Source of the DNA: Candidatus Latescibacterota bacterium
GTDB lineage: Bacteria > Latescibacterota > UBA2968 > SICM01
DNA length: 64,000 nt
Assembly (NCBI GenBank): GCA_965217865.1
Contig: CBDCJO010000002.1
Coordinates: 2,592,001 to 2,656,000, forward strand
Direction: 5' to 3'
In this document: one piece after another, positions 1-64,000 of the stretch
Position numbering within the stretch: position 1 is the stretch's first letter
Layout of the letters: each line of letters starts with the position of its first letter
Notes under the pieces: generated by a model
What the model saw: the letters and a program-made list of their open reading frames with translations, nothing else
What the model was told of the DNA's origin: nothing
Database searches by the model: none
Translations under genes and position numbers: made by a program

Positions 1-375
1 CAGCATCGATGCAACCAAACGAACGACTTCCGTTCGTGTCAGTTCCGGCAAGGCAAGGTCTACGACATCCCGGCGGTCCTCCTCTCCGAGCCTGAGCAGT
101 GTCCACACATCGTCGGGCTCACCGGTTCGAAAAGTGGTGAAGGCAAGCATCGGAATCTCTCGAAGGTGTTCGGCGAGATGCTGGAGAAACGCCACCGTCA
201 GTTCGTCCGCCTCCTGAAGGTCGTCCAGGAAAAACGCTATCGATCGTCGACGGGCTTGTTCGCTGAACAATTGGACAAGGGCACCCAGAAGCCTTCGACC
301 TTCCTCACCCGAGAAAAGATCCGCGGACCCGTTCGTGCCGTTGCCCTCACCCTTGGGGGCCAGTTCGGGGAATAG

Positions 376-1901
376 CAGCCTGTTGAAAAAGTGCGTTTAT
401 GCCAAGATGACTGTTGTCTTTCCTTGTGGTTTGGTCCTATGATATATCAGGTTCAAACTGAGAAGGGAGGACGAGCAAATGGCAATGGGAAAACGAGGCC
501 GACAGAGACAGGAAAACCTGTTCATCGCATCGAACACTTTGGTGAAATCTCCGGGTCATCCGTTCTACGAGAAGCTGAATCAGGTATTGGGGGCGAACGG
601 CTTCGACGAGTTCGTCGAGGGGCTTTGCCAGCGGTATTACGCTCCTCATATGGGTCGCAAGGGCATTCCGCCCGGGGTTTATTTTCGGATGCTTTTGATT
701 GGGTATTTCGAGGGACTTGATTCGGAACGTGGGATCGAATGGCGTGTATCTGACTCGCTGACGTTGCGCCGGTTTTTGGGGTATGCCCTTGACGAACAGA
801 CCCCGGATCATTCCAGCCTGTCTCGCATCCGGCATCGGCTTCCCTTGGAAGTTCACGAAGCGGTTTTCAAGTGGATCCTGAGGGTCTTGTGCAAAGCGGG
901 TCTGGTGAAGGGGAAGACGTTGGGCGTGGATGCTACGACACTGGAGGCCAACGCCGCGATGCGCAGCATTGTACGCCGTGACACGGGTGAAGGCTACCAG
1001 GCATTCCTTGAGAATCTGGCCAAGGCCTCGGGCATTGAAACGCCTACCCGCGAGGACTTGTCCAAGATCGATAAGAAGCGACCGAAGAAGGGATCGAACC
1101 AGGACTGGGAGCACCCGCACGACCCGGATGCCAAGATCGCTAAGATGAAGGACGGTCGCACGCACATGGCGCACAAGGTGGAGCACGCGGTGGATCTGGA
1201 CACCAATGCCATTGTGGCAGTGGCGTTGTCGGGAGCAGATGAAGGAGATACCGAGTCGTTGCCCTGGACGCTGCTCGAGGCGCAGCTCAATCTCAAGCAG
1301 GTCGCGAAGGACGAAAAAGCTGCCAAACGTTTGCACAGACAGCGTATACGGGAGGTGGTTGCGGACAAAGGATATCATAGCAACGATGTATTGACCAGTC
1401 TGAAGCAAGGCGGCATCCGGAGTTACATTTCAGAACCGGATCGGGGACGCCGCAAGTGGAACGGCCGACGAGATGAGCAGGCCGCGGTATATGCGAATCG
1501 ACGCCGGATCAAGGGAGATCGCGGCAAGGCCTTGCGCCGAAGTCGTGCAGAACGGGTGGAAAGAACCATCGCTCACACATATGATACCGGTGGCATGCGC
1601 AGGTTGCACTTGAGAGACCGCGGCAATATCCTCAAGCGTTTGCTGATCCACATCGGGGGCTGCAACCTGGCTCTGCTCATGCGCAAAGTGATGGGCGTAG
1701 GTACTCCGAAGGCCCTCCAGGACCTGGCCAAGGCCTTGCAGCGTCTACTGCTCGTCCTACAATCACGTTTGCTGCCCTCGGTCACCTTTTTAACCTCTTA
1801 TCAGCGTCTCCTGCTCAATCTCCTTACCTTGATTTATCTGACCCGCACTCCAGGCGTCTTTTCCGTTTATGTGCGTTGAAAGGTAGTTCTTCAACGGGCT
1901 G
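376..1901 (+). mobile_element. IS1182-family insertion sequence, copy 1 (complete, 1526 bp)
   Basis: Terminal IRs CAGCCTGTTGAAAAA / CAGCCCGTTGAAGAA; ATAG duplicated at 372-375 and 1902-1905; near-identical copies at 4447 and 22337. Confidence 0.92.
479..1879 (+). CDS. IS1182-family DDE transposase
   Basis: DUF772-like N-terminus (PDHSSLSRIR) and DDE motifs GVDATT, VADKGY, RAERVER. Confidence 0.92.
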   Translation: MAMGKRGRQRQENLFIASNTLVKSPGHPFYEKLNQVLGANGFDEFVEGLCQRYYAPHMGRKGIPPGVYFRMLLIGYFEGLDSERGIEWRVSDSLTLRRFLGYALDEQTPDHSSLSRIRHRLPLEVHEAVFKWILRVLCKAGLVKGKTLGVDATTLEANAAMRSIVRRDTGEGYQAFLENLAKASGIETPTREDLSKIDKKRPKKGSNQDWEHPHDPDAKIAKMKDGRTHMAHKVEHAVDLDTNAIVAVALSGADEGDTESLPWTLLEAQLNLKQVAKDEKAAKRLHRQRIREVVADKGYHSNDVLTSLKQGGIRSYISEPDRGRRKWNGRRDEQAAVYANRRRIKGDRGKALRRSRAERVERTIAHTYDTGGMRRLHLRDRGNILKRLLIHIGGCNLALLMRKVMGVGTPKALQDLAKALQRLLLVLQSRLLPSVTFLTSYQRLLLNLLTLIYLTRTPGVFSVYVR

Positions 1902-3360
1902 ATAGGGGGGCCAGTTGGGATCGAACCTCCCGGGAGATCGAACTCATCGTCGTGTTGTTCAACCATTTCCGAACGGCCTCAACAATCGGTTGGAGAGGCG
2001 GCTGGCCTGGACCTCCCCCTTCTCCATTCAGAATGAGAAGACCCGATATCCTGGCCTGTGCTCGAATTTCGTCAAGGAACCTCGTCTTGCCGATCCCGGC
2101 CTCCCCGCTGATCACGACCAGACGACCCCGTCCCTCGTTCGCATCCGACAACAAGCGGTTTAAAACCGCGATCTCTTCTCCCCTGCCCACAAACGTGGGC
2201 CGAAGCAGGACCGGGGAACGATCGCGGATTCTTGATCCTGTCGGGGTCCGGACCGGCTCTCCGATTGCCGTCAAGGCCGAAAGCAGGTCATCTGCGGACT
2301 GATACCGGTTAACGGGGTCCTTTTCAAGAAGGGTCAAAACAATCTGCTGAAGGGACGTCGGAATATCCGAACTGTGTTCGCGAGGAGGCACCGGAATCTC
2401 GCGGATGTGTTTGAGAGCCACCGAAGCCGGGCTCTCTCCGTCGAAAGGAAGTCGCTCAGTTAAGATCTCATAAAGGATCACGCCGAGCGAATAAAGGTCT
2501 GACCGTTGATCGACGCCCGTTCCCCGCACCTGTTCGGGGGACATATAGTGGATCGTACCGGAAATGCCACGCTCCTCCTTCAGGTCGATCTCCTCCTCAG
2601 GGGTGGCCAGACCCATATCCATAAGCTTTATACGGAGATCCTTTACGCGCCTTCCAGCGAACATCAGGTTGCCAGGCTTCAAGTCCCGATGAATGAAACC
2701 GTTGGCGTGGATGTAGCCCAAAGCCGAACAGATTTGAGAGAGAAACGACAGGAGGGATGCAGGACGGTTAAGAGCCGTCTTGAGGGAAGAACGGGGGGAA
2801 GAGAGCGCCCCTTCCAGCGTCCTACCGGAGAGGTACTCCATCGTAAAGTAAGGGGATCCGGTGTGGATCCCGCTTTCGAACACATCCACCAGGTTGGGAT
2901 GTGAAAGCCGGGAAAGAGTATAAAACTCGCGCCTGAATCGTTCGGCCGGTTTTGAGCCGGGCGTTGAAGATGAAAGCATCTTTAAAGCAACGACCAGGCC
3001 GTCCTGCCGGGCGTCCCGAACCTGGTATACCTCACCCATTCCCCCGGCCCCAAGGGATCGAACCACCCGATAACGATCATCAATCAGGTGGCCCTTCCGA
3101 AGCATCTTGACAGCTCCCGACAAACTCATCGCACGCCGAGCCCGAGAAAATTGGGGTTTCGAAAACTTGTGCGTTCCTGAACCAGATGCTTTCAACGGTT
3201 TTAGTTCGTGGAACAATTTAACAATTCTATTTTTCGGAATCAACGAAAATCAATCAATTCCAGTGCAATAGGGGAGTTGCATACGAATAAAGCATTAGCA
3301 AATTTCAAAATAAAAATAGGGGTTAATCCTTAAAACCCGTTCCGACAGGTAAGATTTTTC

Positions 3361-3389
3361 TTGCGCTTTTCGGCTCTAAACCTTAGATT
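3361..3389 (+). promoter_or_regulatory. Putative sigma70 promoter of tRNA-fMet
   Basis: TTGCGC-N17-TAGATT, ending 9 bp before the tRNA. Confidence 0.65.
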
Positions 3390-3398
3390 TGAACCAAT

Positions 3399-3475
<77 letters not shown>

Positions 3476-3477
3476 TA

Positions 3478-3511
3478 ACGAGGTCCTTAACGATCAGGTT
3501 AGGGGCCTCGT
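3478..3511 (+). terminator. Hairpin downstream of the tRNA (possible terminator or processing stem)
   Basis: ACGAGGTCCTTAAC...GTTAGGGGCCTCGT inverted repeat; weak U tract. Confidence 0.45.
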
Positions 3512-3521
3512 CCCGTTTATA

Positions 3522-3851
3522 ATGGAGGTCCTGTTGGGACTGCTGCTGATATTTCTATTTATCCTCCTGGCGGTTGTGGCCGTCAAATATATCACCGTAC
3601 GATCTATTCTACGACAGCAGAAATTGTTGGCCGAGAATACCGAACGCCTGAACGATTCCCGAGCTATGGTCAAGGTGATTGAGAATACGCTGCAGGTAGA
3701 ACAACGCCGTGGGAGCGAGTGCAACCGCAGTATCGAACGCCTGAACAAAGAAGTTGCGCGTCTTGAGGAAGAATTATGGAAGATCGATCAAGCAGAACAG
3801 GTAGAGGCAGAACTGACCCGGCAAAAACTTGAAGGTTTTAAGGATGAATAA
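3522..3851 (+). CDS. Hypothetical membrane-anchored coiled-coil protein
   Basis: N-terminal hydrophobic helix followed by a heptad-rich charged region. Confidence 0.7.
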   Translation: MEVLLGLLLIFLFILLAVVAVKYITVRSILRQQKLLAENTERLNDSRAMVKVIENTLQVEQRRGSECNRSIERLNKEVARLEEELWKIDQAEQVEAELTRQKLEGFKDE

Positions 3852-4002
3852 TAATTTCCTCTAGGTTCAACAACTATCCATCTCATAGATTCCCTGACAA
3901 ACCCCGCCTGCCCTCGATTGTATTCGCATCTGTCGATTGACCACATCCTCCTGATGTTCAACCACGATCCATCATATAAATTTTTGCCTTGCAGAATAAA
4001 GG

Positions 4003-4446
4003 ATGAAAAAATCCATCCGTGGAATCTGGTCCGGGATACCCATGCCGTGGAAAGAGACGGAGGAACTGGATCGCGCCGCTTTGATCCGAACGGTGAAGCG
4101 GTGCGTAGAAGGTGGGAGCCACGGAATCTATGTGGCGGGAACTACGGGTGAGTTTCACGCCATGGGAGAAGCCCAGTTTCTGGACGTGGTCGAGACGTTT
4201 ACGGCCGCGATGAGAAACTATGCTTCCACCGGAGTCCAGGTGGGTTGCGGAGGTTTCTCGTTACGTCAAGTGTTCGATCGTATCGAAACGGCGACCGCCA
4301 ATGGGTGTGACGAGATTCAGCTTCCGTTGCCCGGTTGGGAGCCTTTGGACGATGACGAGGTGCTTGGCTTTTTCCAGGTCATTGCCGAGCGATTTCAGCC
4401 GTCCGGATCACTGTTTATGATAATACCAACTGCGGACGAACCATAG
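4003..4446 (+). pseudogene. Dihydrodipicolinate synthase (DapA/NanA)-family protein, N-terminal half, truncated by IS1182 copy 2
   Basis: GIYVAGTTGEF motif; apparent 1-bp frameshift near 4395 (alternative frame RITVYDN); ends at the IS right IR. Confidence 0.8.
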
Positions 4447-5941
4447 CAGCCCGTTGAAGAACTACCTTTCAACGCACATAAACGGAAAAGACGCCTGGAG
4501 TGCGGGTCAGATAAATCAAGGTAAGGAGATTGAGCAGGAGACGCTGATAAGAGGTTAAAAAGGTGACCGAGGGCAGCAAACGTGATTGTAGGACGAGCAG
4601 TAGACGCTGCAAGGCCTTGGCCAGGTCCTGGAGGGCCACGCCCATCACTTTGCGCATGAGCAGAGCCAGGTTGCAGCCCCCGATGTGGATCAGCAAACGC
4701 TTGAGGATATTGCCGCGGTCTCTCAAGTGCAACCTGCGCATGCCACCGGTATCATATGTGTGAGCGATGGTTCTTTCCACCCGTTCTGCACGACTTCGGC
4801 GCAAGGCCTTGCCGCGATCTCCCTTGATCCGGCGTCGATTCGCATATACCGCGGCCTGCTCATCTCGTCGGCCGTTCCACTTGCGGCGTCCCCGATCCGG
4901 TTCTGAAATGTAACTCCGGATGCCGCCTTGCTTCAGACTGGTCAATACATCGTTGCTATGATATCCTTTGTCCGCAACCACCTCCCGTATACGCTGTCTG
5001 TGCAAACGTTTGGCAGCTTTTTCGTCCTTCGCGACCTGCTTGAGATTGAGCTGCGCCTCGAGCAGCGTCCAGGGCAACGACTCGGTATCTCCTTCATCTG
5101 CTCCCGACAACGCCACTGCCACAATGGCATTGGTGTCCAGATCCACCGCGTGCTCCACCTTGTGCGCCATGTGCGTGCGACCGTCCTTCATCTTAGCGAT
5201 CTTGGCATCCGGGTCGTGCGGGTGCTCCCAGTCCTGGTTCGATCCCTTCTTCGGTCGCTTCTTATCGATCTTGGACAAGTCCTCGCGGGTAGGCGTTTCA
5301 ATGCCCGAGGCCTTGGCCAGATTCTCAAGGAATGCCTGGTAGCCTTCACCCGTGTCACGGCGTACAATGCTGCGCATCGCGGCGTTGGCCTCCAGTGTCG
5401 TAGCATCCACGCCCAACGTCTTCCCCTTCACCAGACCCGCTTTGCACAAGACCCTCAGGATCCACTTGAAAACCGCTTCGTGAACTTCCAAGGGAAGCCG
5501 ATGCCGGATGCGAGACAGGCTGGAATGATCCGGGGTCTGTTCGTCAAGGGCATACCCCAAAAACCGGCGCAACGTCAGCGAGTCAGATACACGCCATTCG
5601 ATCCCACGTTCCGAATCAAGTCCCTCGAAATACCCAATCAAAAGCATCCGAAAATAAACCCCGGGCGGAATGCCCTTGCGACCCATATGAGGAGCGTAAT
5701 ACCGCTGGCAAAGCCCCTCGACGAACTCGTCGAAGCCGTTCGCCCCCAATACCTGATTCAGCTTCTCGTAGAACGGATGACCCGGAGATTTCACCAAAGT
5801 GTTCGATGTGATGAACAGGTTTTCCTGTCTCTGTCGTCCTCGTTTTCCCATTGCCATTTGCTCGTCCTCCCTTCTCAGTTTGAACCTGATATATCATAGG
5901 ACCAAACCACAAGGAAAGACAACAGTCATCTTGGCATAAAC
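4447..5941 (-). mobile_element. IS1182 copy 2, lacking the left IR (about 20 bp missing)
   Basis: Right IR at 4447; identity to copy 1 stops at 5941; 12-bp in-frame deletion (GTPK) in the transposase. Confidence 0.9.
4469..5857 (-). CDS. IS1182-family transposase
   Basis: Nearly identical to 479-1879. Confidence 0.9.
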   Translation of the reverse strand: MAMGKRGRQRQENLFITSNTLVKSPGHPFYEKLNQVLGANGFDEFVEGLCQRYYAPHMGRKGIPPGVYFRMLLIGYFEGLDSERGIEWRVSDSLTLRRFLGYALDEQTPDHSSLSRIRHRLPLEVHEAVFKWILRVLCKAGLVKGKTLGVDATTLEANAAMRSIVRRDTGEGYQAFLENLAKASGIETPTREDLSKIDKKRPKKGSNQDWEHPHDPDAKIAKMKDGRTHMAHKVEHAVDLDTNAIVAVALSGADEGDTESLPWTLLEAQLNLKQVAKDEKAAKRLHRQRIREVVADKGYHSNDVLTSLKQGGIRSYISEPDRGRRKWNGRRDEQAAVYANRRRIKGDRGKALRRSRAERVERTIAHTYDTGGMRRLHLRDRGNILKRLLIHIGGCNLALLMRKVMGVALQDLAKALQRLLLVLQSRLLPSVTFLTSYQRLLLNLLTLIYLTRTPGVFSVYVR

Positions 5942-6702
5942 TGCCCCTGAAGAGATGAAAATGTCGCCTTTTCCCCTTCGATCCCAATAATGAGGACGTT
6001 CGGACTGTTCGGATCCACCTGGATGGAAGTGATGCGGGAATTTTCGAGCCCGCAGTTCGCGCGACTCCAGGAATTCCCTCCGTCCGTGCTTTTGTACACA
6101 CCTCCGACAGCACTGGGGAAATCACCCGTGACGGGTCCGGGGGAGTCCAACGTTGCCGCGTAGACGTTCGAGGGATCGACGGGATCGAAGGCGATATCCC
6201 AGATTTCGGGGTATCCGCCATTCAAATGGCGCGGTCCCTCGCGAAACCGGATCCAGGTGGTTCCTCCATCGATGCTTTTTACAAATCCGTTACGTTCGGT
6301 CCCCATTAGGATGATGTTCGGATCGGCCGGATGGACGGTCAAAGATCTAAATGCTCCATCGTGATCCGCGCCTTCAGGACCATCCGGACCGGAGACGATC
6401 TCGAGACCATTTCCAACGTCATTCCCGCAATCTACCTGCTCCCCGAACAGGAGGGCGAAGGCAAAGAAGTCGTCGAGGTCGACTGTGCCATCGCCGTCCA
6501 GGTCATATTTGTTCTGATTGGTTCCGAAGGCCAGGGCGAACTCAAACAAATCATCGAGGTCGACGACGCCACTGTCGTCAAAATCAGCCTGAGCGGCTGT
6601 CTGGCCCCAAACAAGGGTTGGCACCAGGAGCATTAACAGGATGACGGCCTGTATGATCACAAGGAGGACGGTATTCGAGGCCAGATAGGGCTCACGATTC
6701 AT
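5942..6702 (-). pseudogene. Secreted protein with a dockerin/EF-hand-like domain and BNR (Asp-box) beta-propeller repeats, C-terminally truncated at IS copy 2
   Basis: Signal peptide; ADFDDSGVVDLDD and DLDGDGTVDLDDF repeats; KSIDGGTTW and KSTDGGNSW Asp-boxes; the frame runs into IS sequence. Confidence 0.8.
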
Positions 6703-7526
6703 TCCGATGTTTCCCCCACGAGTTTCAATCCTGCCTCCAGCCAGGGTTTTAAAACCGTATTGTCTCCGATTGCGCGGCGCGCGATGTTGCGCGTGGCTTT
6801 CGACATGTCAATGTCGGCAAGGACCAGCTCTTCCTTGAACATGCTCCCACGAACGAGAACAACCCCGTCCGGGTCTACGACCCGGCTTTCACCGTTGGAA
6901 CCCGCAGCCAGGTTTCCGGGGTTCGCGGGCGGGGCAACCGCGACATAGAAAATGCTGTTTTCAGTCGCCCTGGCGATGGGAAGTCCCTCGTAGGCCGAGG
7001 CCTTGTGTTCGTGGGAGGGATCGCTGTGGTAGCTGGAGCAGTAGCAGATCTTCGCCCCGGCGATAACGGGCAGACGGAGCAGTTCCGGAAACCGCTGGTC
7101 GAAACAGATGAGAAAACAGGACTTGGCCCCGGAGACAGTAAAAACCGGCAAACGGTCGCCCGGCACGGACCAGGGTTCGGCTTGGTGTATCTTGTCGTAA
7201 TAGCCCCTGAAGATGCCGCCTTTGTCCACCACAAGAAGGCTGTTGTGAACTCCCGATTTCCCCCATCGGGCGGTTCCGACCACAGCCGCGATGTCCAACC
7301 GTTTCGCGGCGCGGATGATGCGCTTCTCCGCGGACAGAAAATCCGCAGGGTCCGCTTTCCGGAAATACGCTGCCTCTTTGGGCCAGCCGCAGGTGCTGGC
7401 TTCCGGGAAGACGGCGACATCGACTCCCGCCTGTGCGGCCTTTTTCATCCAGAGGAGGATCTTGTCCGTACTTTTACGGACTTCGGGACCAGTCAGGATC
7501 TGACACATTCCCACACGGAGTTTCAA
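6699..7526 (-). CDS. Carbon-nitrogen hydrolase (nitrilase superfamily)
   Basis: E-K-C triad motifs VFPE, YDKIH, LICFDQRFPE; ARATEN. Confidence 0.92.
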   Translation of the reverse strand: MKLRVGMCQILTGPEVRKSTDKILLWMKKAAQAGVDVAVFPEASTCGWPKEAAYFRKADPADFLSAEKRIIRAAKRLDIAAVVGTARWGKSGVHNSLLVVDKGGIFRGYYDKIHQAEPWSVPGDRLPVFTVSGAKSCFLICFDQRFPELLRLPVIAGAKICYCSSYHSDPSHEHKASAYEGLPIARATENSIFYVAVAPPANPGNLAAGSNGESRVVDPDGVVLVRGSMFKEELVLADIDMSKATRNIARRAIGDNTVLKPWLEAGLKLVGETSE

Positions 7527-7588
7527 TGAAGTATCCCTCTTTCAGATTGAATGTTGGTATAGACGTAGCGTTTTTTTTGAAACAGGTT

Positions 7589-8474
7589 TTAACCAAACTC
7601 GGTTATTTTCCAGTTTGCGTACCAGCGAGAGTCCTCGGGCGGTGATTCAGGTCCGTTCTGCATGGAATGAAAATCTTTCAGTCTTGGCCGGATTTCCTTC
7701 TCCCAAATATTTTCGATCTGATTAAACGTCAGGGTACTCCCACCGGGTTTAAGGCGGGCATATTCCTCTAAAAGGTTCCCGGCTTTTTCCTCCAGATGCT
7801 GGACGATATCCGCCAACATTTCTTCCCCTGCCCGGCGGTCGGATTCTCCCGCGCAATCCCCCAGGGCAAAATGAGGAGGAGGTTCGTCCGGCGCGGGAAG
7901 GCGAGAGATATCCACACAATCAGGCTCGAGGGCCCAGAGGAGGGATGTCTCGCCCCTTCCTGCGTGTCCTCCCATACCTCCTCGATCTTTGAATCGTGCG
8001 CGCTCGGTACCAGCTCCTATATGTGAATAGATCCGGGCGGAAACGTGCTGTTGCAGGATATCCAGGAGGATCGGGATGTCCAGGCGGTGCGGACCGGAGT
8101 GACCGGAAAAGATGATGACCCCGTGGAATCCCAGGGCATCTATCGCCCGGACATGATAACAGAGGTTTCTGGAAAAGAGCCACGGGGGAACGGCCGTTAG
8201 CCACGGACGCACTTCACCCACTTTTTTTAGCCCATGCGCCGTAGATTCCTACCTCGTGACAATTCCAATATTCGGGCGGGGCGACGATGCCACCGAAGGT
8301 CCGGGCGACCCGGCAAAGGGTTCCGTGGGCCCTTATCGCGTCCATCCCAACGGCGTTCTGCGGTCCGTGAGGTTCGCAGAGGCCATACGGCAGGTAGGCG
8401 ATGGGGCATTCCTCAAAGGCGGCCTCGAGCTCATCGGGGAACATACGGTCCCAGCGAACTTCCCTTCGCTTCAT
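7589..8474 (-). pseudogene. Creatininase-family protein with a frameshift in the T7 tract at 8222-8228 (possibly a sequencing error)
   Basis: LPYGLCEPHGP...GMD in 8214-8474; SGH and GHAGRGETS in 7589-8221. Confidence 0.85.
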
Positions 8475-8598
8475 CGGTTTGGCTCCTTGGTGATAGGCCT
8501 GAAAGAAATCGCTTCAGAATCGATGATGCTGTTTTCGATTACGTAAAGATAGCATTTCAACGCCGCCTCATACAAAAACTTTATGTCGAATCATTCCA

Positions 8599-8628
8599 TA
8601 AAAAAACGGCGGCCGATTTGGCCGCCGC
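8599..8628 (-). terminator. Rho-independent terminator after the ECF-FliG_C gene
   Basis: CGGCGGCC-AAATC-GGCCGCCG stem followed by T7 on the minus strand. Confidence 0.75.
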
Positions 8629-8665
8629 TGACAAATTATAATTAATTGATATTCTTGAACTTAAG

Positions 8666-9511
8666 TCATTGCTGCTGCTGTGTTTGGTTTTCCGATGATG
8701 GACGAATTTTCCCTGTGGTTTGCAGACTATGAATCGTTTGCAGGATTTTCTTTTGTGAAGCTTCAATATCTTCCAGGGAAACCGAAGATTCTGTCCAAAA
8801 ATTTCGGATAATTCCACGTACGCGCTCCGAGACGTTTGACATGGTCCTTTTCTCGACCTCCCGAATGTCTTCTCCTCTCCCTTTCAAGGCAACTGCCAGG
8901 TCCTTCGTGTAAATTTCTCTAAGAGTTGTCTGGATCTCCTCATCCGTCAAGAGTGTCCAATCCCTAAAAGTTCGGATATCGACTCGATTGACCTCCCGGA
9001 GTTGCTTTCGGGCCCTATGCAGTCTCATTTTCACCGCGGCCGAAGAGATGCCCATGAATTGGCCGACTGATTCTATCCGTTCCCCATCGAGATAGTAGAG
9101 CACGACAGCCTCTCTATCGCTTTGAGAAAGCTGTTTCAAAGCATCCAGGACTTGCCCTCGGTTTTCATGCTTCTCAAGGGCCTCGTCTGGCGGAAGACTC
9201 GATCCAACAATGGTATCAGGATCAACATCCACTCTTTCCAATGGAACGGTCTTTCGCTTTCGGAAATCCATCTTGCACAGGTTCAGCACAATTTTTCTCA
9301 ACCAACTTCCAAACTGCTCCCCATCATTCAGCATGTCTAACCGGTAATATGCCCGGATGAATGCCTCCTGCGCCAGGTCCTCAGCCAGGTCAAAATCGTT
9401 TGTGTAACTGATGGCAACTCCATAAACGGAGTTCCGATATCGCTCTACAAGCCGGCGATATGCATTGCGGTTTCCCCCCAAGGTCTGCTTGACCAGATTC
9501 CGGTCACTCAC
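8666..9511 (-). CDS. ECF sigma-70 factor with a C-terminal FliG_C-like domain
   Basis: Sigma2 (LAEDLAQEAFIRAY, FGSWLRKI) and sigma4 (AVKMRLHRARKQL); C-terminal TFRDWTLLTDEEIQTTLREI..KDLAVALKG...NVSER...DIEASQKKILQTIHSLQTTGKI resembles the FliG C-terminus. Confidence 0.88.
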   Translation of the reverse strand: MSDRNLVKQTLGGNRNAYRRLVERYRNSVYGVAISYTNDFDLAEDLAQEAFIRAYYRLDMLNDGEQFGSWLRKIVLNLCKMDFRKRKTVPLERVDVDPDTIVGSSLPPDEALEKHENRGQVLDALKQLSQSDREAVVLYYLDGERIESVGQFMGISSAAVKMRLHRARKQLREVNRVDIRTFRDWTLLTDEEIQTTLREIYTKDLAVALKGRGEDIREVEKRTMSNVSERVRGIIRNFWTESSVSLEDIEASQKKILQTIHSLQTTGKIRPSSENQTQQQQ

Positions 9512-9547
9512 AAGCTGTATTCTCCTGTGCGAAGGCCTTTCATATAC

Positions 9548-9575
9548 AGATGCAGAAAGTGGGAGTTGGGTAACA
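9548..9575 (-). promoter_or_regulatory. Putative ECF-type autoregulatory promoter
   Basis: TGTTACC-N16-CATCT upstream of RBS AGGAG and the sigma start; inferred from typical ECF promoter geometry. Confidence 0.4.
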
Positions 9576-9686
9576 AGAAATGTTTATGATTTGAGGTATT
9601 TTGAAAGAGGACGGTGATGAAAAGAGAGGATATGCTCGGGGTTGGTTGCTCTATTCGTTTAAAATTGGGCGGTTAGATTAGAACTG

Positions 9687-10094
9687 CTAATCGTCCGGGG
9701 AAAAAGTATAACACCAGGCCTCTCCCTCCAAAACCGTTTTGCCGTCTTCCCGAGTGACTTTGATCTTCAACTGGGTAACCGGTTTGGTTTCGTGGATACT
9801 GGCAACTTCAGCTTCAGCCGTTATGGTATCTCCGATAAAAACGGGAGCCGTGAATTGCCATTTTTGACTCAGGAAAACAGTGCCGGGGCCCGGCATGTCC
9901 ATCGCAACGAGAGCATGAAGAAGCCCGGTCGTTATGCCGCCCTGAACAACCAGACGTTTAAATTTGGTTTTAGAGGCAAAGGATTTATCGAAATGAATGG
10001 GATTGTAGTCGCCGGTCAAGGCCCCGAATGTTTTGACGTGATCGGCCGTAAGCGTCACGCTGCGTACTGCCTTTTGTCCGATGGATAGGTCCAT
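9687..10094 (-). CDS. MaoC-family (R)-enoyl-CoA hydratase/dehydratase
   Basis: LTGDYNPIH and FTAPVFIGDTI motifs; RBS supports the start at 10094. Confidence 0.9.
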   Translation of the reverse strand: MDLSIGQKAVRSVTLTADHVKTFGALTGDYNPIHFDKSFASKTKFKRLVVQGGITTGLLHALVAMDMPGPGTVFLSQKWQFTAPVFIGDTITAEAEVASIHETKPVTQLKIKVTREDGKTVLEGEAWCYTFSPDD

Positions 10095-10404
10095 ATGATT
10101 ACCTTCCGAGGGGTGTGTGATGGGAGGGACGCCGGCCTCGGCGTCCGCAAACACCGGACTTTAAGGTCAGGGGTTTTCAGAATCCCATTGGGTCAAGGGT
10201 TTGGCGGTTTTCAGGCCGAATTGGATGAATTTTAATGGTGAACGGATTTGATTATGCAGGAAAAGATATCGACATCGGGTAACCGATTACGGCCCGCGAG
10301 GCCGCGGGCCCTCCCAGAAACAGGGTCGATTCTGGATTTGTCGAAGGTCGTCTTTGCCCCTCCAGGTCAATGTTGATGATGGAATGCAAAATGAATGTCG
10401 AATC

Positions 10405-10866
10405 CTAGGAAGCGATGTCTTCGGAAAGAAGCTCATCCAATTCCTCCTCGGAAATCGCGAACCCCTCTCCCATCGTCAAGATGTCGTCCTGTGTGAGAGA
10501 TTGCTTTCCAATAAATCCTTCTCCGAATTCATGGTAGGAACGAATCTCCTCCTCGCCGCTGCGCCAGCAAAGTTCATAGAAGAATCCGTCTTTGACTGTA
10601 TAGAAATTGACAGTCCCGTCATTTTTCATAACGCATCCGATTTTTGTCAGCCATTGCAATGTATTGGATATCTGAAGCTCAATGGCTTCCACGTCGCGGC
10701 TCAGGTTAATCGACTCGTCCCGGTTGATCGAACTTGATTTGGTTTTCTTGAAGGAGTCGTGTTTCTGCTTTAAGGAAGATTGCAGTGTCTCGATATTTCC
10801 CAATATCTTTTGTATCACTGGAATCGATCGGTTTGCCTGCGCGACGGTGAATATCCTGGGTTTCAT
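10405..10866 (-). CDS. DUF2203-like protein
   Basis: FTVAQAN...GCVMK..GTVNF...LCWRSGEEEI..YH...EGF pattern. Confidence 0.8.
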   Translation of the reverse strand: MKPRIFTVAQANRSIPVIQKILGNIETLQSSLKQKHDSFKKTKSSSINRDESINLSRDVEAIELQISNTLQWLTKIGCVMKNDGTVNFYTVKDGFFYELCWRSGEEEIRSYHEFGEGFIGKQSLTQDDILTMGEGFAISEEELDELLSEDIAS

Positions 10867-10923
10867 GGTTTCCTCTTTGTAAGACGGCGAAAAGCCCGTG
10901 CCGAAACCGTGGGTTCGCTTGGA

Positions 10924-11742
10924 TTAATGTTCGCTCCCACTTGCACGCGCCAGAAGCTGCACTTCGGGCTTATCTGCGAGCCACAGTTCGTTGACCTTCG
11001 TCGGATCGCCATAATCGTTTCCGGCTCGATCTTTACCCCGGGCAAGATACACCTGGTGTCCCATATGGTGGGTTGCCTTGACTGTGGTCGGCATATACCG
11101 CATCTGGAATCCACAACGGCGCATCGCCCCGGATGTTGCATTGGACCCGTGAATCAGGTAGGCGTCGTGCAGAGAGCAGCGGTTCGGTTCGAGGACACAG
11201 TCGACGGCCTCGGATTCGTCGAACAGATTCGGGTTGACGGTTTGCCGCAGGATATTTTGACTCGGGTCGCTTACGGGTTTATGCTCGCGGTCTCGGTCGC
11301 GGTGTGTGCCCGGGATTACGCGCATACAACCGTTCTCAACCCCGGCCGGGTCGATCGCCAGCCATATTGTGACGACTTCGATCCGATCCGCCAGCGTTTT
11401 CCAGTAAGAGGCGTCTTCGTGCCAGGGGACGCGCTTGCCTGCGGTCGGGAATTTATTGATGAAAGAACTGGCAAATAAGGCGATATCGGGCCCGATCAAA
11501 GGCTCTACCAGGTCGAGCACTTCATCCGCGAGCAACCAATTATTCAGCTTGGGGTCGATGAAATGAGAACGATCGATGACTTCGAGGGGTCGCTTTAGGA
11601 TTTTTCCCCACAACGCCATTCGAGATTCGCAGTGGTTCTTGAGCGCTGCGAATTTGTCGGGTGAAAACACAGGTTTGTCAAAAATGAGGTAACCCTGTTG
11701 TTTGTAAATCTCCGCTTGCTCTGTCGTCAGACGCAACGGCAT
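10924..11742 (-). CDS. Phytanoyl-CoA dioxygenase (PhyH) family Fe/2OG oxygenase
   Basis: PWHED, WLAID, NGCMRVIPGTH, HGS...R motifs. Confidence 0.92.
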   Translation of the reverse strand: MPLRLTTEQAEIYKQQGYLIFDKPVFSPDKFAALKNHCESRMALWGKILKRPLEVIDRSHFIDPKLNNWLLADEVLDLVEPLIGPDIALFASSFINKFPTAGKRVPWHEDASYWKTLADRIEVVTIWLAIDPAGVENGCMRVIPGTHRDRDREHKPVSDPSQNILRQTVNPNLFDESEAVDCVLEPNRCSLHDAYLIHGSNATSGAMRRCGFQMRYMPTTVKATHHMGHQVYLARGKDRAGNDYGDPTKVNELWLADKPEVQLLARASGSEH

Positions 11743-11906
11743 GGCAGACCTCTATCTCGGTTCACGTCTCCGACCACAATTTTCATCTTTTCATTCCCCA
11801 AACAGGTGTCGACGAGATCCGTGGTCCTGACTTCCAAGCTGGCACAGGCCCCTTCCCGACTCGATTTTACAGGGGTTGTCCCTCCGTAAATTCCCAACCG
11901 AACCAC

Positions 11907-12227
11907 TCAAGGGTTCTGAAATCGCTGGCGATCCTGTTCCGCTCGATCCCCAAAACTTTGCAGAGGGGTCACATCCCACTTCAGCAAACCCCAGAAGGGC
12001 AAATTCTGCAAAAGCCGACTTACCTCATCGTTGGATTCCGCCTCTATAATGCATACCCCGGCTCTGGCTCCGGCATAAATGCCTCCTGCCCGGATTTTGT
12101 TCTCCTTCTCCAGTTGGGCCATTGCCTCCATACTTGGTATGACCAAGTTCTCTACAATCCCGGCAAGCTGCTCGGGAGGAAGGAGGACACCAGGGTCGAT
12201 GTATTCTCCTTTTACCAGATAAAGCAT
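11907..12227 (-). CDS. Muconolactone delta-isomerase-like protein
   Basis: IIEAESNDEV..LL..LPFW...WDVTPL pattern. Confidence 0.7.
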   Translation of the reverse strand: MLYLVKGEYIDPGVLLPPEQLAGIVENLVIPSMEAMAQLEKENKIRAGGIYAGARAGVCIIEAESNDEVSRLLQNLPFWGLLKWDVTPLQSFGDRAEQDRQRFQNP

Positions 12228-12301
12228 GGGAATCTCCTATCTATGAGTTTGGGTAGTTTGCACCATTCGCCTGACAGCCAAGGGTTGGCTGGGATTCTTC
12301 A

Positions 12302-12703
12302 TTATCCCCCGGCACCACCGGCTTGAGCTGCGCGAATGACCTCTGTCGTTGCATCATCCAATGCGTGATCGGACAGGCTTATTCCGTGGGCCCCGTTTGC
12401 GGTCGCAAGTTGTGGGTCAGCATCCAACAGGATTTTCAAGTCGTCGACCCTGCCCAAACCTGCCGCCATAAATACATCCAGCTCGACGCCTTTTTGCAAG
12501 AGATATTCCAGAATCTCGCCCGCTTTGCAGTGGGCCGCCCCGTGTTGCGGAAGTTCATCGACTTTTCTGAAATCAGCAGCGTTCATCGCCTCGACGAGGT
12601 CGTCACGTCCTTCCAGAATTTCCCTGACAGCGGGAAAGTCCCCGTGGGTCGGGCCGACAAGACCGGATTCGTCCAAAAGGGCGATAGCTTCTTCGTGTGT
12701 CAT
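12302..12703 (-). CDS. Small ankyrin-like hypothetical protein
   Basis: HGAAH...ILEYLLQKG and LDVFMAAGLG...LLDADP ankyrin-like helices. Confidence 0.65.
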   Translation of the reverse strand: MTHEEAIALLDESGLVGPTHGDFPAVREILEGRDDLVEAMNAADFRKVDELPQHGAAHCKAGEILEYLLQKGVELDVFMAAGLGRVDDLKILLDADPQLATANGAHGISLSDHALDDATTEVIRAAQAGGAGG

Positions 12704-12724
12704 TCCTTGCTCTCCTCAGCCAGG

Positions 12725-13039
12725 TTATTTTAACTCACCAAACGCAAACGCCTGCTCCATCTCCTCCACTATCATCTTTCCCTCTTCGTCGGTTTCCATC
12801 ATCGTTGCCATATACGCCCCCCAACGCTCGTTCGCCGGCCCCTGCAGGCTGCGCTCAAAGTGCTCCTGGGAAGGCGCGGTGGCGTAAAGGAAGAGCCGGC
12901 CCTCGTAGTGGTAGATCACCATGTTCACATCGTTGGTACGCATCGCCTCGGCGATCTCGGGCCACAGTTCGTCGTGTGCTTTTTTGTAATCCGGATAGCG
13001 GTCCTGCTTTAGCTTATAAGTCAAACCCGTCGAATACAT
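12725..13039 (-). CDS. rhaM: L-rhamnose mutarotase family protein
   Basis: YKKAHDELWPEI motif and ERWGAYM. Confidence 0.8.
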   Translation of the reverse strand: MYSTGLTYKLKQDRYPDYKKAHDELWPEIAEAMRTNDVNMVIYHYEGRLFLYATAPSQEHFERSLQGPANERWGAYMATMMETDEEGKMIVEEMEQAFAFGELK

Positions 13040-13113
13040 AATCGCCTCCCGAGGGGAAAAGAGTTAACTCCAATCGTCTTTGTTCCATTAACACGCGACG
13101 AGCGTCCGGCACA

Positions 13114-13857
13114 TCAAGAGGACCGGAACTCCATGAGCCCGCCCGTGGGCTTGTAACCCGAAGGTTCCAGCACAACGATCGTCGGTCGCCCGTCCGCCAA
13201 CTGGGGCAATGGGAAGGTCACCGTGTGGTGGCGAGTGTAAATAACCGGATCGTTGGAACGGCGGTTGAGGAATACATCGAGAGGGGTCATGCCGACCGCG
13301 TCCGGACCCCCCAGCGGCGGCAGGGCATAATGCATGGGCACGATCCACGTGGGCTTGAGAAATTCGATCATCGGTTCGAGATCGTCAAGCTTGACGGTGT
13401 TCTTTTCTCCGACAATGGCCATCAGCACATCGCATTTGCCTTTCCAGGGAGCCAGCTCTTCCTCACCTAGGCCGTAGCCCAGATCGCCCAGGTGTGCGAA
13501 CCACAGGCCGCCGGCTTTGAAGGCGTACATCGCGTTGTCCATCGGCGTATGAAGATCATGGTCGGGGGCCTCCGCAGTCGCGATCGTTACCAAGGCCTCG
13601 CCGTTGATCGTCGCGGATTCCTCCCCAGCCACCAGGTCCAACGCGTTGATGACGCGCGGATTGCCATCCACCAACCCGACATTGCTGTGCGCCGTGTCTG
13701 TCAGAGAACTTACGATGACGGTGTCCGCATCGAGACGATGACCATCATCTTCCAATAGTACCTCCTTCGGGGAATAGGGGTCCATAACGATTGTCGGCCT
13801 GCCGTCCTCCCACAGGCGGAAACACGCGTGACCGATAAATTCGAGTTGCAGGGACAT
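13114..13857 (-). CDS. MBL-fold metallo-hydrolase
   Basis: GHACF, DPY, AHLGDLG, VPMHY; the first metal motif is degenerate (SSLTDTAH). Confidence 0.85.
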   Translation of the reverse strand: MSLQLEFIGHACFRLWEDGRPTIVMDPYSPKEVLLEDDGHRLDADTVIVSSLTDTAHSNVGLVDGNPRVINALDLVAGEESATINGEALVTIATAEAPDHDLHTPMDNAMYAFKAGGLWFAHLGDLGYGLGEEELAPWKGKCDVLMAIVGEKNTVKLDDLEPMIEFLKPTWIVPMHYALPPLGGPDAVGMTPLDVFLNRRSNDPVIYTRHHTVTFPLPQLADGRPTIVVLEPSGYKPTGGLMEFRSS

Positions 13858-13889
13858 GGTTAAACCTCCTCAGCATGTTCAGGTCAAAA

Positions 13890-14500
13890 TGTCATTCTGA
13901 GAGTTATCGATTTCTTTTAGTCAATGAGATAATTCAAACCAAGTATGTCATTCTGAGCCCCTTCGACAAGCTCAGGGCGGGCTCCGGCGAAGAATCTCTG
14001 TTTTCGGATCCCTCTGAAATAGTTTAAAACGATGACCTGTTCCCGTTGAGATCCTTCGCTATCGCTCAGGATGACATTTATGTCACGTGATATTGGGTCG
14101 ATTTTAAAGCGAGCTTATCAAGAGGCCCTTTGTCGATTTCTCTTTGTCTAATAAATAATCCAAACCAAGTATGTCATTCTGAGCCGAAGGCGAAGAATCT
14201 CTGTTTTCACCCATCCTCTTCACCGCATTCCGTGAAAACTCTGGCGAAGAATCTCTGTTTTCGCCGAACCCCCTTCGCGCCTCAGGGAAAACTCCGGCGA
14301 AGAACCTCTGTTTTCGAATCTCTCTGAAATATTTAAAAACGAATGGCCTGTTCCTGTTGAGATCCTTCGCTATCGCTCAGGATGACATTTATGTCACGTG
14401 ATATTGAGTTGATTTTAAAGCAAGCTTATCATGAGCCACTTCGGCTCACTTCGTTCGCTCGGGCAGGCTCCCCGAAGAATCTCTGTTTTCTGATTCCCTC
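13890..14500. repeat. REP/REPIN-like palindromic repeat cluster, left of the GIY-YIG gene
   Basis: Arms TGTCATTCTGAGC..GCGAAGAATCTC (13946, 14172) pair with inverted GAGATCCTTCGCTATCGCTCAGGATGACA (14048-14076, 14359-14387); additional solo arms. Confidence 0.9.
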
Positions 14501-14507
14501 TGATTGG

Positions 14508-14843
14508 TCAAAGGTCTGAGGGACCCTCTCCATTATATCCTTCAGTAACCCATTCAGCGCTTAAGTCTTTCCACCCTGGATTCAAAGATTCTATAGTCTC
14601 AATTTTCTTTGACCTGACCCATCCTTTTATCTGTTTTTTCCTCGATAAGGCCGACCTAATATCATTAAATACTTCATAGAAGACCAATCGAGTGATGTTG
14701 TACTTTTCAGAAAAACCTTTTAGCAACTTATTCTTGTGCTCATTCATGCGCCGTTCAAGGTTGTTGGTTAGTCCAGTATAAAGCGTACCCGATTTGTTGG
14801 TCATAATATAAACATAATACTGATGCAAACCCTTCATCTCCAT
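14508..14843 (-). CDS. Small GIY-YIG nuclease family protein (UPF0213-like)
   Basis: YYVYIM...LYTGLTNNLERR..EH...KQIKGW.RSKK...NP.WKDL. Confidence 0.92.
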   Translation of the reverse strand: MEMKGLHQYYVYIMTNKSGTLYTGLTNNLERRMNEHKNKLLKGFSEKYNITRLVFYEVFNDIRSALSRKKQIKGWVRSKKIETIESLNPGWKDLSAEWVTEGYNGEGPSDL

Positions 14844-14849
14844 TTGAAT

Positions 14850-15153
14850 TCGGCGAAGAGATTTATCGATTTCTCTTCGTCTATGAGACTGAGGGAATCA
14901 AAAATGTCATCTTGAGCCACCGGCGAAGAATCTCTGTTTTCGGATCCCTTTGAACAGTTTAAAAACGATCCCCTTTTCCCGTTGAGATCCTTCGCTATCG
15001 CTCAGGATGACATTTAGGTCTCGTGATATTGGATCGATTTTAAAGCACGCTTATCCTGAGCCCTTTATCGATTTCTCTTCGTCTATGAGACTGAGGGAAT
15101 CAAAAATGTCATTCTGAGCCACCGGCGAAGAATCTCTGTTTTCGGATTCCCTC
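14850..15153. repeat. REP/REPIN-like repeat cluster, right of the GIY-YIG gene
   Basis: Arm at 14905 pairs with inverted arm 14984-15012; solo arm 15107-15136; direct repeat unit of about 200 bp (14863 vs 15065). Confidence 0.9.
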
Positions 15154-15945
15154 TCAAGGTTCATGTTCCGGGAAATCCTTCTTGTATCGGTGAAGCAATG
15201 CTTCTACATCGTTCCCCACGATATATATCTTGCCCCGAATGTGTTTGCTTTCGCCGGGCTTCAATCCCCCGATCCGAAAGTCGGAATGGATGCACTGCAA
15301 GACGCCCTGGAATAGTTCCTGGTACGGTTCCCAGGCCGTGGCCAGGATCGTGTCTTCGTCCCTGGAAAAACACCCAACCAATCCGTTGCTCGGGACGAGT
15401 GCATTCAGTGGGCGGGGATTGACATCTGTACTGGGGATATCACGCGGACACCACACCTGTCCGGGGGTGTAACGCGCCGACGTGTTCCAGCCGGGAGTGG
15501 GCATTCGTGCGAGTTCATTGTCAAGGAAAACGAAGCATCTCCTGATGTAGACGTATGGATCCTCGGCGTCCTCAGATCCAGTGAACGCACCGACACGGAT
15601 ACAGGGCTGTGCCCAGTGCGCTTCCGATTCGGTGTCGGTCGGGTTGTGTGCTGTGAGTTGGAAGTCGATCTCGTCCGCGCCGGTCGTGATCGCGTGCGAC
15701 ACCACGCATCCGTCAGAGAGCTCGGTCTCCAAATCTAGCCTCGTACCGCCTGCATCACCGGACAGCAGAACGGTCCTGTGGCTGATCAAGGTGTCCTTCC
15801 ACTCACGATCGTGGGAACCCGCGCGGCAGAAGGCTTCGAGGTAGTTGACGTCAACTCCGCCTGCAAAAAGGCCTGTCCCTTGAATCGACAGGATACTTTC
15901 GTTCCAGGAAATGCGGAGACTGAGGGGTATCGAACCCATTGTCAA
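15154..15945 (-). CDS. Conserved hypothetical protein
   Basis: Long ORF (YLEAFCR, WAQPCIRV, ELFQGV..CIHSDFRIGG); function not recognised. Confidence 0.75.
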   Translation of the reverse strand: MTMGSIPLSLRISWNESILSIQGTGLFAGGVDVNYLEAFCRAGSHDREWKDTLISHRTVLLSGDAGGTRLDLETELSDGCVVSHAITTGADEIDFQLTAHNPTDTESEAHWAQPCIRVGAFTGSEDAEDPYVYIRRCFVFLDNELARMPTPGWNTSARYTPGQVWCPRDIPSTDVNPRPLNALVPSNGLVGCFSRDEDTILATAWEPYQELFQGVLQCIHSDFRIGGLKPGESKHIRGKIYIVGNDVEALLHRYKKDFPEHEP

Positions 15946-16018
15946 TCGTTCTCGGCTTAGCGTGTCCGGTCATCCAACCATCTTATCAGGCGTCCTACGG
16001 ATTCAGTCGGTTTTCTTT

Positions 16019-16651
16019 TCAAGCAAATCGATAACTCGCGTGTGTATCGTAATCGACTCCATGCTTCTTTTTTAACGACTGAATGTAGGTTAAAGTACTC
16101 TCGGTATGTGGACTTGCCACCCCACCGTCAGGCATTTTCTCGAATGTGTGAAGAAGTGTCTCTTCAAGCATTTCCCCGATCGTCATGTTCTTGTGGGTTG
16201 CCAGGTCCTCCATCAACCCCAAGAGCCGATTTTCAATTCGTGCTGTAACAGGCTTCCTGTCGACTTCTATCTTCGGCTCCCGGGCCGGTATGCCCTGGCT
16301 AAAGCGGATGATGTGTCCGTTCGGGTCTTTCACCTGGATTTCTCTGCATCCCCACGGTTCATCCTTGGGTCCGTGCACAACCTCCGCCCCCAATTCAGTT
16401 ATCCTCTGGTAATACCCATCCACATCATCCATAAAAATTGACATCCAGGTTCCCGGATTCCCTTGCCCTTTGAGGCAGAAAAAGATTTCAACCTTATCGA
16501 GACCGACACACCCAAAGGAAGGCGGGTTGCCCCAGTCCCAGTGAAGTTTAAAGAGCAGTTTATTCGTATAGTAGTCCACGGCTTCCTGAAAGTCGTTGAC
16601 GCACAGTATGGGTGTCAAACATTCCGTTGAAATCTTCTTTATATCGCTCAT
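16019..16651 (-). CDS. VOC/glyoxalase-bleomycin resistance protein with a C-terminal extension
   Basis: DEPWGCRE..VKDPNGH motif. Confidence 0.85.
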   Translation of the reverse strand: MSDIKKISTECLTPILCVNDFQEAVDYYTNKLLFKLHWDWGNPPSFGCVGLDKVEIFFCLKGQGNPGTWMSIFMDDVDGYYQRITELGAEVVHGPKDEPWGCREIQVKDPNGHIIRFSQGIPAREPKIEVDRKPVTARIENRLLGLMEDLATHKNMTIGEMLEETLLHTFEKMPDGGVASPHTESTLTYIQSLKKKHGVDYDTHASYRFA

Positions 16652-16682
16652 CGGTTCACCTCCTGATTAAGCCAGACCTGTA

Positions 16683-17891
16683 TTACTTCAAATCCGTAAT
16701 CGAATCTTTGACTGCCTGAATCGTATCATCAATATCTTGATCCGTGTGTGCCAGGGATAGAAACATGGGGTGACGTGGATGCAGATAAAAGCCGCGAGCC
16801 AGACAGCCTTGAAGCATTTTAATACAGCGGTCTCGATCCTCTTCCTTCATTATCGGTTTCGGCATGGGCCCCACTCCACTCAGGCTATAGCCCAGACCTC
16901 CTTCTTCACAAACCTGGTTAACCCCTTCTATCAGGCGGCTGCCCAGCGTCCACTGATAGTCAATGCCATCGCGGCGCTTCATTTCTCCGATCACGGCTTC
17001 GATCGCCACCAGACTTGGCAAATCGCAGTGAAAAGTCGCTGCGAGCCAGACCGCCTGGCATTTTTCTGAGCTTAATATTTCTTTCTTCCCGGTGACAAAA
17101 CTCGCGGGGTAACCATTGCCGCACGCTTTGCCGTAAGTGGCCAGATCAGGGGTTACGCCGTAAAGCTCGCTTGCGCCCCCAAAAGCTACTCGAAACCCGA
17201 CTTTGATTTCATCAAACACACAAAGCGCGCCGTACTGATGCGTCAGGGAAAGCGCGTCTTGAAGAAATCCCACCGGGGGGCCGGCGTCGCGAATCGTTTC
17301 CTGAATCAGGCAAGCCACCTGATTTTCGTTTTGTTTCAATGCATCTTCCAGCGCGTTCAAATCACCATAGGGAATTTCCAGTGTCAACTCGCCCACCTGC
17401 TGGGGGACTCCAGGATCCCGTGGATAAGCCCAGTCGTGCCAGCCGTGATAACCGCATCGTATAATTTTATCCCGTCCCGTGTAGGCCCTGGCCAGACGCA
17501 CCGCCGCAGTGGTCGCCGAGCTTCCGCCAATCACAAAGCCCAGCATATCCGCCCCGGGAATCAATTCCAGCAACAGCTCTGCGACTTCAAGCTCTTTGGG
17601 ATGCGCGGTTGTGTATACGGTCCCCTCCTCCATCTGTCTGCGAACCGCTTCGTTCACTACGGGGTCGTTGTGTCCCAGGAGAATGGGGCCAAACCCGAGC
17701 AGGAAATCCAGATATTCATTTCCATCCACATCCCAGAATCGTGCGCCGGAAGCTCGCTGTGTAAAAACAGGATAGCCCATCCCGAGCATATCATGACTGC
17801 GTTTGTGTCCCTGACACCCACGAATAATGATTTCGTCGGAACGGGCAAGCATCTTTTTCGAAGTTTCAATGTTGTAAGGCTTCACAGGCAT
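16683..17891 (-). CDS. Class III PLP aminotransferase (glutamate-1-semialdehyde aminomutase-like)
   Basis: WDVDGNEYLD, YHGWHD, FDEIKVGFR, DLATYGKACGNG. Confidence 0.92.
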   Translation of the reverse strand: MPVKPYNIETSKKMLARSDEIIIRGCQGHKRSHDMLGMGYPVFTQRASGARFWDVDGNEYLDFLLGFGPILLGHNDPVVNEAVRRQMEEGTVYTTAHPKELEVAELLLELIPGADMLGFVIGGSSATTAAVRLARAYTGRDKIIRCGYHGWHDWAYPRDPGVPQQVGELTLEIPYGDLNALEDALKQNENQVACLIQETIRDAGPPVGFLQDALSLTHQYGALCVFDEIKVGFRVAFGGASELYGVTPDLATYGKACGNGYPASFVTGKKEILSSEKCQAVWLAATFHCDLPSLVAIEAVIGEMKRRDGIDYQWTLGSRLIEGVNQVCEEGGLGYSLSGVGPMPKPIMKEEDRDRCIKMLQGCLARGFYLHPRHPMFLSLAHTDQDIDDTIQAVKDSITDLK

Positions 17892-17907
17892 TTATGATAC
17901 ATCCACA

Positions 17908-19152
17908 CTATTTGTCCCCGGGCGACAAAGTTATCGTTGCTTTCTGTTTTCCGGGATTGAATTCGGCCGTGTAGCAAGAACCATCAACCTCAAGCTCGTA
18001 TGTGCCGAAAAAGCCTCGGAATTGGAGAAGTCCCTGAGCATCAATTTCGCCGGAACCTTTCGTAACCCAATCGGTCTTGACGAGACGCTCATACGTCTGA
18101 GCCGCTGGAGTTGGGGACCAATCCCTGCGCCACAGGTGAGCTTCCGTGTGCCATCCCTCGTGGGCCTGGAGCTCCACCCCGTGCGGCCACATCTCAGGCT
18201 CCCAAAAACCCCAACGATTTATGCCCACCACTGCTGGATGCGCAAAACACAGGCCATAAAGGCGCTCTAGATCTGTCGCATACTGCTTCTCATCAGTGGC
18301 CTGAACCCCGAACTCTGTAACCCGGATCGAGAGGTTGAATTGCGACAGGGCTTCGAGTTTCTCCCACATTTCTTCCTCACCCGGGATTGTCTTACCAAAG
18401 AAGTGGCCCTGAAGGCCAATCCCTCCCACAGGCACCCCTGCATCCGTCAATGACCGTATCAGTTCAATGTATCGTGGGGTCTTATCGCCGGCAAGGATGC
18501 TGTTTTCATTGAGGTAGAAGGTTGCAGAGGGGTCAATCTCGTTCGCCCACCGGAAATATGGTTCTAAGGTTTGGATACCCAGGACATTGCTGAAATAGTC
18601 TCCGAGCTCGAGCCTTTGTTTCCCCAGGACCTCATTGTTAAGGACATAGTCAGATATTTTTCCTTCGAAAAGAGTTAGAACATGACGCAGTTGGCGCTTC
18701 ATGGCCTTTTCAAGATCGTCCTTCTTCAGCTCCCTCACCCAGGGCTGGACGAAAGGCAGTTGCTCATCTGCCGGATCGGCATCGTCGAGACCGTCCGATC
18801 CATAGAATATCGCATGACCCAGTGTTTTCTTCTGATGTTTTTTACACCAGTCCGCTATCGAGAGGTAAGGCTGATCATTGTACTTGGACGGTTCCGGTTC
18901 GATGGCATGCCAGAAGATGGGGATCAGGATGGAATTGAAATATTTGTCAATGTGCAGAAGGTAGTCTCGTCGATCGCTGTTTGTCTCGGGGCGCATGAAA
19001 TAGGAACGAAATAAGACGGTTCCTAATTCAAAGTTCAAGCGGGTCAGAGTGAAAGTGACCTTTGTCCCCTGGGATGCACCGACAAAGTTTATCGAAAAAT
19101 GGCCTTTTCTATTCTGCTCTATGAGTGAACTCAGATTCATATCGTCTATCAC
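17908..19152 (-). CDS. GH10 endo-1,4-beta-xylanase-like glycoside hydrolase
   Basis: VLNNE acid/base, YLNE, GIGLQGH, RVTEF nucleophile, WGFW, FRGFFG tail. Confidence 0.88.
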   Translation of the reverse strand: MIDDMNLSSLIEQNRKGHFSINFVGASQGTKVTFTLTRLNFELGTVLFRSYFMRPETNSDRRDYLLHIDKYFNSILIPIFWHAIEPEPSKYNDQPYLSIADWCKKHQKKTLGHAIFYGSDGLDDADPADEQLPFVQPWVRELKKDDLEKAMKRQLRHVLTLFEGKISDYVLNNEVLGKQRLELGDYFSNVLGIQTLEPYFRWANEIDPSATFYLNENSILAGDKTPRYIELIRSLTDAGVPVGGIGLQGHFFGKTIPGEEEMWEKLEALSQFNLSIRVTEFGVQATDEKQYATDLERLYGLCFAHPAVVGINRWGFWEPEMWPHGVELQAHEGWHTEAHLWRRDWSPTPAAQTYERLVKTDWVTKGSGEIDAQGLLQFRGFFGTYELEVDGSCYTAEFNPGKQKATITLSPGDK

Positions 19153-19185
19153 AAGGCTGACGGGCTTGGTCAGCCTGCAGAATCC

Positions 19186-21228
19186 TCATGTCTTGTTGAT
19201 GGCGACGCAGCCGCCCTGCGGCACATCGAGCTCCACAAGCAGGTCTCGGTTCGCGCGGGGAAACGAAGTCTCCGACAGCGGCGACAAGTCGTAGTTCCGC
19301 ACCGTGGCCGAGAATTCGCCCTCTATGTTCAGGAGGACGGTATGGATCCAGTCCTCATTGGTGCAATTGAAAAGATAGATCTCTTCGGCGGTTTCGTTCA
19401 AGGGCACCTTGAGCGCCGGATGAGCGGCATAGCTTACAAAGGCCTTCTTCCCGCTCTCGACGACGATAGTCGAGAAGTTCACGTCGTTCTGCACAGGCCG
19501 CATCCGCCCGGTTCGGAACGACTCCTTGTGTTCGTGGTAGAAAGAAAGCCACACCTTGATGAGGCGGCGGTGCGCTTCGGGCATGTTCACGATGTCGGCA
19601 CCGACCTGGGGAACACTGCAGACGGCGATGGTCGAGAGCATTTTCGCAACCGTTTCGTTGCTCTCTTCGATGTGCCACCACTGGGGGTCGGAGTGAACGG
19701 CGATCCCGGGCGGTATGTGTGATCGCATCAGGACGCACTGCCGGCGGTTCATGTCGTAGGCGCCTGCCTGGCCGGAGTCGGCTGAGCGGTGTTGGGTCGC
19801 GTGGTAGAGATTATAGAGGTTCGAGTACCGCGGCCTGAACTCGATCAGCGCGCCGGGGTTGGCACGGTACACGGATGACGTCACGCGGGCGAGGCCGTCC
19901 GCCATGGCGAGGCCGACGGAATCGTAGTTGTGCTCATGGTCCGAGACGCAGGGATGCGTTGTGGTGAATTCGAGCATGTCCATACAAAAACCGTCCAGCT
20001 CGTAATCGTTCATGAGTGTCTCGACGAGTTGCTCCACGTAACGTTGGGTGGCCGGATGGCGCGGGCACAGATACGAGGTGCAGATGTTGTACTCGGGATG
20101 GGAGGGGTCCAGGTCTACCTGAATCGTTGCGTCCTCGAGTTTCTTTCTGGCGCGCGTCCTGCTCCCCACAAGCCAAGGCGAAATCCACGGAAGCCATTTC
20201 ATGCCGATGCCGCGCATCCTTTGCACGAACGATTTCATATCGGAGAACTGCCTGGACGGGACGAAGTCACCAATGGTGTCGGGATAGCCCCAACCGGTGG
20301 AGTCGCCTTGCATATCGACGTCTTCCTCCACGAACCAGGAGCCGGAGTTGGTGATGGCCCCGAAGCCGAGGTCGCGCGCGACCACCGCCATGTCCCACAG
20401 TTCACGGGTGCCGAGCGCCTCCTGGGGAAGCGTGGCCCACTGGCCTTCCGGGGCGCCCCACGGGACCCACATGGGTTCCCAGGCTGCGTCGGGGCTCGGG
20501 CGGAAGGTCCTGCCGGTCGCGCGGTCGTAGGCGCTGCGGAGCTCCTCCATCGTGTCGAACCATGACAGGCCACTGGAGACGAAGATACCGTCACGGTGCT
20601 CGGTGAGATCGTGAAGTACGTGTCCCTCTGAGGGACGCTCGAGCCAGTAGCGTGTGGCGCCGCGTCCGGGGCCTCGAGCACTTTGGGTGTTGGCCAGGTA
20701 GTGCAGTTCCGTTTCGTAGCGCTGGTCCAGATAACCGACCGCGAGTTTCACCGTGCCCCTCCGGTTCAACGCCAGGATGATGGGGATGCCGGAGTTCGCC
20801 ATCGTCCGCTCCGAGTCCATCTCCGCTTCGCGCGTCAGCCACTGCAGCCCGATGCGGTCACCGCAGAAACTGTGCAACCCGACTGCCTCCACCCACTGCG
20901 AGAGATGATATGGGATCCACACGCGGTCCAAATCCACGGAAGAGCCCCGTGCCTCGAGTACGCAGCGGCGCAGCGTGAAGGCTTCACCCGAGTCCCGGGT
21001 TAAGGTGAACGTAACGAGCGTGTGTCCTTCGGCGTCGTGTTCCTCCAGCCGAAGAGAGTAGTCGTGCGCTTTGTACGTCGCGGGGAACCCCTCGCCTGGT
21101 CCGGGCACGCGCTCCCAGCCCGCAGCCAGCGGGTCCAGCTCAAAGCTGAGACTGAATTCCGCCTCGTTGATTTGCAGTTGTATGTCCGTCGCAGGATTCA
21201 CGGGCATCCGAGAATTGTTAGGGCCCAC
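19186..21228 (-). CDS. GH36-like (alpha-galactosidase clan D) glycoside hydrolase
   Basis: F.DMK.FV..MR..GMK...WISPW, LDGFCMD, IEFR, RSAD. Confidence 0.75.
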   Translation of the reverse strand: MGPNNSRMPVNPATDIQLQINEAEFSLSFELDPLAAGWERVPGPGEGFPATYKAHDYSLRLEEHDAEGHTLVTFTLTRDSGEAFTLRRCVLEARGSSVDLDRVWIPYHLSQWVEAVGLHSFCGDRIGLQWLTREAEMDSERTMANSGIPIILALNRRGTVKLAVGYLDQRYETELHYLANTQSARGPGRGATRYWLERPSEGHVLHDLTEHRDGIFVSSGLSWFDTMEELRSAYDRATGRTFRPSPDAAWEPMWVPWGAPEGQWATLPQEALGTRELWDMAVVARDLGFGAITNSGSWFVEEDVDMQGDSTGWGYPDTIGDFVPSRQFSDMKSFVQRMRGIGMKWLPWISPWLVGSRTRARKKLEDATIQVDLDPSHPEYNICTSYLCPRHPATQRYVEQLVETLMNDYELDGFCMDMLEFTTTHPCVSDHEHNYDSVGLAMADGLARVTSSVYRANPGALIEFRPRYSNLYNLYHATQHRSADSGQAGAYDMNRRQCVLMRSHIPPGIAVHSDPQWWHIEESNETVAKMLSTIAVCSVPQVGADIVNMPEAHRRLIKVWLSFYHEHKESFRTGRMRPVQNDVNFSTIVVESGKKAFVSYAAHPALKVPLNETAEEIYLFNCTNEDWIHTVLLNIEGEFSATVRNYDLSPLSETSFPRANRDLLVELDVPQGGCVAINKT

Positions 21229-21558
21229 CTATTCCAATATGGTTTTGATCCAAGTCATAAATTACAAAATCAGTAAGCTCATACTCATCTCGAAATGCGA
21301 TATTATCTTCGAAATCAAGCCCTTTCTCGGATAGCTCTTCATATATCCTTCTGACGTCATCCACCCAAATGTAGCAATTGCCGGTACCGGCCGGCCGCTT
21401 TGCTGACTCTCGCTGCAGCCCAATTTTAACTCTGTCTCTCTTGATTAAAGCAAACACAGGAGTGTTTTCGAAAATCACTGTGAAGCCCAGCTTTTTTTAT
21501 AGAACTCGATGGCCTTTTTTACATCAACAACTGGAATTGTGGGTGCAATCTCCTTCAT
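21218..21558 (-). pseudogene. VOC-family protein with a frameshift in the T7 tract at 21492-21498 (possibly a sequencing error)
   Basis: MKEIAPTIPVVDVKKAIEFYKK joins LGFTVIFEN...DFVIYDLDQNHIGIG if one A is added. Confidence 0.8.
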
Positions 21559-21570
21559 CTCATCTCCAAT

Positions 21571-21736
21571 ATCCTAACTAATAATTAGACAGCCAAAAGA
21601 ATACCGCAAAAGCTGCAATCTTGACAAGCTTATCTGTTAAGGTAGTTTACTGTCAACTTACTATTATCAGTTGGTCAATCAAGAATCACATTCGGAATTA
21701 GACGGCGCAGACGCGCCATCTAATCTATGCTGGGAT
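21571..21736 (-). other. attC-like inverted-repeat element between the GNAT and VOC genes
   Basis: Minus strand begins ATCCCAGCATAGATTAGATGGC just after the GNAT stop and ends GCTGTCTAATTATTAGTTAGGAT just before the VOC RBS. Confidence 0.4.
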
Positions 21737-21739
21737 AGG

Positions 21740-23886
21740 CTACGGAGTCAACGGAGCCGCCAAACGCTTGTCCATGATCGCTACCACCTCGGTAGCGTTG
21801 AAATCGGCCTTCAGCTTATCTCTTAGTGAGTTGTCCAGGCTGGTTACGTTGACGTACAGCCGCTGGAGGTTGCCGTCGATCCGCTCGGAAGCGACTCCGT
21901 GTATTTTTCGGAGTTGATGTGGGAAGGTACGTTCAGCAGGAATGCAGATCATGAACGCAACCGGCTGATAACCGTTTTTCATGTAGAAGTGATCAACATA
22001 TCCGCCTGCCGAACCTAGAGTGACGGTGTGGCCCCCTCTTCGACGGACTTGGCTTTCAAAGAAGTGGAGCAAGTGGCTGCCAAACCCCTTTCCAGCAAAT
22101 TCCTCTGCAACGGCTATCCCCTGAAGGCAAATCGTGCCGTGCTCGCACCGTTCCTTGTGTGCCGGCCATCCATAACAGATTGCAATGACCTTTCCTTGCC
22201 TGCGACACGCAACGAACAGATCGGGATACTCCCTACGCATGGCATCCCAGGTGCCATTTGGGGATTCGTCAAGGTATCGGGCCTTGAGCGTGCGGGCTTC
22301 TTCGATCTCTGAATTACTGAGACAGTCGAGGTCTAGCAGCCTGTTGAAAAAGTGCGTTTATGCCAAGATGACTGTTGTCTTTCCTTGTGGTTTGGTCCTA
22401 TGATATATCAGGTTCAAACTGAGAAGGGAGGACGAGCAAATGGCAATGGGAAAACGAGGCCGACAGAGACAGGAAAACCTGTTCATCGCATCGAACACTT
22501 TGGTGAAATCTCCGGGTCATCCGTTCTACGAGAAGCTGAATCAGGTATTGGGGGCGAACGGCTTCGACGAGTTCGTCGAGGGGCTTTGCCAGCGGTATTA
22601 CGCTCCTCATATGGGTCGCAAGGGCATTCCGCCGGGGTTTATTTTCGGATGCTTTTGATTGGGTATTTCGAGGGACTTGATTCGGAACGTGGGATCGAAT
22701 GGCGTGTATCTGACTCGCTGACGTTGCGCCGGTTTTTGGGGTATGCCCTTGACGAACAGACCCCGGATCATTCCAGCCTGTCTCGCATCCGGCATCGGCT
22801 TCCCTTGGAAGTTCACGAAGCGGTTTTCAAGTGGATCCTGAGGGTCTTGTGCAAAGCGGGTCTGGTGAAGGGGAAGACGTTGGGCGTGGATGCTACGACA
22901 CTGGAGGCCAACGCCGCGATGCGCAGCATTGTACGCCGTGACACGGGTGAAGGCTACCAGGCATTCCTTGAGAATCTGGCCAAGGCCTCGGGCATTGAAA
23001 CGCCTACCCGCGAGGACTTGTCCAAGATCGATAAGAAGCGACCGAAGAAGGGATCGAACCAGGACTGGGAGCACCCGCACGACCCGGATGCCAAGATCAC
23101 TAAGATGAAGGACGGTCGCACGCACATGGCGCACAAGGTGGAGCACGCGGTGGATCTGGACACCAATGCCATTGTGGCAGTGGCGTTGTCGGGAGCAGAT
23201 GAAGGAGATACCGAGTCGTTGTCCTGGACGCTGCTCGAGGCGCAGCTCAATCTCAAGCAGGTCGCGAAGGACGAAAAAGCTGCTAAGCGTTTGCACAGAC
23301 AGCGTATACGGGAGGTGGTTGCGGACAAAGGATATCATAGCAACGATGTATTGACCAGTCTGAAGCAAGGCGGCATCCGGAGTTACATTTCAGAACCGGA
23401 TCGGGGACGCCGCAAGTGGAACGGCCGACGAGATGAGCAGGCCGCGGTATATGCGAATCGACGCCGGATCAAGGGAGATCGCGGCAAGGCCTTGCGCCGA
23501 AGTCGTGCAGAACGGGTGGAAAGAACCATCGCTCACACATATGATACCGGTGGCATGCGCAGGTTGCACTTGAGAGACCGCGGCAATATCCTCAAGCGTT
23601 TGCTGATCCACATCGGGGGCTGCAACCTGGCTCTGCTCATGCGCAAAGTGATGGGCGTAGGTACTCCGAAGGCCCTCCAGGACCTGGCCAAGGCCTTGCA
23701 GCGTCTACTGCTCGTCCTACAATCACGTTTGCTGCCCTCGGTCACCTTTTTAACCTCTTATCAGCGTCTCCTGCTCAATCTCCTTACCTTGATTTATCTG
23801 ACCCGCACTCCAGGCGTCTTTTCCGTTTATGTGCGTTGAAAGGTAGTTCTTCAACGGGCTGATAGGGATTCGCCTTCGGTGCTCAT
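21740..23886 (-). pseudogene. GNAT-family acetyltransferase interrupted near its 5' end by IS1182 copy 3
   Basis: GIAVAEEFAGKGFGS motif A. Excising the IS restores MSTEGESLDLDCLSNSE in frame (ATG at 23886 with a GGAG RBS). Confidence 0.85.
22337..23861 (+). mobile_element. IS1182 copy 3 (1525 bp), transposase frameshifted by a 1-bp deletion near 22632
   Basis: Both IRs present; flanks CTAG and ATAG; CCGCCCGGGG of copy 1 is CCGCCGGGG here. Confidence 0.92.
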
Positions 23887-24007
23887 CTCGTATACTCCGT
23901 CTTCTGCATTGAATAGCTCGTGGCCCAGGGAGGGATCTGCTCTCCGAACTGCAGTGGCAGATAACGTTCAAGGCCGAGCGTGCGGGAGGATGTGGCCACC
24001 GCTAAGG

Positions 24008-24559
24008 TCATTTATTGATCTGCCGAAGCTTCTCCCGAACTGCTGCGGTAATTGCCTGGCAGCCAGCAGGACTTATCAGTCTCTTTGCCGAGTCAACACG
24101 TGATTGAAAATCGTCAAGTTCCTCACGTGTAAAGTCAAGCCGCGGAAGAAATTCCACATAGTTCGCGATTTCCATTTCGATAAGGTCACGAATGATCTCG
24201 GGTGTAACCTCAACCTGTTCGTCGTGGATCTGATCGTGCAGGGTTGGGCTGGGCTCACCCAGCTTCTCAAAGAACGTTCTGCGTTTAGTGACGCAGAATA
24301 AGAATGCCAACTGTTCAGCCTCTTTTCCTATAACACGGCGGATAACTTCGCGATCTTCAAAGGAAGCGGACTGAGTTTTGTATGACTGTGTGCCGTAAAT
24401 GCTATGAAACAAACCGGCCAGACAGACGTGCTCCGGGTTTCCCCAGGACTTGAGGAACTCATAGCTCCCACGCAGATGGTCAATCAGAGCCCCTCCACTG
24501 TGGGGATTCGAGTCGGTGTTTAACTCCTCCAGCAGATCCTGGTACTTTCGATCAATCAC
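24008..24559 (-). CDS. DUF6817-like (HD-fold related) protein
   Basis: HSGGALIDHL..WG..VCLAGLFHSIYGT...IG.EAE.LAFLFC; start position approximate. Confidence 0.75.
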   Translation of the reverse strand: MIDRKYQDLLEELNTDSNPHSGGALIDHLRGSYEFLKSWGNPEHVCLAGLFHSIYGTQSYKTQSASFEDREVIRRVIGKEAEQLAFLFCVTKRRTFFEKLGEPSPTLHDQIHDEQVEVTPEIIRDLIEMEIANYVEFLPRLDFTREELDDFQSRVDSAKRLISPAGCQAITAAVREKLRQINK

Positions 24560-24637
24560 GGGGCTCCTCAGGGTACTGAGGGAGATAGGAATGGCCGCCC
24601 CTCTTCGTGTTTGCAAGTATCATTGAGAGAAAAAATC

Positions 24638-24663
24638 TGAACCTTTTGAACATTGAAGTGTAT
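24638..24663 (+). promoter_or_regulatory. Putative ECF promoter for the 24737-27086 operon
   Basis: TGAACC-N16-GTAT, SigW-like geometry. Confidence 0.4.
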
Positions 24664-24736
24664 GACTGTAATGACAAAAGGATTGTGACTGGCTCAAATA
24701 CATTCAAAGGTAACACAATAAATAAGGAGCCTCGAG

Positions 24737-25885
24737 ATGAAAACGTCCAGCCTGTCTCTTGCTATCCTGATTTTCGCTTTGTATATGCCGCTAACCGCTG
24801 AGGCAGAACCAGGAAAGCCTGAAAGAGTCTTTAGACTGACTAGAGTAAGTCAGCCTAAGGAATGGTACATCGAGCAGGCGGAACTGTGGAACAAAGAGAT
24901 AGATAAAAATCCCAAGAATGCTGAAGCCTGGTATAATTACTACTTTGCAACCCGTTATTCAGTCGACTTCAACAGAACTAAATTGAATCAGATTATTTTG
25001 GATATGGAAAAGTCAATTCCTGACACCTACGAGTATCTGTATACGAAATACATAAACGATGAGCCGGAACCTAAGGACATTACTCTACTTCAAAGAGCTC
25101 ACAGACTTCGTCCCAACCGGTCCGAACATTACGTGAACTTTGCCCATTTCTATGAACTGAATGGAGAACATGAAAAAGCGCGCTCATACCTGGAAAAGCT
25201 CTACCAGAGTGGGTACATAGCCTCCAGTTGGGTCAATTTCAATTACAACGCTTTAATGTCTACTGAAGACAATGCTATTCTATTTACTAACGGCGATTAC
25301 GACACTTATCCCGCCTGGATGCTCCAGCAAGCGAAGGGGATCCGATCTGATGTGACAGTCTTAAATATATATTTATCCAGACTGGAAGCTTATCTGATGC
25401 GGGTGCTAGAAGAGAAGAATATCAAAATCAATCCTGAAGATCTGCCTAAGAGTGATGAAGAAGACTGGTTACCTGAACTCTGTAAGGCACTTTATCAAAA
25501 TAATCCAGGCATTCCGATTTATTTTGCCGTTACCGTGCCACGAAAACATATAAGTGCATTAGAAGACAATCTCTATCTTGTGGGCCTGGCTTATCAATAT
25601 AGCACTGAAAGGATAGATAACCTTGCTTTATTGGCAAAAAACGTGAAAAAACACTTTAGATTGGACTATCTACGATACGATTGGTACGGTGACACGGATG
25701 TCTCCAAAAAGTCGATTCACGAAGGGATAAATCTGAGTTACATAATCCCGTTTATGACTCTTTGTGGCCATTATAAAATCGGTGGAGAAAATGAAAAAGC
25801 GGATTTTTGGAAGAACTTCTCATTAGATCTTGCCCGAAAGGGAAACAGTAAAAGAATGATAAATTACATCAAGAATAGAGGGTAG
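24737..25885 (+). CDS. Secreted TPR-like protein with a DUF2723-type C-terminal motif
   Basis: Signal peptide; NAEAWYNYY helical repeats; NAILFTNGDYDTYP...GIRSDVTVLN. Confidence 0.75.
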   Translation: MKTSSLSLAILIFALYMPLTAEAEPGKPERVFRLTRVSQPKEWYIEQAELWNKEIDKNPKNAEAWYNYYFATRYSVDFNRTKLNQIILDMEKSIPDTYEYLYTKYINDEPEPKDITLLQRAHRLRPNRSEHYVNFAHFYELNGEHEKARSYLEKLYQSGYIASSWVNFNYNALMSTEDNAILFTNGDYDTYPAWMLQQAKGIRSDVTVLNIYLSRLEAYLMRVLEEKNIKINPEDLPKSDEEDWLPELCKALYQNNPGIPIYFAVTVPRKHISALEDNLYLVGLAYQYSTERIDNLALLAKNVKKHFRLDYLRYDWYGDTDVSKKSIHEGINLSYIIPFMTLCGHYKIGGENEKADFWKNFSLDLARKGNSKRMINYIKNRG

Positions 25886-25909
25886 CCCAGTCCAGCAAAG
25901 GTTCTTCCC

Positions 25910-26506
25910 GTGACCTTCCCTCCGAAAAACTATCAACAGTTCTCTGATGAAAAGCTAATGGAGTTGCTCAACCAGAGAGAAACGGCTGCTTTTGATGAAC
26001 TTTACAAACGCTACAGCACACGTCTGTTGCATTATTTTCACCGAATGTTGGGAGGCGACGAAGAAAAGGCCCAGGACTTCCTGCAGGATCTCTTTCTGAA
26101 GATCGTAGAAGGGTCAACCAGCTTTCACACGCGCAAGCGTTTTTGTAGTTGGGTTTTCACTGTCGCCCACAATATGTGCAAAAACGAATATCGACACTTA
26201 GCGGTGAGAAAATCAGCAGGTAATGAAGTGGAAAGGCATATGAACTCAAAGGGGATTGAGGCGGACTATCATTCCCTTGAAAGAGAATTTGATAACAGGG
26301 AGTTCAAGAAAGCCTTGCTGACTGAAGTCCAGAAACTTGAGAAAACTGAGCGAAGCACATTCCTGCTGCGCTATCAGGAAAGTCTATCCATCAAAGAGAT
26401 CAGTGAGATATTGGAATGTTCAGAAGGCACAGTGAAGTCTCGCCTTTTTTATACTATCAAAAAATTAGCTGGGAAGCTGAAAGCATTGGATCCACGACAA
26501 GCTTGA
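25910..26506 (+). CDS. ECF RNA polymerase sigma factor
   Basis: AFDELYKRY, KAQDFLQDLF, SEGTVKSRLFY. Confidence 0.92.
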   Translation: MTFPPKNYQQFSDEKLMELLNQRETAAFDELYKRYSTRLLHYFHRMLGGDEEKAQDFLQDLFLKIVEGSTSFHTRKRFCSWVFTVAHNMCKNEYRHLAVRKSAGNEVERHMNSKGIEADYHSLEREFDNREFKKALLTEVQKLEKTERSTFLLRYQESLSIKEISEILECSEGTVKSRLFYTIKKLAGKLKALDPRQA

Positions 26507-26519
26507 AAGGTTGTAAAAA

Positions 26520-27086
26520 ATGGAAAACTCAATGAGTGAAAATTGTGCAAAGATTGAGGACCTGTTGGTAAGAAAAAGCTTGGGCCAAATCAAGAACCGT
26601 GAAGACTCGTTGTTGACAGAACATCTACAAGTGTGCGAACGGTGCCGCGCTTATTGGGATATTTTGATGGGAATTCCAACTTCAATGGATGCTTCAACTG
26701 AAACCAGTTTAATTCCCGACCCTCGTACCTACCAGCACGTGAAGAATGAAATGGGACGCGCAAAGTCTGGTCAGGGTGAGATTCTTAGGGATGTATGGCA
26801 GCATATGTTTAGGGTCTTCAAACTTAGGATCCCGCTGTATCAGGCTATGTTGGGCATAGCCGTAATTCTCATTATGTCTCTTGCTCTAGAAAAAATGAGG
26901 TTTTCCAACCTGGAACTATCTGGACGTGCTCAGACAAGGGAATCGGCGATCATTGAACGTGAAGTCCTCAATCACCTCGAGATGATTGATAGGCAAAACA
27001 TCGGAGGGACTGTCTCAGAGGGTAATCTTTTAGTACACCATACGGTTGGGGTGCGGGATGCGTTTTTTACTCTGGGAGCTCCATAA
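26520..27086 (+). CDS. Zinc-binding (HxxxCxxC) membrane anti-sigma factor
   Basis: EHLQVCERC motif and one TM helix; directly after the ECF gene. Confidence 0.82.
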   Translation: MENSMSENCAKIEDLLVRKSLGQIKNREDSLLTEHLQVCERCRAYWDILMGIPTSMDASTETSLIPDPRTYQHVKNEMGRAKSGQGEILRDVWQHMFRVFKLRIPLYQAMLGIAVILIMSLALEKMRFSNLELSGRAQTRESAIIEREVLNHLEMIDRQNIGGTVSEGNLLVHHTVGVRDAFFTLGAP

Positions 27087-27109
27087 CCCCCAGACCACTC
27101 AGTTTCATA

Positions 27110-27715
27110 TTAGGCCTCCAATTCCGCGAGTTTTGTCAACGCCTGTTGCCATTGATCGTATTTCTCAGGTATGTCCTCCAAGGAGGTCCGTCCCAGAGTG
27201 AAGCCGTCTAACCAATCCAACATTTCATCGTGCCGGTTGACCGCAGCGGAGCAATCGGCAACCACAGATACGAGAAAGCCGTTTTGGGCCGCTGATGCGG
27301 TCGTCAAAGAGACACATATGGTCGTAACCAGCCCGGCTGTCAGGACAAATCGCTTCTTCTTTCTGTGGAGATACTCCGCGAGCTCTGGATTGTGAAAGCC
27401 GTCAAAGGTATGTTTTACAATTACGGTTTCGCCGGCCTGCTCGCGTGCAAAAGGCAAAGGTTTGACGCCCGGTGTTCCTTGAATACAAGGTATAGCTCCG
27501 CTCAATTTGAACTTCACCATCCAGTCGGACATATCGGGATTAAACATCGATCGGATATGGACTATTTCAATACCTTCGGATCTGCACAAATTTAAAAGGC
27601 CGGATATTTTGTCTGGAAAATTGGGAAAGCGTTCTCGCAAGCCGGATTTGAAGAAAGATTCCTGACAATCGATAAGAAGTAAAGCAAATGGATTCCAATC
27701 CCGTTTAGAACTCAT
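27110..27715 (-). CDS. Isochorismatase-like cysteine hydrolase
   Basis: ALLLIDCQ, VIVKH..DGF, GLVTTICV. Confidence 0.9.
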   Translation of the reverse strand: MSSKRDWNPFALLLIDCQESFFKSGLRERFPNFPDKISGLLNLCRSEGIEIVHIRSMFNPDMSDWMVKFKLSGAIPCIQGTPGVKPLPFAREQAGETVIVKHTFDGFHNPELAEYLHRKKKRFVLTAGLVTTICVSLTTASAAQNGFLVSVVADCSAAVNRHDEMLDWLDGFTLGRTSLEDIPEKYDQWQQALTKLAELEA

Positions 27716-27952
27716 TCAGTCCATCCTTTTGTATTGAACAGCAAAATTCGATTCTGGATATACAGAGTGGATTGCTAGTTCCGAAGGGCACACGCAACAG
27801 CACCCGGTAGTGGCTCCAACCCAATTGTGAACGCGCGTTCACAATTTCTTACCAGAAGTCAGGCCTGGATGATTTCTGTGCGTAATATACTGTAAATATG
27901 CAATTTAAATCGTATTATTTTCTGGGGTGTTCGGGGTTTTGATCGACGCCTA

Positions 27953-28330
27953 ACACTGCCACTGCTAAAGCTTTTCCCCTGCCCCTAACCAATTCTGCAC
28001 GCGCGTGCAGAATTAACCTGTAATCTCACTGTATATGAAACGACTTAAATAATTGCGCATAAATGCCGGAAGCTTCACGCTGCTACTGCCCTTGCATTTC
28101 CCGACTTCTGACCTCCGACGCCTGATTCCAGCCTTTGCTTTCCTGCCACTGCTACTGCATTTCCGTCTCACGTCTCACGATTTTTCTCTTTCCCTGACCC
28201 CTGACCCCTGACCTCTGGCCTCTGCCTTTGACTTTCCTGCTACTGCTACTGCCTTCCTCGACTTCTGGCCTCTCGCTATTTAGGCCTTCTTCTGTCTCCT
28301 GTCTTCTGTATCCTGTATTCCGGTTGGGAT
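27953..28330. repeat. Mosaic of short tandem repeats (CTACTG, CCTGACC, TCTGACC, TCTCACG)
   Basis: Directly visible; same motifs at about 53.2, 59.65 and 63.7 kb. Confidence 0.8.
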
Positions 28331-28475
28331 GAGGGGGGGAGGATATAGTGCGCAAATATTTATGACGTAAATTAACGCTGCTACCGTTTCTTTCAGCTCG
28401 CGAAGAGCAGTTTCTTCGCGTTTCTCCTAGAATCATGGTTCTTGCTCTGCCATTTCTTTCTGTAAGACATGAAAA

Positions 28476-29135
28476 TTAAATGGGCAGCAACGTCATCGAG
28501 CGATCGTGGATCCGAGAGAAAATAGGTAGCACTACCATAGCGCCGACGAGAGCCAGGAACATATCCCACTGGGCATCCCAGACGTCGCCCTGTGAGCCGA
28601 GAAACGCCTGGCCTACATCAGATGCCGCTAGCAGCGTTACCCACCACTCAAGCAGTTCCCAGAATGCCGCGATGGCCATGACGATGCTAATGATGATGAA
28701 GTATAACCAACCGCCCCGCTGCAATGGCGTCTGGCGCAAGAGCACCTCGCGAATGATAAATGCCGGAAATATGCCCAGGGCGACATGTCCAACGCGATCG
28801 TAGTGGTTTCGACTGAGATCGAAGGCATCTCTTACCCAATTGCCCAGGGGCGTTTCAGCATACGTGTAGTACCCGCCGTAGATCAGAATGAGCATATGAA
28901 GGAATGCACACCAGTAGGCCATGTGAGACATGGGGAATTGGCGGTAAAGCGCGACCAGTGCGGCGATACCAGCAAGTCCCGGTCCAACCTCCAAAAGCCA
29001 GTTGAGCCGCCCTGCCGGTGGGTCATATGCAGTACCCAGGCAGGCCAGGAACACTATGCCGAGAAGCACCATAGGTATCCGAAAATATCCTGCGGTTCCA
29101 CATGTCGCCTTGTGAATCTCACTATTTTCACTCAT
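28476..29135 (-). CDS. DUF2238 (YjdF-like) inner-membrane protein
   Basis: WLLE, YTYAETP, RNHYDRVGH, FLGSQGDVWDAQWDM. Confidence 0.9.
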   Translation of the reverse strand: MSENSEIHKATCGTAGYFRIPMVLLGIVFLACLGTAYDPPAGRLNWLLEVGPGLAGIAALVALYRQFPMSHMAYWCAFLHMLILIYGGYYTYAETPLGNWVRDAFDLSRNHYDRVGHVALGIFPAFIIREVLLRQTPLQRGGWLYFIIISIVMAIAAFWELLEWWVTLLAASDVGQAFLGSQGDVWDAQWDMFLALVGAMVVLPIFSRIHDRSMTLLPI

Positions 29136-29365
29136 ATCTCCATCCTGAGAGGACGATTTAGATGCCCATCGCGACTCTTCTGAAGATTCAAGATCATGGT
29201 AGGGTAGCCTCTTCCAGGGTACTACGGTCCCAAGGTTCTGGCCAAGTAATCCTGGATAAAAATCCTGATTATGTGCTGGCTATGCTAATGCCTGGATAGA
29301 CAGGAAGGATTCTACTCGGCTTGAAGAAATTGCTGAAAGTTTAAAGCCTCGAGAAGGCTTGGAAT

Positions 29366-29537
29366 CATAATGATATAATTAGCGCGGAAGCCCTATTTGT
29401 GTCGGAGGTCTGCGATGGAAGATATACTCCGAACCTGAGTTTCGACCCTTATCGTCGTCTCCGAAAGCCCCTCCGATGGCCACATCCCCGCTGACCGACA
29501 CGGCCTTCCGGAATTCCCTTCGCGTGGGTTTGCTCAT
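29366..29537 (-). pseudogene. Remnant: Tat-like start fused to a single FG-GAP repeat
   Basis: MSKPTRREFRKAVSVSGDVAIGGAFGDDDKGRNSGSEYIF; ATG overlaps the GH78 stop; end approximate. Confidence 0.5.
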
Positions 29538-32500
29538 CTGGTTTTCCTCCACTGGAAACGATAAGATCCGGAACCCGTCTCAAAAGTTACGTAATCATCG
29601 GTTTCAGCCGCCGCAAAAATCCCTTCGACTCCCTCGAGTAGTTTACCCTTTTCCCATATCAGAATATTGTTCTCGGTAATCGTAACATGTTTGAATCCTA
29701 TTTTGGGTACGCAGATCTTTGCCGTACTGTTGACAGGAGTACTTGCTTCCAGGGTAAACTCATCTTCCTGGTAATGCCATTGGGAAAAGATGGTTCCTCG
29801 TACGGTCTTATGCCAGGCTTTCGCGTATTTCAGTCCTTGGGGGACGAAAGGCTGAATGATAATTTGTTTAAATCCCGGCGTAACGGGATCAGGGCTAAAG
29901 TATGCCGGCCCTTGAATTCCCGCCAGGTCGTTGTAAAAGAAATGATCGATGGTGGTAAACATAGCCATGCTCAACCGATCGTCGTTGGTCGAATGGGCAC
30001 CCCAGGATTCCCAGATCGTCGTCGCCCCCTGATCGACCATGTACCCCCAGCCGGGATAATCCAACCGACTGACCAGGTTATACATTACCTCGCCGTATCC
30101 GTATTTGTTTAAGGCCTCCATCAGCGCGGTTGTCCCGATGATGCCGGTGTGATGATGTCCGTTATACTTGGTGACGATGTTATCAACGATGTTGTTCGCT
30201 ACCTCTTTTTCTTTTGTGTCAGGCGTCATGCCAAAAGTCAACGGTAAGAGGTTACAGGTTTGCGCTCCTGTGGCATATTGATTCGTTGACGGATGGAACC
30301 ACATTTCGTGAAACGCCTGGTTGATATTCTGGGCCAACTCCAAATATTTAGCTGCTTCCTCGTCATACCCCAGAAGTTTCGCAACCTGGGATACGAGCCG
30401 GGCGTTGTTATAATAGAATGCCGTTTTGATGAAAGGGAAAGGCGTTTCCGGTGACATCCATTCTTCTTTACCCGGTGCCGGCCCCGGCAGCATGTGGTCG
30501 CCATAATAGCCGTATTTCAAAATAAATCCGTCGGCTTTTTCGATCAGATTCTCCAGCCATTGTTTCATGCTGGGATAATGCTCCTCGAGGATACGCTTAT
30601 CCTCGTAATATTGATACACGTACCATACCGCTATGGGGTAGTTGCCGGCCCAGGCGGGATCGCCCGTATGCCGGTTTTTAGGGGGATAATTGGGAATAAT
30701 ATCCGGGATTATACCGTCGGCATGCTGGGCATATTTCGCATCGTCGAGATACTTTTGCCAGAACAAAGGCATATAAATCCGGGGATACAGGGTTCCCGGC
30801 GTGCTGCCCGGCTCGAGCCACCCCCAATGTTCCGTGTTAATACAATCCATTTGAATGCCGTACAGCTCATTCTTAATGGTTTGACGAACATTCGCATGGA
30901 TCCGATTCAACAGGTCATTCGAGCAGTCGAATCCTCCCGTCATATCGACGGCGTTATAAGCCATTCTGCCGATGACATCCTGTTGCGTTAGGTTGCCAGG
31001 ATAATTGTCGATTTGCACGTAACGAACGGGATGGAACGTAAATCGCGGTTCATACGCTTCACCTTTCGGATCCCCTTTCAGGATATAAATATCCCTTGAC
31101 CTCCCGCCGGGAATCTCTTTCAGGAACCCATCTTCCCGAAGCAGCGGCGCATATTTGATGGTAATTTCCCTGCCCGCTTCGCCTTGAAATTGAAATTTAG
31201 CCCAACCCGCGTAAAGCGTGCCAAAATCATAAAGGTGCGTTCCCGGCGCGGGTTGGTGAACTGATACCGGTGTCAGATTGTCATTCACCTTGATCGGCGG
31301 CAATAACTGCGACATCATGATCCCACCTGGACTTTTCTGGATTGATGCCTGAGTCCAGGGGGAATCATCATAGCCGGCGCGTGCCCATCCCGGTTTTTCC
31401 TTACGGGCATCATAGACTTCGCCGCTAATTATGCTGTTATGGGCAATAGGGCTTTCCGATGTTTTCCAGCTTTCGTCGCTTTTCACAATTAAGGTTGCGC
31501 CGTCCGTAAATCGGATATGCATCTGCAACAGAAGCCGGGGAGAGGGACAATAGGCCGGGCAGAACCAGCCGTTGCCCAGCATGACGCCTACGGCATTGGC
31601 GCCTTGTTGTAGCCTGTCCGTGACATCATGGCTAACGTAGAATATCCGTTTGCCGTAATCCGTCGTCGCCGGATCGAGCGCCCGGTCGCTCACTTTCTGA
31701 CCATTGATATATAACTCGCACCAACCCAAGCCGGAAATGTAAATTCGGGCTTGTGCGATCGGCTTGTCGATAGAAAACTCTTTTCGCAGCAAAGGAGAAA
31801 ACCGTGCTGAAGCGTGTCCCGTTCGAGCATGATTTTCATGACCGGAACTATCGCGAAGATCCCCCTCGAATTCCCACCAGCCCGCCAGAGCTTTATCCGG
31901 CACGGAACCGAGTTTATACATATTTGTGATTTCATCGTTGGAAAGAGCTCTGCGATAAATCCGGACATCGTCGATGGCGCCGTCAAACAATTCCTCTCTG
32001 CCTCCGTAAGAACCAATATAAACGTCGCCTGTACCGGTGGTTGACAACGAACCGGCTACCGCCCAGCTTCCTGCCCGCACCCCGTCAAAGTAAATCCGGA
32101 TGTGAGAGCCATCGAAAGTCGTCGCAGCCAGATGCCAATTCCTGTCCGCGAGAATCGATGAATCCACGGCTGCGCTCTTTTCATAATACGTACCGTTAAT
32201 GACGAATCCGCAATGCAGACCCTGTAATGGCTGTTTTTCGCCGACGGCCAGCAGCCATCGCCCCTCACTACCGTCACTTTTACGGATGATACACTGCCAC
32301 TCCGGAGTATAATTCCCCTGCTTGATCCAGGCGCTGATAGTCATGGCCTCGGTCGGCTTGAACTGGTCATGATGGGGAATGTGGATAGAGGAATTTATGC
32401 CGCTGAGATCCAAAGCGTAAGTTTTCCGCTTGCTGTTTGTCAGGAACTCTCTTTCGACATATTTCACGCTGGAACCTGCACCAATCCATGTAGCCTGCCA

Positions 32501-32875
32501 ATCGCTTTTCTGCAGCAGTCCCATTTCGAAGGTTGCCGGTTCACTCCACGCAGATGACTTGCCGTCTTTATCCCACACACGAACCTTCCAGTAACATCTT
32601 TCCCCGCTCGTTAATGTTCGCCCCGCGCAGCAAATGTTCACGGATTTATCAGAAAATACTTTTCCGCTGTCCCATTTGTCGCCAATGTTAGACTGGAGTT
32701 TTTGCTCGTTGCTGGCCGCCAGAACCTGGTAGGCCGACTGCATTTCGCCTCGCCGAGAAGATTCCAACCGCCAGCTAAATCGTGGCGCAGGAGTGTCTAT
32801 ACCCAAGGGATTCTGAGCATATTCACAACTCAATTCCTTGATGGTAATTGCCAGTGCTTTCATCAATGCGACCAA
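29534..32875 (-). CDS. GH78 alpha-L-rhamnosidase with an inserted LamG-like domain
   Basis: CEYAQNPLGID.P.PRFSW, YDFG, MDC..EHWGW, GATTIWESW; LamG insert (ISAWIK, WHLAATTFDG, FDGAIDDVRIY). Confidence 0.92.
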   Translation of the reverse strand: MVALMKALAITIKELSCEYAQNPLGIDTPAPRFSWRLESSRRGEMQSAYQVLAASNEQKLQSNIGDKWDSGKVFSDKSVNICCAGRTLTSGERCYWKVRVWDKDGKSSAWSEPATFEMGLLQKSDWQATWIGAGSSVKYVEREFLTNSKRKTYALDLSGINSSIHIPHHDQFKPTEAMTISAWIKQGNYTPEWQCIIRKSDGSEGRWLLAVGEKQPLQGLHCGFVINGTYYEKSAAVDSSILADRNWHLAATTFDGSHIRIYFDGVRAGSWAVAGSLSTTGTGDVYIGSYGGREELFDGAIDDVRIYRRALSNDEITNMYKLGSVPDKALAGWWEFEGDLRDSSGHENHARTGHASARFSPLLRKEFSIDKPIAQARIYISGLGWCELYINGQKVSDRALDPATTDYGKRIFYVSHDVTDRLQQGANAVGVMLGNGWFCPAYCPSPRLLLQMHIRFTDGATLIVKSDESWKTSESPIAHNSIISGEVYDARKEKPGWARAGYDDSPWTQASIQKSPGGIMMSQLLPPIKVNDNLTPVSVHQPAPGTHLYDFGTLYAGWAKFQFQGEAGREITIKYAPLLREDGFLKEIPGGRSRDIYILKGDPKGEAYEPRFTFHPVRYVQIDNYPGNLTQQDVIGRMAYNAVDMTGGFDCSNDLLNRIHANVRQTIKNELYGIQMDCINTEHWGWLEPGSTPGTLYPRIYMPLFWQKYLDDAKYAQHADGIIPDIIPNYPPKNRHTGDPAWAGNYPIAVWYVYQYYEDKRILEEHYPSMKQWLENLIEKADGFILKYGYYGDHMLPGPAPGKEEWMSPETPFPFIKTAFYYNNARLVSQVAKLLGYDEEAAKYLELAQNINQAFHEMWFHPSTNQYATGAQTCNLLPLTFGMTPDTKEKEVANNIVDNIVTKYNGHHHTGIIGTTALMEALNKYGYGEVMYNLVSRLDYPGWGYMVDQGATTIWESWGAHSTNDDRLSMAMFTTIDHFFYNDLAGIQGPAYFSPDPVTPGFKQIIIQPFVPQGLKYAKAWHKTVRGTIFSQWHYQEDEFTLEASTPVNSTAKICVPKIGFKHVTITENNILIWEKGKLLEGVEGIFAAAETDDYVTFETGSGSYRFQWRKTR

Positions 32876-33017
32876 TATCGGCGCGGCGTATGATGCCGCA
32901 TTTATGTTCGAGATGCTGGAGAATGGGATTGGTCAGGCGATCTTTCTGAAGGTCTGCGACCCGTACACCAAACAGGAGGACGGCAAACGGGTGGCACAAT
33001 GGGGCTGGCCGGCAACC

Positions 33018-33413
33018 TCATCGCGGCAACTGTGCCCTCAGCCAGTAGGGTAAGATTTCATCCTCATACGTGATCTCAAGCTCGACCTTGCGCACTTCAC
33101 ACGGCTCGGGCTTCAGATAGGCTGGAGGTTGAATTTCGGATTGTAAGATGCGGAAGGTCAGCGTGTTGCGTCCCTTCTTCAGCAACCCGGGATCAATGAC
33201 AGCTTGCCGGTGGCAATGGAGATTGTCGGATGGGTGATCCAGGACGACCAGAGGAAGCGTGAGTCCTGCTTCCCAATCCACGGTGACCTCGTGCCCGTTG
33301 ACCTTCAGGACGAGGTCTCTGCGTGTCCAATCGGTCTCAGTGACGTTCAGCAACAGTCGTACGCCTACCGGCATACCCTGAGCCAGCACGGGCAACCCAG
33401 CCTTCGTATTCAA
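33018..33413 (-). pseudogene. Probable C-terminal beta-sandwich fragment of a larger protein
   Basis: LKVNG...LLKKGRNTL pattern typical of accessory domains; no clear N-terminus. Confidence 0.4.
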
Positions 33414-33810
33414 CGGTTGGGAATGACCATCCGCTGTCTGTCTTTAGCAACCAAACCAGGGGTTCTGTGATGTGGGGAACAAGGAGGTGATAAGTAGATG
33501 GTTTATCCAATTGTTAGCTCAAACATTTATGCGGATGATTCATTTAGATATTTTGCGGCATTTGCAAAGGGAGTTAAAAGATATGGAATAATTGGGAGGG
33601 GAAAAAGAAAAACCCACGGCAATTTTGCGGTGGGTGGTAGGGGGGGAACTGCAACCCGTGGTTACACGACTATGGTCTTGCATTTACATACGAAATAGGG
33701 AAACCAATTCTTCAATGTCATCGGCCTGTATTGTGTTTCAGCAATTGCTATCTTACCGACGGCATGACCTGTGCGGCCGAACCGTAAAATGGCAAGTGAC
33801 CCTGCCCATC

Positions 33811-34290
33811 TCAAACGCGCCGCTCAGCGTCGTCTCTGGCACGGGACACCGTGGCGTCGGAGAAGGTTGACTGAAGCTCCGTTGGTTTCACCAATTTGGG
33901 GAGAATCGTTGCGGAAGCTGTATCGAAGAACGTTTCCGCAGTCGTGAGCAAGAAAAGTACCGCATAAAGTAGCGGTATCGTCGCCGTGCCTGTAATTACT
34001 GCCAACCCAACGGACCCGAAGAGGACGGCGCGGAATATCCCAACCGCAGCCAAAGCACGTTGACGATCTACCCGGTCAGCCAGCGCGCCACTGAGCAGCG
34101 CAAATAATAGCCATGGAATCTGCTGCGTGAAAGAAAGCCCTGCCACGAGCGTGGGGTTGCGAGTGATGGTTGTGGCTAAGAGGGGCGCGCCGACGAGAGC
34201 GACGCCATCTCCCAGATTGGAAAGGGCGGCCGCGCCACACAGCTTACGAAACTCCGGTCCGAGGTTGGTTTGCGGTCGAGCCGATTTCAT
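33811..34290 (-). pseudogene. MFS transporter, N-terminal fragment
   Basis: FRKL...SNLGDG, GALADRVDR motif A; only about 4 TM helices. Confidence 0.8.
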
Positions 34291-34366
34291 CGTTTGTCCC
34301 AGCCCCTTTGCAGGCTACTCATCCGTTCGTTGTAGATGGGTGGTTTTTTGTTTAAGCGCCGCTTTC

Positions 34367-34458
34367 GCTTAACGTTGCGCGGGTTTACCACCTGGCGAAG
34401 TCAGGTTACCCGGAGGCCAAGGGAGTTCGTCGCCCTCAGCGTAAACGAGATGTTATGT
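34367..34458 (-). other. attC-like site
   Basis: Minus strand ACATAAC (R'')...CGTTTAC...GTAAAC...GTTAAGC (R'), 92 bp. Confidence 0.45.
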
Positions 34459-34546
34459 TATGGGGAAACTACATGCAATTCACGTTATTCGTCTCTGACG
34501 CCACAAAGGTCTGTACCAAAAACGTAATGTCTACCTATATCCTCCC

Positions 34547-35251
34547 TTAACGGGCAAGTAAGACAACCACCCCGAGGCCACTCTCCTTGCGGCTTTCCCA
34601 CAAGAGCTCCGTCGTCCGGAAGCCAGCTTCCCGCAGCAAAGCCTTGTGTTCGTCGAGGCTCAGGGTGATATCGTAGTTCCATCCCGAACGGGCCCCATCT
34701 GGCAGGCGAGCTATGTAATTGTGGTATATGTCATCGTCCTCAAAACGGTCCCCCGGCGGGGCTGACTGATCTCCTTCAACGAAGCAACCGTCTGGTTTTA
34801 ATGATTGCAGAATCTTGTCATAAACCACCTTCCGATTCGGTGGGGGAAGGTGATGAAGGGCGAGGGTCGAGATGGCGTAGTCGAAGACCCCTTCCCCGAA
34901 TTCCACGTCGAGGCAGTTACCGCGGATGAGGGTGATCTGGTCCATGCGGTTCCTGAACTTGCCTTCTAGGCGTTCGAGCATCCCGTCAGCAAGGTCGATA
35001 CCAGTGATCTGCGCCTGGGGAGCCTTCTGGAAGACGTACTTCAGTTCCAGCCCGGTACCGCATCCTACATCCAGGAGGGTTACCTTCTCGGTCGTTGCAC
35101 GGATAGGCTTGACGACGGCTGCGTAAAAGGGGTCCACCTCGCCACCGTCACCGAACTTCTCATCCCATACTTCCGCCGTAGCGCTGAAGAAGGCCTCTAG
35201 ATGTTCGATGCCATCCAGGAGCCAGGCCGGCAGATTCTCATCCCGCGGCAT
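34547..35251 (-). CDS. Class I SAM-dependent methyltransferase
   Basis: LLDVGCGTG, GIDLADGML, STLALHH, LKPDG; the ORF-track start at 35566 is probably too early. Confidence 0.9.
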   Translation of the reverse strand: MPRDENLPAWLLDGIEHLEAFFSATAEVWDEKFGDGGEVDPFYAAVVKPIRATTEKVTLLDVGCGTGLELKYVFQKAPQAQITGIDLADGMLERLEGKFRNRMDQITLIRGNCLDVEFGEGVFDYAISTLALHHLPPPNRKVVYDKILQSLKPDGCFVEGDQSAPPGDRFEDDDIYHNYIARLPDGARSGWNYDITLSLDEHKALLREAGFRTTELLWESRKESGLGVVVLLAR

Positions 35252-35469
35252 AGACGCCCTTGGAACCTTACTGGCGATCTCATTGAACCTTTGATCAACC
35301 GAATTTTGGTTTGTCCTGTTGCCGCCCATGAGTCTGCTCCCTATCGTAACGAGCTCGACTTGCGAAATAGAGGAACTGTAAATAAAATAACGTAGGGAGG
35401 AGGGGATGTTCTTAAGCGCTTGGTAAAGCTCGGGTGGGGTCGGTTCTGCCAGGACGGCAGTACCATTGT

Positions 35470-36210
35470 CTAATTGAGATCGTCGAGTAACGGCAAAGCA
35501 CGCTGCTCCAATTTTTCTGCCTTTATTGGATATTCCCTTCCTGCTTCGTATTCGTGGATGACCCACTCGACGATGGCACGCGCATCGGGATTGTCTTCAG
35601 TCACGTTGGGGATTCCAAATTTATCCAGGTAAGTGTTAATCCAGAACAAGACTCCAAGTCTACCCGAGTTATGTGTCACTTCCACGTTGACGATTTCCTT
35701 CCGTCTCGCTTTTCGCAACTGCAATCTAAATCTTCTGTTCCATTCCCGCTCGTCCACCTCCTCTGATGTTTTAATGATTTCTGGACCGAAGGGTTGACAG
35801 AAGGCGTATACATGGAGAGACGGCTTCCAAAATAATTGATGGATCGATAGATCGACCTCGCAGCCTACGACAAATGGAACCTGGCCCCGATTCCAGGAAC
35901 GACCTATCGCGTGCTTGCGCGCCCCATGTTCGTTGGTGGTGAGCCAGACCTCGCGTCCACCCCTTGAAACCGTGTCCAGACCATTCTTCAAAATTGAATC
36001 AATCCGATCACCACTTGTCCCGTGCCATAGCCGCGCCACCCTGTTTTCCCCCCGCCTTGGTCCCAAATGTACCCGGTATTGTCCCTCTCGGAATTTCGCG
36101 TCAAGGCCCCCTACCCTTAGAAGATGACGGACTTCCCCCCTCCGGATACCGAACTGCTGCGCCGTCTCCTCGAGACTAAGGTTGTAGTATTCACAATCGT
36201 CCATGGTCAT
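35470..36210 (-). CDS. Protein with an N-terminal HTH and an ADP-ribosyltransferase-like (Tpt1/KptA C-domain-like) region
   Basis: LSLEETAQQFGIRRGEVRHLLRVGGLDA; LWHGT...SILKNGL...VWLT...A. Confidence 0.6.
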   Translation of the reverse strand: MTMDDCEYYNLSLEETAQQFGIRRGEVRHLLRVGGLDAKFREGQYRVHLGPRRGENRVARLWHGTSGDRIDSILKNGLDTVSRGGREVWLTTNEHGARKHAIGRSWNRGQVPFVVGCEVDLSIHQLFWKPSLHVYAFCQPFGPEIIKTSEEVDEREWNRRFRLQLRKARRKEIVNVEVTHNSGRLGVLFWINTYLDKFGIPNVTEDNPDARAIVEWVIHEYEAGREYPIKAEKLEQRALPLLDDLN

Positions 36211-36265
36211 CCATCACGGCACGATCGATCAAAACATGCGTCGCCCGATCCGCTTGCTCCAATGG

Positions 36266-36787
36266 TTAGGCCCCTATGAGTAGCTCTGGTGCAGCTCTCA
36301 ATGGGAGCAAGAAGAATGCTGTGTTTTCGCCGGGTCTTTCATTGCGGCCAGGATCGATGCCGAAACCGAGTTCGGCCTTCAATGCGTAGTTCGCCTTAGA
36401 GTCGTAGCAACTTCGAGATCGAACCTGGTAACACTTGAGTTCACGAGCCCACTCCACTGCCGAGGTTTGGAGGAGTCGTCCGAGACCACGGCGACGCCAC
36501 CCTTCTCGAACTCCAAGCGCCACCACCTTGGCTTCGATGGCAGGCTTGTCATCGACGAAGAATGGTGGTTTGTCTTCGTCCATGCCGATCTGTTGTGTCC
36601 AGAACCGGAGGAATCCCACGGCTTCCGTAGGAGTCGAGGCACACAAGGTATATAAACCGAGATGAAAGTCACAAAGTTTGTCGTCTAAACCCCCCTGGCC
36701 CAGGTCGTCGCAAGCCGCAAGCAGCTCAGGCCAACGAGCATGGTCGGATGTCCAACGGTCGATCCGTATGTTGTCTGTATCAGGCAA
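36266..36787 (-). CDS. GNAT-family acetyltransferase
   Basis: LGVREGWRRRGLGR motif A; N..LK..LGF. Confidence 0.85.
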   Translation of the reverse strand: MPDTDNIRIDRWTSDHARWPELLAACDDLGQGGLDDKLCDFHLGLYTLCASTPTEAVGFLRFWTQQIGMDEDKPPFFVDDKPAIEAKVVALGVREGWRRRGLGRLLQTSAVEWARELKCYQVRSRSCYDSKANYALKAELGFGIDPGRNERPGENTAFFLLPLRAAPELLIGA

Positions 36788-36907
36788 AGCTAACCTCCAG
36801 GTATATGGCTAATGCATAAGAGTTGTCAAACGATGTTTGAAAACTGCTACGTCCGTTGTCGGAATAATTCGTTTCATTTCGACCTCCTTGTTGGTGGTGA
36901 GGTAGTT

Positions 36908-37627
36908 TCAGATTCGGCAGGCATCGATGAGCTGCTGACACGTAGAGGTATATCCGAGATGGTCCTCGATCAGCCGGGTGAGTACAAGACGGACCCAACC
37001 CTTCTCGGGCAAGGAGTCGTCGAGCGTATCTCGGAATTCGTTCATCCCCGCCGGGTGTGTGCCATCCCGAAGCAGCACAGCACGATAGTTACGTTCAAAT
37101 GCTCCTACCATGGTATAGAAGACACAAGACTTGAAGCTGAATCCGGTTACCAGGACAGTAGTCACCCCCCATCCTCTGAGGTAGTCGTCGAGCATGGAGT
37201 TCTGAAAACTATTCTGAGCGCACTTCGCGATCATAGCATCCTCTGCGTGAGGTTCAATGCTCGCAGGCCAGGGTGGCTCGATTGTACGACGCCATCTGTG
37301 TGCTTTCCATGGATCCTGCCTTCTTGTGCGGTGAAGCTCTTGATAGACACTGTACGGCCCATCTGATCCGCCACTGGGGTAACTGTAGATATACACAACA
37401 CGCATCCCGGCATCTCGTGCTGCATGGGCAGAAGGGGAGATCTTCTCATCGATCACTCTGAGTAGGGGATCATCCTCCCGAACCCCTACGCAATCAACTA
37501 TCAGAAAGGCTGTCTTCTCTGGAGGGAGTTCCAAAAGACTATCGACGGAGATATCCTCTGGGTCCCCGGTGAAACGGACTGGAAGATTAATAGGAATCTT
37601 GTCCTCCTTCGCTGTGTAGCAATGCAC
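36908..37627 (-). CDS. Isochorismatase-like cysteine hydrolase
   Basis: TAFLIVDC, IAK...NSF, GFSFKSCV..T, LLRDGT. Confidence 0.85.
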   Translation of the reverse strand: MHCYTAKEDKIPINLPVRFTGDPEDISVDSLLELPPEKTAFLIVDCVGVREDDPLLRVIDEKISPSAHAARDAGMRVVYIYSYPSGGSDGPYSVYQELHRTRRQDPWKAHRWRRTIEPPWPASIEPHAEDAMIAKCAQNSFQNSMLDDYLRGWGVTTVLVTGFSFKSCVFYTMVGAFERNYRAVLLRDGTHPAGMNEFRDTLDDSLPEKGWVRLVLTRLIEDHLGYTSTCQQLIDACRI

Positions 37628-38032
37628 AATACATATACACTACACGATTGCGGATGCACTTAAGCGTCACGAGAGGGATCAAGCGATTTTTCTGGTTCCC
37701 AATATTTACAATATGATATAAACTATCAAGGCCTACTGCGGCCTTTGCTTCTCAGCAACCTGGCAAACGACGGTTTGAGATGGGTGATGGTTGTAGTGGT
37801 GCTTTGTTGGACGGCGAGGGAATTTTCGATGTAGAAATCGGGAAGGGTTTAACTTACTCGATGATTACGCTCTCGGGTGAGACTCGGATTGAGGACATCA
37901 TCAAGTAAACAAATGCCACAAACATTAGTCCAGCCGCCGAAAGAAGTGTCACCTGCCAGCCCAGGGTTTCACCGAGATAACCTCCGAACAAGGCAGCCAT
38001 TGGAATCACACCAAATACGACGAGCCGTCTAG

Positions 38033-39865
38033 TCCTAAAATAAGCGAATAGGCTTGTTGAGCGGTGTGTTATACAAGATTTCGGAGCATTTCAGACTTGT
38101 GACTTGGTGGAGATGATGTCTGGGCTGTTTTTGTGATTGTTTCGGCATGCGATTGTCTAATTAACTGAGTTTGCGGACGTGTTTTAGCCGGGGTGGACGG
38201 ACTTGTCCCTGTGATGTTACGACGACAGGTGCTGACATGGCAGTCAGGCCGGTTTGAGCCATCTGATTCTGTTCCAGGCCGGGAAGAAGTCAGTCATCCA
38301 CCGGTTGTAGCCCAAGACACGATAGATGATCTGTCTTCCCCGGGTCACGATCTGGCAAGGGATCCAGATCAGATTCTGGAGGAAGGCGCGAAACTCCATT
38401 CTCAGAAGTTGATCGCGACGCTCACGCTTTCGGATCATCAACGCGAACCAGGCTTTGAGGTTCCACGCCAGGGCGGTCATGACCATGTAAGCCCAGTTGC
38501 TCATCAGGTTGTCGACGGGCATCCGCATGGCGTTGACCCCGTTCTTGAGTTGTTCAATCACGTTTTCCTGATCGCACCGTCCATTGGCCAGCCTCACGAT
38601 TTCCGCGGCCGTAAGATCTTTTCGGGTGGTAATGTAGAAGAAACAGCGCTTGTCATCGAACAGGGCGTTTTCGCCGCGTTCGACGCTCAGGTTCTTTTCG
38701 AGGATCACGAGTCGACAGGTCTTCTTGCATCGAGCAGGACGATACGAAACCCCGGCAACACGTTCACTGGCAAGTCGGATGTTTTTGAAGCCGCGCTCCC
38801 GGATGATCCGGGCTTTCACGTTCTCGCGTTTCTGTCTCTGGGAGGTCTTGACCTGGTATTTGGGTTGTCGTTCAAAGGGCTCCCAATCGCTCTGTGACAG
38901 GGATTTGGCGATCTTGACCAATCCCCGGTAAGCATCCATGCCGAAGACGAAGTCGACCTTTTCCGACCAACGATCGAAGTGCCGGGTGAGTGAGAAGCCG
39001 GTGTCTCCGCGCAGGCAGATGCGTTTGGCGAAAGGGGCGACCAGCGCGATGGCGCGATCGATCCACTTTACGGCACCGTCGTGGCTGGGCACATTGCCGG
39101 GTCGATTCACAAGAAACAACACCTCCCTGGTGTTCGCCAGAGAGACCACGAGAGGATGGTATCCCCAGATACCGTTGTATGACAGGGCCATGCCCTGCTT
39201 GCGTTCTCCGAGGGTGGTGGCCAGGGTGCCGTCGATGTCGATGAGGGCTTCTTTGAGTTCGCCCCTGGCGCGCTTTTTCCAGATCCGGGTGCGCACCCGG
39301 TTGATGCAATCCATCAACGTCTCGATATCCGATGGCCGGAAACGACGTGTAAAGTCGCCTGCTGTGGCCGGATCCGGGAGACGCTGAGCGCCCAAAGCGT
39401 TCAGGAACGTGGCATCCTGCCGGCGCAGCTCAATGTCTTCAAGGCGTTGACCACCAACCAGCGCATTGTAGGCGATGTTCAGAACGTGGTCTGATTCGTG
39501 ACAGGGCAAATGCACTTTCAAAAGATGAAGATGACGGTCAATCTCTTTCACCAGCCCAACCCTGCGGACCATGTGGTGAAACGCGCCGATCCCCCCACAC
39601 GTGATCGCCTCGGCCTTCCCACTTATCTCGTAGTGGATGTTTCCCCCAGACATCATAGGCTTGACCTGACTGCACCACTGCTTCCGACGCAAACGACGGA
39701 CAATTCGTGCTTCCCTGTTCCGAAGAATCTTCCTGTATTCTCTCATCTGAAATGCCCCTTTTGATGGCCTCTTTTTGTCTTTCACACTACAACTATAGGC
39801 CTGAAAACTGGGGCATTTCAACTTTTTTCTACTAAAACCAAGAAAAATTCACGCTTGTATAGGGG
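38033..39865 (-). mobile_element. IS1380-family insertion sequence, complete copy
   Basis: Imperfect ends TCCTAAAATAAGCG / CCCCTATACAAGCG; CTAG on both flanks; second partial copy at 47939. Confidence 0.85.
38244..39746 (-). CDS. IS1380-family transposase
   Basis: IDIDGT, GYHPL, RPGN, LRGDTGF, RCDQENVIEQLK. Confidence 0.9.
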   Translation of the reverse strand: MREYRKILRNREARIVRRLRRKQWCSQVKPMMSGGNIHYEISGKAEAITCGGIGAFHHMVRRVGLVKEIDRHLHLLKVHLPCHESDHVLNIAYNALVGGQRLEDIELRRQDATFLNALGAQRLPDPATAGDFTRRFRPSDIETLMDCINRVRTRIWKKRARGELKEALIDIDGTLATTLGERKQGMALSYNGIWGYHPLVVSLANTREVLFLVNRPGNVPSHDGAVKWIDRAIALVAPFAKRICLRGDTGFSLTRHFDRWSEKVDFVFGMDAYRGLVKIAKSLSQSDWEPFERQPKYQVKTSQRQKRENVKARIIRERGFKNIRLASERVAGVSYRPARCKKTCRLVILEKNLSVERGENALFDDKRCFFYITTRKDLTAAEIVRLANGRCDQENVIEQLKNGVNAMRMPVDNLMSNWAYMVMTALAWNLKAWFALMIRKRERRDQLLRMEFRAFLQNLIWIPCQIVTRGRQIIYRVLGYNRWMTDFFPAWNRIRWLKPA

Positions 39866-40295
39866 CTAGTGAAATGAACGATCCGATCCATGGCCGCACT
39901 TCCGATATAGCCGTTTCTTCTTTGGTCGCAAGGTACAGGTAGGGGATACCCTTCGGATTGGCGCGACCTTCGGATGCCCGGTCCCGAAGTGGCTTCATGC
40001 GGTGTGGTGAATGGGGGTACTCTGGTGGTTCAAACACCTCGTCGCCCTGACCTTCTTTTCGCAGGCGGCAACCGAGTTGCGCGCGCCAGAAGATCAACTG
40101 TTCCTTTAATATCACCTTGCGCGCAACGGCTGTCGCCAAGACAGTGTCCAGGAACTTCTCGCTTTCGACGGACCGGACATACCGGAAGTCCCGTCGCACG
40201 GCTCGTTCGAAACTCCAATAACTACACCATGACTGGAAGCCTGCCATCAGTTTATGCTCCGCTATATTACTGGATGAAGATACCCCCTGGCGCAA
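39866..40295 (-). pseudogene. RES domain protein truncated by IS1380
   Basis: WRAQ, EGRANPKGIPYLYLA...TAISEVRP; the S-containing C-terminal part is missing. Confidence 0.82.
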
Positions 40296-41030
40296 CGCCC
40301 CGGATGCAGCGCGGCATCTCGTGCAACCGCCTACGGCGGGAAACCGGCAAACGGAACGGAGAGGGCCGGAACAACCTCATCTGGGCATGATATGGAAACC
40401 CTATATGCGATGACGTGCCGGATGTTCCAAGCCCTCCACCTTGAACCTATGTCGTCAAATATTTTAGCACTGAATCCCTCCTTCTATTTCTTTCCGCAAC
40501 CTCCGATATCGTTAGATCGCGGAAATGTTCAGCATCTCGTCCTCGAGGGATCGGTGGAGAAGGTTCGATGAGCTTTTCTATCAAAGGAACGTTACGAACA
40601 CGGAAATCTTGCCAATTTGAGTTACCCCTATCAGTTCGATAGAGGGCCAAAATGCAAGCAACACCACAATACGGAACACTCGGCCATGGGCTCAATGACT
40701 ACTTGATCTTGCCACGTTTTACGAGTGTGGCCATATAAACAACTATTTATTCGGTGATTATATACTTGATAAAGTCATGATAGTGATGAAGGCTCTGTCT
40801 ACTCAAACAATCTGTTGGCAGTCCCCATGCCGACAAATATAGAAACAGGACATCAAAAATCAGGTAAAGAAATCGCTCGAATCGGACGATCTCCGGCCAA
40901 AGGACGGGGCATTCTGCGAAACTTTCGCAAAAAACTCAACATTTTGGGATAAAGCAAATAGCCTTTGTCAAGTATATAATTCCCATTTATTCGGGTAATG
41001 AAAAAGAAGGGAGGGAAGAAGTTGGCTTTA

Positions 41031-41519
41031 TCAGGAAAGGTCAATTTGCATTTTTACTTTTCCATCTCTATATACTTTCGCAATGAATGGCGGTTTATTC
41101 CTCTGTAAAAAACCAACAATTCTCGGCATCGCTCGAATAAATGCTTCAGCGTTCTGACGAGCAGTCAGATTTATATTTGTTCTCAAGTTAAACAAGGCAG
41201 CTTTATGTGTTCTCACACTCTCTATGGCTGTTCTCCGATAGCTAATTCTTTTGTCTTTTGTGAATGCAATCCAATTTTTGTCTCCGACGACTTTTATCCA
41301 TTCTTCGTCTTCTATATTGTGTCGGAAATACTCATTATGTGGGAACACTGTGAGTTTACCAGATAAATTGTCTATCCGGATTTCCCTTTCTCGCAAGCAA
41401 TTGATGAATACTGAACTATCAAGGTCCCGATCAACAAAAACGAATGGAAGATCAAGCTGCTGCTCTTGTTGCTGATTCGTATCGTATGACTTCTTCGATT
41501 TCTTTGGGTTTTTGACCAT
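41031..41519 (-). CDS. VapC45-like PIN-domain toxin
   Basis: FVDRDL, DEEWI..VG..NWIAFTKDKRI; overlaps the upstream DUF433 gene; start uncertain. Confidence 0.82.
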   Translation of the reverse strand: MVKNPKKSKKSYDTNQQQEQQLDLPFVFVDRDLDSSVFINCLREREIRIDNLSGKLTVFPHNEYFRHNIEDEEWIKVVGDKNWIAFTKDKRISYRRTAIESVRTHKAALFNLRTNINLTARQNAEAFIRAMPRIVGFLQRNKPPFIAKVYRDGKVKMQIDLS

Positions 41520-42162
41520 AATCTTTAGCCAAGTCTACGATGAGTTCACCAGCATTAAATCGTTCATAGATCATCTCTGTAGAAACACCTCTACCTGTAA
41601 GAACTGGTCGGCCAAAGGAAATATAAGGACTCATCATTACTGTCTTAGGCTTGTCCTCCCTGATGAAAGGATCACTAATGAAAGGATATAAAACGCGAGG
41701 CCCTTTCTCGTCGTATTCAATCCTGTGGAGATATATGTCGATTACATCCCTAATCTCATACTGACCATATTTCGACAAATTTATAACATTCCCCAGATTT
41801 TCCATAAGGAGAGACTTCCCATCCGTCATAAAATATTTGAATGCCAACGGGTGATCTGCGTGGTCAGGGAAGGCTTCCTTGAGATAGTCCAATCCTTTCT
41901 TAATCTGCTGGAGAGGAACGCCGTATATTTTTCGAAGACATCCCAAAATATGGACCTCTACAAGGTTTACAAAAGATAACTGTTGCAAATCCTTAAACCT
42001 CGGAGGAGTTATAATAATCGGCCCCCCCCGGTTTGGTGGAGCAGACGTCCAATATCGAAGTGTTTGAGATGGAATACGAAGGCAATGAGCCGCTTCACTT
42101 AAACCATATGCGGCCGCGTATCGGAGATCATTTTTCTTTATCATGACAACTACCTCCTGCAC
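41452..42162 (-). CDS. DUF433-containing antitoxin (VapB45-like)
   Basis: YGLSEAA..L HTH, LSFVNLVE, SFGRPV...GV.T..I.ERF.AGE....LAKDY. Confidence 0.88.
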   Translation of the reverse strand: MQEVVVMIKKNDLRYAAAYGLSEAAHCLRIPSQTLRYWTSAPPNRGGPIIITPPRFKDLQQLSFVNLVEVHILGCLRKIYGVPLQQIKKGLDYLKEAFPDHADHPLAFKYFMTDGKSLLMENLGNVINLSKYGQYEIRDVIDIYLHRIEYDEKGPRVLYPFISDPFIREDKPKTVMMSPYISFGRPVLTGRGVSTEMIYERFNAGELIVDLAKDYGQKPKEIEEVIRYESATRAAA

Positions 42163-42454
42163 TAATGAGCAGTATATTCCCCTGTATTAAATATATCGGC
42201 AGAAGGGAATAATGTCAACATTAGCTTGATAAACAATTCAGGGCCAAGAAGTTGAGAGGATACCAGGGGCGCAGCACAACGTCCTCGACTACTTCACGAT
42301 GGCCTGTCACGCCGCTTTGGAGAACCAACCGGCACCCTCGTTGCTGCCCCGAACCAATTCCGCCATTCGGTAACTTCTCCTGTGACCATTGCTCCCCGGC
42401 CCCACCAGCCAGGGAAGTGAACGGTTACGTCAAATGTTTCACTCATGCCCTGTT

Positions 42455-42742
42455 CTACACCAAAGACAGCCGCTCGACCTTGATCCGGTCCGCTTGTTTC
42501 ATCGCTTGGGCCAGGTCGTAGGACGCCTGCAACCGGTACCACGTGTTCGCATCCCCTCCGAACGCCTTGTCCAGGCGGATTGCCATCTCCGGCGAGATCC
42601 CCGAATGGCCATTCACGACATCGGACAACTGCTTGCGGCTGACCCCAAGCTTCTGTGCGGCTTCCGTCACGCTGAGCCCCAGCGGCTCCAGGCAGTCGTG
42701 ACGGACGGACAGGCCCGGATGGGGCGGGTTCTTCATCGGCAT
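42455..42742 (-). CDS. higA: HigA-family antitoxin
   Basis: [33 protein letters not shown]. Confidence 0.92.
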
Positions 42743-42756
42743 ATCACGACCCTCCT

Positions 42757-43035
42757 TCAGTGGTAGTCGACCAGGTCCACGTTGCTGGCATGCGCGCCCT
42801 CGAAGCAGAAAACGATGCGCCAGTTGTCGGACACGCTGACCGACCAGTACCCGGCAAGATCGCCTTTTAACGGATGTAGCCGGAAGCCCGGCACATCCAT
42901 GTTCGTGGGCATCACCGCCTCGTCGAGACGAGCTAGAATACGCTCGATTTTAGCAGCGTATGCTGGCGGCACCCGCCGCCGCTCCCCCTTCTCGTAGAGA
43001 AGCTGGAGACCCTTGTGCCGGAAGCGGACGATCAT
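42757..43035 (-). CDS. higB: HigB (RelE/ParE superfamily) toxin
   Basis: [32 protein letters not shown]; toxin-first gene order. Confidence 0.92.
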
Positions 43036-43052
43036 TCACAGAATGTAACCTG

Positions 43053-43470
43053 TTACCTTCCAGATGACAATCCTTTTCTACATCCCCTCTTCTCAACACC
43101 CGGTTTTTGACGTGTGACTTCGCTACCTGCGCATCGCGGGCTGGAGCTATCGGCGAGAATCCGCCAACTTCGGCGGTCGTCGGGTGTCAGCCTTGTCTTG
43201 CGTCCCACCGTTCCATTCGTCCTCCTTGCCTTCCCCTCCTCGTCCTTATCGCCGAAGTTGATCTTGATGATCGCCAGCGCAGCAGCGGATCCCTTCATTT
43301 CGCCCCCGGGCTCGACCACGCGACGCCCGAACTCGCCGGGGAACTTCCGCTCGAGCAGCCAAGCGGACGCCTGCCACGCCGAAGGCCCGGTTTCCCTGGT
43401 GGTCTTCTTGACGACACTGCCGTCCGGATTCTGCCGGGCGCGCTCCCTGGTCGTGATCCGCCTCGGCCTC
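43053..43470 (-). pseudogene. Phage terminase small subunit-like fragment
   Basis: Minus-strand frame reads ..NPDGSVVKKTTRETGPSAWQASAWLLERKFPGEFGRR. Confidence 0.45.
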
Positions 43471-43472
43471 TT

Positions 43473-43697
43473 TTAGCAACTGGCAAAACTTCCCGGACTT
43501 CGCCGTCGCGCCGCACCTGAGCCAGCGGTATAAAGGTCATGCTTGCGCGCGTTGGCGTTACCGACCGGTGCGCCGGGTGATGCTCCCCCGTGCATCCGGC
43601 AACGGCCGTTCGTCATCGCGGGTGACCGGTACGGCATCCCGCTTCTCGTCCGGGCGCCGCATCGCGGGCTCCGGTGCATGGGCAATCTGCTTTGCAC
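43473..43697 (-). CDS. HGGxSTG-domain protein (phage/mobile associated), probably truncated
   Basis: RCGARTRSG...NGRCRMHGGASPGAP.GN.NA.KH. Confidence 0.75.
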   Translation of the reverse strand: MQSRLPMHRSPRCGARTRSGMPYRSPAMTNGRCRMHGGASPGAPVGNANARKHDLYTAGSGAARRRSPGSFASC

Positions 43698-43854
43698 GGG
43701 GTTGTTCCTCCGATTTTGATTGAATCCCCCCCTCCCCTCCCGAGTGCAGTAATATAGTAGTTTGGCCGGAAGCCGTCAACCAGGGAGGCTTCAGATCCGA
43801 GCGATCAGAAGCGGCGCCAGCATCTGCATGGCGTCTCATTCCTGTTGACACACG

Positions 43855-44238
43855 TTCCGGTCGAGGACCATCCCAGACAACCAGGAGCGTCTCATTCTGG
43901 CGACCGGGCGCTTCCTAGGTGAGGGCTTTGACGACGCCCGCCTCGACACGCTATTTCTGACGATGCCGGTGTCGTGGAAGGGAACACTTGTGCAGTATGC
44001 CGGTCGTCTCCACAGGAGCCATACTGGTAAGGCTGAGGTCCGTATATACGACTACGTCGACCGGCGGGTACAGATGCTTGCACGGATGTTCCAGAAGCGG
44101 TTACGGGGATATCGGTCGATGGGATACACGCCCGAAGAGGGGGATCTGAGCGACGCCCCCAAGGATTACGTCGTGGAGTACGACGAAGAAGCAATGGAAA
44201 GGCTTCACGGGAACGGGCTGATTGGAGGAGTGGAATGA
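43855..44238 (+). pseudogene. C-terminal fragment of an SF2 DEAD/DEAH helicase (TOTE-system primase-helicase type)
   Basis: LILATGRFLGEGFDDARLDTLFLTMPVSWKGTLVQYAGRLHR...IYDYVD. Confidence 0.75.
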
Positions 44239-44269
44239 CGGGACGAAAAGGGAAGGTGCCGTAAGGCTC

Positions 44270-44500
44270 CTGAATAATCGTTCACGGCCGCGTCAAGTTC
44301 GCTACACGGTAAACCCGGTCGGATCATGCAGAACGCGATGCGGCGGGCCTCCATCATGGCCGCAAAGGTCTTGCGAGCCTCGGTTGATGGCGCTGCGGTG
44401 AAATATGTTCGTTCGCACTCCGCAGCGTACCCGTTTACCCGGGTAAGCACCACCGCAACATGCGGCCCTTCACCGAGTCGGTCATTCAGGTCCGGAACCA
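44270..44500 (-). pseudogene. Internal fragment of an M24 (Xaa-Pro) peptidase
   Basis: NGYAAECERTYF...IRPG..CSELDAAV. Confidence 0.6.
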
Positions 44501-44518
44501 ATAGAAGCTGGTCGGACA

Positions 44519-45643
44519 GTGCCAGCTTATCTATTAATACCAAAGGGGGACGAACACAAACCACCCTTTCCAGCAATGATATGTTTCCACCAATGTAATG
44601 TCGACTGTCTCATAGCCAAAGAAGCCGTCGTTGGGAAAGCCCTATACAGACCGGATCAGGCATACGGATATGAACTGGTAATCCAGGGGTTTGTCGTTTT
44701 AGCCCCTGAATCAATTAACTGTGGAGAAAGAAACGTCCCATCTATTAGAAAAGAAGGCGAATCCAAGTTGTGTCACGCCGAATTAGGGAGACTATTTTCC
44801 CCTTTCCCTTATAAGGACATCTACGACGGTATGCGGGCAGTGGACTTGCTTCAATCCCTTGATTTTGTGGATGAGAATCGGATTGGTGTCATCGGGCACT
44901 CTATGGGAGTTTGGTCATCTGTATCTACTATGGCCTATGACCAAAGAGTTAAGGCTGGGATTATAAGTTGTGAAATCGGTCCCGCCAATTTGCTGCCTTT
45001 GATTTCACCTCGGTTGTTAGTTTCAATGTTTGGGGAACTCGATAAGGGCATATCACCTCAACAAAGGCAGAGAATAAAGGATGCTTTTGATAATGCAAGA
45101 AGATTTTATGAGGATGATGGCGTTCCTGATAATTTGATACTTCGGTTCCACAACTGCGCCCATTACTTTTCAGAAGAGTTCAAGTTGGAAGCCTATGAAA
45201 AGCTGAAGACGTGTTTTGGAAAACGAGTTCAACAAGAGTGTGTTCCCCTTGGACCTATCCTAAAACAGGCAAGGCAGAATGTTCCTTGGGCTTTTGAGGT
45301 TGATGGAGTGCAGGCTCCAGAAGAGCAGATTCCTGATTTGATCAATGTGATGGCCAATGAAAAGGAACTTATCGATGTTTTCGTGTTTGTGTTCAACGAA
45401 TTAAACGTCAAGCGTCCCGCTAATTCTCCCTTAAGGATGGAGGTACATCAATTACAGAATGAGATAGATATAGTATGCGCTTTCTCATGTTCTCGTCCTG
45501 AGGCCCACTTTCAGGCTAAGGGGGGGTATAGCTCCTGGCTCACGGAGCAGGCGATTTATGAACATTCTGCATGTTTGAAGCGAGAAACTACTGCTGACGA
45601 GGTAAGGTATATAGTCACCTTACAAAAGGCCAATCCAAGCTAG
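44519..45643 (+). CDS. Alpha/beta hydrolase (dienelactone hydrolase/acetylxylan esterase-like), probably 5'-truncated
   Basis: PAYLLIP, VDENRIGVIGHSMG nucleophile elbow. Confidence 0.78.
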   Translation: MPAYLLIPKGDEHKPPFPAMICFHQCNVDCLIAKEAVVGKALYRPDQAYGYELVIQGFVVLAPESINCGERNVPSIRKEGESKLCHAELGRLFSPFPYKDIYDGMRAVDLLQSLDFVDENRIGVIGHSMGVWSSVSTMAYDQRVKAGIISCEIGPANLLPLISPRLLVSMFGELDKGISPQQRQRIKDAFDNARRFYEDDGVPDNLILRFHNCAHYFSEEFKLEAYEKLKTCFGKRVQQECVPLGPILKQARQNVPWAFEVDGVQAPEEQIPDLINVMANEKELIDVFVFVFNELNVKRPANSPLRMEVHQLQNEIDIVCAFSCSRPEAHFQAKGGYSSWLTEQAIYEHSACLKRETTADEVRYIVTLQKANPS

Positions 45644-45700
45644 GAAGTATTAATCCTTTGGTTAACTAACATCCCCCACTTAACAGAAGGGGTTTATGGG

Positions 45701-46885
45701 ATGATATTTGAAAGAAATAAGCCACATGTCAATGTTGGGACCATTGGACACGTAGGCCACGGAAAGACAATGCTAACGGCTGCGATTACCAAGGTTCTGG
45801 CTTTGGCTGGGCTTGCTGAGTTTATCCCTCCTGATGCTCTAGACAAGGCCCCCGAGGAGAGGGAACGCAGGCTCACAATCAAGGCCAGACATGTAGAGTA
45901 CGAAACAGAGATACACCACTATGCTCACGTGGACTGCCCGGGCCATGTTGACTACGTCAAAAACATGATTAATGGTACTGCACAGATGGATGGCGCTATC
46001 CTGGTAGTTAGTGCAGTGGATGGTCCGATGCCTCAGACACAAGAATATATTCTGCTCGCCAGGCAAGTCAATGTGCCTTCCATTATCGTCTATATCAACA
46101 AAACTGATATGGTGGAGGATCCTGACCAGATAGATCTAATAGAACTTGAGACAAGGGATCTTTTAAGCCAATACGGCTTTCCTGGAGATGAAGTTCCGGT
46201 TGTTCGGGGGTCATCATTAAAGGCACTTGAGTACCATGGCCCTGGAGCTGACGAAGCTAAGTGCATCTGGGAGCTGCTCAATGCCATGGATGAATACATT
46301 CCGGTGCCTAAGCGGGATTTCGACGAGGACTTCTTGATGCCGGTTGAGGATGTGTTCACAATTACGGGACGCGGGACAGTTGGCACAGGCCGAATCGAGC
46401 GAGGCGTGGTAAAAATAGGTGATGAGGTGGAGATCATTGGTTTCAGAGAGTCGCGTAAGGCAGTTGTTAAGGGAGTCGAAATGTTCAATAAGATCCTAGA
46501 TAAGGGGATGGCGGGTGACAATGCAGGTCTTTACTTGGGGGGTATAAAGAAGGAGAATTTGACGCGCGGAATGGTAATTGCAAAACCAGGTTCCATTGAG
46601 GCGCACAGTAAGTTTTGCTGTGAAGTCTATGTGTTAACTGAAAAAGAGGGAGGACGAAGCACACCCTTCTCTTCCACATATCGTCCCCAGTTCTATTTTC
46701 GAACGACAGATGTTACCGGGAGTTTTCAACTACCAAACGGGATCGAAAAAGCGATGCCGGGTGAAAAGATGACCATGACAGTCAAGTTGGCATCCCGAAT
46801 CGCTTTGGAGCCGGAACTTAGATTCGCTGTTCGAGAGGGGGGCCTGACTATCGGTGCGGGTGTGGTTACACAAATCCTGGAGTAA
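45701..46885 (+). CDS. tuf: Elongation factor Tu, divergent solitary paralog
   Basis: Full-length 394 aa, collinear with EF-Tu ([41 protein letters not shown]) but with non-canonical G1 and G2 motifs. Confidence 0.93.
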
Positions 46886-46927
46886 AGTTATAGATTTTTC
46901 GACATTAATACTGTTAAACAAAACAGA

Positions 46928-47934
46928 CTAGCGCATAACAGCAGGCTCAGATGCGCAGAGCTCAGATCATTGCCTTCAGTGGTCAAGGACTGCGTGTTCA
47001 GGAGATTGCTGCCAATCTCGAGATGAACGAGGAGTATCTCCGGGAACTGATTCGTAACTTCAATGACGAGGGCTTTGATGCACTTCGCCAGAAATCTCAA
47101 TCCGGTCGGCCACGCAGTTTGACAGAAGAAGAGGAGTCCCTGATCGCAGAAATCGCGACAGCGCCTCCCCAGGCCTTTAGCCGTCCTTTCAACCAGTGGT
47201 CCCTGAGGAAGCTGAGGGATTTTCTGGTTGAAAAGAGACTGATTCAGCCGGTCAGTCACAACGTCATCCGTCGCGTCCTGAAGAATCGAAAGATTACTTA
47301 TCAGCGAACCCGGACCTGGAAGCGATCCAACGATCCGGCATACGACGCTAAAAAAAACGCATCTAAGCGCTCTACAAGAAGGCCCCGCAAAGGTGCTCGG
47401 TAATCTGCTTCGACGAATTCGGACCCATCCAGGTCAAACCACAACACGGTAACGCTTGGGCGCCACAGAAAAGCCCTGTCAGACTCCGTGCCGCCTACCG
47501 CCGGTTTCAAGGCGTGAGCCACTTTTTAGCGGCGTATGATGTTCATCAAGACCGCCTGTGGATGCATCAGAAAAAGCGCAAACGATGGCAGGAGGTCCTC
47601 CGTTTTCTCAAATCGATTCGACGGCGATACCCGAAGGACAGACGCCTGTACATTGTCCTGGACAATATGAGAACGCACAGCAAGGCCGAAGTTGTGGACT
47701 GGTGGCAAAAGAACAATCTCAAACTGGTATTCACGGCAACAAATGCATCCTGGATGAACCGCATCGAATGCCACTTCGCACCTGCCAAACAATTCGTCCT
47801 CAATAACAGTGATCATCCCGACCATAGATCCATTGGTCAGGCCATGCAAGACTACATAAGGTGGCGAAACAAAAACGCCAAGAATAAAAAAATCTTGAAA
47901 CCTCAAAACACAGTACGGGTTTTGTAACAGCCCA
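46928..47934 (+). mobile_element. IS630-family element remnant (5'-truncated, split transposase)
   Basis: HTH ORF 46951-47403 (RRAQII, GRP, WSLRKL); A8C slippery site at 47350-47358; the -1 frame has CFDEFGP...IVLDN...WMNRIE but an in-frame TAA just after the shift. Confidence 0.82.
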
Positions 47935-47938
47935 CTAG

Positions 47939-49071
47939 TCCTAAAATAAGCGAATAGGCTTGTTGAGCGGTGTGTTATACAAGATTTCGGAGCATTTCAG
48001 ACTTGTGACTTGGTGGAGATGATGTCTGGGCTGTTTTTGTGATTGTTTCGGCATGCGATTGTCTAATTAACTGAGTTTGCGGACGTGTTTTAGCCGGGGT
48101 GGACGGACTTGTCCCTGTGATGTTACGACGACAGGTGCTGACATGGCAGTCAGGCCGGTTTGAGCCATCTGATTCTGTTCCAGGCCGGGAAGAAGTCAGT
48201 CATCCACCGGTTGTAGCCCAAGACACGATAGATGATCTGTCTTCCCCGGGTCACGATCTGGCAAGGGATCCAGATCAGATTCTGGAGGAAGGCGCGAAAC
48301 TTCATTCTCAGAAGTTGATCGCGACGCTCACGCTTTCGGATCATCAACGCGAACCAGGCTTTGAGGTTCCACGCCAGGGCGGTCATGACCATGTAAGCCC
48401 AGTTGCTCATCAGGTTGTCGACGGGCATCCGCATGGCGTTGACCCCGTTCTTGAGTTGTTCAATCACGTTTTCCTGATCGCACCGTCGATTGGCCAGCCT
48501 CACGATTTCCGCGGCCGTAAGATCTTTTCGGGTGGTAATGTAGAAGAAACAGCGCTTGTCATCGAACAGGGCGTTTTCGCCGCGTTCGACGCTCAGGTTC
48601 TTTTCGAGGATCACGAGTCGACAGGTCTTCTTGCATCGAGCAGGACGATACGAAACCCCGGCAACACGTTCACTGGCAAGTCGGATGTTTTTGAAGCCGC
48701 GCTCCCGGATGATCCGGGCTTTCACGTTCTCGCGTTTCTGTCTCTGGGAGGTCTTGACCTGGTATTTGGGTTGTCGTTCAAAGGGCTCCCAATCGCTCTG
48801 TGACAGGGATTTGGCGATCTTGACCAATCCCCGGTAAGCATCCATGCCGAAGACGAAGTCGACCTTTTCCGACCAACGATCGAAGTGCCGGGTGAGTGAG
48901 AAGCCGGTGTCTCCGCGCAGGCAGATGCGTTTGGCGAAAGGGGCGACCAGCGCGATGGCGCGATCGATCCACTTTACGGCACCGTCGTGGCTGGGCACAT
49001 TGCCGGGTCGATTCACAAGAAACAACACCTCCCTGGTGTTCGCCAGAGAGACCACGAGAGGATGGTATCCC
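47939..49071 (-). mobile_element. IS1380 partial copy (3' part only)
   Basis: Near-identical to 38033-39165; breaks off inside the transposase at 49071. Confidence 0.9.
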
Positions 49072-49570
49072 TGCTGTGAGCGGCATGGTGAGTGAAGAGT
49101 TTGGTTGTCCGCAGGCGATGATCGATATCGCATCGATCCCGAACATCGGCGCCTTCAAGGACGCTTCGGGAAACTACGGATGGCACCGGGATATCGTACG
49201 CGGGCTCGACGGCCCGGATGGGCTTGCCGCTGTCATGGGCAGCGACGGTATGGGATATCACTACTGGGGCCATCATTACGGATCCCGTTGTTATCTTACC
49301 GGTCTCGGTAACGTCTGGCCGAAGATCGAAGTCGAATTCTACGACAAACTCGCTTCCGGGGATCAAACGGGCGCGCTGGATATCGTGAACACCTACGAGC
49401 TTGACTATCTTAAAACCACGAAGGCAACCGGCAAATACTGGTCCTGTCTCAAGTTCTTCCTCGACGAACTGGGGCTTCCCGGTGGCCCCATGCGTCCACC
49501 GTTGCTGGACTGTACACAGGAGGACAAGAAGCTCCTGCTGGCCATGGCGAAAAGCACGGGACTGATGTAG
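49072..49570 (+). pseudogene. DapA-family protein, C-terminal half
   Basis: IPNIGAFKDASG (Schiff-base Lys) and GPMRPPL; 5' part replaced by IS1380 sequence. Confidence 0.75.
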
Positions 49571-49690
49571 GTATGGAATCGATGCGCTTTGCGAAGCGCG
49601 GGAGACCAGGTCCGCCCGACGAGAAATATCAGCCCACGTTTGTCTCCCCCGTTTCGTCTGGGAATCGCGCCATGATGAGGAGACCAAACG

Positions 49691-50916
49691 ATGAGTAAGA
49701 GGGGCCACGGCATCGGAGCATTGGCCAGGGAGCTGCTCAATATCTCGGAGGACCAGTGGTCAAAATTGGAACGGGGCAGGAAGGAAGGAATCATCGAGCT
49801 GGAGCCTGTGGTCCTCCCCGAACATCCCAGGGGAGACAACAATCATATGGGATGGCCGGTGGGCACCATGACCCGCGATACCCTTGTCCTTATCCACCGG
49901 AGGATGCCGGGCCACGCAGATGGGGATTCAACGTTCTCCATGGCGATTCGTTCTGTCGATCAAGGGCGGACGTGGAGCCAATCCTACGATCTCCGCGATG
50001 CGATGAACCCGGAGAATCGCGACCGTTGTCGCATCGCAATGCTTGGGGACCGCTGAACCACAGCAAACAAGGCTACAAGCTCCATCTCAACGCCATCGGC
50101 ACAGCGCGGGATGGGGCCGTGATCGTGCTGTGCAACTACGGTGTGTTTCGCTCGGACGATCAGGTTCAAAGCTGGGAGCATTTCGCCGAGCCGTTTCGGG
50201 AGGACTTAACGGAAGGGGACATGGTCTACCTGGGACCCCGAGTCATAGACCATCCAGAGGCGGGCTTGCTCGCTTTTGGAAACACGGTACGCTACGGCCC
50301 CAGAGAGGGAACCCCAAACCCTGTCGACGGGCCGGTCGACTACCATCACAACCTCGTCATATTGAACTCCAACGACGGGGGTAGATCGTGGCGGAAGACC
50401 CCACACGAGCTTCCGCAGTGGGCGGTTCAGTTCGAGCCCGCCGCGCTGTTACACGACAACGAACTTTTCGCAATCGGAAGGGATGAAGGTACGAATTGCG
50501 AGCATCTGCAGATGCGGCTGCGAAAGCCCGGTGGCCCTGTTGAGGTAAAGTGCACGAACTTGAAGGACCCGAGAAAGATCGATACCGTGGATATCGACTA
50601 CAATCCCGTGACGCAAAGGCTTGAAGTGGCACGCGCGCCGAGGGAGAAACTGAGAGTAGACGTGTGGAGCATCGATCCGGCGCAATGGGACTCGGCCGAA
50701 TGGCGATTCGAGTGCACGTTGTTCTCCCGTCTCGGCGTCTACTGGCGAGTCGGGGGGGACGTGGACGGCTTCCACCCTGGCGGAGCGATAATCGATGGAA
50801 GAAGAGGGGTACAGCACATATTCGTTTACGTCGGTCATCCCAACGGTCCGGCGGGGACCTTTCGCATAACCCGCACCCTCGACACCCAGAAGCTGCGGGC
50901 GTTTTTGGAAGCGTAG
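49691..50916 (+). pseudogene. Sialidase/BNR-repeat protein, frameshifted near 50010-50050
   Basis: Asp-boxes RSVDQGRTW, RSDDQVQSW and NSNDGGRSW split over two frames. Confidence 0.72.
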
Positions 50917-50960
50917 GGGACTTGGGGTTACGTCAACCCCCCCTCTAAGGAGAAGCCGCT

Positions 50961-52151
50961 GTGAAGATACGCGAGCTAAAGGTCTTCCATATTAACCCGG
51001 GCAAGAAAGTGCCTTACGGCACAGGCTGGGGCAAGAACTACACCCTGGTCAAGATCTATACGGACGAAGGCATAGAGGGAATCGGCGAAGCCTTCGGCAC
51101 AGGCAAGGCGAAGACCACCGAAGCGGCAATCTACGAGTTCGAACGCTGGCTGCAAGGCAAGGACCCTACCGAGATCGTCCGCAACTGGTATGCCTACTAT
51201 CGCGGCAGCCGCTACCCGCTGGGTACAGCGACCATGGCCGCGTTGAGCGCGGTGGAGCAGGCACTGTGGGACATTGCGGGCAAGGCCTGCGGCCTGCCGG
51301 TCTACAAAATGCTGGGGGGACCCACGCGCGACCGGATAAAACTCTACGCCAGCGGCTACCTTGCCCAGCCCCGGCACTTCGATCTCCCCGGCGATGACCT
51401 CGTGGGAGCCTGCAAAAGGGTCGTGGACGCAGGCTTCAAGGGCGTGAAGTTCACGCCCCAGCCGGACGATTATGCAAGCAAGAGCCCGCAGCAGGTGCTG
51501 AGCGACGCCATCGAACGGGTGCGCTCCGTCCGCGAGGCCGTGGGCGACCAAATCGATATCTGCCTGGACTACCACGGTCGCAGCTTCAGCCCCGTCGAAG
51601 CCATCAGGCTCGCCAAAGCCATCGAGCCCTTCCGGCCGCTCTTCCTTGAAGAACCGGCACTGACCGAGGCACCGGACTCGTTGGTCGAGGCCAAGATGAA
51701 GACCACCATCCCGATCGCCGGCGGCGAGCGTTGCATCAGCCGGGACCGCCTGCGTGAAATCCTCGAAAAGCGCGCCCTGCACATCCTGCAGCCGGAACCC
51801 ACTGCGTGCGGGGGAATCCTGGAGACGGTGAAGTGGGCGGCCACGTGCGAGCTCTACCACGTCGACCTGGCGCCGCATCAGGCCTGCGGCCCGGTATCTC
51901 TGCTCGCGTGCGCCCACATCGACGCGAGTATCTCCAACTTCCTGATCCAGGAGTGCAACTTGGATCTCGAAGAATCCTTCTTGCGGGAACTGTATTCGCC
52001 GCTGCCCGAAGTGGAGGACGGGTTTCTCAAGCTTCCCGAGGGGCCTGGACTGGGAATAGAGCTCGATGAGGACAGCGCCGCAAAATATCCCTACAAACCC
52101 TACGACCGCCCGGTGATCCGCAAAGCGGACGGATCGATCGGGCTGGAATAG
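50961..52151 (+). CDS. Mandelate racemase/enolase superfamily dehydratase (galactonate dehydratase-like)
   Basis: SAVEQALWDIAGK, LDYHGR, FLEEP, GGER, APH, PEGPGLG. Confidence 0.92.
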   Translation: MKIRELKVFHINPGKKVPYGTGWGKNYTLVKIYTDEGIEGIGEAFGTGKAKTTEAAIYEFERWLQGKDPTEIVRNWYAYYRGSRYPLGTATMAALSAVEQALWDIAGKACGLPVYKMLGGPTRDRIKLYASGYLAQPRHFDLPGDDLVGACKRVVDAGFKGVKFTPQPDDYASKSPQQVLSDAIERVRSVREAVGDQIDICLDYHGRSFSPVEAIRLAKAIEPFRPLFLEEPALTEAPDSLVEAKMKTTIPIAGGERCISRDRLREILEKRALHILQPEPTACGGILETVKWAATCELYHVDLAPHQACGPVSLLACAHIDASISNFLIQECNLDLEESFLRELYSPLPEVEDGFLKLPEGPGLGIELDEDSAAKYPYKPYDRPVIRKADGSIGLE

Positions 52152-52160
52152 GAACAACTG

Positions 52161-53126
52161 TTGATCTACCGCACACTGGGTCGAACCGGGCTGGAGGTGT
52201 CGCGCCTTGGAATGGGCACCGGCGGACTCGATCCGCTAGGCCTTAAGAGCGGTCGCACGGAATCGGAGATGGTGGGGCTCCTGCACCGCGCCTTTGATTT
52301 GGGGATCAACCTGTTCGACACTTCGCCCGGCTATGGGAAGGGCCGCAGCGAAAGGATTCTCGGTCGCGCCCTCGTGGAATTGCCCCGGGATGAAGTCGTC
52401 GTCTCCACGCAGATCCCCCTGGCCACTTCAATGCCGGGGGAGCCGGCAAAAGTCTTGAACGCAGCCGAAGTCAGTGGAGCCGTGGACGAAAGCCTCGAGC
52501 GACTGCACACGGACCGCGTCGATGTCATTCTCATGGCAGTTTCCGGCCCTGAGTATTTCGACTGTGTTATGCAAGACCACGTGCCGGTACTGGAGAAGCT
52601 GAAACAAGAGGGCAAGACCCGCTTCATCGGTTCCAGCGAGATGACCCGTTCCGACGGTTCGCACGAATGGCTCAAACAAATCCTTCCCACCGGCGTGGTC
52701 GACGTGGCGATGATCGGCCACAACATGATCAACCAGTCGGCGCAGGATGTGGTCTTCCCCTGCTGTGCAGAACACAACATCGGTGTAATCAACGTCTTCA
52801 CGGTACGCAATCTCTTCGGGAATCCCCCACGCCTCAGAGAGGTCATTCAAGATCTCAAAAGACGGGGAAAGATAGCACCCGAGGCCCTTCCGGACGAAAC
52901 TCCCTTGGATTGGCTCCTGGAAGATCCCGAAGTCGGCTCACTGGTGGCAGCGGCCTACCGATACGCGTTGCACACCGAGCCGGTAACCGCGGTGATGAGC
53001 GGCACCATCGAACGATCGGAGCTGGAAGAAAACGTCGCCACATCCGGACAACCGCCCTTGCCCGAAAACCTGCGAGACAGGCTCAAGGAGATATTCGGCG
53101 GCATTGCCGAACCCATCGGGAACTGA
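52161..53126 (+). CDS. Aldo/keto reductase
   Basis: RTLGRTGLEVSRLG, GINLFDTSPGYG, SLERL.TD.VD; catalytic Lys and His appear substituted (STQ, LMA). Confidence 0.88.
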   Translation: MIYRTLGRTGLEVSRLGMGTGGLDPLGLKSGRTESEMVGLLHRAFDLGINLFDTSPGYGKGRSERILGRALVELPRDEVVVSTQIPLATSMPGEPAKVLNAAEVSGAVDESLERLHTDRVDVILMAVSGPEYFDCVMQDHVPVLEKLKQEGKTRFIGSSEMTRSDGSHEWLKQILPTGVVDVAMIGHNMINQSAQDVVFPCCAEHNIGVINVFTVRNLFGNPPRLREVIQDLKRRGKIAPEALPDETPLDWLLEDPEVGSLVAAAYRYALHTEPVTAVMSGTIERSELEENVATSGQPPLPENLRDRLKEIFGGIAEPIGN

Positions 53127-53145
53127 AGTCTGAAGGAGCGGAATG

Positions 53146-53335
53146 AAACTCCGACCTCTGCCTTTTGCTTTCCTGCTACTGCCACTTGTTACTGCTACTG
53201 CTTCCCTCGACCTCCGACCTCTGACATCTGACACCCGTCCCGGTTTCCGTCTCACGTTTCACGGTTTTTCTTTCCCTGCTCTTCGATCTTCAATCTTCAA
53301 TTTCCTCTGCCCCCCGACCTCTGACCTCTTACCTC
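53146..53335. repeat. Short tandem repeat mosaic between convergent genes
   Basis: CTCCGACCTCTGAC, CTGCTACTG, TCTCACG and TCTTCAA units. Confidence 0.8.
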
Positions 53336-56300
53336 TTAACAGGCATCCCCACAAATAGCCTGCTGAAGTCATCAACGAGTGGATCCTCCTCTTCCCCATC
53401 GGCAGCTCGCGCAAAGACGATCCCCGGGCGCTTCGCACGTCGCGCCCTTGCTAGCACGCCGTAACCCTTTGGCGCGCTTATTTCTCGCACTTCCTCAGCT
53501 TTCTTGCGTATCTCGAGTTGGACCCGCGCAAGCCCATTTCTCGCCCCGAAAACACGGGCAAAAACCTCTTCAGGCGTCAGGCCATCCCGCCAACCGTTGG
53601 GGATCGGAACAAGCTTTCCTTCCACGTCCGGTACGACCCCGCTGCCGCCCACGTATTGGCGAAGCTGGTGGACGCTACCGCGCGCCCCGCTTTTCGACAT
53701 CAGGATCACCTGTCCTATATTGTTGTCATCATACGCGCGAAAGCTCATCAACCGAGCCTCAACCTCCCCGGCAAAAGCCAGCCACTGATCAGGGTCGTTC
53801 TCCTCCGGTTGGGGTGGGAGATCCAAATCCTCCCCAATGAACGGGCTCACAGATGCACCCATCCCCTTTGCGACCTCGAAACCGAGCCGCATCAGCCGTT
53901 CGGAGGTTTCGAGGGCCTTTTGGCCCCCCTCGTGTTCAACGATGCGTTGCAGGGCGTTAATAAGGGTCCACCTCGTGATGATTCCGTCTTTTCTCCCCAC
54001 CTCGGCGCCCACGAGCTTCCCGATTTCCCCCCATCCTCTGGTGGAAAGACTCAACCAGGCAAGCCCGTACACCGCATCCATTCGGGGTGGAAGCAGATGG
54101 ATCAAATCGGGATCACGTTCAAGATGTGCGGCAACGGAAAGACGATCCCTCGCTTCCTCCTGCCCGGCCTGGGTGATCGGCAGGAAGACAGCGGCCTGAT
54201 CCCCGTCAAAGTCGGCGTTCATCATCTCGCATGCCAGAGGATGGAGGCGAATCACCCGGTCCGGATGCCGAACGGGACGAAATGCGATGAAGGACGTGGG
54301 CGAAAAGGTCGGTGCACGATATACGACCACCCACGAACGTTCCATAATCTTGTCGAGTGCTTTGCTCGCACGTTGACTGCGTTCACGCACCTCCTTCTCT
54401 CCTCCGAGCTCACGGATGACCAAAGGCCCGAATAAAGTCCAGGCGATCTCCTCAGCAAGCCCCACCTGATCGATACGCAGGTCTGGTCCTGGAACGATCA
54501 CCGTGCGTCCGCTGAAAGAAAACCGGCTGGCAAATTGCACGTGAGCGGGTGTGCGGAGGAAGCTCAAAGTGTCGCCAACGCCAAATTGCAAGTGGGAGGG
54601 AGTGAGAAGCACCTCGAAAAGGTCATTTACCCGGGCTTCGAGCTGGCCAACCGCATTCTCAGCCAGTGGATCCGGGGCCTGACTGTCGAGCATTCGTTCC
54701 AACCGCGCGTTGGCCTCCACCAGCGTCTTGAACTCAGGCAAATCCTTTAGCTCCCCCACCTCGGCCAGCGTGTGCTGACGAAGCCAGGGGTGCGGCAGCG
54801 GGCGCACCAGTTTGAGCGTCGCATCCTGAGGCCGTTCAAATCGGAACCTCAGCTTCCCATCCTGGAATTCAGCCAGGATGCCTGCGGCCGTCAGGCGCCG
54901 CACCAGGTCGGCGAATTTCGGAGCCGGGGGTCCAGCCTGCTCCACCACTCCGGTTGCAAGGCGCGTCGCGAGCCTCTCCGCATCGTCCCGGTCAGTCGCA
55001 AGCGTGTTGAAAACCTCCCGGACGGTCTCAAAGGCCTTCGCCTCACGCAGGGCCTGGTACTCGATTTCACCCACTCCTTGACACCTGCTTTTGTCCACCG
55101 AGGCGTGGATCTTGTTCCTGACGATGTGAAGGGTGCGCCCCCAGTAGACCCACCCCACCGTGCTCGGACGCTGAAGCTTCCGACCCTTGAGGGTGAGTGT
55201 CTCCATCCCGTCCTTTGTGAAACCCGCTTTCGTGAGGCGCGCGCGAATTTCGGCTTCATCCGGCGCCTTATACGGGGACACTACAGCCGGTTTCCCCTCG
55301 GCCTTCGCAATGCGGCCCATCACCGCCTCTCGAACCTGGCCAAAGTTCATCCGTGATGGGAGGCCGCAAACACTATAGATAAGTTCCACAGGCCTGCCGT
55401 CCGTCAGATGCGGCATCTCATCATCGGGAAGGATGCAGGACACCACCCCCTTGGCCCCGTGTCGGTTGCTTAGCTTGTCGCCCGGCTCAACGGGGTGGGG
55501 GAAGTTAAGTCTTTGGGCGCACGACTCGCTGATCACGACGGCATCTTCAAAAGTATTTGCATCCCAGGAGATGAAAGCGGTCAGAAGGCTGCGTCCACAC
55601 CAGAAGTCGGGTGCATCGGGTTCCGCACCGGTTTGAACATCAGCGGGTTCCGGATCCGGAGGGATCATCCACTGCCGCATCATGTTAGCCCCCATCAGTA
55701 GCCGGTTCGCATCGCTGTGTTCGATAAAGGGGATCATGGAGGCCGAGAGACCGAGGGCCGCCTCAGGACGATCATCGACAACGACCAGCCTCCCGTCGCG
55801 GATCTCGGCGCCATTTGCGATGGTAAGGATGCGGCCAATGTTAGGCCCCTCCGGCGTCTCAAAGGGGCACGTGCGGCCAAAGTGTCCGGGTGCCAGCACG
55901 TTTTCCCTGTCAGGTATGGACAGTCGTCGGAGAAACGTACGCCTGGCCAACCAGTTTGAACGATAGACAGGACCTTTCCCTTCAAGCTCATAGGCATTTA
56001 GATCAAAGAACTCCCGCACCCACGCGTCCAGAAGAAGCCACGTTCGGGCAAGCGGAGCGTCCCAGTGAAGGTTTTCTGGGGCTTCCCCCAGATGCGCCGC
56101 GATGAAGTCGTAGGCCTGTTCCCCGACGGAACGGATCTCAGCAGTCTCGAGCCTATCGTGAGAAGCGACAGGGGGCACCACCTGGCTTTCCCCATCGATC
56201 TCGAAGACCCCATCCGGATCCGGCTGCGGGATATCTTTGTAATCAATCTCTACCTCACTTTCTTTTCCTTGAAGAACGACCTTCACGTCACAGGTATAAG

Positions 56301-56424
56301 TGCCCGTCGACTTAACACGGTATCCAGCCAGAGGCAGCCGCTCACCCAGAAGTTGCGGCAGCCGTTTTTGAACAAACAGGTCCCACGACGCTTTATGCCA
56401 CGGGGCAGCATCGTTAGCGCTCAT
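53329..56424 (-). CDS. Miniature single-chain RNA polymerase beta-beta' fusion protein (1031 aa)
   Basis: RpoB blocks in order: GRTCPFETPEGPNIG, IPFIEHSDANRLLMGANMMRQ, FEDA, GDKLSNRHGAKG, PSRMNFGQ. RpoC blocks follow: SGRTVIVPGP, RAPT, NADFDGDQ, SGARGS, GARNGLA. Confidence 0.92.
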   Translation of the reverse strand: MSANDAAPWHKASWDLFVQKRLPQLLGERLPLAGYRVKSTGTYTCDVKVVLQGKESEVEIDYKDIPQPDPDGVFEIDGESQVVPPVASHDRLETAEIRSVGEQAYDFIAAHLGEAPENLHWDAPLARTWLLLDAWVREFFDLNAYELEGKGPVYRSNWLARRTFLRRLSIPDRENVLAPGHFGRTCPFETPEGPNIGRILTIANGAEIRDGRLVVVDDRPEAALGLSASMIPFIEHSDANRLLMGANMMRQWMIPPDPEPADVQTGAEPDAPDFWCGRSLLTAFISWDANTFEDAVVISESCAQRLNFPHPVEPGDKLSNRHGAKGVVSCILPDDEMPHLTDGRPVELIYSVCGLPSRMNFGQVREAVMGRIAKAEGKPAVVSPYKAPDEAEIRARLTKAGFTKDGMETLTLKGRKLQRPSTVGWVYWGRTLHIVRNKIHASVDKSRCQGVGEIEYQALREAKAFETVREVFNTLATDRDDAERLATRLATGVVEQAGPPAPKFADLVRRLTAAGILAEFQDGKLRFRFERPQDATLKLVRPLPHPWLRQHTLAEVGELKDLPEFKTLVEANARLERMLDSQAPDPLAENAVGQLEARVNDLFEVLLTPSHLQFGVGDTLSFLRTPAHVQFASRFSFSGRTVIVPGPDLRIDQVGLAEEIAWTLFGPLVIRELGGEKEVRERSQRASKALDKIMERSWVVVYRAPTFSPTSFIAFRPVRHPDRVIRLHPLACEMMNADFDGDQAAVFLPITQAGQEEARDRLSVAAHLERDPDLIHLLPPRMDAVYGLAWLSLSTRGWGEIGKLVGAEVGRKDGIITRWTLINALQRIVEHEGGQKALETSERLMRLGFEVAKGMGASVSPFIGEDLDLPPQPEENDPDQWLAFAGEVEARLMSFRAYDDNNIGQVILMSKSGARGSVHQLRQYVGGSGVVPDVEGKLVPIPNGWRDGLTPEEVFARVFGARNGLARVQLEIRKKAEEVREISAPKGYGVLARARRAKRPGIVFARAADGEEEDPLVDDFSRLFVGMPVKR

Positions 56425-57023
56425 TCCATCTCCTCCGATCCGGTTTCAAGGTCCTGCCATTCCTGCGCGATTCGCCTTCGTCCGTGATACAGGCGAGACT
56501 TGACGGTGCCCTCCGGAATGCCGAGCCTCTCAGCGACCTCTCGGACATCCATCTCCGCGTCGTAAATCATACGGAAGATATCACGCTTATCTTCTGGTAA
56601 TTCATCGATAAATTGCCGGAGCAGCTTGCCTTGCTCGGTCAGTTCCAGGAGGGCGTCCGGACCGAGGGTTGCGGCGTCTATCATCCAGCCGGGAGCTGAG
56701 CTTTCCTCATCATCGCTGGAATTCGGCAGGATTTCAAGGGGTTGCTCCCGTCGCCGCTGAACAGAGCGAAGGTGGTTGAAGGCCAGGTTGCTCGCGATGC
56801 GGAACAACCAGGCCCGAAAAGGGCCCTGATCGTTCCACTGCTCCGCACGGTTCCATACCCGCAGGAAAACCTCCTGCACCAGGTCCTCTGCCGCAGCCTT
56901 GTCCCGAACAAGCCGGGACAGATGTGAGAAGATCGCCTCGCTGTAGCGGTTGTACAGTTCCCTGAACGCGAACGCATCGCGCTTCAGAATCCGCTCTACG
57001 AGATCTCTATCGGCCTGCTCCAT
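56421..57023 (-). CDS. ECF sigma-70 factor, translationally coupled to the mini-RNAP gene
   Basis: AAEDLVQEVFLRVW, FRAWLFRIA.N, LGIPEGTVKSRL; ATGA stop/start overlap at 56421-56424. Confidence 0.95.
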   Translation of the reverse strand: MEQADRDLVERILKRDAFAFRELYNRYSEAIFSHLSRLVRDKAAAEDLVQEVFLRVWNRAEQWNDQGPFRAWLFRIASNLAFNHLRSVQRRREQPLEILPNSSDDEESSAPGWMIDAATLGPDALLELTEQGKLLRQFIDELPEDKRDIFRMIYDAEMDVREVAERLGIPEGTVKSRLYHGRRRIAQEWQDLETGSEEME

Positions 57024-57041
57024 GAGGGCCCTCTATGGAAA

Positions 57042-57069
57042 AGGACACCGACGCAGTTCCTGAGGTTCA
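57042..57069 (-). promoter_or_regulatory. Putative ECF promoter of the sigma/mini-RNAP operon
   Basis: TGAACC-N16-TGTCCT, about 19 bp upstream of the ATG. Confidence 0.5.
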
Positions 57070-57245
57070 TTTCTGAAGGAATTTTTTGGCTTTGAGGGTA
57101 TGGTCTGAAAGTAAAGGAAGGACAGGGAATGGGACTCGTGAGGTAATGAATGGAGCAGAAGAAGGGTGACAGGCCGATTTTCCATCCTCCATATCACCCG
57201 ACGCTTACCTGTTCAGGACAAAAGCAGAGCCAGGCATGGGCAAGG

Positions 57246-57698
57246 CTATTCAGCAAAAAGTTCTGGAATATGTTCTTTTGTTAGGAATGTCCGGAGCTCA
57301 GGATCAACTTTGTCTATGCCCTTGTAAGTTATCCATGAAAAAGAAAAAAGTGCTCCAGTTTCAGCGCCCACGGTTCCAATCCACTCCCAGGTGTCAGGCA
57401 ACTCCGTTTCGGGAGTGAAAAGGTAGTCTGTTCGGTCTACATCCGCCTGGATGAACGGCTTGAAGTATCTTGTCGTGCCGATCTTTCGGATAAGCTGTAG
57501 ATTCTTGATCCCGGACTCCTCATAGGTTTCCCGGTGCGCGGCTTGAAGAGGCGTCTCATTGTCTTCAACGTTTCCTCCGGGAAGACGGTAAAACGCGTAG
57601 CCCACCGATTTAAGTTCTAGAACCAGCAACTGACATCTCCTATCATCACCATATCTGACGATTAACGCAAAGGCCTTCTGAACAAGGGGATGATTCAC
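57246..57698 (-). CDS. NUDIX hydrolase
   Basis: Nudix box GGNVEDNETPLQAAHRETYEESGI. Confidence 0.92.
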   Translation of the reverse strand: MNHPLVQKAFALIVRYGDDRRCQLLVLELKSVGYAFYRLPGGNVEDNETPLQAAHRETYEESGIKNLQLIRKIGTTRYFKPFIQADVDRTDYLFTPETELPDTWEWIGTVGAETGALFSFSWITYKGIDKVDPELRTFLTKEHIPELFAE

Positions 57699-57780
57699 AG
57701 GAGATGGAGGTAATCGTTTTGGGTTATCGGTGTGGGTGCGGACTGAATCAATAAAATAAGCGGTAATTTTGACACAGAAA

Positions 57781-57818
57781 GAAAAATCACCCCACCAACG
57801 TTGGGGGGGGTGATTCTC
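57781..57818. terminator. Hairpin downstream of the ankyrin gene
   Basis: AATCACCCC...GGGGTGATT stem, T-rich on the minus-strand 3' side. Confidence 0.5.
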
Positions 57819-57892
57819 CGGGATCGATCGGCAACACGATTTTACACGCAGTTTGTGTGGGCTACTCCGCCATCAGTATTGGCTTGTTTTTC

Positions 57893-59516
57893 TCAAGATT
57901 TTGCGCCCGCCTGCCGAAGCATCTTCTCAAGTTCGTTGTGTCCACGTTTCTTGGCCCAGGCCAGAGGCGTTGCCCATGGCCGGTCGTCCGGAAGGTTGGT
58001 TTTTGCCCCACGTCCTAAAAGATGCTCAACCATGTCCTTTATGCCGCATCGGGCTGCCCACCCCAAAGGCGTTGAGCAGTATTCCTCGTCCCTGGCATTG
58101 ATATCTGCCCCGAATTCAAGAAAAAGGTCCGCTAGACCGATTCGTGTCTCATCAACGTTGCCATGTCTGGCGCAAAGGTCATGAAGGGGGGTCACCTGCT
58201 GCCAGTCCGGAAGATTCGGGTCCATTCCATGTTCCAATAACACACGTGTCATGTCAGGATTTGACCAGAGGTAGGTCCGACATCCAGTCACCACATCGGG
58301 GACACGAACGCCCCGCTTCAGAAGCATGTGCAGCATGTCCCAGTCACCTTTCTTAACAACCGCCGCAAATGCTCCACCACATCCCGACTTGCCGGCCCTC
58401 TCCGGATCTGAATCAGCCATGACAGCCATCGCGTCGAAATTACCCTCCCATACGTATCCGAAGGCATCCTGTCTTCCCCCATATCGATACATCAAATTTC
58501 TCATTTCCGTGGTTTTTGCCTGAGAGATACAGGTCCCACAAGAGTCTATATAGCTGTTGGGGGTCTGCCCCCTTTTCAAGCAGCATTTCTGCTATCTCCA
58601 GGTTGTTACAGTCTGATGCAGCGAGCAGAGCGGCGCCCTTCGGTGCGTATCGCCCTTCATGGAGTGAAGGGTCTGCACCGTGCTCCAGGAGCAATTTGGC
58701 AATTTCTGTATGGCCGTGCTCAACCGCGGACGACAGAGGCCGCTTCCCACAAGGCTGAGCATCGTTAGCCAGGGCGGGATTCTCCTTCAGGAGTACTCTT
58801 ACTCTTTCCAGATCACCGCAAACCGCCGCGACCGTGATTGAGTAACTGGCCCCTTTTGCCAGCAGATAGCCCACCATTTTCGGGTTATACCGCTTCATAA
58901 AGAAGGAACTCCCCCAAATCGCGAGATCGATCGGCTGGAATTTTTCTGCAACATACGTGTTCCCTGATGCCTGAACGGCGTCCAGTTCGGCCCCGTGATC
59001 AATCAGTAGACCGACAATGTCTATTCGTCCTGTCTTCACTGCAAGATGCAGCGGAGTACTCCCTTCTGCGTCGCGCAAGCCGACGACTGAGGGATCCTCC
59101 TGGATCAAGTCCTGTACCTGCTCCAGGTCGCAGGAAGACACCGCCTCGTGTATCCGGTGGGTTTTCTTAAGAGGCCCCCGCATTGATTCGATATATTTGG
59201 CCACTTCTTCGTGGCCACGATCGCGGGCTACGACCGTCAAGTCCTCTCCCCCGTGTCTTATAAATGTCGGGTCGGCTCCAGCCGCTATCAGAGTTTTGAC
59301 TGCTTCGAGATGCCCTTCTCGGACGGCGAAATGAATCGGTCGCGTGTACCAATATTCCGCACGCACGAGATTGGGATCGCGCTTCAAGAGTCGACGGATC
59401 TGCTCGACATCGCCGGCAATCGCCGCGCAAAGCATCTCCCAGATATCCGATCCGCGACAAGACCAGGATTGGATTAACCCTTCAGACTCTAACTCCCACG
59501 GTTTGATGATACGCAT
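57893..59516 (-). pseudogene. Ankyrin repeat protein with a frameshift in the G5 tract at 58559-58563 (possibly a sequencing error)
   Basis: Many TPLH/GAD ankyrin repeats; GADP joins NSYIDS if one base is removed. Confidence 0.85.
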
Positions 59517-59614
59517 CACTCTGTCCGTAAATTCTGTTTTCCGAGAAGGTCGGTTACCGCTCAGATTGTCTCGTACCATTTCAACGGATTGTCTAGGGCG
59601 CTCCCTGAGCTGTC

Positions 59615-59725
59615 TTTCCGATCTCCGACCTCTATCTTTGCTCTCCTGCAACTGCTACCTGCTACTGCTACTGCTACTGTTTTTCCCGACCTCTGACCTC
59701 CGAACCCTGGCCACTGCCTTTTCCC
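59615..59725. repeat. Short tandem repeat mosaic overlapping the 3' end of the methyltransferase gene
   Basis: (CTACTG)n and CCGACCTCTGACCTCCG. Confidence 0.75.
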
Positions 59726-60632
59726 CGTCTCCTCCAACCACCTTGGAAACCGCACTCACGTGATCCGGTGTCAATCCACAACATCCGCCGATTGCAGCAA
59801 CCCCGGATTCTACCCAGCCCTTGGCAAACCGGGCAAGCGTGTCCAATTCGATGTTCTCGAATTGCCAGTTGGGCATCTTGAAATAGCCGCTGTCCGGGTA
59901 CGCGTACACGGGCCCGCTGAATCGGGATGAAACAACCTCCAGGGCATCGGCAATCAGGTCACTCGGGGTGTGCATCAAACCCGCAGCCACAATCCCGGGT
60001 CGGTCGGCCAGTCCAACGATCTCCTCAAGCGAAAGATCTTCGTCAGACGCATATGACAAAACGCGACCATCCTCACCCCTTCGCGCCGAGAATCCCATCC
60101 AGACCGGAAGCCCGGTTTCCACAGCAGCGGCTGCAGCGATTTCGATCCGTTCCGGCAGGTACATCATCTCGAGTAAAATCAGGTCTACACCACACGCCTT
60201 CATCGTCGCCGTCATTTCGCCGAAGGTGTCTCGCAGTTGTTGGGCGGAAGGCTTCGGCATCCCCGGATACCCTTCCGTCCAATGGGAAAGGGACCCGGCC
60301 ACCGCGATCCCCTCGACACCGGCAAGCTCTCGAGCCCTATGTGCGATCTCGATAGCCGCTCGATTCACCTCATCAAATCGATCCCCGTACCCCGCCGCCT
60401 CCAGCATCGGCCTCGACGACGAGAACGTATTCGCCGTCACGACTCGAGCCCCCGCTCGCACGTAGTCGACGTGAATCTGCTCGAGCACATCGGACTGTTC
60501 GACGCTGGCCACCGCGCTCCAGGCAGCGTGATCCATCGACACGCCCCGCCGTTCCAATTCCGTCCCGATACCGCCGTCCAGAACAATCAGTTCTTTGGCG
60601 TCCAGCTTCTTCTGAATCGATTCATACGACAT
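59655..60632 (-). CDS. Homocysteine S-methyltransferase family protein
   Basis: VLDGGIGTEL, TANTF, IGGCCG; the third Zn Cys appears replaced (GLMHT). Confidence 0.9.
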   Translation of the reverse strand: MSYESIQKKLDAKELIVLDGGIGTELERRGVSMDHAAWSAVASVEQSDVLEQIHVDYVRAGARVVTANTFSSSRPMLEAAGYGDRFDEVNRAAIEIAHRARELAGVEGIAVAGSLSHWTEGYPGMPKPSAQQLRDTFGEMTATMKACGVDLILLEMMYLPERIEIAAAAAVETGLPVWMGFSARRGEDGRVLSYASDEDLSLEEIVGLADRPGIVAAGLMHTPSDLIADALEVVSSRFSGPVYAYPDSGYFKMPNWQFENIELDTLARFAKGWVESGVAAIGGCCGLTPDHVSAVSKVVGGDGEKAVARVRRSEVGKNSSSSSSR

Positions 60633-60705
60633 GCCAAAATCTTCCGCATAAATAGGGTAAGAATATATTAGGACGTCTGGTCCCTTAAGAAGCATTCCCT
60701 CAGCA

Positions 60706-61563
60706 TCACGCTTCTTCAGGGACGAATGGAGCGATCATCTTTCCCGGTCGCCTCGTTTGCTCCTCGAGAGGCGTACTGGCCCTCTCGAAGTCCAGGTCGG
60801 TCACCGGGAGATGCGAGTGGACAAGGGGCTCGTAAAGCTGGAACGCCTCCACGTACGGCAGCCTCGCGTGTACCCCCCACTGGAAACCCCGGACCTCCGT
60901 CACCTTTCTCCCGAGAGCGCCATCGTAGAACTGACTCTTTAACCTATCCATTGCCTTCACCTTCCGCACAACCACATCTTCGATGTCGATCAGGACGTGC
61001 GGGAACCGGGGACGAGCATAGTCGAGGATACTGGTCGTTCCCCCGGTGGCCTCGAAATAGACCCTGAGGGCCCGGAAGGGAGGCCTCTTCTCTCCTGGCA
61101 TCACCTCTTTGGCCCTCCGCAAGGCCAAGAGCGTCATCTGTCCGCAGAGTGCGTGCTGGTCGGCGACCCTGCTCTGCTCGATCGGACAATGCGTGATCAC
61201 GATATGGGGCCGCACCTCCCTGACCAGATCAGCCAGTTTCAGGACGATCCGCTCACTCACCTGCAGAAATGCGTCGTCGTATTTCAGAAAGCGGGCATCC
61301 TCTATACCCAGAATCGCAAGGCCTTCTTTTATCTCATTCTCTTTTACCTCTATGCCGGCCTTCACCTCGTCCTCTGTGATCGGCGCCTCCCGCTCTCGTT
61401 CCCGAGCCATGAGCGCCCAGTTGTGCGACTTCACGCCGTGTGTGAGAATCGCCACAGTAACACGGTCCCCCCGATCGGCGTGCTTTGCCATTGTACCGCC
61501 CACGGCGTCAAACGCATCCGCGGGGTGACAGGCCACCGCCAGGACATTCAGATTCTCTTCCAT
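60706..61563 (-). CDS. PIG-L/LmbE family deacetylase
   Basis: ACHPAD, VRPHIVITH, DQH, EAF. Confidence 0.88.
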   Translation of the reverse strand: MEENLNVLAVACHPADAFDAVGGTMAKHADRGDRVTVAILTHGVKSHNWALMAREREREAPITEDEVKAGIEVKENEIKEGLAILGIEDARFLKYDDAFLQVSERIVLKLADLVREVRPHIVITHCPIEQSRVADQHALCGQMTLLALRRAKEVMPGEKRPPFRALRVYFEATGGTTSILDYARPRFPHVLIDIEDVVVRKVKAMDRLKSQFYDGALGRKVTEVRGFQWGVHARLPYVEAFQLYEPLVHSHLPVTDLDFERASTPLEEQTRRPGKMIAPFVPEEA

Positions 61564-61668
61564 TTACGCCTCCAATATGCAAATAGGTTTCCTTCGCAAT
61601 TCCATTACCAATATCTTCAATTTGCAGCCGGCAGGACTCTGATATTGGCATTGACCGTTTTCCAGGGA

Positions 61669-63633
61669 TTATCCTTCCGGCCGGACGGTTACGGAAAGGA
61701 CATCCTCCGCCGGTAGATCGACGCGGACGGTCAGAACCGTGTATTTCCCGTCATCACTTTCCACGGCAGACTCCAGGTGTCCCTCGTTTGAGATATACTT
61801 TCCACTCGGGAGGACGAAAGTCAGCTTTGCTTTCGGAAGGGACTCCTTCAGGGTGTTGGTGATTGTCGCGGTGACATTGGATTGTGATCCGTCGTTGGCA
61901 GGTGTGTAGGTCACCCCCAGGGGGAAATCCCCCCGGTTGAACGGGAATCCCCACTGTGATCCCTGATAGGTGCATGACACGACTCTACTGTCCTGGAAAC
62001 GGACGAGCCTGAAGCTCGACTTCCCCACCCGTTGAGTCGGTGTTTTTCCGATCAGCATCACCTTGTTCCCGGGTCCGTGTCCGTCCTGGATCATCCGGAT
62101 CTGGTGTTTATCCAGAAAAGATTCGACAGGGGCGTTATGTTCAAAGGCATTGATAATCTTGCACCGGACGCCTGCCCGGGATGACAGCAAAGCATCGGCC
62201 TTGGAGAGATCCACGTGCCAGGGGTGACCGAAGTTCAGGATGCAGAGATCCGGACCGAAGTCGATCAAGTCCACCGGATCCCCGTACCACCTTTCGTGGC
62301 CATAGAATTGATGATTGCCGAAAGTGATCACATAAGGCACCTGGAGATTCGAAAGCGCCCCGGACACATACGCCGGGTTCACCTCGTTGGCCACGAGGAG
62401 CATATCCGGGTCAAGGAGGTTTGCGATTTCGGCCAATCCCTCGATGTGCCCGGCCTGTTCCTGGCCCCAGGTATCGAGATGCCCGAAGGTCATGAATACA
62501 GGGTCTTTTGGGTAGGATTTCACAACGTGGACGCTGCTGGGGGAAGATAGCGTGGAGGAGGTCGACCGAATCAGATTCAACAACCACCCGAAGTAGGATT
62601 CGTTCCTTGCCGAGATCTCGAGAGACAGCTCATAGAGCCCTTCCGGGACATCCTCGGGAATTACGGCTATTATTTCCCGGTCATAATTGAACGCCGCCGT
62701 CGTGTCCTCTTCAATTTCCAGGATTCGAGACATGACGGCCGGACCGACCCGCCGTGACAGCGTTGCCTTTTCAACTTTGTTTCTGTAAACAACAACCCGG
62801 GTCCGAAAAGACTCCCCCGGCTTGCGTATGACAGGATGTCCAAGGGTTGGAAAACGAAATCCGCGAGCTCCCGCCGACCCACTGCGAAAGAGATAGACAG
62901 GCGGCAGGATCGTCTCTGCCCCGGGTGACACGGAAATACCCTCGATCCTTGAGGTCTCCCAGCCTGAGGCGCTCAGGCTCAAAGAATACCCATCTCCGGC
63001 AGGAGTCCCGGTGAGCCTGCACCCCCCGGTCAGCCAGTTCCGTACCAGGGTGTTTCGAATCTGGCGGTCTCCGCGTGTGAGCACGGCTTGAACATCGACC
63101 AGAAAAGCGTTCTCTTCGCCATTGATGCTGAACCCAAGATCGCCTGAGGATTCCTCCAGAATCAGGAATCCGGTGATTCTACAGACCCCGAAGTCCTGAT
63201 CCAGTTGGTGCTCGAGCCGCACGTTGTGTTTCCCGGGTTCAAGACCCCGGGCAAGGACGACTTCGTTTGGCACGCCACGTGGATACACGATCAGAGAGTC
63301 ACCATCATCTATGACGATGGCAAGTCTTCCCAGGTCAGGGCCTCCATAGGCGGGGACCGCATTGCCCCCAAGACGGACGGCCAGACCCGTCCCTTCAAAC
63401 GCGAAGGTGAGTGCAGCCTTGTCATCATAGGACTTGAGGAATTTGGTTTTGGATCCGCGGAAATGGCTTTCCCTCCAGTTTCCGGTGCGTTGAACGCGTT
63501 TGGAATCCAGCGCTGAGATCCAGTTCTCACCGGTCAGGAAAGGATCACCCCCCTGGGCCCAGCCAGGGGGTGCACAATAAACAGCCAGGAATATCAACAC
63601 GAGCACTGATTTTTTGGCCATATCACAATTCAT
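61669..63633 (-). CDS. Secreted multidomain hypothetical protein (beta-sandwich domains plus a degenerate metallophosphoesterase-like region)
   Basis: Signal peptide; TFGHLD, FGNH and DGHG motifs. Confidence 0.65.
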   Translation of the reverse strand: MNCDMAKKSVLVLIFLAVYCAPPGWAQGGDPFLTGENWISALDSKRVQRTGNWRESHFRGSKTKFLKSYDDKAALTFAFEGTGLAVRLGGNAVPAYGGPDLGRLAIVIDDGDSLIVYPRGVPNEVVLARGLEPGKHNVRLEHQLDQDFGVCRITGFLILEESSGDLGFSINGEENAFLVDVQAVLTRGDRQIRNTLVRNWLTGGCRLTGTPAGDGYSLSLSASGWETSRIEGISVSPGAETILPPVYLFRSGSAGARGFRFPTLGHPVIRKPGESFRTRVVVYRNKVEKATLSRRVGPAVMSRILEIEEDTTAAFNYDREIIAVIPEDVPEGLYELSLEISARNESYFGWLLNLIRSTSSTLSSPSSVHVVKSYPKDPVFMTFGHLDTWGQEQAGHIEGLAEIANLLDPDMLLVANEVNPAYVSGALSNLQVPYVITFGNHQFYGHERWYGDPVDLIDFGPDLCILNFGHPWHVDLSKADALLSSRAGVRCKIINAFEHNAPVESFLDKHQIRMIQDGHGPGNKVMLIGKTPTQRVGKSSFRLVRFQDSRVVSCTYQGSQWGFPFNRGDFPLGVTYTPANDGSQSNVTATITNTLKESLPKAKLTFVLPSGKYISNEGHLESAVESDDGKYTVLTVRVDLPAEDVLSVTVRPEG

Positions 63634-63639
63634 CTGCCA

Positions 63640-63765
63640 ATCTCCTTCTCCGGGTGTTGCACAAAAGCTTTTCCCGACCCCCGACCCCTGCCTTTGCTTT
63701 CCTGCTACTGCCACCTGCTACTGCTCTTCCCTGCCCCTGACCTTTGACCTCCGGCCTCTGCATTT
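63640..63765. repeat. Short tandem repeat mosaic
   Basis: CCCCGAC x2, CCTTTGCTTTCCTGCTACTGCC, CCTGACCTTTGACC. Confidence 0.75.
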
Positions 63766-63766
63766 T

Positions 63767-64000
63767 TCATTTTCCATTTCCCTTCATCCCCTCGACTACC
63801 GCCTGAATAAACGGCAGACGGTATTTATGAAAATTGCGCCCAGCGCTATTACGGGTCATGCTTATGACCAGATCGTTCTTCACATCGATGCGCATCGTCG
63901 CCCAAGAGGCGGCTCCGTGAGTCACCGTTCGATCGCTCGTCGCGCCGTCATAGGCCCAGTAGCAGCCCATCCCCCAGACCACCTCCGTCTCCGGACCGAT
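63767..64000 (-). CDS. 3' end of a probable serine hydrolase (beta-lactamase family), partial
   Basis: WGMG...HGAAS..MRID...DLVI.MTRN C-terminal pattern; runs off the window edge. Confidence 0.55.
   Translation of the reverse strand: MGPETEVVWGMGCYWAYDGATSDRTVTHGAASWATMRIDVKNDLVISMTRNSAGRNFHKYRLPFIQAVVEGMKGNGK

Follow-up and report, generated by a model that had tools for sequence, protein, structure and literature searches.

ECF sigma factors that are regulated by C-terminal extensions have been described in the sections consulted of PMC7826278 and PMC8999054, and according to the former, for the groups with extensions covered in those sections, the sigma core and the extension travel together. 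The extension considered here has its closest counterparts in the flagellar motor, where the roles of the torque-helix residues of FliG are set out in PMC11528121 and PMC6700473 and the complementary charge pairs of the FliG-MotA contact are named in PMC6700473, again within the portions of these papers that were consulted.

The gene under study lies in a 64,000-nt stretch of a Candidatus Latescibacterota assembly (GCA_965217865.1, contig CBDCJO010000002.1, positions 2,592,001 to 2,656,000), hereafter called the window, and had been interpreted in an initial annotation as an ECF sigma factor fused to a FliG_C-like domain. The following features were assigned to it, in window coordinates:

8666..9511, minus strand: ECF sigma-FliG_CC fusion gene, 281 aa, GTG start
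9251..9451, minus strand: sigma-70 region 2, aa 21-87 (Pfam PF04542, E 2e-15)
8993..9157, minus strand: sigma-70 region 4, aa 119-173 (Pfam PF08281, E 4e-13; PF04545, E 1e-9)
8992..8993, minus strand: junction of an in-frame 57-nt (19-aa) linker deletion, between E173 and V174 (cluster comparison)
8696..8980, minus strand: FliG_CC-like domain, aa 178-272 (Pfam, TIGR00207, PDB match and predicted fold)
8795..8830, minus strand: torque-helix equivalent, aa 228-239 (alignment with 11 true FliG)
9521..9526, minus strand: Shine-Dalgarno-like AGGAGA, 9 nt 5' of the GTG (read from the sequence)
9549..9574, minus strand: putative ECF promoter, -35 GTTACC (9574-9569), 15 nt, -10 GCATC (9553-9549) (clade-common motif)
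8598..8629, minus strand: intrinsic-terminator-like hairpin, 10 pairs (8 GC) plus T tail (hairpin scan)

The fusion itself is confirmed: Pfam places Sigma70_r4_2 at aa 119-171 (E 4e-13) and FliG_C (PF01706) at aa 166-269 (E 3.8e-16, 59.7 bits against a cut-off of 23.3). The last ~95 aa, in which a FliG_C pattern had been recognised by eye, proved to be just that, the last 107 aa alone retrieving FliG_C at 1.3e-16 in Pfam, residues 240-326 of TIGR00207 fliG at E 1.6e-11 and the T. maritima FliG_C structure 1qc7 in the PDB at E 4.3e-11. An AlphaFold2 model was obtained for P0003, a linker-bearing relative (98% identical) standing in for the linker-less window protein, and superposes on 1qc7_B with an rmsd of 1.7 Å over 92 columns (TM 0.90 by target); its pLDDT is 78 overall and about 90 across most of FliG_CC, its pTM is 0.37 (from a shallow alignment of 16), and its best Foldseek matches are ECFs. 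A complex prediction for the sigma core with FliG_CC scored 0.04 against a mark of 0.32, which counts neither for nor against a contact. With regard to the sigma part, TIGR02937 gives 103 bits (cut-off 42.9), and the window fusion has the sigma2 and sigma4 domains, the short linker and the missing sigma3 that define ECF group 4 at the domain level; among the matches listed, the specific NCBIfam sigma models all scored under their own cut-offs.

In Pfam the window fusion matched neither FliG_M nor MgtE_N at E<=1, nor FliG_N, and against full-length FliG it reaches 44 bits in TIGR00207 where the cut-off is 226.7, so that the protein is not a FliG. As the fused piece begins at the position of the MFxF motif of true FliG, and no FliG_M match is found, the homology is confined to FliG_CC. 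The window gene thus encodes an ECF sigma factor fused to a genuine FliG_C that is limited to the torque subdomain FliG_CC. The initial annotation had also proposed that the domain was repurposed, as a regulatory or oligomerisation module or as a link to a FliG/MgtE_N-like partner. Removal from the motor is supported by the erosion of its torque charges, described below, and a regulatory role is plausible, whereas neither oligomerisation nor, in view of the domain content, the proposed partner gained support, the family pointing instead to MotA (14/29 fusions).

Neither an anti-sigma-like nor a flagellar gene adjoins the fusion gene, as had been stated; Pfam identifies a MaoC dehydratase on its upstream side and, downstream, a creatininase-family gene that is split, and no conserved neighbourhood was found when the loci of five relatives were taken together with the window (0 flagellar genes among 34 neighbours). 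The terminator attributed to the gene corresponds to a hairpin-like site 3' of it at 8629-8605, which is weak by itself, such sites numbering 2 as compared with 1.3 in shuffles. The structural traits of C-terminally extended ECFs are all found here: an extension of 108 aa, no anti-sigma nearby and a core that clusters by extension type. Elsewhere in the window, the creatininase-family gene at 7589-8474 (minus strand) is split into two overlapping ORFs, both PF02633, while near-identical transposase-like ORFs lie in opposite orientation at 479-1879 (plus strand) and 4469-5857 (minus strand), the ORFs adjoining them (Ser/Thr kinase-like, 1891-3243, and DHDPS-like, 4003-4446) looking truncated; a tRNA gene at 3399-3472 (plus strand) is the sole Rfam match in the window.

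Relatives were collected by searching 50%-cluster representatives with P0003 and taking the best 150, among which 27 combine sigma with FliG_C (29 when P0003 and P0005 are added), and the architecture is therefore recurrent and not unique to this assembly. In long members the sigma is followed by 1-4 FliG_CC and then by 0-2 MotA cytoplasmic parts that lack membrane helices. The fusions are spread over at least three separate sigma clades and apparently belong to Ca. Latescibacterota. In a quick tree of 166 sigma cores, the window core falls in clade A (SH-aLRT 99); FliG_C is present in 14 of its 15 rows, so that core and extension travel together, and the 15th row is a 192-aa protein with almost no extension; groups B and C are placed elsewhere on the core tree, C having a cyclase domain in between. 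A single origin of all 26 FliG_C-bearing cores was rejected (p-AU 2e-5, on 62 of the 166 rows), which implies repeated gains, or one gain with many swaps. Ten of the 17 clade-A proteins end directly after FliG_CC (P0015 and P0016 possibly being incomplete), and the first repeat of the tandem forms constitutes a distinct diverged subfamily (10 rows, SH-aLRT 99).

The remaining relatives share the common sigma core and a conserved linker followed by other tails, which in the 93 proteins scanned include TPR (18), BFN (bifunctional nuclease, 11), PheS-like (2) and ankyrin (2). P0070, P0110 and P0137 consist of an ECF sigma, an adenylate/guanylate cyclase, TPR and FliG_C, with an additional GNAT in P0070, and keep R281 and both acidic residues. 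In the host genome (G000), five ECFs (C2:189510-190814, 679221-680561, 4557572-4558957, 4549390-4551420 and 1437550-1438980) have the linker in common and differ in their tails, which by eye are PheS-like, bifunctional-nuclease-like, TPR and nucleotidyltransferase-like, each gene with a promoter-like motif of its own. Several fusion candidates were discarded: G061:C245, G011 and G072 have no FliG_C, G104 is a sigma with two MotA pieces in which FliG_C is not significant, and the G088:C524 gene is interrupted by the contig end. Scanning with the family alignment gave one full-length fusion in genomes (L033, best 80 of 117 stretches) and none in the best 80 of 323 metagenome stretches, where the longest match runs to residue 234; in the ESM Atlas the best scores were 0.78, below 0.9 and hence leads only, for FliG_C-containing clusters of Myxococcota and Spirochaetota.

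A partner for the fused domain is indicated by the longer members, since 14/29 sigma+FliG_C fusions (7/17 in clade A) run on into a helical tail of ~125 aa. The equivalent tail of a stand-alone module from the same genome matches MotA 77-138 plus 222-244 of PDB 8ucs_C (E 1.7e-11), the 83 residues between the two segments being replaced by 8, and profiles of the sigma-fused tails retrieve the MotA of G000 from among 52,890 ORFs at E 2.3e-3 (clade A) and 4.8e-10 (clade B). No membrane helix is seen in the tails, with maximum hydropathy of 0.5-1.57 as compared with 1.9-2.8 in MotA, and the parent cassette is accordingly FliG_CC plus a soluble MotA cytoplasmic domain, whose counterparts in the motor contact each other to generate torque. 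Foldseek on the module model (pLDDT 86, pTM 0.58) found FliG_C and did not list MotA among the matches shown, and for this reason the MotA call rests on sequence.

Across 32 clusters of stand-alone modules, R281, E289 and MotA R90 are conserved in 32/32 and an acidic residue at E98 in 29/32. Two stand-alone FliG_CC-MotA proteins are encoded in G000, at C2:4233220-4234014 and C2:2803570-2804241. One FliG_C-MotA(cytoplasmic) gene, G000:C2:2803570-2804699 (L254), has a stop codon that overlaps the ATG of a short extension-less ECF, and its module has 19 homologues; it is an unfused version of the sigma/FliG_C-MotA pairing, and the link to sigma recurs. A sigma gene lies within 1.5 kb of only 2/27 unfused modules. 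About 17/28 module genes (counted by eye) are fused to a different N-terminal head, a conserved segment of ~80 aa with the pattern LP..P.LEQLKKQAK...AQHV.AREYGF..W (L238-L262, e.g. L243, L252 and L258; L023:171-1298), for which a faint Glyoxalase_8 match was obtained in one case only (E 0.027) and which elsewhere is fused to ankyrins. The sequence upstream of the head-bearing module genes looks conserved by eye, and Rfam returned nothing for 15 module loci.

Aligned with true FliG, the window fusion has N237/F238 at the positions of D288/D289, which confirms the earlier observation that the acidic pair is absent from its torque helix. The equivalents of K264 and R281 (R230) are kept, R297 is lost, with S instead, and a 3-residue insertion follows the ALKG motif. 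All torque-helix charges, namely R281, D288/D289 and R297, are kept in 11/11 true FliG. In the canonical clade-A FliG_CC copies (n=26), R281 is found in 24, D289 in 6, both acidic residues in 1 and R297 in 0, and in the clade-A MotA tails (n=8) R90 is found in 6 and E98 in 3; the residues retained in the clade, R281 and R90, do not form a complementary pair.

The window protein is also shorter than its relatives. The linker between sigma4 and the extension is kept in 6/6 members of the 90% cluster of P0003, the window protein alone being without it, and apart from the linker P0298 differs from the window protein by one residue. A contig from run X1 covers 8935-9800 with 0 differences and so spans the linker-less junction, in this one run only (possibly the source sample), and run X4 shows a loose end at 8992, as expected of the form with the linker; from these two observations the deletion is real and recent. 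The protein stops 9 residues past FliG_CC, as do 6/6 P0003-cluster members and several clade-A proteins, and does not have both halves of the FliG_CC-MotA module in one chain, which P0008-P0014 do. Its FliG_CC has a dN/dS of 0.94 (7 silent, 23 replacement) with respect to a stand-alone paralogue, a pairwise value not assignable to either branch and one that gene conversion between copies could affect. In P0296, P0297 and P0299 the C-terminal half of FliG_CC resembles the stand-alone paralogue, which hints at such conversion. In the sigma core, the subset of strain variants shown comprises 13 silent and 6 replacement changes. The window copy is a stripped-down and possibly eroding member of its family.

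Upstream of the gene, the motif RTWACC-N14/15-GCATC is found at 51-66 nt in 5/6 genes of clade A, which come from 5 genomes (4 matched by pattern and 1 recognised by eye), the sixth gene having a broken 5' end; two of the five motif-bearing genes served to define the pattern, and a third was compared by eye. It is upstream of 0/21 other sigma genes from the relatives, nor does it precede the other ECFs of G000. This motif suggests autoregulation of the predicted sigma factor. Genome-wide it is not enriched (19 sites as compared with 16-27 for wrong spacers), none of the remaining sites was seen before a flagellar gene, and an extended form of it occurs before its own gene only, so that the scan gave no regulon beyond the fusion gene itself.

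The host is flagellated, as G000 encodes 5 flagellins, FliF, FlhA, 2 FliM, rod genes and MotA. There are 13 FliG_C matches in it, belonging to three full FliG, one frameshifted FliG (two matches), the window gene, two proteins with the helical tail, an aldo-keto-reductase fusion, one two-match protein and two lone domains, one of which is 79% identical to the window copy. P0004 and C2:4972018-4972401 are sigma-less remnants. The aldo-keto-reductase-like fragment fused to FliG_C is at G000:C2:4229257-4229922, and the product of G000:C2:4746786-4748285 is 499 aa long, matches FliG_C twice and has a C-terminal stretch that is hydrophobic. Frameshifts split flhA, motA and one fliG (C2:2199305-2201196, 3899948-3900755 and 1923928-1924957), through error or decay. 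FliG is multiplied class-wide, with up to 10 FliG_M matches per genome; the copies of G000 (C2 2548040, 5266641, 5422516 and 1924064; C1:522474) do not adjoin fliF (C2:2188682), three that were inspected sit amid unrelated genes, and long N-terminal domains are found on some FliG (in L232 sulfatase-modifying-factor-like, as judged by eye). A flagellated genome with an expanded FliG set, and a window copy that is both shortened and linker-deleted, are what the initial annotation, made from the letters alone, did not contain.

A survey of 153 genomes of the phylum, in which no more than 11 candidates per genome were scored, confirmed sigma-FliG_C fusions in G000, G001, G069 (two), G070, G089 and G091. 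A correlation with flagella, proposed earlier as a check, is indeed seen: 6/6 fusion-bearing genomes (6 genera, 3 families) have FlhA and 3-7 FliG_M matches, and at the same 11 candidates per genome no fusion was found in 32 genomes with the sigma family and no FliG_M. The module is present in 15/125 class genomes, with FliG_M in 15/15 and an FlhA match in 13/15, and in genus g10 it occurs in 2/4 FliG-bearing genomes and 0/24 others. This co-occurrence is, however, expected from donor availability alone, and kin are not independent.

The likeliest reading, at somewhat less than an even chance, is that the fused FliG_CC, inherited from a rotor-stator cassette, binds protein and thereby switches a sigma factor whose own gene is among its predicted targets, a reading supported by the domain calls, the family, the MotA-derived partner, the upstream motif and the co-occurrence with flagella. 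In the long members, FliG_CC would pack onto the MotA piece and the two would gate the sigma, in the manner of other ECF extensions, and unattached motor parts, or the stand-alone FliG_CC-MotA proteins, which are soluble, could compete for these surfaces and flip the switch. The intramolecular step does not apply to the window protein, because the MotA half is absent; in this short form the lone FliG_CC would need to encounter a MotA-type partner in trans. The output would be positive feedback on its own promoter, with few or no other targets. A wider form of the proposal is, in our estimation, unlikely: in flagellated Latescibacterota the rotor-stator contact would have been made into a soluble signalling module, attached several times, by fusion or coupling, to ECFs, such that transcription responds directly to how motor parts are supplied or engaged, the window gene being the smallest form that still works and sensing a MotA-type partner in trans.

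Decay has to be regarded as a serious rival since no regulon beyond the gene itself was found, only 2/27 unfused modules lie beside a sigma gene and dN/dS is 0.94 against the paralogue. On that account, which we hold to be rather unlikely without dismissing it, the MotA half was lost and the FliG_CC of the window protein is what was left behind, the sigma core functions, or idles on its own promoter, whether or not the domain is there, and the family cassette may still be a real regulator; the missing MotA half, the lost acidic pair and R297, the tolerated recent deletion of the linker, the two sigma-less remnants and the frameshifted flhA, motA and fliG (if not assembly errors) would all fit it. 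It accounts less well for the recurrence of proteins ending right after FliG_CC, both in clade A (10/17, with the two possibly incomplete proteins) and in 6/6 cluster-1 relatives, or for a fold that appears intact in the P0003 model, for R281 in 24/26 copies and the amplification of the domain to 4 tandem copies in relatives, and for the promoter motif, ribosome site and terminator, all of which are intact. Capture by abundance is conceivable, given up to 10 FliG copies per genome and many unrelated tails, and would lead to a different explanation, namely that an abundant FliG was captured and now covers sigma2/sigma4 like the lid of ECF41, inhibiting or stabilising the sigma in response to a non-flagellar cue. 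The erosion of the torque charges with retention of the hydrophobic core, the diverged first tandem repeat, the many interchangeable tails of the sigma family and a precedent in the sections consulted of PMC8999054 are in its favour, yet it leaves unexplained why a MotA cytoplasmic domain accompanies FliG_C in 14/29 fusions and why four complementary charges are kept in the stand-alone modules, and with a pTM of 0.37 from the shallow alignment the domain packing of the P0003 model is undefined; we judge it improbable.

A direct connection to the motor is still harder to accept and appears very improbable. FliG_CC would then dock the sigma on stators or the C ring and release it when motors are missing or stalled, so as to control flagellar genes, which would suit the confinement of the fusion to FliG/FlhA-bearing genomes, the conservation of R281 and a clade-B fusion located ~18 kb from flhA on the same contig (G089:C48). 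The protein nevertheless lacks FliG_M and FliG_CN, the parts building the middle ring according to the portion consulted of PMC11528121, the acidic pair is lost, no flagellar gene was seen to be preceded by the promoter motif and there are no flagellar neighbours. As for the possibility that the fusion is an assembly artefact or a chance similarity, the assembly does have 9.3% contamination and several frameshifted genes, but FliG_C is matched at E 1e-16, above the curated cut-off, the fusion is present in 6 near-identical cluster members and 5 other genera, and the run contig crosses the junction without differences; the probability left to this explanation is negligible, and it is already refuted.

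The doubt expressed in the initial annotation as to whether this is a characterised ECF extension has proven justified so far: a sigma-FliG_C fusion was not found described in the literature searched, in which few subscription journals were covered, and the word FliG occurs 0 times in the main texts of PMC7826278 and PMC8999054 and 0 times in the searched part of one PMC7826278 supplement, in which an entry could be missed. Identity with ECF123 (with DUF151) was rejected, as the part consulted of that supplement gives ECF123 as actinobacterial with a 20-30 aa extension. The architecture is genuine and recurs, is apparently undescribed, and represents a new variant among the C-terminally extended ECFs.

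To our knowledge, the passage of flagellar motor state to gene expression is known only in pieces. If the switch proposed here were true, a soluble FliG_CC-MotA module on sigma factors would be a direct route from motor state to transcription and would offer, in one natural chain, a model of the torque interface whose expression requires no membrane, and the natural series (1-4 FliG_CC, 0-2 MotA pieces, with or without linker), together with the predicted promoter, is suited to reporter assays. Even if the window copy is only decaying, it marks an ECF subgroup and a domain-shuffling system absent from the searched portions of the classification papers.

In comparison with known systems, the family shares with the C-terminally extended ECFs, as far as the consulted sections describe them, a sigma2+sigma4 core, an extension of >50 aa, no adjacent anti-sigma, a core that clusters by extension type and a candidate promoter upstream of its own gene. 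It differs from them in that the extension is a rotor subdomain, often repeated and then followed by a soluble MotA piece, and in that, within its lineage, different tails have been shuffled onto a single common linker; unlike in ECF41/42/56/57/238/205/294/295, no SnoaL, TPR, WD40 or Cys-rich extension is present in the window protein, in which only FliG_C was found. The likeness to the FliG C-terminal domain (PF01706; 1qc7, 1lkv, 8ucs_H) extends to sequence (E 4e-11), predicted fold (1.7 Å) and the equivalents of K264 and R281, whereas FliG_N, FliG_M, FliG_CN, D288/D289 and R297 are absent and the 3-residue insertion and the sigma fusion are particular to the window protein. In contrast to MotA, the family's piece is soluble and devoid of membrane helices, hence of an ion channel, its charges are partly lost in the clade and it is absent from the window protein. 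The surprising part is the rotor-stator cassette of the family: as in the MotAB-FliG contact (PDB 8ucs; PMC6700473, in the part consulted), the longer members and stand-alone modules have MotA 77-138, here joined to 222-244, and the stand-alone modules keep the equivalents of R90/E98 and R281/D289.

Follow-up and report, generated by a model that had tools for sequence, protein, structure and literature searches.

To our knowledge, the trigger loop has been treated as an essential and universal part of the two-barrel RNA polymerases (RNAPs), and bacteria are generally said to have one RNA polymerase. Removal of the loop from a bacterial RNAP slowed the enzyme by four orders of magnitude, leaving NTP binding unchanged and nearly abolishing kinetic discrimination (PMC2874521), while in an archaeal RNAP the loop was essential until a full hybrid had formed and was not needed for cleavage (PMC3737540), a reaction that depends on it in bacteria (PMC2874521). 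Several natural enzymes also depart from the standard architecture. The pGKL2 enzyme of a yeast virus-like element is a 982-aa beta::beta' fusion in which trigger, lid and rudder were not detectable (PMC2919709); it transcribes without most of the clamp, and two C-terminal beta' regions reside on a small separate subunit (PMC6211774). YonO, in whose sequence no homology to the loop is seen, is fast and highly processive, with lower fidelity and no hydrolysis (PMC5467207), and PolD has no bridge helix (PMC6355029). Together with P23-45 gp64/gp96, phi14:2 gp66 and QDE-1, YonO belongs to a set of ancient, barely alignable and mostly viral enzymes that carry both barrels on a single chain of about 100 kDa, of which the solved ones keep an N-terminal trigger loop (PMC10770324). 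ECF sigma factors, for their part, are commonly autoregulated and encoded together with their regulators (PMC7826278).

A single-chain fusion of the beta and beta' catalytic cores

The locus considered here lies in a window of 64,000 nucleotides (the whole stretch of DNA that was analysed) from a Candidatus Latescibacterota bacterium. One of its genes encodes a protein that we call mini-RNAP, with the following features.

53329..56424, minus strand: mini-RNAP gene, 1031 aa, beta core (about residues 1-523) fused to beta' core (about 524-1031)
55873..55926, minus strand: fork loop 2 region, residues 167-184, shortened by 11 residues
55489..55512, minus strand: flap-deletion junction, beta 826-1057 replaced by about 5 residues
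54607..54738, minus strand: clamp helices, residues 563-606; identical or similar residues at R278, R281, L282 and I291; other residues, chiefly Ala, at R275 and E295
54199..54219, minus strand: NADFDGD catalytic motif, residues 736-742; triad intact in 112/120 close and 141/144 distant relatives
53479..53574, minus strand: bridge helix, residues 951-982, predicted as one unbroken helix, with a conserved N-terminal part and a replaced centre
53464..53478, minus strand: linker, residues 983-987, five residues where normal beta' has about 510 (trigger loop, jaw, second Zn site)
53344..53463, minus strand: terminal beta' block, residues 988-1027 (equivalent to beta' 1316-1355, switch 1 / switch 5), placed by ungapped profile scan

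Mini-RNAP is a single-chain fusion of the RNAP beta and beta' catalytic cores. Searches of Pfam, NCBIfam and the PDB matched beta in the first half and beta' in the second, the only Pfam domains detected were those of RNAP, and both double-psi barrels lie on the one chain. The fold is confidently predicted by AlphaFold2 (pLDDT 94.1, pTM 0.92), with pLDDT values of 85-98 across residues 951-1030. The structural alignment to bacterial RNAP that had been proposed with the first-pass annotation placed 506 of 516 residues on beta (8i23_C, Z 30.0, rmsd 2.5) and about 450 of 504 on beta', so that no foreign domain has been added to the protein, and none that could replace the loop. As the beta'-half match, which stops at E. 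coli beta' 1359, has an rmsd of about 10 and low confidence at its tail, only its end points were used. The single chain has a mass of 114 kDa.

Compared with RpoB/RpoC, of which it is a direct homologue present beside a normal rpoBC, mini-RNAP shares the double-psi barrels, Asp triad, F-loop, bridge helix and clamp helices, and comprises 1031 aa in one chain against 2749. In an E. coli-anchored profile alignment the hybrid cleft, too, is retained. The RpoB portion has lost the lobe (approximately beta 148-445), the flap (826-1057) and switch 3, and the RpoC portion the beta' Zn finger, clamp head, lid, rudder, part of the dock, the first rim helix and the jaw, along with the trigger loop, the second Zn site and residues R275 and E295; the module names and limits in this map are in part those that we assume. 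Relative to the YonO-type enzymes, the mini family is a plain chromosomal RpoBC deletion derivative with 642 alignable columns and 34-37% identity. Over those shared columns the identity to sampled normal RpoBC ranges from 33.6 to 37.2%, with 34.3% to the copy in its own genome, so that mini-RNAP is no nearer to its own host's RpoBC than to other normal enzymes. With pGKL2 ORF6p + ORF7p it shares a beta::beta' fusion of about 1000 aa lacking most of the clamp, but differs in carrying the terminal block in cis, in its bacterial origin and in its ECF sigma partner. One of the two regions on the second pGKL2 subunit is presumably the trigger region, judging from a figure legend; no ORF7p-like second subunit was found by HMM in 46 loci or in this genome, a search that a very divergent unlinked gene would escape. 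The engineered trigger-loop deletion mutants resemble mini-RNAP in that their active centre is open and the metal and NTP sites are intact; in these mutants, about 17 residues were removed from a complete enzyme, whereas mini-RNAP carries a natural 510-residue deletion and a rebuilt bridge helix.

The family comprises 1249 matches among 7997 scored candidates, and the best 120 are all 1002-1106 aa long with at least 50% identity. The 44 genome loci come from Chloroflexota (12), Poribacteria (9), Latescibacterota (9), Planctomycetota (5) and Armatimonadota (5), with the remainder from Gemmatimonadota, Myxococcota and two unlabelled records, and length and deletion junctions are the same across the 7 named phyla. 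Two matching clusters in the ESM Atlas, with 73 and 135 members, bear generic names. The same genome encodes a standard rpoB-rpoC pair whose trigger loop is intact, and a separate rpoC-type match was found in 35 of the 36 carrier genomes searched; a stray 3' fragment is present at another site in this genome. An assembly artefact was rejected, given that the region is spanned by contigs of two independent runs, in which the gene shows neither indel nor joint, and that relatives show the same junctions. Viral or plasmid origin is unsupported: the 80 of 168 confirmed viral stretches and the 10 of 67 plasmid records that were listed contain no close member. In trees retaining 65/76 and 55 rows, poorly covered ones having been dropped, the mini family forms one long-stemmed clade; given that support labels were displaced by rerooting and that long branches cluster, we claim neither a donor nor an order of events. 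The literature searched, which leaves out most subscription journals, contains no description of this family, nor does the ECF reclassification paper describe the module. Judged from its sequences, the mini-RNAP family is real, conserved and surprising.

Trigger loop, bridge helix and active centre

The trigger loop is missing family-wide. From the bridge-helix Arg to the terminal Gly (R962-G1026) there are 65 residues here against 575 in E. coli, where the ends are R780 and G1354; the equivalent span is 61-68 residues in 120/120 close relatives and 52-89 in all 135 distant relatives covering both ends. As the span throughout the family is far below that of E. coli, about 510 residues are missing, those of the trigger loop, jaw and second Zn site among them. 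The absence of MRTFH, jaw and second Zn site reported in the first-pass annotation thus holds for the family: MRTFH occurs in 0/120 close relatives, the patterns [LM]RTFH, QLT[ML]R and GEPxTQ are found in none of 150 distant representatives, and an HMM of trigger helix 1 and the loop start (71 seeds) gave no match among 271 family rows (best E 2.4). A looser trigger-loop pattern matched 4/120 and 5/38 rows, at positions that were not placed.

Other locations for a loop were considered. The GRTFH found in 7/120 relatives was rejected as a relocated loop, as it sits at the beta H1237 strand. Trigger helices hidden in the last 50 residues were also rejected, with HH-align probabilities of at most 0.7% for the trigger region as opposed to 21-28% for the C-terminal window. 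Nor did a loop supplied by a neighbouring gene or from elsewhere in the genome come to light: in 46 loci the trigger-helix HMM matched nothing resembling a loop gene (best E 1.3), and from the whole genome it recovered only rpoC (E 1.6e-18; next E 2), within the limit that a very divergent unlinked partner with an in-trans loop would escape it. In the AlphaFold2 model no helix is left over past the bridge helix, and neither the model nor the profile scan contains a structural equivalent of the trigger helices, the observation that would have spoken against the earlier reading. Since the terminal beta' block starts five residues past the bridge helix, there is no room for the loop.

The assignment of this block rests on register, structure and position, which agree despite modest sequence homology (HH-align probability 28% for the C-terminal window, 1.6% for the whole of beta'). 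The ungapped profile scan placed residues 988-1027 at beta' 1316 with a score of 19.4 (z 5.6), the best trigger-helix window scoring -3.1 (z 3.4), and short helices are predicted after the bridge helix at 990-996, 1000-1009 and 1019-1025 (AlphaFold2). Within the block three arginines are near-invariant among distant relatives (R993 131/135, R996 117/134, R1022 130/135) and are without an E. coli counterpart by the register used. GARNGLA occupies residues 960-966 (53527-53547), and 35 residues on IVFARAA begins at 1002; the spacing of about 35 aa given in the first-pass annotation is therefore right for this motif, but the block itself begins near 988, the 35 residues being made up of 16 of bridge helix, 5 of linker and 14 of terminal block. 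The description of the bridge helix as altered stands for its sequence but not for its length. It aligns without gaps to beta' 758-800 in the profile alignment and is modelled as one helix, 951-982 (AlphaFold2), full in length; R780, G782 and L783 are retained, the centre is unconserved with K789, T790, G794 and Y795 replaced, and the R798 position is Arg in 102/120 close but 42/133 distant relatives. The shortening of fork loop 2 was correctly called: 18 residues separate the R529 and R557 equivalents in 110/120 relatives, 11 fewer than the 29 of E. coli, and 24-30 in the other 10.

The catalytic residues stand well above the background level of conservation. In distant relatives, where median column conservation is 46%, beta' D460, D462 and D464 are conserved in 142, 142 and 141 of 144, beta' R425 in 116/130 and R731 in 127/138, and the beta-side metal, NTP and RNA-end residues at approximately 85-99% (R678 74/75, R1106 81/82, D814 73/79, K1065 72/80, K1073 75/81, H1237 82/91, Q688 71/75); the roles of the listed beta and beta' residues as metal, NTP and RNA-end contacts are those that we take them to have. 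The triad is changed in 8/120 close relatives (7 D460N, 1 D462A), and the rifamycin-pocket S531 position is variable. N458, which by its numbering we take to be the Asn of the loop-deletion work, is relaxed (Asn 98, Asp 29, Glu 8, Gln 4 of 144). Such relaxation would be expected if the loop is gone, because in that work the corresponding Asn made no difference to 3'-dNTP discrimination in an enzyme without the loop (PMC2874521). Conservation patterns thus indicate that a complete catalytic centre is kept by selection while the loop is deleted.

The ECF sigma factor and its operon

Upstream of the mini-RNAP gene lie two further features.

56421..57023, minus strand: ECF sigma gene, 200 aa, whose end shares four bases with the start of the mini-RNAP gene
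57044..57069, minus strand: predicted autoregulatory ECF promoter TGAAC-N16-GTGTC, predicted +1 at 57034

An ECF sigma gene is found upstream on the same strand in 43/44 genome loci, the exception beginning at a contig edge; in four loci another gene stands between the two, and no third conserved gene was detected in the genome loci among ORFs of at least 45 aa. Among the 80 sigma matches listed from a metagenome scan, the 2 close ones are both followed by a mini gene, and the 78 distant ECFs are not. The arrangement resembles ECF sigma/anti-sigma operons in having an autoregulated sigma (as judged from the motif) followed by one translationally coupled gene, and differs from them in that the downstream gene is an RNAP core derivative. 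TGAAC-N16-GTGTC precedes the sigma gene in 39/44 upstream regions, with a spacer of 16 in 38/39; the pattern was derived from those same 44 regions, and shuffles gave a mean of 0.2 and a maximum of 3. A metagenome locus (L141) independently repeats the motif, and the predicted promoter has a pyrimidine-purine bias at -1/+1.

No clear wider sigma regulon emerged from motif scans of this genome or of 36 genomes when compared with shuffles or a control. At 21 bits or more this genome has 3 sites versus 2 and 1 in two shuffles, and at 19 bits 15 sites versus 7 and 1, an excess partly due to repeated identical sites. The 36 genomes gave 17 non-operon matches versus 10 for the control; of the 10 of these 17 that were inspected, 8 lie inside long ORFs, one is promoter-like (L107) and one intergenic (L118). 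The motif is thus near chance outside the operon, with one possible extra target in a Poribacteria lineage.

Sigma D47 and Q50, presumably region 2.2 contact residues, are kept in 42/42. The E. coli sigma interface involves beta' R275, R278, R281, L282, L285, I291, E295 and M298 together with the flap tip (PMC10216364), and about half of the contact residues on the clamp helices are kept in the family. Because the R275 position is never Arg (0/110) nor the E295 position Glu (0/113), and because the flap is deleted, both sigma anchors are weakened. The simplest reading of these sequences is that sigma drives its own operon with the host enzyme.

Possible activities of the loop-less core

We propose, with a probability of roughly 45%, that mini-RNAP is a live but slow, low-fidelity transferase acting on pre-paired 3' ends and induced by its sigma through the host polymerase. 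The sigma factor with the host polymerase would transcribe its own two-gene operon, and the mini enzyme would be the output of the circuit; sigma has kept D47/Q50 while mini-RNAP has lost R275, E295 and the flap, which favors this arrangement. Without the trigger loop the active centre would be permanently open, and instead of synthesizing mRNA it would extend a 3' end that is pre-annealed to a short template by one nucleotide or a few; it could also remove 3' nucleotides with pyrophosphate, and its products would be short. The retained hybrid cleft would probably hold its substrates, either hybrids formed beforehand or single strands with a primer, since a double-stranded template presumably could not be opened, held or tracked by a protein that has lost lobe, jaw, clamp head, flap, lid, rudder and switch 3. 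The mini protein may in addition damp sigma, since the operon encodes no further regulator, a role that the earlier reading had left out.

By analogy with the loop-deletion mutants, slow, error-prone catalysis is what would be expected of mini-RNAP by default, and a non-processive enzyme fits the loss of the same modules. The slow or non-processive activity suggested in the first-pass annotation is consistent with both, but two of the outputs it named fit poorly: short-oligo or primer synthesis de novo because the archaeal enzyme needs its loop before a full hybrid exists (PMC3737540), and RNA cleavage because this depends on the loop in bacteria and is absent in YonO, although it is loop-independent in archaea. 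We infer that the candidate outputs shift from de novo primers toward primed addition or pyrophosphorolysis. Loss of loop homology is in itself no proof of slowness, given that YonO is highly processive without it by sequence (PMC5467207). Other observations also count against a slow transferase: the neighbouring genes point to no substrate or pathway, selection would hardly maintain an enzyme 10,000-fold slower unless its rate is what matters, the half of the sigma contacts kept on the clamp helices could allow a holoenzyme to form, 8 of 120 close relatives have a changed triad, and YonO, PolD and pGKL2 work without loop homology, bridge helix and most of the clamp, respectively.

The protein could instead be a decoy core, anti-sigma factor and sensor in one, which holds sigma or stalls with it on the promoter without escape, and releases it when the active centre takes a ligand such as an NTP, the end of an RNA, a hybrid, or an inhibitor of RNAP, which it would also soak up; catalysis would then be incidental or a slow timer. 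The mini gene stands directly behind an autoregulated sigma, where an ECF regulator would normally be found, and no further gene is conserved, so that a decoy would explain the operon logic, a positive loop otherwise without a regulator or clear output; the lack of a clear regulon (3 sites versus 2 and 1; 17 matches versus 10) and the clamp helices with their R278, R281, L282 and I291 positions also agree with it. We nevertheless consider it unlikely, if worth keeping in view, as R275 and E295 are kept in 0/110 and 0/113 and the flap is deleted, retention of 1030 residues with every catalytic residue seems excessive for a pure anti-sigma factor, and the S531 position of the rifamycin pocket is variable. 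Slightly more doubtful is a processive private polymerase with its own sigma and TGAAC-N16-GTGTC promoters, which would regain speed either through a substitute, such as the new arginines R993, R996 and R1022 and the rebuilt bridge helix, or through trigger helices provided in trans by a small unlinked protein. YonO and the ORF6p/ORF7p split of pGKL2 offer precedents, and the complete set of catalytic residues, the strict sigma linkage and a promoter with a fixed 16-base spacer and -1/+1 bias would all suit such an enzyme. Yet the HMM found no loop-bearing gene in the loci or genome; the terminal beta' block is in cis, unlike in ORF6p, and the scaffolding around the loop is deleted too; there is no flap for sigma4 and no lobe, jaw or clamp head for downstream DNA. 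The viral two-subunit enzymes examined keep RTFH, and the solved single-chain RNAPs keep the start of the loop (PMC10770324).

That the gene is a functionless product, whether a decaying rpoBC duplicate or an assembly artefact, is very improbable and has been largely refuted. Some decay does occur, with broken frames in two of the 44 loci (L036, L051), a short gene in L042, a broken sigma in L017 and the stray 3' fragment in this genome; against this stand the same length and junctions in 7 phyla, a triad intact in 141/144, the conserved promoter, the confident fold and sequencing runs without a joint. The slow transferase and the decoy are compatible, and both could hold. A combination of the two, which we regard as a speculative and on balance unlikely possibility, of about the same standing as the decoy, is a signalling device in which the stripped RNAP core would restrain its ECF sigma, read nucleotide or RNA-end status by slow catalysis, and free sigma as a timer or sensor.

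The family combines deletion of the trigger loop with retention of the catalytic centre across at least 7 phyla of mostly uncultured bacteria, and the carrier genomes hold a second RpoBC-derived protein with its own sigma. As a 114-kDa single chain, mini-RNAP should express easily, making the abilities of a loop-less core, the forerunner of the loop and the minimal RNAP accessible to experiment. If the enzyme is fast it would represent a new route to catalysis, and if slow a new use for RNAP chemistry; if it is a sigma trap, it would define a new class of anti-sigma factor. Should the signalling device prove true, these bacteria would possess a new form of signal transduction built from the transcription machine itself.

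A partial second copy and two insertions in the mini-RNAP

The trigger-loop-less β-β′ fusion of the window (mini-RNAP, 1031 aa) departs from nearly all of its relatives by two insertions, and its gene is accompanied elsewhere in this genome by an additional partial copy, which consists of the 3′ part only, is 87% identical over the residues covered and lacks the ECF sigma gene.

54535-54590, minus strand: insertion of ~17 residues (613-629), absent from nearly all relatives
55963-55980, minus strand: insertion of ~6 residues (149-154), absent from nearly all relatives
L002 (G000:C2:2438878-2439585): partial mini-gene copy, residues 795-1030

The longer insertion is the sole low-confidence part of the AlphaFold2 model.

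Neighboring genes and a possible further sigma target

Several other genes of the window were recorded:

57246-59651, minus strand: NUDIX hydrolase and two ankyrin-repeat genes, immediately upstream of sigma on the same strand
45701-46885, plus strand: EF-Tu-like ORF, not in a ribosomal operon
46951-47927, plus strand: transposase-like region, split over two frames
48150-49133, minus strand: transposase-like region

The NUDIX hydrolase and ankyrin-repeat genes are not conserved at other mini-RNAP loci. The ORF that we take to be EF-Tu-like carries the P-loop GHVGHGKT, in which this family usually has an Asp, and the two transposase-like regions are presumed to be such by their appearance. In two related Poribacteria (L107, G035:C1:36389; and G030:C1:1777631), a second TGAAC-N16-GTGTC site similar to the predicted operon promoter is a possible additional target of the sigma factor; in L107 a membrane-protein-like ORF lies downstream of it.

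Other single-chain RNA polymerase paralogs

Fused paralogs of other kinds were noted in Latescibacterota and Poribacteria genomes:

L065:635-6574 and L059:2-3610, plus strand: α-β-β′ single chain, Latescibacterota genomes
L067:4381-9483, plus strand; L139: β-β′ fusion of 1700 aa, Poribacteria genome

The α-β-β′ paralog, one chain of 1979 aa, has kept the catalytic NADFDGD motif and the second Zn site, as well as a trigger loop in altered form, while the Zn finger, the lid and R275 (a clamp-helix residue contacting sigma in E. coli) are gone. The HPW junction motif occurs in it as in the mini family, and the paralog could represent an intermediate, its position in the tree being unreliable. The 1700-aa Poribacteria fusion is devoid of NADFDGD and has a degenerate loop; it is preceded by two activators of sigma54-type appearance and followed by a 308-aa acidic ORF, and a 1015-aa frame bearing NADFDGD is found on a different contig of the same genome (L067/L139). 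Among the ESM Atlas matches to P0001 are more unnamed clusters of fused β-β′ proteins (1330-1787 aa), some with Rpb1_5 and some without, and from these clusters the single-chain reduced RNA polymerases seem to form a broader spectrum.

Follow-up and report, generated by a model that had tools for sequence, protein, structure and literature searches.

RNA polymerase cores of bacterial RpoB and RpoC in complex with an ECF sigma factor are represented by the sigmaE-RPo of E. coli, the sigmaH-RPo of M. tuberculosis and the SigI1 complex of C. thermocellum (8i23). The window analyzed here, by which we mean the whole stretch of 64,000 nucleotides, encodes an ECF sigma factor and a minimal single-chain polymerase (termed the mini polymerase), which together form a two-gene cassette. 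The cassette shares with the canonical RNAP-ECF complexes both barrels, the NADFDGD motif, the bridge helix, the clamp helices and the dock, in addition to the beta-half fold, a bipartite ECF promoter and a canonical region 2.2 of the sigma factor. By contrast, the mini polymerase has 1031 residues on one chain, compared to ~2750 in the canonical core, and lacks the flap, Zn ribbon, lobe, fork loop 2, rudder, trigger loop and jaw, whereas the clamp residues R275 and E295 are both replaced by Ala.

Reduced enzymes with a partly similar architecture have been described. The yeast pGKL2 ORF6/ORF7 enzyme also has a beta subunit fused to part of beta', is heavily trimmed and has a similar size; however, according to the available part of PMC6211774, it lacks the clamp coiled coil that the mini polymerase keeps, works without a sigma factor, is likely of poxviral origin and has a second subunit that supplies the beta' C-terminal regions. 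A second subunit of this type was found neither among the conserved neighbors of the cassette nor, using a trigger-loop query, in the host genome. Both barrels are likewise placed on one polypeptide, in reduced form, in gp64 and gp96 of phage P23-45, phi14:2 gp66 and QDE-1 (PMC10770324, in the part available). The RNAP of Hodgkinia, which is presumably working, has lost the flap tip and carries substitutions of beta' R275, E295 and A302; but it is a multi-subunit enzyme, the only one of its cell, whose catalytic core and remaining architecture are retained (PMC8321222, available sections). Soluble ECF anti-sigma factors resemble the mini polymerase in having a gene directly behind that of the ECF, an autoregulated promoter and no membrane anchor; among those covered in the available part of PMC8999054, however, none is an RNAP homolog and none has an active site. 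The literature searched contains no description of a system of an ECF and a mini polymerase, although one may exist in subscription journals, and one supplement to the paper that re-classified the ECFs (PMC7826278) gave no match to it.

Organization and distribution of the cassette

The stop codon of the ECF gene overlaps the start of the mini polymerase gene in the ORF table, and the latter gene occupies the slot where an anti-sigma gene usually sits. The encoded enzyme, all on one chain, has about 40% of the size of RNA polymerase. Among the 79 loci with sufficient room, the ECF gene is directly upstream of the mini polymerase gene in 74, and just three (L025, L067 and L081) place the mini polymerase under other promoters or sigma factors. 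Of 151 genomes sampled from the phylum of the window, 54 possess the mini polymerase, 51 possess both genes and 96 possess neither; the mini polymerase occurs without the ECF in three genomes, and the ECF without the mini polymerase in one, at a contig end, such that 51 of 55 carriers have the complete pair. Judged by the names of their sources, relatives occur in Latescibacterota, Poribacteria, Hydrogenedentes, Chloroflexota, Planctomycetota and Armatimonadota. Apart from the ECF, no conserved neighbor gene was found, and the alpha gene is likewise not among the conserved neighbors. In five inspected genomes, passenger genes encoding 381-620 residues lie between the two genes, which implies that processive transcription from the cassette promoter is needed. 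Mirror trees of 46 pairs correlated with r 0.89, and 13 of the 19 supported ECF splits recurred; because adjacent genes are inherited together, this correlation is no evidence of contact.

The mini polymerase has a dN/dS of ~0.135 (15 pairs from six genomes of one genus), and this value, together with the intact reading frames in almost all 54 genomes, led us to reject a pseudogene or an assembly artefact. A phage origin was also rejected, as members of the family are absent from viral contigs and from BFVD. A fusion of the ECF to the polymerase was seen in one of 3061 candidates (P0122, two full-length records), in which sigma2 and the linker, without sigma4, are joined to the mini polymerase via a non-coding-looking stretch, and was judged a local rearrangement. 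Searching with the clamp region yielded no longer form of the mini polymerase among 314 candidates. The host genome also carries a complete rpoBC, beside which the mini polymerase is a paralog that scores far under the NCBIfam thresholds of both rpoB and rpoC.

Table 1. Positions of the cassette genes, the promoter and the main protein segments in the window (aa, residue numbers of the encoded protein)
Feature	Position	Strand	Basis
Single-chain minimal beta::beta' RNA polymerase paralog, 1031 aa	53329..56424	-	ORF, family and structure matches
ECF sigma factor, 200 aa	56421..57023	-	Pfam Sigma70_r2 + r4_2; clade-specific alignment A2
ECF-type promoter TGAACY-N14-GGTGTC (-35/-10)	57044..57069	-	Upstream-region alignment, PWM
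Predicted transcription start, purine after T	57034	-	Conserved offset
ECF region 2.2, aa 45-54 (D47, Q50, E51)	56862..56891	-	72/72, 72/72, 70/72
PxWMxD motif in the sigma2-sigma4 linker, aa 111-116	56676..56693	-	Alignment of 72
ECF D155, site of sigmaE flap contact L151	56559..56561	-	Alignment
ECF W189, site of sigmaE flap contact V185	56457..56459	-	Alignment
Seven-residue loop replacing the whole beta flap, aa 305-311	55492..55512	-	hhalign and spacing counts
beta/beta' fusion junction and lid-like strands, aa 524-561	54742..54855	-	Alignment, model, counts
Clamp helices, aa 562-606 (beta' 266-310)	54607..54741	-	Alignment, AlphaFold2 model, profile
NADFDGD catalytic motif, aa 736-742	54199..54219	-	Alignment counts
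Bridge helix, aa 948-982	53479..53583	-	Helix 951-982 in model; profile match
C-terminal segment, aa 985-1028	53341..53472	-	Weak profile match; conservation 0.80

Catalytic core, missing modules and clamp helices of the mini polymerase

The structure of the mini polymerase was predicted by AlphaFold2 with a pLDDT of 92.8 and a pTM of 0.90, and Foldseek matched this model to many beta' chains. The hallmarks of a two-barrel polymerase are present, including the Pfam domains Rpb2_6 and Rpb1_2 and the matching folds. Superposition of the beta half against 8i23_C gave a VIA Z of 25.2 and an rmsd of 2.7 Å over 515 residues, the VIA rows spanning residues 1-527. The three catalytic Asp residues are conserved in 72, 74 and 74 of the 74 close relatives, respectively, and the triad is intact in 66 of the 69 distant ones. 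The template- and hybrid-binding residues beta' R352 and R425 and beta K1065, K1073 and H1237 are kept across 26-50% identity (K1065 in 62/69 and K1073 in 65/69 distant relatives), and the NTP- and RNA-binding residues are conserved in the family. H526 and R529 of the rifamycin pocket are partly kept, as are the switch regions, and the position of S531 is variable in the rows shown. In addition, invariant residues of a surface type are located near the RNA exit side, namely the PW pair 546-547 within the junction strands, W662 and W698.

Alignment by hhalign against E. coli beta revealed that the mini polymerase skips residues ~826-1057. F292 (of FED) and G315 (of GDK) are 23 residues apart in 71/74 close relatives and in 62/69 distant ones, whereas the corresponding distance is 251 residues in E. 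coli beta and 270 in the beta of the host itself. A preliminary description of the locus, which had reported the whole flap as deleted with ~20 residues between FEDAVVIS and GDK, thus gave a fair account; its statement that the beta' Zn ribbon is gone also holds, as beta' residues 1 to about 225, Zn ribbon included, are missing and CxxC at the junction occurs in 0/74 relatives. The end of beta is separated from the clamp by 38-39 residues in 73/74 relatives. On the trigger loop, jaw, beta lobe, fork loop 2 and rudder, all of which are missing as well, that description was silent. A strict trigger-loop pattern was found in none of 69 distant relatives, in which R962 and A1007 are spaced by 40-59 residues, and an E. 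coli trigger-loop query gave no match to the family profile. The bridge helix is of full length with a variable second half (conservation 0.53), and its profile matches beta' 762-798 (iE 2.6e-6). The C-terminal segment is joined straight to this helix, leaving no space for a trigger loop; it is likely the counterpart of the beta' C-terminal clamp region, judging from its best, albeit weak, profile match to beta' 1330-1354 (iE 0.11; reverse search, 0.019). Deletion of the trigger loop slows a polymerase by orders of magnitude.

The clamp helices are recognizable by several approaches. Compared to E. coli beta and beta' (reference sequences from NC_000913), the best local match of the segment is to beta' 269-308, which is ungapped, has 13/42 identical residues and scores 65, whereas none of 1000 shuffles reached this score (maximum 53). 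The family profile of the segment matches beta' 268-308 (iE 2.4e-6), and the AlphaFold2 model has two helices, residues 563-580 and 585-606, with an invariant Pro at the turn between them. The earlier placement of the beta' clamp helices at residues ~565-606 was right to within a few bases (F565-L606, 54607-54732). Of the two principal surfaces on which a polymerase docks its sigma factor, the mini polymerase retains this one and lacks the other, the flap. This coiled coil is the binding site of ECF sigma2 (PMC6411747, PMC6648896, parts available), and beta' R275, E295 and A302 are needed for holoenzyme formation, which in E. coli is impaired by single substitutions of R275 or E295 (PMC8321222, available sections).

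Four tip positions are kept in the 74 close relatives: R278 as R/K in 73, R281 in 67, P288 in 74 and I291 as L in 73; in the 69 distant relatives, the counts are 51 (R/K), 48 (R/K), 63 and 64 (L/I), respectively. By contrast, R275 is replaced by A in 57/74 close relatives and is R in none, E295 is A in 59/74 and A302 is R in 57/74; in distant members, R275 is A in 51/69 and E295 is A in 45/69, and A302 stays A in 22/69. The conservation of the clamp helices, 0.59-0.64, is no better than the protein average of 0.67, and their dN/dS of 0.34, a noisy and upward-biased value, is the highest among the segments tested. The tip residues that are kept have further roles, in folding and in the binding of NusG-family proteins. 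The proposal that the mini polymerase can still dock a sigma factor is thus plausible from the alignment, with the four tip positions in its favor and the replacement of R275, E295 and A302 and the average conservation against it. The further suggestion that divergence may have made the clamp surface specific for the co-encoded ECF found no direct support. Region 2.2 of the ECF is canonical, with the universal clamp-binding D/Q/E kept, such that the clamp carries no sign of specificity, and no clear change in this region compensates for the loss of R275 and E295. Covariation analysis of 58 non-redundant pairs (from 104 loci with both genes, 71 of which gave pairs with the clamp) yielded a top z of 5.4, compared to maxima of 5.2-7.3 for 15 shuffled pairings, most of which were higher, and a mean z of 0.03 between the clamp and region 2.2.

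The ECF sigma factor and its promoter

The ECF has the architecture of group 4, consisting of only sigma2 and sigma4 connected by a short linker. Despite this linker being the least conserved part of ECFs, its PxWMxD motif is conserved (P in 66, W in 64, M in 55 and D in 67 of 72 sequences) and was not seen as a motif in 17 further ECFs encoded by the genome. L151 and V185 of E. coli sigmaE are among the named flap contacts (PMC6648896, available part). The position of L151 is hydrophobic in 7/72 cognate ECFs, compared to 32/34 controls; that of V185 is W in 60/72, compared to 0/34; and that of L127 is hydrophobic in 2/72, compared to 15/33. The change at L151 is one inherited event and not 65 independent ones. 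The position of I189 is mostly polar in the cognate ECFs, that of F132 is uninformative, being often polar in controls too, and hydrophobic residues persist at three (V131, I135 and I181) of the seven flap contacts of sigmaE.

The cassette promoter has the top PWM score of the genome, and its spacer from GAAC to GTGTC is 16 in 68 of 71 upstream regions. At a conserved offset, a purine is found in 69/69 sites, preceded by T in 55/69; in loci with a long leader, the counts are 23/23 and 21/23. From this pattern we infer the transcription start given in Table 1, and the promoter is predicted to be autoregulated by the ECF. The flap normally reads a -35 element of strict spacing, and hence this promoter may serve the host core alone. 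Relaxed searches gave no indication of a wider regulon: the host's own genome has 57 sites, four of which are intergenic with a gene behind, compared to 1-12 in six control patterns, and five other genomes have 38, 46, 29, 35 and 45 sites, compared to 34, 38, 62, 12 and 26 for the reversed controls. A PWM scan nevertheless found 12 sites at a score of ≥18, compared to 0 in a 2-Mb simulation, so a small regulon may exist. A terminator scan found five, compared to 4.5 by chance.

Possible roles of the pair

A matched pair is supported by sigma4 and the linker of the ECF and by the strict co-occurrence, none of which the preliminary description named. We propose that the ECF and the mini polymerase are likely a private pair that would make only short RNAs at its own promoter. 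The best explanation overall, to which we assign an even chance, is a dedicated, slow initiation complex for short transcripts that limits its own sigma. Region 2 of the ECF would dock on the kept clamp helices, and the ECF linker would enter the cleft of the mini polymerase. The resulting pair, devoid of a flap, would open the promoter of the cassette itself; in the absence of a trigger loop, it would make short RNA only, and slowly. The physical binding of the two proteins is a step that we infer. Sigma4 would no longer have to grip a flap, and this would account for one flap-contact residue being acidic and another Trp, and a sigma4 detuned in this way may hold the host enzyme less well and favor the mini polymerase. 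The long mRNA, of 3.7 kb and up to ~5.7 kb with passengers, would be made by the ECF on the host core, the beta' clamp and flap tip of which are canonical, so that the mini enzyme would act as a catalytically competent anti-sigma. By taking the ECF off the host core and sitting on the promoter, it would close a negative feedback loop, which might be read through the active site by NTP supply or a ligand; short purine-rich RNAs are the probable product. Against this explanation, a two-gene loop without a regulon lacks an obvious output. The wider picture of a two-gene chromosomal device, in which a polymerase without flap and trigger loop and a co-evolved ECF form a private holoenzyme on one promoter, working as a catalytic anti-sigma or a short-RNA synthase, is advanced tentatively, at somewhat below an even chance.

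It is possible, though unlikely, that the ECF works with the host core only and drives a sigma-independent nucleic-acid enzyme, for primer synthesis, RNA 3'-end chemistry or hybrid binding, in which the clamp is kept for structure or another factor. The canonical region 2.2 and the canonical host beta' clamp and flap tip agree with this, as do the lost R275 and E295, the merely average clamp conservation, the strictly spaced -35 and the fact that autoregulated ECF operons are common; but it leaves unexplained that the ECF clade almost never occurs without the mini polymerase, that a flap contact of sigma4 is lost, that the linker is conserved, and that promoter or sigma is swapped in just 3/79 loci. 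Loss of the flap and of a flap-contact residue in matching fashion would also suit an orthogonal, processive second holoenzyme that transcribes its own operon in positive feedback without the host core and in which the dock, the junction strands or the linker of the sigma holds sigma4; the full catalytic set and the invariant surface-type residues near the RNA exit (PW 546-547, W662, W698) point the same way. The pGKL2 enzyme, which lacks the clamp, lid and rudder, is processive (PMC6211774, available part), and Hodgkinia cores without a flap tip exist (PMC8321222, available sections). However, with the lobe, jaw and rudder missing too, and the missing trigger loop hard to square with a fully orthogonal processive polymerase, we consider it decidedly unlikely.

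Alternatively, the protein might act off DNA as a decoy that mimics RNAP and keeps the ECF, or other sigma factors, sequestered until a ligand in its pockets, for example an RNAP-targeting antibiotic, frees the sigma. The anti-sigma gene position with the overlapping stop and start, the partly kept H526, R529 and switch regions and the lack of a trigger loop would fit such a role; yet the S531 position is variable, no regulon was found for a freed sigma to activate, and the Asp triad and the template- and hybrid-binding residues are conserved beyond the needs of a sponge. As the conserved catalytic and RNA-binding residues are not explained by a pure decoy, we regard it as improbable. The preliminary description had offered an orthogonal pair or a decoy; the signs of a matched pair sustain part of this, whereas the pure decoy and the processive orthogonal forms fit poorly.

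To our knowledge, the accepted view is one RNA polymerase core per bacterium, and the mini polymerase family is a second, conserved core beside that of the host. It represents a natural deletion experiment, which asks whether sigma-dependent promoter opening and -35 reading proceed without a flap, and what the enzyme's role is without a trigger loop. Because the sigma, promoter and start site are supplied together, a 60-bp template and the two proteins in purified form would suffice to put each of these claims to the test. Should the pair prove orthogonal, synthetic biology would also gain a transcription module of 1230 residues; if the reading as a private holoenzyme is true, no sigma-dependent transcription machine would be smaller, and the enzyme would be a naturally occurring two-barrel polymerase without a trigger loop.

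Architecture of the mini enzyme

The examined interval sits within a 1031-residue ORF, the start of which overlaps the stop of the 200-residue ECF sigma gene. Profile alignment to E. coli β and β′ (references from NC_000913) revealed a single chain consisting of a trimmed β (residues 1-523) and a trimmed β′ (residues 524-1031). The AlphaFold2 model, built from 74 sequences, has a pLDDT of 92.8 and a pTM of 0.90; its β half superimposes onto C. thermocellum β with a Z-score of 25.2 and an RMSD of 2.7 Å over 515 residues, and many β′ chains are also among the Foldseek matches. As the source genome has a separate, complete and canonical rpoBC, whose clamp, flap tip, Zn ribbon and trigger loop are all normal, the mini enzyme is a paralog.

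The preliminary description, which had the clamp helices kept and the flap and Zn ribbon deleted, was confirmed. The clamp segment matches β′ 269-308 without gaps (13/42 identical, a score reached by none of 1000 shuffles), its family profile matches β′ at an iE of 2.4e-6, and it forms two helices in the model (residues 563-580 and 585-606). A loop of ~7 residues replaces the β flap: FED to GDK spans 23 residues in 71/74 close homologs and 62/69 distant ones, compared to 251 in E. coli and 270 in the host enzyme. The β′ N-terminus that carries the Zn ribbon is absent. Further losses comprise the β lobe, fork loop 2, the rudder (17 residues versus 42, in 57/74), and the trigger loop and jaw, which make up all that normally separates the bridge helix from the last β′ region. 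R962 and A1007 are separated by only 40-59 residues in 69/69 distant members, none of which has a trigger-loop motif, and a trigger-loop query of the source genome matched rpoC alone. The C-terminal 45 residues may correspond to the last β′ region, judging from a weak match (iE 0.11 and 0.019) and their position; whether or not this assignment holds, the trigger loop is absent.

Lacking flap, Zn ribbon and trigger loop altogether, the mini enzyme falls outside the canonical RNAP core. It is also distinct from the pGKL2 type, in which the clamp coiled coil is missing and a second subunit is present (PMC6211774, in part), and from the single-chain phage enzymes and QDE-1, which retain the start of a trigger loop (PMC10770324, in part). 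No description of the family was found in the full-text literature and one supplement, nor in the available portions of PMC7598289 and PMC8999054; subscription papers and other supplements may mention it. In public clusters, it carries no name beyond “hypothetical” or “RNA polymerase family protein”. In the profile search, the ranks immediately below the family are taken by other β-β′ fusions of 2241-2522 aa (proteins P0254, P0264, P0265 and P0266), which keep flap-length spacing or a trigger loop; neither P0260 (1948 aa) nor P0270 (1613 aa) has the trigger-loop motif.

Organization and promoter of the cassette

An ECF of one clade lies directly upstream of the enzyme in 74 of the 79 loci with room for it, a count that takes in the window; the exceptions are a fragment in the source genome, one ECF 227 bases off and three loci without ECF. 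Among 151 genomes of the phylum, where kin are not independent and 20 carriers come from one genus, 54 have the enzyme, 52 the ECF clade and 51 both. The enzyme occurs without the ECF in three genomes, one of them with a broken ECF remnant, and the ECF without the enzyme in one, at a contig end. No other neighbour gene is conserved at the family loci. Protein P0122, found in two ENA records, is an in-frame fusion of ECF σ2 and linker, without σ4, to the enzyme N-terminus. Frame breaks or internal stops, reflecting error or decay, occur in the enzyme or ECF gene of loci L009 and L011 and genomes G012, G108, G115 and G143.

A search seeded on GAAC found GAAC, 16 bases and GTGTC in 68 of 71 upstream regions. 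A purine follows ten bases past the last C in 69/69 sites, preceded by T in 55; in the 23 long-leader loci, some of them near-duplicates, the purine is present in 23 and the T in 21, and the pattern is therefore not merely a ribosome-binding site. We read this purine as the predicted transcription start. In genus g4, 10 of 14 genomes have a single instance of the strict promoter pattern, which lies at the cassette, and relaxed searches of genomes gave no consistent excess over controls. The main target of the ECF would thus be its own operon. One-mismatch copies in genome G048 are possibly promoters of the cassette ECF or of a related one. In five genomes ECF and enzyme are separated by an inserted TPR-like or ABC transporter gene (381-620 aa), which implies read-through of >5 kb from the cassette promoter; judging by coordinates, G078, G079, G082, G085 and G088 may have similar 2-kb inserts.

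Coordinates of the cassette, related loci and other features (L, family locus; G, genome, G000 being the source genome; C, contig)
Feature	Location	Strand	Remarks
Mini enzyme gene	window 53329-56424	-	1031 aa
ECF sigma gene	window 56421-57023	-	200 aa
Cassette promoter	window 57044-57069	-	
Second enzyme gene copy	G000:C2:2438878-2439585 (L015:5876-6607)	minus in L015	5′-truncated, no ECF; 88% identity across residues 797-1029; IS copies and a Cas2-like ORF nearby
Second EF-Tu gene	window 45701-46885	+	stand-alone; 67% identical to copy near rpoBC; P-loop D to G (GHVGHGKT versus GHIDHGKT); followed by IS630-like element
1.5-kb IS, three copies	window 373-1907, 4441-5941, 22333-23868		near-identical (99%); also in L015
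Passenger, 381 aa, weak TPR match	L221:4467-5612; L222:1660-2850; L224:3226-4371		g4, three genomes
Passenger, ABC transporter	L223:3435-5228; L277:984-2846		g4, two genomes
One-mismatch promoter copies	G048:C1:1612537, 1614424, 1617790	one strand	three, close and similar
Two cassettes in one genome	G077:C1:1427408-1431186 and 3367758-3371734		each with own ECF; enzymes clearly divergent, 54% and 42% to query
Two cassettes in one genome	G147 (C217, C279)		each with own ECF
Enzyme, no ECF upstream	L025, L067, L081		

Clamp surface, σ4 and linker

Substitution of R275, E295 or A302 (E. coli β′ numbering) impairs holoenzyme formation (PMC8321222, in part). The R275 position is A in 57/74 homologs and R in none, E295 is A in 59/74, and A302 is R in 57/74; in distant members the R275 and E295 positions remain small (A in 51/69 and 45/69) and that of A302 varies. 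Toward the clamp tip, N276 (73 of 74), R278 (73, as R/K), R281 (67), P288 (74), I291 (73, as L) and L299 (74) are kept. From holoenzyme structures, we take these tip residues to face σ2. ECF σ2 binds the clamp coiled coil via a conserved polar surface (PMC6411747 and PMC6648896, both in part). Mean conservation of the clamp helices is 0.59-0.64, not above the whole-protein average of 0.67. Region 2.2 of the ECF is of the universal type (D47 72/72, Q50 72/72, E51 70/72). Just before it, the position of σE G44 is acidic in 26/72 cognate ECFs compared to 27/34 controls (those of 43 that carry D and Q in region 2.2 and have a complete σ4; four more loci were left out as too short), a difference that may hint at compensation for the clamp changes and is its sole sign. 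Evidence on σ docking is mixed; the clamp surface has been remodelled and probably retains binding of σ. The earlier interpretation, in which the protein can still dock a σ and its diverged surface may be specific for the ECF, as an orthogonal pair or a decoy, is partly supported: of specificity from the clamp there is no sign, the partner region 2.2 being universal.

In σE, seven residues contact the flap tip, and three contact residues lie in the linker (PMC6648896, in part). The L151 position (σE numbering) is hydrophobic in 7/72 cognate ECFs, which mostly have E or D, versus 32/34 controls; V185 is W in 60/72 versus 0/34; and L127 and I189 are hydrophobic in 2/72 versus 15/33 and 5/66 versus 9/27, respectively, all changes inherited within one clade and amounting to few events. 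The V131, I135 and I181 positions are still hydrophobic, and F132 is frequently polar in cognate and control ECFs alike. They nevertheless lie at the positions where change is expected in a σ freed from the flap. Although conservation within ECFs is lowest in the linker (PMC6648896, in part), it bears a conserved PxWMxD motif here; its disorder in the model of the free ECF is expected if the segment folds on a partner. A matched pair is more strongly signalled by σ4 and linker than by the clamp, and specificity more likely resides there.

A working model of ECF and mini enzyme

We consider the putative ECF-enzyme binding likely. Inter-protein covariation did not exceed shuffled pairings among 58 pairs. 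A σ-independent enzyme under ECF control is unlikely, and a decoy acting off the DNA is quite improbable. Selection acts on the active site: 66/69 members, at 26-50% identity, have the complete Asp triad; β R678, Q688, D814, K1065, K1073, R1106, H1237, H526 and R529 and β′ R352 and R425, numbered from our alignment to E. coli, are kept in 58-68 of 69; and dN/dS is 0.135 across 15 pairs drawn from six genomes of a single genus. Given the known roles of the missing trigger loop, lobe, jaw, rudder and flap, the enzyme should be slow and poor at holding long RNA, and it is therefore unlikely to make the operon mRNA. The trigger loop has been termed essential for catalysis (PMC10120043, in part). 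A processive orthogonal holoenzyme is as improbable as the off-DNA decoy.

A -35 element at a strict spacing is the kind of signal recognized by a core that has a flap. Mutation of the flap tip leads to failure at -35 promoters (PMC8321222, in part). The simplest picture fitting all, to which we give about an even chance, has the ECF on the host core making the cassette mRNA. The newly made mini enzyme would then bind the ECF through clamp and linker and hold it better than the host core does, the ECF preferring it because of its proposed detuned σ4. Their complex would form at the same promoter, start and rarely escape, and the mini enzyme would act as an anti-σ with an active site.
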